Source of the DNA: Candidatus Thorarchaeota archaeon
GTDB taxonomy: Archaea; Asgardarchaeota; Thorarchaeia; Thorarchaeales; Thorarchaeaceae
Length of the DNA stretch: 15,675 nt
Direction of reading: 5' to 3'
NCBI GenBank assembly: GCA_048882385.1
Contig: JBHLRQ010000077.1
Location: 1-15,675 of the forward strand
Notes under the pieces: generated by a model
Databases searched by the model: none
The model's input: only the letters and a program-made list of their open reading frames with translations
Told to the model about the DNA's origin: nothing
Shown: positions 1 through 15,675 of the stretch, piece by piece
How the letters are laid out: the number at the start of each line of letters is the position of its first letter
Numbering within the stretch: position 1 is the stretch's first letter
Translations under genes and position numbers: made by a program

Positions 1-1127
1 GCGATCCCCCATGATAAGAAGAAGGTTGTATTGTAATATGCAAACAGTCGACCTCGATATTCTTTGGGAGCCATTCTCGCAACAATTGAGTAGCTTGATG
101 CGTTAATGATGACTTCTGACGCACCTCTAAGGAAAGATGCTATCAATGCAAGAGTAAAGGAAGGAGCAATGGTTAACCACGCTATTCCGATAATGGAAAA
201 TGCAATACCAGTCATCATCACTCTCCTGTCATCAGCTTTTGCGACCACCGACCCGATTGCTAAGCCAGCTATCATGTTGGCAATACTCTGGATATTACTG
301 TAGATTCCAATGTCTACTCCAGATGCATTGAAACCAGTAGGATCCTGAAGAAAGAGCGCAGTGATGATTGCAATGGAATTTCTTCCAAAATTGATGAAGA
401 CCAAGGCTACAATGAAAATTAGGTATGCGACACGGAGCTGTGAGGGGAGTTCACTTAGCGAGTGCTTTTCTAAGATTTCATTTTCACCAGATTTTTGATC
501 CGTTTCGTGCTTATCTAGACGAATTGTGAAATAGACAATAAGACTTGAGAAGATCATAACAACTGCAGCAATATTGAAGATACTTCCATTGGCAAATCCT
601 CCAGTGTCATAAAGAGATCCGCCCAAAATTGCACCACCAATTCCTCCAAATCCCCCGATAATGGAAAATTGGCCCATAAGCTTTTTTCTCTCATCAATAT
701 CGGTAAGTTCCGACACCAGTGCAGACCAACCAACGTTGGACATGCTCCAGAAAACCTCGATAACACCTAATGAAAAGATAATCACATATCCAGCTACAAT
801 CAACTGATTCAGTCCGAGAAAGAAGATGTAACCAGCAACCATGAAGAAATGCCCAAAACCTGCTAGGAGCTCACCAACTGCTACAAACTCGACCGGTTTT
901 CGATATTTGTCCAATAAGTTTCCCCAGAGAAAAGATTGAGTTGATGCATTTGCGATCATACCGATGGTCGCCATCAGAGTTACCTCAGTTGTTGAGAAAC
1001 CCAATGATCTGAGATAGATTGAAAGAAAAGTGTATACGATTGCTCTTCGAAAATTCGTGAGAATCTGGAATGTGGAGAGTCCCGTGAACTCCTTTCTCTT
1101 AAGACGGGAATAACTGAGAAAACTCAA
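1..1127 (-). CDS. MFS transporter (3' end runs off the left edge of the window)
   Basis: Manual minus-strand translation from TTG at 1127: MSFLSYSRLKRKEFTGLSTFQILTNFRRAIVYTFLSIYLRSLGF...WGNLLDKYRKP (motif A-like). The same frame at the window edge reads YSIVARMAPKEYRGRLFAYYNTTFFLSWGI, a typical MFS TM10-11 loop. Absent from the ORF track because there is no stop in the window. Confidence 0.9.
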   Translation of the reverse strand, partial: MSFLSYSRLKRKEFTGLSTFQILTNFRRAIVYTFLSIYLRSLGFSTTEVTLMATIGMIANASTQSFLWGNLLDKYRKPVEFVAVGELLAGFGHFFMVAGYIFFLGLNQLIVAGYVIIFSLGVIEVFWSMSNVGWSALVSELTDIDERKKLMGQFSIIGGFGGIGGAILGGSLYDTGGFANGSIFNIAAVVMIFSSLIVYFTIRLDKHETDQKSGENEILEKHSLSELPSQLRVAYLIFIVALVFINFGRNSIAIITALFLQDPTGFNASGVDIGIYSNIQSIANMIAGLAIGSVVAKADDRRVMMTGIAFSIIGIAWLTIAPSFTLALIASFLRGASEVIINASSYSIVARMAPKEYRGRLFAYYNTTFFLSWGI

Positions 1128-1180
1128 TGTGAATTCTGAAGAAACCCAGCCTGCTTAAATACCATTTTCTGAGGTTGTCG

Positions 1181-2365
1181 TCATTTCTTGAAGATTCTGA
1201 ATAGGATGAATCCAAACATAGCGATAATCGAAAGAGCCATTGAGTATCGAATCAAAAGGAACTCAAAGGTGTCCTCAAACGGAGCTATCATGATATTGAT
1301 TGCTTCAGTGAGGATTGATGCACCCAAAATGATGTTTAGATAGAGAAAAAGGCGCTCTTGACGTTCCTGGAGCTTTCGGTTCTTCTCCTCGTGTATTGAT
1401 TCGACCGATTCGTGGACATACCTCAATACATTGCTCACGTTGGAGAGTACTTCCTCTATCCGGAAGATTCTGATCAAGTGGTCGTTCAATGCTCGCGCGT
1501 GCGCTCTCATGTTGACCATCTCCTCTCGACGAATCACTGCAACAAGCTGCATGAGAGATCGGTTTGTCTTTTCGAGCTCCGCTTGTTTTTCTTCGATTAT
1601 TGGTATGTCTTCCAATTTGAGGTCAGGAAGTTCCCTGAGGAATCGTTGAATCAAATCCTGCAGTTTCAACATAACGAAGATTACTCCACGAGCTCGAACC
1701 AGAGGCGGATCCATTACTTCTTCGACATAGTTCCAGTACTTCTCATAACCTTCTCCTTCAATATAGACGAACGCACTGTTTCTTGCGTAGAAGTGTAACT
1801 CAGTGGTCCGATTGGAGAGATTGTTTTCGATTCGACGGTTGTATAACTCTTCATTGTAGTCTGGCCATTGACCACTGTATAGATTTAGATAGGGTGCTAA
1901 CGATTTCTTATATTGCTGGATAGTTGGAGTATCCCAATGTTGGGGACCAGGCTCGGTCTTGTCCGATGATAGAACAACATAGAACGGAGAGTCGATGTCA
2001 ACCATTATGCGGCTTTGTTTATTGAGGTCCTCAAAACTTTTCATCAACACTTTACTCAAGCGAATTGAAACATTCTGAATATCTTTGACATCGATGTAGG
2101 AATGACCAAGATCCGTCTGAATCTTTAGGACACCCAACCATGTCATCTCTTCGAGATTCATCTCTGCAATGCGACTCCAACTCACTTCAACTTCAAAAGC
2201 GAGTTTGTCGATTGCAGGATCATCAACCAATGATGGGGCGATTATATCCTCCAAGGTGGAGCATATTGCGCCAAGTTCATCACCTGCTAGTCCTGGTTCC
2301 GCAAGGAAACTGACAAACCATCGAACATGTCTCACATGAATCTGAAGACCTGAATCTTGAGCCAT
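1181..2365 (-). CDS. Hypothetical membrane protein with CorA-like architecture (soluble alpha/beta N-domain, long helical stalk, two C-terminal TM helices)
   Basis: 394-aa ORF. Long amphipathic/coiled helices (aa ~220-340) lead into two hydrophobic segments (LFLYLNIILGASILTEAINIMI; FLLIRYSMALSIIAMFGFILF) and a basic tail RIFKK. No GMN motif. The family call is inferred from topology only. Confidence 0.6.
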   Translation of the reverse strand: MAQDSGLQIHVRHVRWFVSFLAEPGLAGDELGAICSTLEDIIAPSLVDDPAIDKLAFEVEVSWSRIAEMNLEEMTWLGVLKIQTDLGHSYIDVKDIQNVSIRLSKVLMKSFEDLNKQSRIMVDIDSPFYVVLSSDKTEPGPQHWDTPTIQQYKKSLAPYLNLYSGQWPDYNEELYNRRIENNLSNRTTELHFYARNSAFVYIEGEGYEKYWNYVEEVMDPPLVRARGVIFVMLKLQDLIQRFLRELPDLKLEDIPIIEEKQAELEKTNRSLMQLVAVIRREEMVNMRAHARALNDHLIRIFRIEEVLSNVSNVLRYVHESVESIHEEKNRKLQERQERLFLYLNIILGASILTEAINIMIAPFEDTFEFLLIRYSMALSIIAMFGFILFRIFKK

Positions 2366-2524
2366 GAGTTAAACATCCAATAATTATCAGGGACAGAGGA
2401 CTATCAGATGTATCAATCTTGTCCTCGCATGATACGAATATATAGCGAGAACATTGAATTGTTAATCATCACTGCAGAGTTCTTGACGATCTCCGTGGAG
2501 GACGGAAATCTGGGTTGTGTTTAG

Positions 2525-3064
2525 ATGGTCGACTTTGAGGAGTTAAAGAAGAAACACCCACGCAAGGGGAAAATCGCGCAGGGAGTGTGGTTAGTCATAT
2601 TATCAACAATTCTTGCCTACGCAATATTTGCTCCATTTTTGCTTTTTGGCGTTGATGCTCGGATCTTAGTTGACATCTTCACTTTCCCAGCTGACTTCAT
2701 TCCCCCTCCATACAATTGGATTGGTCTTCTTCTTCTACCTCCGGGAATGTTTCTGGTCGTTTGGGCAAACTACATGTTGTTGCACATTGGTAAAATCAGT
2801 TTGAGAAATCGAGAGCCTATGCAGAGACCCTCAACTCTGGTTCAGACAGGTCCATTCAGGTTCACACGAAATCCGATTTACTTGGGAAATCTAATCATGC
2901 TCCTCGGATTGCTTATTGTGTGGAGTAGCATCGTCATTCTAGTTGGACTGATCTTTGTCTACTTCGTGTTTCAGTACTTCATCAAGAGAGAGGAGGTCAT
3001 CTTGGAAGAGGAATTTGGAGAAGAATATAGAGTGTTTAAAATGCAGGTCAGACGGTGGCTATGA
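2525..3064 (+). CDS. Isoprenylcysteine carboxyl methyltransferase / phospholipid methyltransferase (ICMT/PEMT, Ste14-like) family membrane protein
   Basis: Signature LVQTGPFRFTRNPIYLG and C-terminal IKREEVILEEEFGEEYRVFKMQVRRWL; several TM helices. Confidence 0.9.
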   Translation: MVDFEELKKKHPRKGKIAQGVWLVILSTILAYAIFAPFLLFGVDARILVDIFTFPADFIPPPYNWIGLLLLPPGMFLVVWANYMLLHIGKISLRNREPMQRPSTLVQTGPFRFTRNPIYLGNLIMLLGLLIVWSSIVILVGLIFVYFVFQYFIKREEVILEEEFGEEYRVFKMQVRRWL

Positions 3065-3073
3065 GGATCGATC

Positions 3074-3280
3074 TCAAACTGGAAATTCTTTTTCCTCTTC
3101 CCACATCAGATTATACTTCTCTCTCAGTTCAGTCACAAACCTCTTCTGCCAAACATAGATTGCAGCAAAATACTCCGTCGGATTGACTGGACTGGGGACT
3201 TTGAGAAGGACCTTCTCACCATCGATGATGTCAAACGAGTTTGTTGCAACACCTTTTATTTTATTCACAAATAAAGACAT
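3074..3280 (-). CDS. Small hypothetical protein (68 aa)
   Basis: ATG-started ORF that fills the gap, 31 bp downstream of and co-oriented with the methyltransferase. Globular, protein-like composition; no motif recognised. Confidence 0.6.
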   Translation of the reverse strand: MSLFVNKIKGVATNSFDIIDGEKVLLKVPSPVNPTEYFAAIYVWQKRFVTELREKYNLMWEEEKEFPV

Positions 3281-3311
3281 AGAAAATAATCAGGAATGTC
3301 TAAACGAACTA

Positions 3312-3848
3312 TCACATTATGTATAGGAATACATCAAAGACATCATCTGTTTCAGCTGGTGTCCAGCCATCAAAGGGATGCATGTAAGACACAATTCGAG
3401 TTCCTGGTTTCAACTCGCTGGTCAACTTTGTTTTCAGCCGCCTGTTAGTGCCCGTTCGTTGAAAAACGGTCACAACTGTAGCGTCAGATAGATCTTGAGT
3501 GAAGAAGTTCCCTCTGACTACTTGCACTTTGTCTTGCAGGATACTTCGTCTGACCTTCCACCTCGACCATGCAATACGAAGAGGATCAACTTCAATACCG
3601 ATTGCAGCGGCTCCAAACTCTTTTGCAGCCATGATGACGATACGTCCATCGCCAGAACCCAAATCTATGACTGTATCCTCTCGAGAAACTTTGGCAAGTT
3701 CCAACATTTTCCTTACTGTTTCTCGTGGGGTTGGTGTCCATGCGGCACCCTTTACAAGAAAGGGCCATAGAAATGAAAGACCAAGAAAGATGGTGCAAAC
3801 CCAAATGATTAGGAAAACAATTTGAGCTAATAACCAAACATCGACCAA
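3312..3848 (-). CDS. Class I SAM-dependent methyltransferase with N-terminal TM anchor (FAM173/aKMT-like putative protein lysine methyltransferase)
   Basis: GAAWTPTP pre-motif, motif I VIDLGSGDGR, post-I GIEVDP, ELKPGTRIVSY, and an N-terminal hydrophobic helix. Start placed at TTG 3848 (MVDVWLL); the longest ORF starts at 3878. Confidence 0.85.
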   Translation of the reverse strand: MVDVWLLAQIVFLIIWVCTIFLGLSFLWPFLVKGAAWTPTPRETVRKMLELAKVSREDTVIDLGSGDGRIVIMAAKEFGAAAIGIEVDPLRIAWSRWKVRRSILQDKVQVVRGNFFTQDLSDATVVTVFQRTGTNRRLKTKLTSELKPGTRIVSYMHPFDGWTPAETDDVFDVFLYIM

Positions 3849-3982
3849 AGGAATCCCTCTATACGTTTCTCCCTCCAATCTTTTATTTCTAGTAGTTGCA
3901 AGATGAGTTGAGATAAGAAGGTAAGAATCACTCGGTTTTTCTGAGAGAAGCTAACATTACAAAGAGTTCCAGGTCCAGTAAC

Positions 3983-4774
3983 ATGAATAGGGAAGTAGTT
4001 TCACTAGAGCATGCTGAGATTGAGGACGCAGGAGTGCTAACGGACTTATGCAAAAGAGCATTTGATTCTGATTCTGAGTTTGGAGCTCCAGGGCCGGGGG
4101 GTCCCCCGGGGTACGATTCAGTTGAATGGAACTCAAGGATAATCAACAATCGATATCTGCAATACTACAAAATTCTAGATGGACACAAAACTGTTGGTGG
4201 ATTCATTGTTGGGGATAGAGGACCGAATTACCAAGTGTGTGAAAGGATCTGGATTGACCCCGATCATATGAGGAAAGGATTGGGCTCGAGAGCCTTTGGA
4301 TTGATTTGGGATAAATACCCATCAGCGGATCTCTGGGTGCTTGGAACACCAGAGTGGAACACAAGAACTAATCCTTTCTATCAGAGCCTTGGATTTACAA
4401 TGATTGGTAAAACACACGAATACTCGTGGGATGGTATCTATTACGAGAAGAAAATCACTGAAGGATTTCCGAAGGCAATGTCATTAATTGAAGACATCCG
4501 AAACAGCCAACAAAGAGTAATTGTCGAGGGGAGAGTGGAGAAGATTGCAGAACCGCGGACAGTGAAATCTCGAAAAACAGGAGAAGACCTGAAAGTGGCT
4601 GACGTGACACTGTCAGATGATACTGGCTCAATCAAGATGGTCCTATGGAACGATCAAATACCACAGGTCAGACCAGACACTCACATTCGGATTGAGGAAG
4701 GTTATGTGAAGTCATATCGTGAAGAACTTCAGCTCAGCGTAGGACAGTGGGGTATGATTATCACACTGCGTTGA
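3983..4774 (+). CDS. GNAT-family N-acetyltransferase fused to a C-terminal SSB/RPA-type OB-fold domain
   Basis: aa 1-~157 GNAT: GPPGYDS, acetyl-CoA motif A IWIDPDHMRKGLG, motif B N..TNPFYQSLGF. aa 166-263 OB fold: VIVEGRVEKIAEPRTV..., LSDDTGSIKMVLWND, IRIEEGYVKSYREELQLSVG. Confidence 0.9.
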   Translation: MNREVVSLEHAEIEDAGVLTDLCKRAFDSDSEFGAPGPGGPPGYDSVEWNSRIINNRYLQYYKILDGHKTVGGFIVGDRGPNYQVCERIWIDPDHMRKGLGSRAFGLIWDKYPSADLWVLGTPEWNTRTNPFYQSLGFTMIGKTHEYSWDGIYYEKKITEGFPKAMSLIEDIRNSQQRVIVEGRVEKIAEPRTVKSRKTGEDLKVADVTLSDDTGSIKMVLWNDQIPQVRPDTHIRIEEGYVKSYREELQLSVGQWGMIITLR

Positions 4775-4786
4775 TCATTCGTGACA

Positions 4787-5752
4787 TCAAAGACATTCAT
4801 GAGACAGAGTAGAGATTGTTTCCAGCTGCTCTCTAGAGAGCGAAATCCTCATAGCTCCAGCATTCTGCTTAGCCTGATATGTCTTCGAAGCTCCTGGAAT
4901 AGCCACAATTGTTTCGCCATGGTAGTTAGCAGTCCAGTTCAATACAATTTGGGCAATAGTCGCTTGATGTTCACTCGCGATTGCTTCCAGAGCATCAATG
5001 AGTGGCTTTGTCTTCTGGAGCTGTCGTCCTACACGCCACCTTCGAAGTCGGGGCATCGGTTGAAGAAGTTCAGGGTTTCGATGAAGGTGTCCAGTCAATG
5101 ATCCCATGCCAAGCGGAGTGTATGCTATTATCGTGATGCCAAGTTCCTTTGCAGCCTTCAAAACTCCATTGGTTTCAATACTTCTCTTCACCAATGAGAA
5201 ATGCATCTGATTTGCAGCCAGAGGAAGCCCCCGTTCAGCCAAGGCTTCATGAGCCTTGATCATCTTACTCGCTGAGAAATTACTGACACCAACTGCACGG
5301 ATAATGCCTGAATCAACGAGTTTTGCCATTTCATCCATTTGTGTGTTAACAGAAGAGAGGGATTCAGGCCTATGTACAAGGTACAGGTCGATAGGATAGG
5401 GTGAAAGGCGTTCAGTGCTCTTTGTAGCGGATTTGCGCATGGACCTGGCTCTTCTCCCTACTGGCATCCACTTAGTTGATATCAGAACATTGCCAGGAGA
5501 TACCCCAGCAGCTTTCAACCCATGTGCGACTGCTCTCTCTGATTCTCCAGATCCGTAGATTTCAGCAGTGTCAATCCAATTAATTCCACCATCAAGAGCC
5601 GCCTTGATGACCTCATCTTGGATTTTATATGGTACAGCTGCGAGGTAGTACTTGAACGGACCTTTCCCTCCCGAGAACTCCATTGCTCCCAAACCGATGG
5701 GGGTGATTTTAAGATCACTTTTTCCTAAAAGACGTTTAGCGATTTCTGACAT
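4787..5752 (-). CDS. Aldo/keto reductase
   Basis: PIGLGAM, GINWIDTAEIYG (catalytic Asp/Tyr), ISTK (Lys), IDLYLVH (His), VGVSNF, AYTPLG, AIPGA. Start placed at ATG 5752 (MSEIAKR); the ORF track extends to TTG 5812. Confidence 0.95.
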   Translation of the reverse strand: MSEIAKRLLGKSDLKITPIGLGAMEFSGGKGPFKYYLAAVPYKIQDEVIKAALDGGINWIDTAEIYGSGESERAVAHGLKAAGVSPGNVLISTKWMPVGRRARSMRKSATKSTERLSPYPIDLYLVHRPESLSSVNTQMDEMAKLVDSGIIRAVGVSNFSASKMIKAHEALAERGLPLAANQMHFSLVKRSIETNGVLKAAKELGITIIAYTPLGMGSLTGHLHRNPELLQPMPRLRRWRVGRQLQKTKPLIDALEAIASEHQATIAQIVLNWTANYHGETIVAIPGASKTYQAKQNAGAMRISLSREQLETISTLSHECL

Positions 5753-5893
5753 CAGCAATCCCGTTCTCTTTTCAAAAACTGCTTTTAATAGCTCAGATGT
5801 GTCCCCTACCAACTCTTTGTAATCGCAAGCATTCGAACTTTTAAGTCATCAATTAACATCTGAAAACAGTTCGCCTCGAAAGGAGAGGAGAAG

Positions 5894-6661
5894 ATGGGAC
5901 TCGTAAGGTCTAAAGAAGATATCAAGAAACGATACAAACAGTACGAGAACGGTTACCAGCTTCTCGATGTCAGAATGCTATATGCAATGTTCTCGACCAC
6001 AATGGAAACAGTTGAACGTCTACTACCACCACCACTTGAACCAGGAGATACCCTTGTATGTGTTGCGTTCGTCGCGGAGTATCACAGGACCAATTTTATT
6101 CCACCCTATAATGAGGCTGCAGTGTTCATCCCATGTCAATACAAGGGAGAAGCAGGCAGATACTGTGTAGCCATGCCTGTAACTACTGACATTGCAATGA
6201 TAGGGGGGAGAGAAGTCTACGGGTATCCCAAAAAGATTGCTGAAAAGATATTCATTGAACAAGTTGGAAACGAAGTCCATGGGCTTTGTGTACGTCATGG
6301 CGTCCCCATTATCGAAATCAAAGGAACCCTGACTGAGGAGTTGGAAGCAAGAGAAGCCCCAGGACCTAGTTTTGTAATCAAGTCTATGCTTGATGAGAAA
6401 GGTGTTGGAGTAGCTAAGAATCCAATCCTAATCAGAAATGTAAATCCTTCTGAATTTGATAAGATAGAAATTGGAGAAGGAACATTGACTTTTGGCGAAT
6501 CCAAATATGACTACCTTCATGAGATTCACATCGACCAGGTGATGGCTATCATGTTTATGGAAGACGGTACCATCACCATGCCTCCTGGCGAAATAATCGC
6601 AGAAATCGATGCCGAGGAGTATGCCCCCTACCACTTTATCAAATATGACTGGGAAATCTAA
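5894..6661 (+). CDS. Acetoacetate decarboxylase (ADC) family protein
   Basis: ERLLPPPLEP, PYNEAAV, and GGREVYGYPKK containing the Schiff-base Lys motif. Purine-rich RBS (aggagaggag) upstream. Confidence 0.9.
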   Translation: MGLVRSKEDIKKRYKQYENGYQLLDVRMLYAMFSTTMETVERLLPPPLEPGDTLVCVAFVAEYHRTNFIPPYNEAAVFIPCQYKGEAGRYCVAMPVTTDIAMIGGREVYGYPKKIAEKIFIEQVGNEVHGLCVRHGVPIIEIKGTLTEELEAREAPGPSFVIKSMLDEKGVGVAKNPILIRNVNPSEFDKIEIGEGTLTFGESKYDYLHEIHIDQVMAIMFMEDGTITMPPGEIIAEIDAEEYAPYHFIKYDWEI

Positions 6662-6713
6662 TTATCGAAAGAGAGCAAGTAAGAGACGCTCAGGGAAAGT
6701 TATTGTATTCTAA

Positions 6714-7472
6714 CTAATCTGTCATAGTTTCACATTCCTTAAGAAATACTATGGCACCTTTGGGCAATTTAGGTATGTCAGGTCCAGCAGCAGTCAGACT
6801 AATCGACAACACAACAGGTCTTTTTAGAGGTTTCTTCATATTCCTCTTTTTTGGAGATTTCAGATCGTCAAATTTGCCAATAGCTTCATGCATATGGTGA
6901 AACAGAGTGCTCAAGTCTTCAACATCATCCACACGAAAAGAAAGTAACTTCGTAACGACAAGTCGATCATCCTTTGCATCACTACTTGGATTTTGAGCTA
7001 AGTTCAAAATTAATTTAGATGAATATTGGTTAAGCATATTTGGAAGTGTTTCGATGGTATCTACCCAATCAGTAATGATATCTGATTTTCCCATTTCCTG
7101 AGCAAAGTCAGTTAGTTTTGCTACGTCGAATTCCTTTGTTGCCTTAATGAGGTCTTTTGAAATGAAGTAACGCAATCTGTACCGCTTGTCTGATGCAGTT
7201 TTGAGTTCTTCCTTATCAAGTATATGAGCATCGTGAAGGAGTGCTAAGTTTCTAAACATTGTTGCCTTACTGAGTCCTGTTATCTCTCTTAGCTTTGCTG
7301 GTGTTGTACTACCAAAGAGTAGGAGATAAGAGTAGATGAGAAGACAAGAGTCTAAACGAATGATCTTATTGAGTCGCTTCATCCTTTCAAGTTGTTTTTG
7401 CTCATCTAACTGAATCTTACTCTTTTGCGGAATTGTATGAACCTCCTTTAGTTCCCGACCTATCTCTCGCAT
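6714..7472 (-). CDS. Winged helix-turn-helix transcriptional regulator (ArsR/TrmB-like N-domain plus uncharacterised C-domain); true start may lie downstream of 7472
   Basis: IYSYLLLFGSTTPAKLREITGLSKATMFRNLALLHDAHIL...RYRLRYFIS is an HTH plus wing pattern. Confidence 0.85.
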   Translation of the reverse strand: MREIGRELKEVHTIPQKSKIQLDEQKQLERMKRLNKIIRLDSCLLIYSYLLLFGSTTPAKLREITGLSKATMFRNLALLHDAHILDKEELKTASDKRYRLRYFISKDLIKATKEFDVAKLTDFAQEMGKSDIITDWVDTIETLPNMLNQYSSKLILNLAQNPSSDAKDDRLVVTKLLSFRVDDVEDLSTLFHHMHEAIGKFDDLKSPKKRNMKKPLKRPVVLSISLTAAGPDIPKLPKGAIVFLKECETMTD

Positions 7473-7478
7473 GAGCCA
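7461..7478. promoter_or_regulatory. Putative operator copy 3 (TATCTCTC-GC-ATGAGCCA) next to a TATA-like TTTAAA (7480-7485) at the start of the wHTH gene
   Basis: 16/18 identical to the reverse complement of the operator at 8427-8444. Confidence 0.65.
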
Positions 7479-7510
7479 CTTTAAAGAATTAACTGTCCTC
7501 TAAAGTGGCT
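7474..7510. other. Perfect 10-bp inverted repeat (agccacttta N17 taaagtggct) between the protease and regulator genes; possible RNA hairpin or terminator
   Basis: 7474-7483 is the exact reverse complement of 7501-7510. Confidence 0.55.
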
Positions 7511-7517
7511 TTGAAGA

Positions 7518-8378
7518 TCAATTAGAATTGCTACTGATAAAAGCAAATCTTTGATTGGGATAGTCAAGAAGGAGCTCATAATTCTTCAAGAAAGGATATC
7601 CAACAATACCATAATCGATCTTCTTTCCTGTGGGTGAAATCATTTTGAGGTCAATGACTCCAAGCATGATGTTGTTTTGAACTGCTCCACCAATTGATAG
7701 ACTATCAACGATTGTGGCATATCCCATAGCTTTTCCTCCAATCCCCACACATTCACCACCTGAACAACCAGATGGACTTGGAGTACCTTCAGGAAGTTCC
7801 TCTGAAAGGCCGATGGTCTCAGCTAATTTTGGTGTTATAACATTTCCACTGGAACCGGTATCAAGAATTAGATCGTAGGGACCTTCACCATTGATGAAGA
7901 CAGGCACACCAACAAGATGTGCATTTTCTATGTATTTGAAATTAGTCCAATCGATTCCATCAGAAACAGTCTTGCCATTTTCTTTCTGCATTGAAAGAGT
8001 CAATGTACTATAGTCAATAGAAATACGATAGTCTTTGAGAATATCATGACCAATAACGCCTCCCGTAAAGCATCCAACTCCTTTGAATACAGAATCGAAA
8101 TCAAGCACCTTCATTTCCATGTTCAGTGATACTTCATCTCCTATTGAAAACTCTGAAACCATGGCATTCCATATAGGCACAGGTGATCCACCAGCTCCGT
8201 GGGCATGTTTCTTTTCACCAGAGTAAATTTCAATCCCCAATCGTTCTGCTAGTGACTTAGATATGGTTGTGTAACTAGCACCAGTATCAAATGTAAAGTC
8301 AATTGGGCCTGTTCCGTTCAACATTACAGGCACATGAACATGTCCTGAAGCTGGATCAATCTTGAATTTTAATTTCAT
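7518..8378 (-). CDS. Twin-domain retropepsin-like (clan AA) aspartic protease
   Basis: Two repeats, each with VPVxxNGxGP, D-T-G (FTFDTGAS at D31; LILDTGSS at D173) and a downstream G-hydrophobic-hydrophobic-G motif (GVIGHDIL; GIVGYPFL). No signal peptide. Confidence 0.92.
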   Translation of the reverse strand: MKLKFKIDPASGHVHVPVMLNGTGPIDFTFDTGASYTTISKSLAERLGIEIYSGEKKHAHGAGGSPVPIWNAMVSEFSIGDEVSLNMEMKVLDFDSVFKGVGCFTGGVIGHDILKDYRISIDYSTLTLSMQKENGKTVSDGIDWTNFKYIENAHLVGVPVFINGEGPYDLILDTGSSGNVITPKLAETIGLSEELPEGTPSPSGCSGGECVGIGGKAMGYATIVDSLSIGGAVQNNIMLGVIDLKMISPTGKKIDYGIVGYPFLKNYELLLDYPNQRFAFISSNSN

Positions 8379-8400
8379 TTTTAACCACTCGTTTTTAACC

Positions 8401-8444
8401 TATCTCACTTGTGAGATATGATAACCTGTCTCATGCGTGAGATA
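8401..8444. promoter_or_regulatory. Two tandem palindromic operators: TATCTCAC-TT-GTGAGATA (8401-8418) and TGTCTCAT-GC-GTGAGATA (8427-8444)
   Basis: The first is a perfect 8-bp inverted repeat with a 2-nt spacer; the second is near-perfect. Both lie in a 24-bp direct repeat (8396-8419 and 8422-8445, 20/24 identical). Confidence 0.85.
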
Positions 8445-8461
8445 TATTAATGTTGGTTTTT
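8443..8461 (-). promoter_or_regulatory. Archaeal TATA box (TTAATATA) with A-rich BRE-like element for the aspartic protease gene
   Basis: Minus strand reads aaaaaccaaca-TTAATATA-tctcac..., ~65 bp upstream of the ATG at 8378. Confidence 0.6.
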
Positions 8462-8488
8462 GAGCAGGAAATTCAAGGACTATCCCAT

Positions 8489-10573
8489 TTAGCAATTTGA
8501 TGTTATGAAGACATACCAGCCGAAGGTTCCAGGTATTGGATCGGAGCAGACATAACCGAATCCATATGCATGGTCATTGACAGGATCATCCTGCTGAGGA
8601 TTCAAGGGATTTGATGATTTTGATGCATAGAATACAGCTGAAAGGATATCACTACCCTCAGTTTCAGCGCATGCTCTGAACCACGCATCCTTTATTGTAA
8701 GAGCGGGTGAAGCTCCGAATCCAGTCATATAAGTCCCGAATTTTGTGCCTCTCGTCCGAGCATTATGACTAGTCGTACTAAATCCACATACCATGTGGAT
8801 TCCCTGCAAAGTATCAGCCCAGCGCTCAAACACATTGTGTCCTGTGCTATTTTCCCAAGCTAGTGGACTGCAGGCATCAATGGCAATTGTGTCTAAATCT
8901 CCATCACCCCATCTACATTCCCTAAAGAGAAGTGATTTGTCGTCATTGTTCGTTCTGAATGTTACTCCATCAGGACCTCCATGATCCTGATAGTAAACGA
9001 AATCAACAGCATCAACCCATTCGCTATCTGTCCCACCATAGGCTTCATCTTTGAAATCCTCTTCCCAAGCACTATATTCTCCCCAGTTGAACTCTTGACT
9101 GTATCCTCCCATAACTCCCATCCAGCTATAGAAGCCTTCTATGTTTGTCTCTGTATTCCATAATGGTTTCCAGACAGATATTCCACACCATTCTATACCT
9201 ACCTCTTTGACACCATCATCGTATGCGCCTGTTGGTGCACTTGGACTAAACACTCTGTTATCATGAAGGTCATTAGTGGCGTCCACAATTGGCATTATTG
9301 TGAAAGCTGAAAGGAGCATAGAAAACACAATTAGAAACAACATCAAAACCATGGCTCCTCGTCGCTTTAAAAGAAGAATAGCTGCACCAACAACCACGAT
9401 AAGTGAACCAGCTGCGATTGCTATGGTCAGAGTTGTTGGGAATGTACTGATTGTACCTGCTTCGATAAAGACGGCAATATAGTCCATGCACCATCTATCA
9501 AGGGAGTCTTTGACTCGAACATGAATAGTATGTGGAACTGGTACTCCTTTTTTGTCAACTATTGTAAGTGAGCTTGTGGAAAAATTCTGAGCGACTGATA
9601 GTAATCCGTCAAAGTCAGAATACCAGTAGTAAACAAAAGGTCCTAGTCCATTAGTAACGACACACTCGAATGTAATGTCTTCATATTGTGTGAATGTAAG
9701 GTAGTGGCCTGGCGAAACAATCTCGACCTCCGGATCTATCAGAAAGGCGGCTATTTGAATAATCTGGAAGATATCCTCTCCATCATCAGCATCATTGATA
9801 ACCAGCTCATAATAGGGCTTGAGGAGATTGGATTCGTCTGATGATTCTGCATAATACACTAGTTCATGATTAACAACATCATCAGGAGAAAGACCATAGT
9901 GTTCGAGAATTGAGTCGTATTCGATGATAGGTTCTGTTGCATATGGTTCTGCCTTTAGTTCACGATGATTCCAGTTGAATCCAGCAATCTCTCCTCCCTC
10001 ACCAATCATTACTGTAATCTGTTCTCCAGGACCCTTTACGGGATTTTCACCAAGGAACATCTCGTAGTTCACATGCCACTGAATGACTTTGGTATTTGAA
10101 CCCCCAGCATCTATATTCCAAGCTGTCACGTTTGTTGAACCCATATTTACGAAGACGTAATTTGGAGGACGTAGTCCCTTTTCGTCAAGCCAAGCGTCTG
10201 CTTGATCTCTACATGCAGTTGGTGTAGGTACTGCTATTCCTAGTGCAATATTATATAGAAGGTCATAATCTGCAAACCACATCGACCCATCCCGAGAATC
10301 CATCTCGAAAGTCTTGTTTCCAGACCTCACTACATATTTTCCCTCAACATCCTGAGCGGATGAATCTCGAAATCCAAAGAGAGCATACGCCATGTCTTCA
10401 GCATACGTTAGATTCACTTCAGGGGGAATAATCTCGTAGACTGGCATCTCCACCTGTGAAAGAACGAAATCTGGTTTCTCAATCGTCACTGTGCTATGAG
10501 TTGTTGCAGTTTCACTAGAAACTGAAAATACCATCAAAAGCATTACTATAATTAGAATCGCATCCCGCTTCAA
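8489..10573 (-). CDS. Exported/membrane-anchored multidomain protein: signal peptide, uncharacterised N-domain, Ig/PKD-like domain, TM-KRR-TM hairpin, C-terminal DUF6345-like domain with His-Cys dyad (putative clan CD cysteine peptidase)
   Basis: N-terminal MKRD plus hydrophobic stretch; PKD-like PEVEIVSP...YYWYSDFDG...HTIHVRVKDS; TM aa ~381-402 followed by KRR; second hydrophobic stretch aa 408-430; C-domain with AWEEDFKD...VDAVDFVYYQDHGG (H531), WGDGDL, IAIDACS (C568). The DUF6345 assignment is from recalled motif resemblance, not a search. Confidence 0.75.
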   Translation of the reverse strand: MKRDAILIIVMLLMVFSVSSETATTHSTVTIEKPDFVLSQVEMPVYEIIPPEVNLTYAEDMAYALFGFRDSSAQDVEGKYVVRSGNKTFEMDSRDGSMWFADYDLLYNIALGIAVPTPTACRDQADAWLDEKGLRPPNYVFVNMGSTNVTAWNIDAGGSNTKVIQWHVNYEMFLGENPVKGPGEQITVMIGEGGEIAGFNWNHRELKAEPYATEPIIEYDSILEHYGLSPDDVVNHELVYYAESSDESNLLKPYYELVINDADDGEDIFQIIQIAAFLIDPEVEIVSPGHYLTFTQYEDITFECVVTNGLGPFVYYWYSDFDGLLSVAQNFSTSSLTIVDKKGVPVPHTIHVRVKDSLDRWCMDYIAVFIEAGTISTFPTTLTIAIAAGSLIVVVGAAILLLKRRGAMVLMLFLIVFSMLLSAFTIMPIVDATNDLHDNRVFSPSAPTGAYDDGVKEVGIEWCGISVWKPLWNTETNIEGFYSWMGVMGGYSQEFNWGEYSAWEEDFKDEAYGGTDSEWVDAVDFVYYQDHGGPDGVTFRTNNDDKSLLFRECRWGDGDLDTIAIDACSPLAWENSTGHNVFERWADTLQGIHMVCGFSTTSHNARTRGTKFGTYMTGFGASPALTIKDAWFRACAETEGSDILSAVFYASKSSNPLNPQQDDPVNDHAYGFGYVCSDPIPGTFGWYVFITSNC

Positions 10574-10709
10574 GGGTTCAACCTTCCCTATATGTCACGC
10601 TGCAGTTACTCCTATCCCTATAATAGGAGGTTTCCAATAGTAGACCGCACCTAAAAGTTTCTCTGATATTTGTTCAAGTCAATAGAAAAATTGAAACACA
10701 TCTGAGCGA

Positions 10710-10946
10710 ATGTATCTACAGGAGAAAAATTGTGTGACTCGTAGGATGTTGTTTTCTGGAGATGCAGAGGCACTTGATTCAACTTTTAGAGCTCGTGAGA
10801 TACCCATTCTGATTACACCCGTCAAAGTTATTCGAACGCAGAACAGAAACGAAATCCATGCTCCTCTGGCATATGTTATGAAATCCAAGTTGCTTGAATT
10901 CAAACGTAGGATCTCAGGAATTATTCAGAGTTTTTCAATTTCTTGA
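10710..10946 (+). pseudogene. Probable remnant of a paralog of the downstream membrane protein (C-terminal tail only)
   Basis: QNRNEIHAPLAYVMKSKLLEFKRRISG (10839-10919) aligns ungapped with IQRDRIQIPFLYVIKSKFSSFMRRISG (12344-12424) at 14/27 aa identity. Confidence 0.55.
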
Positions 10947-11254
10947 TAGAAATTGATACAGTCCAATAAAAGATGTAGTATACCCAATCAAAATGATGAA
11001 GGGATCTGTGTAAAAACTCTTCTTCATAGCACTCGGTATGTACTTTGTTAGCGCAGCATTGATCACATACTCAATAGATTCTCAAAGTTTGTGTGGCTGT
11101 TTTGGTTGATTCCATTCTTCTCACCTATGATTACAGTTATGCTCCATGAGGGTTCAATTTGGATCAATCGGAGTAGCCTTTAGTCGTCCGAATATAGTCA
11201 ACCGAGAGAATTATTAGGAGTGATAAATTAACTATAGAAAATAGATGTGATGAT

Positions 11255-12460
11255 TTGCAGATACGTGAGAGAGAAATCAACATTAGATTTTGGATTGTAC
11301 TAGCCTGTACAATTATGGTTCTAATGCTTCTACCCCTCTCCTATTCTGACTTTCAAGAAACAGATTATTTCAGCTTTGAATACAGAAGTGTATTATTCAC
11401 ATACTATCACTATACTGACTTAGTTAGTCCCGAACTAAGTTTTGCTAACCTGACTAGACTCTTTGCGGCTATTTTCATATGCATTCCTGCGGCATATATG
11501 AATCGCAAGCTAGCAAAATCACCTATGAAAAGTCTAGACCCAGGAACAGGCCTATCCGTATTATTGGGGACAATCGTGTTGGCTACGTATTTTTCGAACA
11601 GGTTTCCTCCTTGGGAACTAACATGGTTATTTGATCCAGGATTTTATTGGGCATATATTTGGGATCTGGATAAATTCGGATTACTGATTGTTACATTTCT
11701 AATTATCGTACCGATAATAATCAGAGAAACGAAAATTGTGTGGGATTTTCGGAAGGGTCCAAATGAAACGATTGATGGTATTAATACAAACCAAAAGAAA
11801 GTCCTTGAAAGCCCTGAAAATGGATTGTCATATAGATATTTGATTCTTGGAATCTTATTTGGTTTGATAGCTGTCGTGATTCCAAATCAAATCTATATCT
11901 CCGAACTTGGATCTCTACCACCTCCCAATAATTCCTTCTCAATTGATGGAGCTACCCTTTTCTTTCATTTTGGGATTAGAAATCAACCCATACCATATAA
12001 CATGCTAGATATTGTCTTTAGAATTGAATCTCCCATAGATATGCTTAATCAACTTCCATATGCTGGATTCCAGTTACTCATTATTTTTGGTCTTCTCCAA
12101 TATCTTCGCGGGAACATAACCAAGATGAGAATCTTGATTCTGGGTGTTCTGAGTCTAGTTGTCCCATATGCCTATCGAGCATCTGCAAATATTGTATATA
12201 ACGTAGGAGAAGAGTATATCATACCAATTCCAGTGGTTCTTCTTATTGGGATTCTAGTTTTAAAAATCGCAAAACCAATTGATATAACCCTCCTATCTCA
12301 AAAGAAATCCATCTTAGAAATGACCAAGAGCTCGATTCCACCAATACAAAGAGATAGAATTCAGATTCCGTTTCTATATGTAATCAAATCCAAGTTCTCC
12401 TCCTTTATGAGAAGAATATCCGGAAAAACCACATCAATAAAAACAACGGACAGAAACTGA
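11255..12460 (+). CDS. Hypothetical polytopic membrane protein (~8 TM, apparent two-fold internal repeat)
   Basis: 401-aa ORF, TTG start, about eight hydrophobic segments, basic cytoplasmic tail; visibly more AT-rich than the metabolic genes. Confidence 0.75.
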   Translation: MQIREREINIRFWIVLACTIMVLMLLPLSYSDFQETDYFSFEYRSVLFTYYHYTDLVSPELSFANLTRLFAAIFICIPAAYMNRKLAKSPMKSLDPGTGLSVLLGTIVLATYFSNRFPPWELTWLFDPGFYWAYIWDLDKFGLLIVTFLIIVPIIIRETKIVWDFRKGPNETIDGINTNQKKVLESPENGLSYRYLILGILFGLIAVVIPNQIYISELGSLPPPNNSFSIDGATLFFHFGIRNQPIPYNMLDIVFRIESPIDMLNQLPYAGFQLLIIFGLLQYLRGNITKMRILILGVLSLVVPYAYRASANIVYNVGEEYIIPIPVVLLIGILVLKIAKPIDITLLSQKKSILEMTKSSIPPIQRDRIQIPFLYVIKSKFSSFMRRISGKTTSIKTTDRN

Positions 12461-12536
12461 TGGGATGCTCATGTGTTTTCAATAGCAATTCTAATCCGAA
12501 AGAGAATAATCATTGTTTTACTTGGAAATTCTTACA

Positions 12537-14570
12537 ATGTCAACAGATCCTTCTTACCTAGATGAGAAAACGGAAATTGAGAATCGGGTGTCAGACCTTC
12601 TCTCAAGACTCACTTTGAAAGAAAAGTTCATGCTTCTCACCAGTCATGGTAGATTACGGTTGTATTCCACCAATCCCATCAAACGATTAAGTATACCCTC
12701 ATTCAAAATGACAGATGGACCCTTAGGAGCAGCTATGCATTCCAGTGGTTTCAAAAAAAATACAAGATTCCCAGCTACCGTATCTCTTGCTGCATCATGG
12801 AATAGAAAGCTGATGGAAGAAATCGGGACTGCAATGGGTCGAGAAGTTCGAGCTTTGAGTCGCCATATCTTATTGGCTCCAGGAGTTAACATTGCTCGAA
12901 CACCATTAAATGGAAGAACCTTTGAGTATTTCAGTGAGGATCCATTCCTGACAAAGGAGCTGGCTATTCCCTTTGTCAAAGGCGTCCAAAGCCAAAGAAT
13001 CAGTGCGTGTATGAAACATTATGCAGCAAACAACCAAGAAAGAGACCGTAGATCTTCAAGCTCCGAGGTTGATGAAAGAACACTCCATGAGATATACCTA
13101 CGTGCATTTAGGGCTGTTGTAAAAGAAGCAGAACCATGGTCATTTATGACTTGCTACAACAAGGTCAATGGAGTTTATGGAAGTGAGAGTGACTATCTAT
13201 TGCAGAAGACACTCTTCGACAAATGGGGATATAATGGACTTGTGATGACAGATTGGCTTGCATCGAGAAAAGCCACGTCTACTGAAAGTTGCATAAATGC
13301 AGGACTCACCCTTGAGATGCCTTGGCCAAATAGATACAAGACGAAGAAACTTCAGGATGCATTCGATAGAGGTCTGTTCACAGAGGAAACACTTGATGAC
13401 CGAGTTCGAAGAAACATTCGAGTAATGATGTTAACAGGTCTGTTTGATAGTTCTGAAACGCTTCCGGAGAGTGCTCGCAATACTGTGGAACATCAAGACC
13501 TAGTTCGAAGAACTGCGGAAGAAGGAATGGTTTTACTAAAGAATGAGGGGGACTTTCTACCCTTAAATATCGAGCAATTGAGATCAATCAGTCTACATGG
13601 CAAGAATCTGAAAAAGAAATTTGGAAGACTTGGATACGGAGGTTCATCTGCTGTAAGTCCCCCGTATGAGGTGACTCCACTTCAAGGGATGACACATAAG
13701 TGTAAAGACAAGGTTGGTTTGCATATTGGTGGTTTAGATGCAGATGTAGCAATCGTATTTGCTGGTCTGAATCATGGACGAGGTGGAGATTCTGAATCAA
13801 TGGACAGGAGTTCTTTGCATATTGATGAAACGCAGGTCATTAAGATCAAAAATGTCGCGAACAACCATGACAAAACAATAGTCTGCTTGATAGCTGGAAG
13901 TCCAATTGCAATGGTTGAATGGATCGATGAAGTAGAGTCTGTCCTGATGTGTTGGTATGGGGGAATGGAATCAGGAAATGCGATTGCCAATGTTATATTC
14001 GGTGATACAAATCCATCTGGCAAGTTACCATTGACTTTTCCAAGACACTTAGAGGATTCTCCAGCTCATAGTACAGGAAATCCAAGAAATTATCCTGGTG
14101 ATGAAGAGAAGAGAATCTTCTACGATGAGGGAATCTATATCGGATATCGTTGGTTCGATGCTAAGGAGATTGAACCACTCTTTCCGTTTGGGTTTGGACT
14201 ATCCTATACTGAATTTGATTATGGATCAATTCACCTAAACAGAGATACACTCGGAAAACCACAAGAAGCATTGGCGGTTGAAATTGAAGTGACAAATGTT
14301 GGAGAACTCCCAGGTTCCGAAATAGTCCAAGTCTATTCGCACGATATTGAAGCATCAGTTGATAGACCTCCTAGAGAGCTTGTAGGTTTTGAAAAATCAC
14401 ATTTGGAACCAGGTGAGAGCAAGACTGTAGAAGTCACAGTAAAAGCAGAAGACCTAGCATACTACGATAGTTCAAAGCATGATTGGATGATAGAACCAGG
14501 AGATTTCAAACTCTTAGTCGGGAAGTCTTCAAGAAAAATAATACATCAGGCTGATTTGACTTATGGCTAA
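12537..14570 (+). CDS. Glycoside hydrolase family 3 (beta-glucosidase/BglX-like) with C-terminal Fn3-like domain, cytoplasmic
   Basis: DGPLG, LAPGVNIARTPLNGRTFEYFSEDP, KHYAAN, GLVMTDW (nucleophile Asp), VLLKNE, NPSGKLPLTF, PLFPFGFGLSYT, EIVQVY, ELVGFEK. Start placed at ATG 12537; the ORF track extends to TTG 12513. Confidence 0.96.
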   Translation: MSTDPSYLDEKTEIENRVSDLLSRLTLKEKFMLLTSHGRLRLYSTNPIKRLSIPSFKMTDGPLGAAMHSSGFKKNTRFPATVSLAASWNRKLMEEIGTAMGREVRALSRHILLAPGVNIARTPLNGRTFEYFSEDPFLTKELAIPFVKGVQSQRISACMKHYAANNQERDRRSSSSEVDERTLHEIYLRAFRAVVKEAEPWSFMTCYNKVNGVYGSESDYLLQKTLFDKWGYNGLVMTDWLASRKATSTESCINAGLTLEMPWPNRYKTKKLQDAFDRGLFTEETLDDRVRRNIRVMMLTGLFDSSETLPESARNTVEHQDLVRRTAEEGMVLLKNEGDFLPLNIEQLRSISLHGKNLKKKFGRLGYGGSSAVSPPYEVTPLQGMTHKCKDKVGLHIGGLDADVAIVFAGLNHGRGGDSESMDRSSLHIDETQVIKIKNVANNHDKTIVCLIAGSPIAMVEWIDEVESVLMCWYGGMESGNAIANVIFGDTNPSGKLPLTFPRHLEDSPAHSTGNPRNYPGDEEKRIFYDEGIYIGYRWFDAKEIEPLFPFGFGLSYTEFDYGSIHLNRDTLGKPQEALAVEIEVTNVGELPGSEIVQVYSHDIEASVDRPPRELVGFEKSHLEPGESKTVEVTVKAEDLAYYDSSKHDWMIEPGDFKLLVGKSSRKIIHQADLTYG

Positions 14571-14576
14571 TATAGT

Positions 14577-14606
14577 TTGAAAAGATATTATAAGTAGGCT
14601 TTTCAA
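14577..14606. promoter_or_regulatory. 8-bp inverted repeat (ttgaaaag N14 cttttcaa) enclosing a TATA-like ATTATAAG upstream of the MFS gene
   Basis: 14577-14584 is the exact reverse complement of 14599-14606. It lies 7 bp after the GH3 stop and ~25 bp before the MFS start. Confidence 0.45.
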
Positions 14607-14629
14607 TCGATTGCATCAGGGTCTTCTCT

Positions 14630-15675
14630 GTGGGTAGGGTTACAACATATTTCGGACTCAAAGACGCAAAACCAGAGGTAATAAGACTAGCAAAGATCTA
14701 TACGTCACTCTCAATCTTTATGCAGATTGCATCTGTTATCTCCACAACCTTCTATCTGATTTTTGTTGCTGAAGCTTTAGGGAACAACAACTTCATTGTG
14801 GGTATGACATATGTTGGATTTCTCGTCATTATCGAGATGGCGGTTCAAACTCTGTTTGATTACCCAACAGGCGTGATTGGTGATTGGTTAGGACAGAGAT
14901 TCATTCTAACAACTGCATTCGTAACATATGCTATTGCTTTCTATATGGTATCTTTCGTCACCACTGCAAGTCCATTCCTTCTCTTGGTTCTAATCTATGC
15001 AATGATGGGATTTGCTGGTTCGCAACAAAGTGGGGCAATGGGAAGTTGGTTTGATAATAACTGGCGAGTTTCTATGCCAGAGGATGATGAACGAAAAGAG
15101 TATGGAGTATTCGTAGGAAAGCTTGGAATGTTATATTGGCTTACTAACACGCTCGTACTGATTCCTGGAGGTATATTAGCCACTATCTTTGGAAGACCTT
15201 GGGTGTTTCAGCTTCAAGCTCTGATGTGCCTAGTAATAGCTATCATATCATTAAGATTGGTCCACAACCTCCCTGAAACTGATGAGCTTGATCAAAAACG
15301 GCCAACAATGGATGAGTACTTTTCATTACTCAGAGAAGGGATACAATATCTCTTTAGTAGTGAATATGTGAAGTTCCTTCTCATCGGAACAATGTTGGTA
15401 AATAGTTGCATTACAGTATGGGCAAATCTAATTCTCTTTCCTATGTACTATAGCTATCTCGTCACAGATGTTGCAGTGGCAAGTTTTAGAACAATTGTCA
15501 TGATCCCAATTGTTTTCTATGCAGAACGGTCAGGAGTATGGGCAAGAAAATACGAGCCCAGAAAATGGATACCGCGTTTTCGTTTTCTCCAGTCTGCCGG
15601 AGCTGTCTTCTTCTGGATGTTTGCATTAATCATGTTCATCTTTCCAGTTCCTCCACCGGGTTCTCCCATGGTCGA
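14630..15675 (+). CDS. MFS transporter (3' end runs off the right edge of the window)
   Basis: Manual translation from GTG 14630: MGRVTTYFGLKDAKPEV...FDYPTGVIGDWLGQR (motif A)...SQQSGAMGSWFDNN... The frame is open to the window end with many TM segments. Confidence 0.92.
   Translation, partial: MGRVTTYFGLKDAKPEVIRLAKIYTSLSIFMQIASVISTTFYLIFVAEALGNNNFIVGMTYVGFLVIIEMAVQTLFDYPTGVIGDWLGQRFILTTAFVTYAIAFYMVSFVTTASPFLLLVLIYAMMGFAGSQQSGAMGSWFDNNWRVSMPEDDERKEYGVFVGKLGMLYWLTNTLVLIPGGILATIFGRPWVFQLQALMCLVIAIISLRLVHNLPETDELDQKRPTMDEYFSLLREGIQYLFSSEYVKFLLIGTMLVNSCITVWANLILFPMYYSYLVTDVAVASFRTIVMIPIVFYAERSGVWARKYEPRKWIPRFRFLQSAGAVFFWMFALIMFIFPVPPPGSPMV

Follow-up and report, generated by a model that had tools for sequence, protein, structure and literature searches.

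The gene at positions 3983 to 4774 of the stretch analysed here (15,675 nucleotides of Thorarchaeota DNA, hereafter the window) encodes a 263-amino-acid protein that joins a GNAT acetyltransferase to an SSB/RPA-type OB fold through a short conserved linker. We tentatively read this protein, at a probability of about 0.4, as a single-strand-anchored acetyltransferase with a strand-bound protein as its acceptor. The gene is one intact open reading frame with an ATG start and no internal stops, and its features are as follows.

3983..4774, + strand: the whole gene, a GNAT plus OB fusion, including the stop codon (open reading frame, Pfam and NCBIfam domains, relatives).
3983..4456, + strand: GNAT acetyltransferase domain, residues 1-158 (PF13508, PF00583, the model, and a profile match to PaiA 1tiq).
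4082..4120, + strand: Gly/Pro-rich loop between helices 1 and 2, residues 34-46, ...GAPGPGGPPGYDS, a subfamily signature on the acceptor side.
4241..4243, + strand: Glu87 in strand 4, candidate general base (Glu at 85 or 87 in 73 of 73 members).
4268..4285, + strand: acetyl-CoA pyrophosphate-binding loop, residues 96-101 (M-R-K-G-L-G; family pattern Q/H/M-R/N-x-G-x-G/A).
4379..4381, + strand: Tyr133, counterpart by alignment of the catalytic Tyr142 of LcGNAT and PaiA (Y in 70 of 73 members).
4457..4516, + strand: conserved linker, residues 159-178, including Met166 (ATG 4478-4480; alignment and AlphaFold2 model).
4478..4771, + strand: SSB/RPA-type OB fold, residues 166-263, without a C-terminal tail (PF21473, PF01336, PRK06461.1-3, 1o7i).
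4646..4648, + strand: Trp222, at the position of SsoSSB W56 (W in 73 of 73 members).
4703..4717, + strand: Tyr241 and Tyr245, at the positions of SsoSSB W75 and F79 (HMMER alignment and member counts).

An earlier reading made from the sequence alone had described an in-frame GNAT domain followed by a complete OB fold, and this architecture is borne out by Pfam, NCBIfam, and the AlphaFold2 model of the whole protein (mean pLDDT 92.5, pTM 0.87). The model of a 33%-identical paralogue reaches a pTM of 0.88; because both paralogues are modelled at this level and the linker is conserved, a fixed relative placement of the two halves is plausible. A two-copy homodimer prediction of the fusion gave a score of 0.00 with the verdict "no answer" and is uninformative either way. 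The sequence-only reading had also stated that no characterised protein of such architecture was known to it: we found no publication on a GNAT plus OB fusion in the portion of the literature that was searched, and the PDB structure searches returned no solved chain spanning both halves. GNAT and OB domains are each textbook modules; as far as these searches show, the rigidly joined pair is apparently unstudied.

The fusion is not confined to one assembly, a concern raised when it was first noticed. Intact two-domain copies are present in 56 of the 301 sampled genomes of the source phylum, and the taxonomic range comprises 73 named genome loci in Thor-, Hermod-, Heimdall-, and Hodarchaeota, Bathyarchaeia, and Theionarchaea. 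Searches at E<=1e-3 returned 462 relatives, the best 120 of which are 256-326 amino acids long and 67-92% identical. Independent metagenome contigs from other studies bridge the junction without insertion or deletion (the junction-covering records correspond to 4061-4900, X7 record 10, and 3860-4757, X10 record 2). With hundreds of fusion proteins, these genomes and loci, and the bridging contigs, an assembly artefact or a recent stop loss is excluded. The fusion family is under strong purifying selection, and members of the Thor clade are 63-79% identical to one another. The gene is patchily distributed and duplicated in some genomes, and its tree suggests cross-phylum transfer; patchiness and apparent transfer would suit an accessory detoxification or metabolic gene as well as they suit the reading preferred below.

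The genomic context is variable. In the window, the gene is flanked by genes for a DOT1-like methyltransferase and an aldo/keto reductase. No conserved operon partner was detected in any of three sets of loci. Among 11 close loci, MFS genes occur nearby in 6, PEMT genes in 4, and a gene for the DOT1-like methyltransferase in a single locus. When 15 loci were compared with 6 kb of flank, PEMT alone recurred (4 loci), and in 80 loci with 4-kb flanks the commonest neighbour clusters are PEMT/ICMT-like (13 loci) and MFS (12 loci), all from one clade. Genes for replication, repair, or other DNA metabolism were absent from the neighbourhoods of the examined loci, and PADLOC returned no defence-system match for the fusion.

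The OB half resembles a competent predicted single-strand binder. It matches the Pfam models Ssb-like_OB (PF21473, residues 185-259, E 2.7e-9, 37.5 bits against a cut-off of 24) and tRNA_anti-codon OB (PF01336, residues 179-256, E 1.9e-8); all Pfam matches reported here exceed the gathering cut-offs. The NCBIfam SSB model PRK06461.1-3 matches residues 168-259 (E 2e-21, profile positions 6-96 of 144), with 76.7 bits against an equivalog cut-off of 188 that is thus missed. The OB half superposes on SsoSSB 1o7i with an rmsd of 1.5 Å over 98 columns, and further structural matches are 3e0e (Z 13.4) and 5d8e (Z 13.2). In the model, nothing follows the final OB strand: the flexible C-terminal tail of the SSB type is absent. 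The D-x-T-G-x-I-x-x-x-L-W motif that had been picked out by eye is present, running from D212 to W222, and the accompanying claim that aromatic residues occupy the base-stacking positions of crenarchaeal SSB also stands. In the HMMER alignment to 2mna, W222, Y241, and Y245 align with W56, W75, and F79 of Sulfolobus SSB and are kept in 73, 69, and 73 of the 73 members, respectively, with Y, F, or H at position 241 and Y or F at 245. At the positions of three arginines, R192, R197, and R236, a basic residue is found in 99-100% of the members. In SsoSSB, the three aromatic residues bind ssDNA, and this protein binds ssDNA and ssRNA alike (PMC5346138).

The GNAT-superfamily fold of the N-terminal half is confirmed by the Pfam models Acetyltransf_7 (PF13508, residues 62-139, E 1.4e-6, 29 bits against a cut-off of 27) and Acetyltransf_1 (PF00583, 26.8 bits against 20.7), by the confident model, whose strands and helices extend up to residue 157 in this half, and by VIA Z values of up to 15.1 with 137-158 residues aligned; many small GNATs score between 15.1 and 14.4. 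This half looks active, judging by the alignment of 73 full-length fusion members on which all conservation counts rest: the cofactor, Tyr, and strand Glu positions are kept. The acetyl-CoA loop of GNATs follows strand 4 and has the consensus Q/R-x-x-G-x-G/A. In the fusion family, its first position is M, H, or Q, G99 is found in 69 of 73 members, and G or A occupies position 101 in all 73. Position 85, one of the two strand positions that carry the Glu, aligns with Glu92 of LcGNAT, and mutagenesis of LcGNAT identified Tyr142 as the catalytic general acid and this strand Glu92 as the general base (PMC10416765). In the Gly/Pro-rich loop, G34, P36, G39, G40, P41, G43, and Y44 show little or no variation, stand-alone bacterial relatives included, and D45 is acidic in 99% of the 73 members.

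The same GNAT subfamily exists as stand-alone bacterial proteins of 150-170 amino acids and is elsewhere fused to a kinase-like AAA_18 domain and also to pentapeptide repeats. Annotation of these relatives is generic. Among the ESM Atlas look-alikes of the GNAT half we found generic stand-alone bacterial GNAT clusters only, with no function given; the cluster names of the stand-alone relatives are generic labels ("RimJ/RimL family," "predicted acetyltransferase"), and the only PHROGs match of the fusion is the generic acetyltransferase phrog_1249 (E 3.7e-8). The two halves differ in charge across the fusion members. Acidic overall, the GNAT half has a median net charge of -4 (pI 5.4) and the conserved acidic residues D30, E32, D45, and E124, and the OB half is basic at a median of +2 (pI 9.3); the window protein's own OB half is an exception, being slightly acidic (net -1, pI 5.8).

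In the reading we prefer, the OB half would bind ssDNA or ssRNA through W222, Y241, Y245, and the conserved arginines, and binding would position the enzyme on exposed single strands. The acidic GNAT half would then move the acetyl group from acetyl-CoA to a positively charged amine on or beside the strand. The likeliest acceptor would be a protein bound to the strand and modified at a lysine or at its N-terminal amine, for example one of the genome's own SSB/RPA-type proteins, and the role would be accessory (e.g., linked to stress or damage) rather than part of core replication. We infer all three of its elements, that is, nucleic-acid binding, enzymatic activity, and the nature of the acceptor. 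To our knowledge, the characterised GNATs that carry a nucleic-acid- or chromatin-binding module all have macromolecules as acceptors, which we count in favour of a protein acceptor. Also in favour are structural Z scores on a par with archaeal Ard1 (4pv6, 14.7), RimI (5isv, 14.5), and Naa50/Naa60 (13.2-13.7), although scores in this range, 13-14.7, are tied with those of many other GNATs. The contrast between the acidic GNAT half and the mostly basic OB half fits this reading too, and an archaeal SSB is an acetylation target of another enzyme, SsArd1 (PMC5390088). On the other side, the solved relatives closest by profile are small-amine enzymes, with bona fide protein N-acetyltransferases far weaker; the existence of stand-alone bacterial GNATs in the same subfamily means that the acceptor may be independent of the OB fold; the examined neighbours have no link to DNA metabolism; and the OB half in the window is slightly acidic. 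The idea of OB-guided acetylation, as put forward by the sequence-only reading, is only partly upheld. The architecture and the stacking residues speak for it; the targets it proposed (repair, replication, or chromatin proteins, nucleic acid, or aminoacyl-tRNA) gain no support from the patchy distribution or from neighbourhoods lacking replication and repair genes, the solved kin nearest to the GNAT half act on small amines, and the acidity of that half speaks against a nucleic-acid acceptor.

Among the other explanations, a small-molecule acceptor is possible, though doubtful. As a PaiA/SSAT-like GNAT, the enzyme would acetylate polyamines or some other cationic, nucleic-acid-binding amine (e.g., an aminated antimetabolite or antibiotic); such amines would be concentrated on single strands, and acetylation would cut their charge and free them. 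The top profile matches among solved structures point in this direction: PaiA of Bacillus subtilis (1tiq, a spermidine/spermine N-acetyltransferase, E 8.6e-11, over nearly the whole domain), LcGNAT of Lactobacillus curiae (8osp, a canavanine N-acetyltransferase, E 3.1e-9), the putative streptothricin acetyltransferase 3pp9 (E 2.6e-7), and SSAT2 (2bei, E 6.1e-6). The same profile-best entries hold Foldseek ranks 1-3. The conserved acidic residues on the acceptor side, the patchy and seemingly transfer-prone occurrence of the gene, and the AAA_18 and pentapeptide-repeat fusions of the subfamily fit as well. However, PaiA and LcGNAT share only 17-19% identity with the fusion's GNAT half, a distance at which GNAT acceptors switch easily, and a RimI-labelled chain, 9mto, scores nearly equally (E 1.5e-8; Z 15.1). 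The occurrence of MFS (12 + 4), ABC exporter (8), and ArsR/MarR-type HTH (7) genes within 4 kb among the 80 loci is a lead only, since these loci are kin and transporter and regulator genes are common anyway; moreover, in one locus (L034) the adjacent MFS gene is convergent and thus not in an operon with the fusion. Tethering would do little for the kinetics with a small molecule that exchanges freely. Among small-molecule GNATs, none known to us has a nucleic-acid-binding domain, and this also counts against such an acceptor.

Two further ideas appear unlikely. One is that the fusion is a strand-guided enzyme without a known counterpart, either acetylating ssDNA or RNA itself (e.g., the exocyclic amine of cytosine) or sensing ssDNA and passing on an acetylation signal to proteins or polyamines. 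The other, which we also regard as improbable, is that the OB fold regulates the enzyme instead of targeting it: single strands bound there (signalling damage, stalled replication, or unfolded RNA) would turn acetylation on or off, regardless of the acceptor. Two confident whole-protein models and the conserved linker suggest a packing fixed enough to couple the two sites, and regulatory domains fused to GNATs do exist, for example the cAMP-binding domain of mycobacterial Pat, which we count in favour of a sensor. A sensor role is compatible with the other explanations and not exclusive of them.

Quite improbable is an acceptor that is itself borne by nucleic acid, with the OB fold feeding the strand to the GNAT site, where a base amine (e.g., N4 of cytosine) or aminoacyl-tRNA would be acetylated. 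An SSB-type OB fold confidently placed beside a catalytic domain in both models and the Pfam tRNA_anti-codon OB match would agree with it, and there are precedents for nucleic-acid acceptors in other GNAT families, namely TmcA/NAT10 and the TacT/AtaT toxins. On the other hand, the GNAT half is acidic, unlike the RNA-gripping enzymes known to us, which argues against such an acceptor. Pfam detects no TmcA-type helicase or tRNA-binding module in the fusion, KacT, a GNAT toxin, is matched only weakly (E 0.0094), and neither gene next to the fusion in the window is antitoxin-like. Furthermore, the stand-alone bacterial members of the subfamily are without any nucleic-acid module.

Just as improbable is that the OB fold no longer binds nucleic acid and now binds protein or sugar (OB folds do bind varied ligands, but the stacking aromatics and the arginines are retained among the 73 members), or that a start at Met166 gives a free SSB isoform besides the fusion. 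The ATG at 4478 is confirmed as codon 166, it lies where a stand-alone SSB would begin, and M166 is kept in 32 of 33 Thor-clade members but in only 16 of 40 in the other clade, where I, F, L, or T replaces it in the remaining 24; such variation fits a site in the hydrophobic core. Synonymous-site variation shows no dip upstream of codon 166 (0.75-0.87 locally versus 0.78 gene-wide), and the source genome encodes at least four stand-alone SSBs besides, four of them being only 28-31% identical to the fusion. The free isoform suggested by the sequence-only reading thus finds no support in these data.

The fusion family occurs in three or more archaeal lineages from anoxic sediments, among them the Asgard archaea, which are relatives of eukaryotes. 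If strand-bound proteins are acetylated, the enzyme would prefigure, in a simple and self-targeting form, the acetylation of RPA and SSB1 at eukaryotic DNA-damage sites. If polyamines on nucleic acids are the acceptors, it would represent a new mode of controlling nucleic-acid counter-ions, and if the fusion senses ssDNA, it would be an archaeal analogue, built from an enzyme, of damage signalling through RPA-coated ssDNA. At 263 amino acids and modelled with high confidence, the protein is easily tested in vitro.

Known systems share parts of this design. The analogy to TmcA/NAT10 and to the toxins TacT, AtaT, and KacT, which also pair a GNAT domain with nucleic-acid recognition, is conceptual only. 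In TmcA, helicase and tRNA-binding domains flank the GNAT domain, whereas Pfam finds only the GNAT and OB domains in the fusion; in comparison with the toxins, the fusion has no antitoxin neighbour, only a weak match to KacT (5zgn), and an acidic catalytic half. With protein N-acetyltransferases (Ard1 4pv6/4r3k, RimI 5isv/2cnm, Naa50/Naa60) it shares the same minimal GNAT fold of about 150 residues (Z 13.0-14.7), but profile scores are weak (TvArd1 4pv6, E 0.028; RimI 5isv, E 1.5e-4), the score for the rimI model TIGR01575 is 17.6 bits against a cut-off of 86.4, and these enzymes, unlike the fusion, have no nucleic-acid-binding domain of their own. The acetylation of Sulfolobus SSB by SsArd1 (PMC5390088) shows that acetylation and SSB biology meet in archaea. 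In common with PaiA and LcGNAT are the catalytic Tyr, the strand Glu, and a similar L-G-x-x-E-x-N...F-Y...G-F segment; the distinctive Gly/Pro-rich loop (GGPPGYDS), a G-T-P-E-W-N motif, and the OB fold set the fusion apart from these two. A single OB fold is common to the fusion, SsoSSB (1o7i/2mna), and human SSB1/NABP2 (5d8e). From the crenarchaeal-type SSBs (PF21473, PRK06461), with which it shares the D-x-T-G-x-I/V-x-x-x-L-W motif and the positions of the aromatic triad, the fusion differs in lacking the C-terminal tail, in scoring below the equivalog cut-off, and in carrying an extra N-terminal enzyme domain.

The gene at window positions 3983..4774 (+) reads as one open frame, 263 codons from its ATG, and joins, as the sequence-only reading had proposed, a GNAT acetyltransferase domain in frame to an SSB/RPA-type OB fold. 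The following Pfam models match the protein above their curated cut-offs.

Pfam matches of the fusion protein
residues 62-139, GNAT acetyltransferase domain (PF13508), E 1.4e-6
GNAT domain (PF00583), E 6.6e-6
residues 185-259, SSB-like OB fold (PF21473), E 2.7e-9
residues 179-256, OB fold (PF01336)

The NCBIfam model of crenarchaeal-type SSB (PRK06461.1-3) matches residues 168-259 with an E-value of 2e-21, covering only profile positions 6-96 of 144 and scoring 76.7 bits, far under the 188-bit equivalog cut-off. The OB motif quoted earlier lies at D212..W222, and the aromatic residues proposed as base-stacking positions were recovered in a HMMER alignment to Sulfolobus solfataricus SSB (SsoSSB; 2mna): W222, Y241 and Y245 align to W56, W75 and F79, and V194 aligns to I30. 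One account of Sulfolobus SSB (PMC5346138) names W56, W75 and F79 as important for ssDNA binding and shows that this protein also binds ssRNA.

The AlphaFold2 model of the fusion, built from a 28-row alignment, has a mean pLDDT of 92.5 and a pTM of 0.87, with GNAT strands and helices to residue 157, a short linker and a five-stranded OB barrel at 179-262. Together with the values for P0131, a paralogue 33% identical to the window's protein (pLDDT 93.0, pTM 0.88), these figures suggest that the two predicted domains take up a defined position relative to each other. Structure searches of solved chains found none covering both halves. The OB half superposes on SsoSSB (1o7i) with an rmsd of 1.5 A over 98 columns and matches an M. 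maripaludis RPA domain (3e0e, Z 13.4), human SSB1 (5d8e, Z 13.2) and P. abyssi Rpa1 (8aa9, Z 12.8). For the GNAT half, many minimal GNATs tie at Z-scores of 13-15, among them CBU0801, the canavanine acetyltransferase of Lactobacillus curiae (LcGNAT), archaeal Ard1, RimI, PA4794 and Naa50/60.

A word-indexed protein search returned 462 relatives of the fusion at E<=1e-3. The best 120 have lengths of 256-326 aa and identities of 67-92%, and precomputed Pfam assignments place both GNAT and OB families in 112 of them and OB families alone in 8; their named sources are mostly Thorarchaeota, plus Sif-, Hermod-, Hod- and Promethearchaeota. Among the matches listed (the best 150, with 638 weaker ones beyond), an intact two-domain match occurs in at least 56 of 301 sampled genomes of the window's phylum, the window's own (G000) included. 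In at least 6 further genomes the copy is truncated at a contig end or carries stops (G191, G124, G194; G098, G158, G130), and at least 11 of the 301 hold two copies, one 52-78% and the other about 40-47% identical to the query. The window's own genome has an apparent second paralogous copy (L019 = C241:2537-2824 (+)), 47% identical over residues 6-101 and cut at the end of its 2825-base contig. Of the 24 other genomes in the window's genus, 17 contain the gene intact and 3 in part, and none was found in 4 (completeness 74-87%; among the matches listed); with this query no copy was among the matches listed for several genomes of sister genera that are 97-99% complete (G005, G027, G037, G055, G075, G128). 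Thus, the fusion gene is conserved yet optional.

Scanning one genome per species for the pattern gave 80 loci, of which 72 matched more than 240 query residues and, with the window, form an alignment of 73 rows; bacterial GNAT-only loci (L108-L112), truncated loci (L065, L107) and L067, under the coverage filter, were left out. Confinement of the fusion to this assembly, which the sequence-only reading had named as a refutation, is contradicted by these rows and by the phylum counts. An assembly artefact is also ruled out: contigs from other studies run across the domain junction without indels, showing substitutions alone, and copies occur in many genomes. The full-length members are labelled Thor-, Hermod-, Heimdall- and Hodarchaeota, 'Promethearchaeota', Bathyarchaeia/Bathyarchaeota (22), Theionarchaea (2) and a Krumholzibacteriaceae-binned contig (1). 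In a quick maximum-likelihood tree, the window's protein falls in a Thor clade of 33 rows with strong support, Bathyarchaeia fall into two separate clades and the Theionarchaea form a pair, a pattern that needs either transfer between phyla or many losses. The distribution appears accessory and transfer-prone. The Krumholzibacteriaceae-binned protein (L069) is nearly identical to those of two Bathyarchaeota MAGs (L072, L085; branch lengths 0.017-0.033), and the fusion proteins of a 'Thorarchaeota' MAG and a 'Heimdallarchaeota' MAG are identical (L070, L071); for both sets, a binning or labelling error is as likely as recent transfer.

The fusion gene has no conserved partner: recurrent neighbours reach at most 13 of the 80 loci, all in one clade, and comprise membrane methyltransferases, MFS and ABC transporters, a dehalogenase-like Fe-S protein and ArsR/MarR-type regulators. 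No link to replication or repair emerges from the gene context in the window or at the 80 loci. In the window, the gene is flanked by a divergent DOT1-like membrane-anchored methyltransferase and a convergent aldo/keto reductase, with PEMT/ICMT-like, MFS and acetoacetate decarboxylase genes farther out. Other genes of the window are as follows.

Further genes of the window
3312-3878 (-), the divergent upstream neighbour: 188-aa class I methyltransferase with a hydrophobic N-terminal segment; Pfam DOT1 histone methylation family (PF08123, E 1e-7, above cut-off); PADLOC model mad2, E 4.8e-15; of 11 close loci, only 1 has it beside the fusion
7518-8378 (-), 286-aa protein with two retropepsin-like aspartyl protease stretches (PF13650, E 2.4e-30)
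8489-10573 (-), beside the preceding gene: 694-aa protein with a C-terminus matching DUF6345 (E 1.1e-52)
1181-2365 (-), 394-aa ORF, no Pfam match at E<=1e-3
6714-7472 (-), 252-aa ORF, no Pfam match at E<=1e-3; weak Csa3-like PADLOC match (E 0.0069); one other locus (L031/L018) has relatives close to the fusion
11255-12460 (+), 401-aa ORF, no Pfam match at E<=1e-3

Six regions of the window's own genome match PF21473, and four of these are stand-alone proteins of 160-214 aa (PRK06461 E 1e-41 to 6e-23) that are only 28-31% identical to the fusion's OB half.

Stand-alone SSB-type genes of the window's own genome (contigs C17, C3 and C30)
L001:1261-1809 (-), stand-alone SSB-type protein
L002:1267-1911 (-), stand-alone SSB-type protein
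L005:1456-1938 (+), stand-alone SSB-type protein
L004:1348-1893 (+), stand-alone SSB-type protein

Two of the genes stand in tandem on C17. All four proteins have long C-terminal tails, three of them Gly/Tyr/Arg-rich (RGG/GY-like) and that of the C30 protein Arg/Lys-rich without such repeats. The tail of Sulfolobus SSB is acidic, whereas none of the four has a tail of that type.

The cofactor, catalytic and base-stacking positions of the two halves are kept across the 73 full-length members.

Conserved positions of the fusion protein (73 members)
G99, cofactor loop: 69/73
position 101, cofactor loop, G or A: 73/73
position 85 or 87, Glu: 73/73
residues 121-126, G-T-P-E-W-N segment: nearly invariant
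Y133: 70/73
R192, R197, R236: basic in 99-100%
W222: 73/73
Y241, aromatic: 69/73
Y245, Y or F: 73/73

All seven members that lack E87 carry E85 two residues away in that strand, apparently a compensated shift. A GNAT-half profile of 36 sequences, stand-alone bacterial relatives included, was aligned to LcGNAT (8osp) and places Glu92 at fusion position 85, Tyr97 at 90 (W or F in 73/73) and Tyr142 at Y133; E92Q and Y142F each impair LcGNAT, according to PMC10416765. Charge divides the protein into an acidic GNAT half (median net charge -4, pI 5.4), with D15, D30, E32, D45, D92 and E124 conserved, and a basic OB half (median +2, pI 9.3); the window's own OB half has a net charge of -1 and a pI of 5.8. 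Judged from these kept positions and the acidic/basic split, both halves look active, and the acceptor of the GNAT half is probably cationic.

We propose that the OB half would anchor (or sense) single-stranded DNA or RNA and that the GNAT half would acetylate a cationic amine on or beside the strand. We rank an amine of a strand-bound protein first as the acceptor, at a probability of about 0.40, because the characterised GNATs with nucleic-acid or chromatin modules that we know of act on macromolecules.

A polyamine-type or other small cationic amine comes second and is rather unlikely, with odds raised by the nearest solved relatives of the GNAT half.

Best matches of the GNAT-half profile to solved structures
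PaiA, polyamine acetyltransferase of B. subtilis, positions 2-140, E 8.6e-11
LcGNAT, E 3.1e-9
2q7b, E 1e-8
CBU0801, RimI-labelled, E 1.5e-8
putative streptothricin acetyltransferase, E 2.6e-7
SSAT2, E 6.1e-6

PaiA and LcGNAT also top the Foldseek list, whereas true N-terminal acetyltransferases score more weakly (RimI 1.5e-4, Naa30 3.3e-3, TvArd1 0.028). PMC10416765 places PaiA in the spermidine/spermine acetyltransferase family and LcGNAT, which is selective for canavanine, in the polyamine acetyltransferase subclass. However, identity to the two is 17-19%, so this kinship is a lead and does not assign the acceptor. The hallmark of the subfamily is a Gly/Pro-rich loop between helices 1 and 2 (...G-x-P-G-x-G-G-P-P-G-Y-D-S), which it has in common with stand-alone bacterial proteins some 150-170 aa long. 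Other fusions of this GNAT type carry a SWIM zinc finger, pentapeptide repeats (in two proteins), a transglutaminase-like core or an AAA_18 kinase-like domain (P0133, P0160, P0257, P0159, P0232).

That the OB fold is mainly a regulatory sensor, a reading that overlaps the others, seems improbable, and we consider a nucleic-acid-borne amine a still more doubtful acceptor. There is similarly little chance that the OB fold is repurposed or serves an internal isoform. ATG 4478 is indeed codon 166, but the suggestion that Met166 starts a free SSB found no support: 32 of 33 Thor-clade members have M166, against only 16 of 40 members of the other clade (else I, F, L or T), and the codons around it show no local constraint. 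In the codon alignment of 33 orthologues, normalised entropy in 9-codon windows across codons 151-172 is 0.75-0.87, near the gene mean of 0.78, and thus does not point to a ribosome-binding or promoter element embedded before Met166; constraint is strongest in windows near codons 66-70, 133-136 and 186-187.

A full-text literature search found no paper on the GNAT-OB architecture, and public annotations call the relatives 'GNAT family N-acetyltransferase', 'OB-fold nucleic acid binding domain-containing protein' or 'replication factor A1'. The fusion is a new combination of known domains and not a new kind of system.

What the first reader, a model, noticed from the sequence alone, without database searches (positions are those of the whole stretch)
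6714..8461. Autoregulated protease module: three copies of an 18-bp palindromic operator at the twin aspartic protease and wHTH genes
Seen: TATCTCAC-TT-GTGAGATA (8401-8418) and TGTCTCAT-GC-GTGAGATA (8427-8444) lie 26 bp apart, directly downstream of the protease TATA box and around the expected transcription start. A third copy, TATCTCTC-GC-ATGAGCCA (7461-7478; 16/18 to copy 2), sits in the same position relative to a TTTAAA box in front of the wHTH gene. Known: archaeal repressors often bind palindromes overlapping or just downstream of TATA to block TBP/TFB/RNAP. Inference: this wHTH protein represses both itself and the protease, giving a binding motif for an uncharacterised regulator family. 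The protease might in turn cleave the repressor to form a switch (speculative).
Basis: partly seen in the sequence, partly recalled or inferred. Interest (0 to 1): 0.72.

Follow-up and report, generated by a model that had tools for sequence, protein, structure and literature searches.

The report
Self-regulated protease switch in Asgard archaea
An Asgard archaeon carries a pepsin-like protease gene and a DNA-binding regulator gene that both have the same conserved palindrome next to their promoters, which points to an untested repressor and its binding site.

Summary
Copies 1 and 2 (8401-8418, 8427-8444) are the only matches with at most 1 mismatch in the 3.7-Mb genome. A weight matrix built only from orthologues ranks them first and second of 7.39 million positions. 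Copy 3 scores 18.7 bits, and only 7 positions score as high or higher.

The module is a twin Asp protease plus a MarR/ArsR-like wHTH with an unknown C-terminal domain. The regulator occurs in 33 of 400 genomes of the phylum.

In 30 other distinct loci, the window consensus (at most 2 mismatches) hits 36 times in 5,816 bp of expected promoter zones and once in 134,381 bp elsewhere.

The operators stay with both genes when these are unlinked. They also precede a second protease paralogue. Half-site variants track changes in the recognition helix.

Best reading: a dedicated autorepressor that blocks the TATA/start region of both promoters. Binding, its sign and the inducing signal are untested. 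Cleavage of the repressor by the protease remains speculation.

New here: the regulator most likely starts at a conserved ATT codon (7433-7431), not at ATG 7472.

The parts
8443..8450 (-). TATA box of the protease promoter (TTAATATA). Its last 2 nt are the first 2 nt of operator O1. An A-rich BRE-like stretch lies just upstream.
   Evidence: Sequence. TTAATA directly before the first operator is the column consensus in the O1-anchored alignment of 25 rows; two of those rows (L017, L028) were anchored on the wrong site by my pattern. Transcription start not mapped.
8427..8444 (-). Predicted to cover about -24 to -7.
   Evidence: 28.8 bits, second best of 7.39 million genome positions with the orthologue-only matrix.
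8401..8418 (-). Predicted to cover the transcription start and early 5'UTR.
   Evidence: 29.4 bits, best genome position. Spacing from O1 is 26 bp here and in 10 of the 14 other loci where one search lists two sites upstream of the protease (the rest 18 to 30 bp; L005 and L019 are the same DNA).
7518..8378 (-). Twin (two-lobed) clan AA aspartic protease, 286 aa. It has no hydrophobic N-terminal stretch. DTG is present in both halves.
   Evidence: Pfam Asp_protease_2, 105.5 bits, 2 stretches. D31-T32-G33 and D173-T174-G175 are invariant in 19 sequences. AF2 model pLDDT 87.1. Foldseek: 9iy9 at E 5.8e-12 and TMq 0.71, then pepsins and renins.
7480..7485 (-). TATA-like box (TTTAAA) of the regulator's own promoter.
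   Evidence: TTTAAw or TTATAg sits in the same place before O3 in most loci that carry the SKAT-type recognition helix.
7461..7478 (-). The right half is strong and the left half is degenerate.
   Evidence: 18.7 bits, with only 7 genome positions scoring as high or higher. An O3-like site was found in 19 of 20 loci scanned, missing only in L016. It was also seen in L008 and L039, which have no adjacent protease.
7441..7446 (-). Shine-Dalgarno-like GGAGGT, 7 nt before the ATT codon.
7431..7433 (-). Probable start codon ATT of the regulator.
   Evidence: SD, then 6-8 nt, then an in-frame ATT in 18 of 21 distinct loci. ATG occupies the same place in L004 and L021, and ATC in L026. Six loci have no ATG, GTG or TTG in the open frame upstream of residue 40.
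6714..7433 (-). Regulator, 239 aa from ATT (252 aa if read from ATG 7472). It has an N-terminal helix, a wHTH (recognition helix LSKATMFRN) and a C-terminal domain of about 110 aa with no known family.
   Evidence: AF2 model pLDDT 85.6. Structure matches: 4g6q_B Z 9.5, ArsR/SmtB proteins, Phr 2p4w Z 8.7. MarR_2 is hit by 31 of 34 relatives at E<=0.01, but not by the window protein itself.
7474..7510 (-). Inverted repeat in the protease-regulator spacer. It would form a 15-bp hairpin on any read-through RNA, and it includes the regulator's TATA box and the left edge of O3.
   Evidence: I5: 13-nt arms, 92% complementary.: -25.6 kcal/mol for 7431-7520, z -3.42. By eye I did not find it in the orthologous spacers shown.

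Best explanation
This is a self-contained two-gene module found in Asgard archaea. A cytoplasmic, pepsin-like (two-lobed) aspartic protease gene is followed by a gene for a dedicated winged-helix regulator.

The regulator, presumably as a dimer, recognises the 18-bp palindrome TATCTCA-N4-TGAGATA, usually followed by GGT. At the protease promoter one site (O1) overlaps the 3' end of the TATA box. A second site (O2), 26 bp further on, covers the predicted transcription start. At the regulator's own promoter a third, half-degenerate site (O3) lies between TATA and the predicted start.

Occupied sites would hinder TBP/TFB binding or RNA polymerase recruitment. The regulator would then repress both the protease and itself until an unknown signal, probably sensed by its C-terminal domain, releases it. 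Translation of the regulator starts at a weak ATT codon behind a strong Shine-Dalgarno sequence, which would keep the repressor level low.

Shown: the sequences, their uniqueness in the genome, their conservation, their linkage to both genes, and covariation with the recognition helix. Inferred: binding, dimer state, repression, the transcription starts, the signal, and use of ATT.
For: 1. Uniqueness. Only O1 and O2 match at up to 1 mismatch in the genome. The orthologue-trained matrix ranks them first and second, and only 7 of 7.39 million positions score as high as O3 or higher. Four of the seven other top sites examined lie inside long open frames; the others lie near a frame start, at a gene junction or between genes.

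2. Conservation. Regulators here are 32-47% identical to the window's. In 30 distinct loci other than the window, the window consensus (up to 2 mismatches) hits 36 times in 5,816 bp of expected zones and once in 134,381 bp elsewhere. 24 of 30 loci have at least one hit. All 17 loci whose protease 5' end is on the contig have at least one site matching 11 or more of 14 positions, and 14 of them have two.

3. Ten loci not used to define the motif carry it or a variant at the expected places in 9 cases. The tenth (L056) is cut at the contig edge.

4. Unlinked genes. In G061 and G382 the regulator follows a PAS histidine kinase gene (Pfam-confirmed only for G061's L008) and keeps TATA, O3, SD and ATT. 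The protease on another contig keeps TATA, O1 and O2. These two genomes are close kin (one search places L008's genome, under its other handle G385, in genus g3 with G382), so this is about one independent case.

5. In G063 a second protease paralogue (37% identical) carries the same TATA-operator-GGTTAA.

6. Covariation. Helix SKAT(M/T/I)FR goes with T(A/G)TCTCA/TGAGA(T/C)A. AHASVFR (7 loci) goes with TATATCA/TGATATA. SNATVFR (L004, L052) goes with TGATA halves. GKSSLYR (L065) goes with TGTCCCA/TGGGACA.

7. The regulator has a wHTH fold like MarR, ArsR and Phr repressors.

8. Archaeal repressors such as Phr, MDR1 and LrpA bind at or just downstream of TATA, whereas activators bind upstream of BRE. 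This point is recalled knowledge, not checked in a call.
Against: There is no binding, footprint, transcription-start or expression data. No RNA run was listed for this DNA.

The TATA boxes and start sites are inferred from sequence and conservation only.

The covariation rests on few independent events, perhaps 3, because the loci are kin.

O3 has a poor left half (4 of 7 palindromic positions in the window and in 10 other loci). L016 has no recognisable O3.

The conserved GGT on one side only is not explained by a symmetric dimer.

In the f5/g41 clade the regulator has no promoter or O3 of its own and starts with ATG, so the three-site layout is not universal.

The window protein itself does not reach any Pfam wHTH family threshold.
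Confidence: 0.72

Rival explanations
1. The regulator binds the same sites but activates, or has a dual role, rather than repressing. For example, it could recruit TFB/TBP to a weak TATA box or act as a ligand-dependent switch.
For: The sign of regulation is inferred from position only. O1 abuts the TATA box rather than fully covering it. The conserved one-sided GGT(TA) flank could be part of a composite promoter element.
Against: All three sites lie at or downstream of TATA, and O2 covers the predicted start. From recalled knowledge, archaeal factors bound there repress, and activators bind upstream of BRE. The TATA boxes look strong (TTAATATA, TTTAAA).
Confidence: 0.1
2. The palindromes act as RNA hairpins in the 5'UTRs, affecting stability or translation, and not as protein-binding DNA.
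For: O2 folds as a 7-bp hairpin in the predicted 5'UTR. The O1-O2 region folds at -18.2 kcal/mol, z -3.64.
Against: Base identity is conserved, not merely pairing. The N4 centre is free while the half-sites are fixed. Mixed sites such as TATATCA..TGAGACA break pairing. O3 has only 4 of 7 palindromic positions, yet its right half is nearly invariant. O1 overlaps the TATA box and so should lie upstream of the transcript. The 49-nt predicted UTR alone is not unusual (z -1.68). No Rfam match at E<=1.
Confidence: 0.04
3. The motif is bound by a different factor encoded elsewhere, or is a special promoter element. Its association with the wHTH gene would then be only positional.
For: No direct binding data exist. 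The protein-protein prediction says nothing on this point.
Against: The motif precedes the regulator gene even when that gene is separated from the protease. It changes together with the regulator's recognition helix. In G000 it occurs at no other promoter.
Confidence: 0.08

Closest known systems
MarR-family autorepressors (E. coli MarR at marO; Sulfolobus ST1710/BldR)
   Same: wHTH fold (Foldseek hits to ST1710, MarR and Rv0880). 31 of 34 relatives hit Pfam MarR_2 at E<=0.01. Palindromic sites of 16-20 bp, two sites in one promoter, and the regulator's own gene under the same control.
   Different: The window protein gets no MarR-family hit at E<=0.01 in Pfam. It carries an extra C-terminal part of about 110 aa with no known family. 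It has an archaeal TATA-type promoter. Its target is a protease rather than an efflux or catabolic gene.
Phr, heat-shock regulator of Pyrococcus furiosus (PDB 2p4w)
   Same: Best Foldseek hit (E 4.8e-3) and Z 8.7 with VIA-align. Phr is an archaeal wHTH repressor that binds a palindrome at the transcription start and represses itself; that description is recalled, not checked.
   Different: The structural match covers only the wHTH (model residues 27-121). No sequence similarity was detected. The operator and regulon differ.
ArsR/SmtB repressors and the uncharacterised 4g6q protein (Kfla_6221)
   Same: 4g6q_B aligns over 158 residues, including part of the C-terminal region (Z 9.5). Several ArsR/SmtB proteins score Z 8.1-8.9.
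   Different: I did not look for metal-binding motifs. HTH_5 is hit by only 4 of 34 relatives. The function of 4g6q is unknown.
Repressor-protease pairs: ImmR/ImmA, DdrO/IrrE, BlaI/BlaR1, LexA (recalled)
   Same: A repressor gene sits next to a protease gene and the unit is autoregulated through palindromic operators.
   Different: Those proteases are zinc metalloproteases, or the repressor self-cleaves. Here the protease is a two-lobed aspartic protease, it is the regulated product, and cleavage of the repressor is not shown.
Bacterial infC (IF3) with its conserved AUU start codon (recalled)
   Same: A conserved AUU start on a regulatory gene behind a good ribosome-binding site, suggesting throttled or feedback-controlled translation.
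   Different: Different domain of life and different initiation factors. No evidence of feedback here. Two full-text searches found no archaeal example (for the module).

Membership tests
MarR family (Pfam PF12802 / PF01047) | Sequence match to the family model above Pfam's threshold | tested here: not met
   The window protein's only hit is FUR at E 0.0097, 16.5 bits against a cutoff of 23.1. 31 of 34 relatives hit MarR_2 at E<=0.01, best 8.2e-9, so the family as a whole is MarR-like.
MarR family (Pfam PF12802 / PF01047) | Winged helix-turn-helix fold | tested here: met
   AF2 model with pLDDT 85.6 has the helices and a beta wing (E85-89, E100-104). It matches MarR, ST1710, ArsR and Phr structures.
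MarR family (Pfam PF12802 / PF01047) | Dimer binding to palindromic DNA in its own promoter | not testable with these tools
   Palindromes are present and conserved at both promoters. Binding itself needs EMSA or footprinting.
ArsR/SmtB family | Compact wHTH dimer of about 100 aa with metal or metalloid sensing sites | tested here: inconclusive
   Fold similarity Z 8.1-8.9. HTH_5 is hit by 4 of 34 relatives. The protein is 239 aa. Sensing residues were not examined.
Clan AA aspartic proteases (Pfam PF13650 Asp_protease_2) | Family model above threshold | tested here: met
   105.5 bits against a cutoff of 24.3, in two stretches. NCBIfam TIGR02281 scores only 44.1 against 57.95, so it is not that subfamily.
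Clan AA aspartic proteases (Pfam PF13650 Asp_protease_2) | Catalytic Asp-Thr/Ser-Gly in each of the two halves that form the active site | tested here: met
   D31-T32-G33 and D173-T174-G175 are invariant in 19 sequences. The two-lobed model matches pepsins and 9iy9.
Repressor-protease switches (ImmR/ImmA, DdrO/IrrE, BlaI/BlaR1) | The protease is a zinc metalloprotease of the ImmA/IrrE or BlaR1 type | tested here: not met
   The protease is aspartic.
Repressor-protease switches (ImmR/ImmA, DdrO/IrrE, BlaI/BlaR1) | The protease cleaves the repressor to induce the unit | not testable with these tools
   Needs a cleavage assay.

The most novel reading that the evidence does not exclude
The module is a new kind of proteolytic genetic switch. 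The pepsin-like protease, once made or activated, cleaves its own repressor (perhaps in the conserved C-terminal KRRNWKKPL..PV.LSISL stretch), giving bistable induction. The conserved AUU start would keep the repressor dose near threshold, possibly through start-codon discrimination by the archaeal initiation factors. It would be the first aspartic-protease/repressor switch and the first conserved AUU-start control described in archaea.
Probability: 0.12. Interest if true: 0.8.

Novelty: new variant of a known kind. Interest (0 to 1): 0.55.

Why it matters
As far as I recall, no transcription factor of Asgard archaea has been tied to its DNA site by experiment. Three full-text searches turned up nothing on this module.

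This finding gives a small regulator family: 63 representatives at E<=0.001 among 1.84 billion proteins. It comes with a precise predicted operator, natural specificity variants, and a one-target regulon. All of this can be tested in vitro with a purified protein and short DNA probes, without growing the organism.

[quoted passage not shown] In addition, it flags a conserved non-canonical ATT start codon that gene callers miss, so the deposited N-termini of this family vary and are partly wrong.

Tried and rejected
- Complex prediction of protease with regulator residues 14-252 gave no verdict, score 0.00. This is not evidence either way.
- RNA evidence: no RNA holder was listed for window 6600-8600. 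I laid no reads, so no transcription start is available.
- Rfam scan of 6600-8700 at E<=1 found no match.
- A profile search of the regulator against PDB sequences gave nothing meaningful; the best E was 0.14.
- ESM Atlas search with the C-terminal part gave a best score of 0.84, below the level that means anything.
- Earlier notes of this scan held nothing, by place, sequence or words.
- Conserved neighbours: none. The flanking genes differ between loci, so the upstream DUF6345 gene is not part of the module.
- A wider regulon in G000: four of the seven other high-scoring sites examined lie inside long open frames, C1:88185 lies near the start of one, C103:7751 lies at a gene junction, and one (C25:4038) is intergenic and was not followed. 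In five other genomes the extra near-perfect sites I inspected were in coding sequence. The exceptions were the G063 protease paralogue and one site in ORF-free DNA of G062 (L029).
- A mobile-element or att-site reading was considered. I did not specifically test the flanks for recombinases or terminal repeats.
- I saw possible pairing between the segment upstream of the regulator's TATA and the SD-ATT spacer in L011 and L014 only. I dropped it as too thin.
Full report
**Observation**

On the coding (minus) strand the protease leader reads TTAATA-TATCTCACGCATGAGACA-GGTTATCA-TATCTCACAAGTGAGATA-GGTTAAAAACGAGTGGTTAAAA-ATG. The TATA-like octamer TTAATATA (8450-8443) shares 2 nt with the first palindrome, O1 (8444-8427). 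The second palindrome, O2 (8418-8401), starts 26 bp later. Both belong to a 26-bp tandem repeat (D2).

Before the regulator gene the sequence is TTTAAA-G-TGGCTCATGCGAGAGATA-GGTCGGG (7485-7454). On the same strand it is 12/18.

**More than chance?**

Within the window alone the case for the third copy is thin. There are 3 matches at up to 3 mismatches against a mean of 0.43 in shuffles, and 5 of 200 shuffles reach 3.

Genome-wide the picture is clear. In 3,698,314 bp only O1 and O2 match at up to 1 mismatch. A weight matrix built from 29 orthologue sites, without the window's own, ranks O2 (29.4 bits) and O1 (28.8 bits) first and second of 7,386,388 positions. O3 scores 18.7 bits. Only 7 positions score as high or higher, and four of those are the two strands of O1 and O2. 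Of the seven other high-scoring sites examined, four lie inside long open frames, one lies near a frame start, one at a gene junction and one between genes.

**The genes**

ORF 7518-8378 (minus) is a 286-aa protein with two Asp_protease_2 domains. DTG is invariant in both halves across 19 sequences. Its confident two-lobed model (pLDDT 87.1) matches a Bacteroides putative endopeptidase (9iy9, E 5.8e-12, TMq 0.71) and then pepsins and renins. Its N-terminus has no hydrophobic stretch, so I read it as cytoplasmic.

ORF 6714-7472 (minus) gives a confident model (pLDDT 85.6). It has a long N-terminal helix, a wHTH with a beta wing, a long helix and a further conserved region. The wHTH resembles Phr, ST1710, MarR and ArsR/SmtB proteins. 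The widest match is the uncharacterised 4g6q_B (Z 9.5, 158 residues).

The window protein itself reaches no Pfam threshold, but 31 of 34 relatives hit MarR_2 at E<=0.01. The C-terminal part found no family.

The family is small. It has 42 clusters at 90% identity, and every source name that gives a lineage is an Asgard label. It has 63 representatives at E<=0.001 among 1.84 billion proteins.

**Distribution**

The regulator was found in 33 of 400 genomes of the phylum at E<=1e-20. It was found in none of the 27 other species of the window's own genus. Many of these genomes are incomplete, so these are counts of genomes searched, not proofs of absence. The protease lies directly upstream in every locus that has DNA there, except L008 and L039. 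Flanking genes are not conserved.

**Comparative test of the motif**

Upstream of the orthologous proteases the same arrangement recurs: an A-rich stretch, CTTAATA, TATCTCAYnnnTGAGAyA, GGTTAA, and a second palindrome. The start-to-start spacing is 26 bp in the window and in 10 of the 14 other loci where one search lists two sites, and 18 to 30 bp in the rest.

All 17 loci whose protease 5' end is on the contig have at least one site matching 11 or more of the 14 specified positions. Fourteen of them have two. An O3-like site lies before the regulator in 19 of 20 loci scanned, missing only in L016. Its right half, TGAGATAGGT, is nearly invariant and its left half is loose.

I then counted the window consensus at up to 2 mismatches over 30 distinct loci other than the window. 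There are 36 hits in 5,816 bp of the expected zones and 1 hit in 134,381 bp elsewhere. 24 of 30 loci have a hit. The six without one are cut by contig ends (L018, L010, L023, L056, L026) or carry a diverged variant (L065).

Ten of these loci were fetched after the motif had been defined. Nine show the motif or a variant in the expected places, and L056 lacks the protease 5' end.

**Natural experiments**

In G061 and G382 the regulator follows a PAS histidine kinase gene, confirmed by Pfam only for G061's L008 and read by eye from sequence likeness for G382's L039. It keeps TTTAAAG, O3, SD and ATT. The protease sits on another contig and keeps TATA, O1 and O2. One search places L008's genome (there under the handle G385) in the same genus as G382, so they count as about one independent case.

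In G063 a second twin-protease paralogue (37% identical) carries an operator identical to that genome's O1, fused to TTTAATA and followed by GGTTAA. In G361 three protease paralogues stand in tandem before the regulator, with two sites ahead of the first.

The protease paralogue of G000 itself (C22, 44% identical) has no regulator beside it and no site at up to 2 mismatches on its contig.

**Covariation**

Half-site and recognition helix change together:
- SKAT(M/T/I)FR goes with T(A/G)TCTCA/TGAGA(T/C)A.
- AHASVFR (seven loci) goes with TATATCA/TGATATA in O2 and O3.
- SNATVFR (L004, L052) goes with TGATA right halves.
- GKSSLYR (L065) goes with TGTCCCA/TGGGACA.

These are few independent events, because the loci are related. 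Still, they point to this protein, and not another factor, as the reader of the motif.

**The start of the regulator**

The ORF's first residues, MREIG, are simply the translation of the operator (GAG ATA GGT). The same 'EIG' appears in three database proteins with long N-termini (P0007, P0008, P0018).

In 18 of 21 distinct loci a Shine-Dalgarno sequence (GAGGTGA or GGAGGT) is followed after 6-8 nt by an in-frame ATT. L004 and L021 have ATG at that very place, and L026 has ATC. In six loci the open frame upstream of the first wHTH helix holds no ATG, GTG or TTG at all, often because the TGA of GAGGTGA is the in-frame stop.

I therefore place the start at ATT 7433-7431, with the SD at 7446-7441. 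That leaves O3 between TTTAAA and a predicted transcription start near 7456-7454.

In the f5/g41 clade the regulator follows the protease directly, has no O3, and starts with SD plus ATG.

**Mechanism**

With the TATA boxes as placed, O1 would span about -24 to -7. O2 would span about +1 to +20 of the protease promoter. O3 would span about -22 to -5 of the regulator promoter. In the archaeal systems I recall (Phr, MDR1, LrpA), factors bound there block TBP/TFB binding or polymerase recruitment.

My best reading (0.72) is a dedicated autorepressor whose only targets are the protease gene or genes and itself. It would be kept at a low level by the ATT start and released by a signal that I cannot name.

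Three things are not explained:
- the one-sided conserved GGT(TA) after every site;
- the function of the C-terminal domain;
- the 15-bp hairpin in the window's spacer (7474-7510), which by eye I did not find in the orthologues' spacers.

**Rivals**

- Activation by the same protein: 0.10.
- Another factor or a special promoter element: 0.08.
- RNA hairpins: 0.04. These are disfavoured because base identity rather than pairing is conserved, mixed half-sites occur, and O3 is only 4/7 palindromic.

It is my most novel reading, at 0.12.

**Novelty**

The logic is the textbook wHTH autorepressor, so this is a variant of a known kind. New features are the Asgard-restricted family with an unknown C-terminal domain, the predicted operator with natural specificity variants, the pairing with a two-lobed aspartic protease, and the conserved ATT start.

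Three full-text searches found no paper on the module or on AUU starts in archaea. For some searches I saw only the listings and abstract openings; no paper was read.

Noticed in passing
window 7431-7472 (minus): ATG 7472 of the longest ORF lies inside operator O3. Its first residues, MREIG, are the operator read as codons. Database relatives P0007, P0008 and P0018 carry the same spurious 'EIG' extension, so deposited N-termini in this family are inconsistent.
   Followed up: yes
L053, L055, L057, L059, L060 (f5/g41 clade): In this clade the regulator follows the protease after about 20 nt with SD plus ATG and has no O3. In the clades where the regulator has its own promoter it starts with ATT. 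So start-codon strength seems to go with promoter layout.
   Followed up: partly
window 7474-7510: A 13-15 bp inverted repeat between the protease stop and the regulator includes the regulator's TATA box and the left edge of O3. On read-through RNA it folds at about -23 kcal/mol (z -3.4). By eye I did not see it in the orthologues' spacers.
   Followed up: partly
O1, O2 and O3 in the window (8424-8426, 8398-8400, 7458-7460) and in orthologues: Every operator is followed on the coding-strand 3' side by GGT, often GGTTA(A). There is no mirror-image counterpart on the other side. A symmetric dimer does not explain this.
   Followed up: partly
G000:C22:32357-33169 (L003): A second twin aspartic protease in the same genome (44% identical) has no wHTH partner and no operator. 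By eye it follows a gene that looks like a methyltransferase; I did not run that gene through Pfam.
   Followed up: partly
G361:C1:521639-524899 (L067, L069, L070, L052): Three twin-protease paralogues stand in tandem ahead of the regulator. Two operator-like sites lie upstream of the first one.
   Followed up: partly
G062:C4:100299-100316 (L029): A perfect TATCTCATCGATGAGATA lies 71 kb from that genome's module, in a stretch with no open frame of 40 codons or more over it. It may be a further target.
   Followed up: no
window 8489-10573 (minus): A 694-aa protein with a C-terminal DUF6345 domain ends 35-40 bp upstream of the protease TATA box. It is not a conserved neighbour of the module.
   Followed up: partly
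window protease residues about 205-216; alignment A2: A conserved G-C-x-x-G-x-C-x-G-x-G-G loop in the second lobe (G208, G212 and G215 invariant, C210 nearly so) has no counterpart in the first lobe. It is missing in the G000 paralogue and in L017, L018 and L025.
   Followed up: no
G000 and its genus: The module is present in G000 but was not found in the 27 other species of the same genus that were searched. It occurs in other genera and families of the phylum. This patchy spread suggests loss or transfer.
   Followed up: partly
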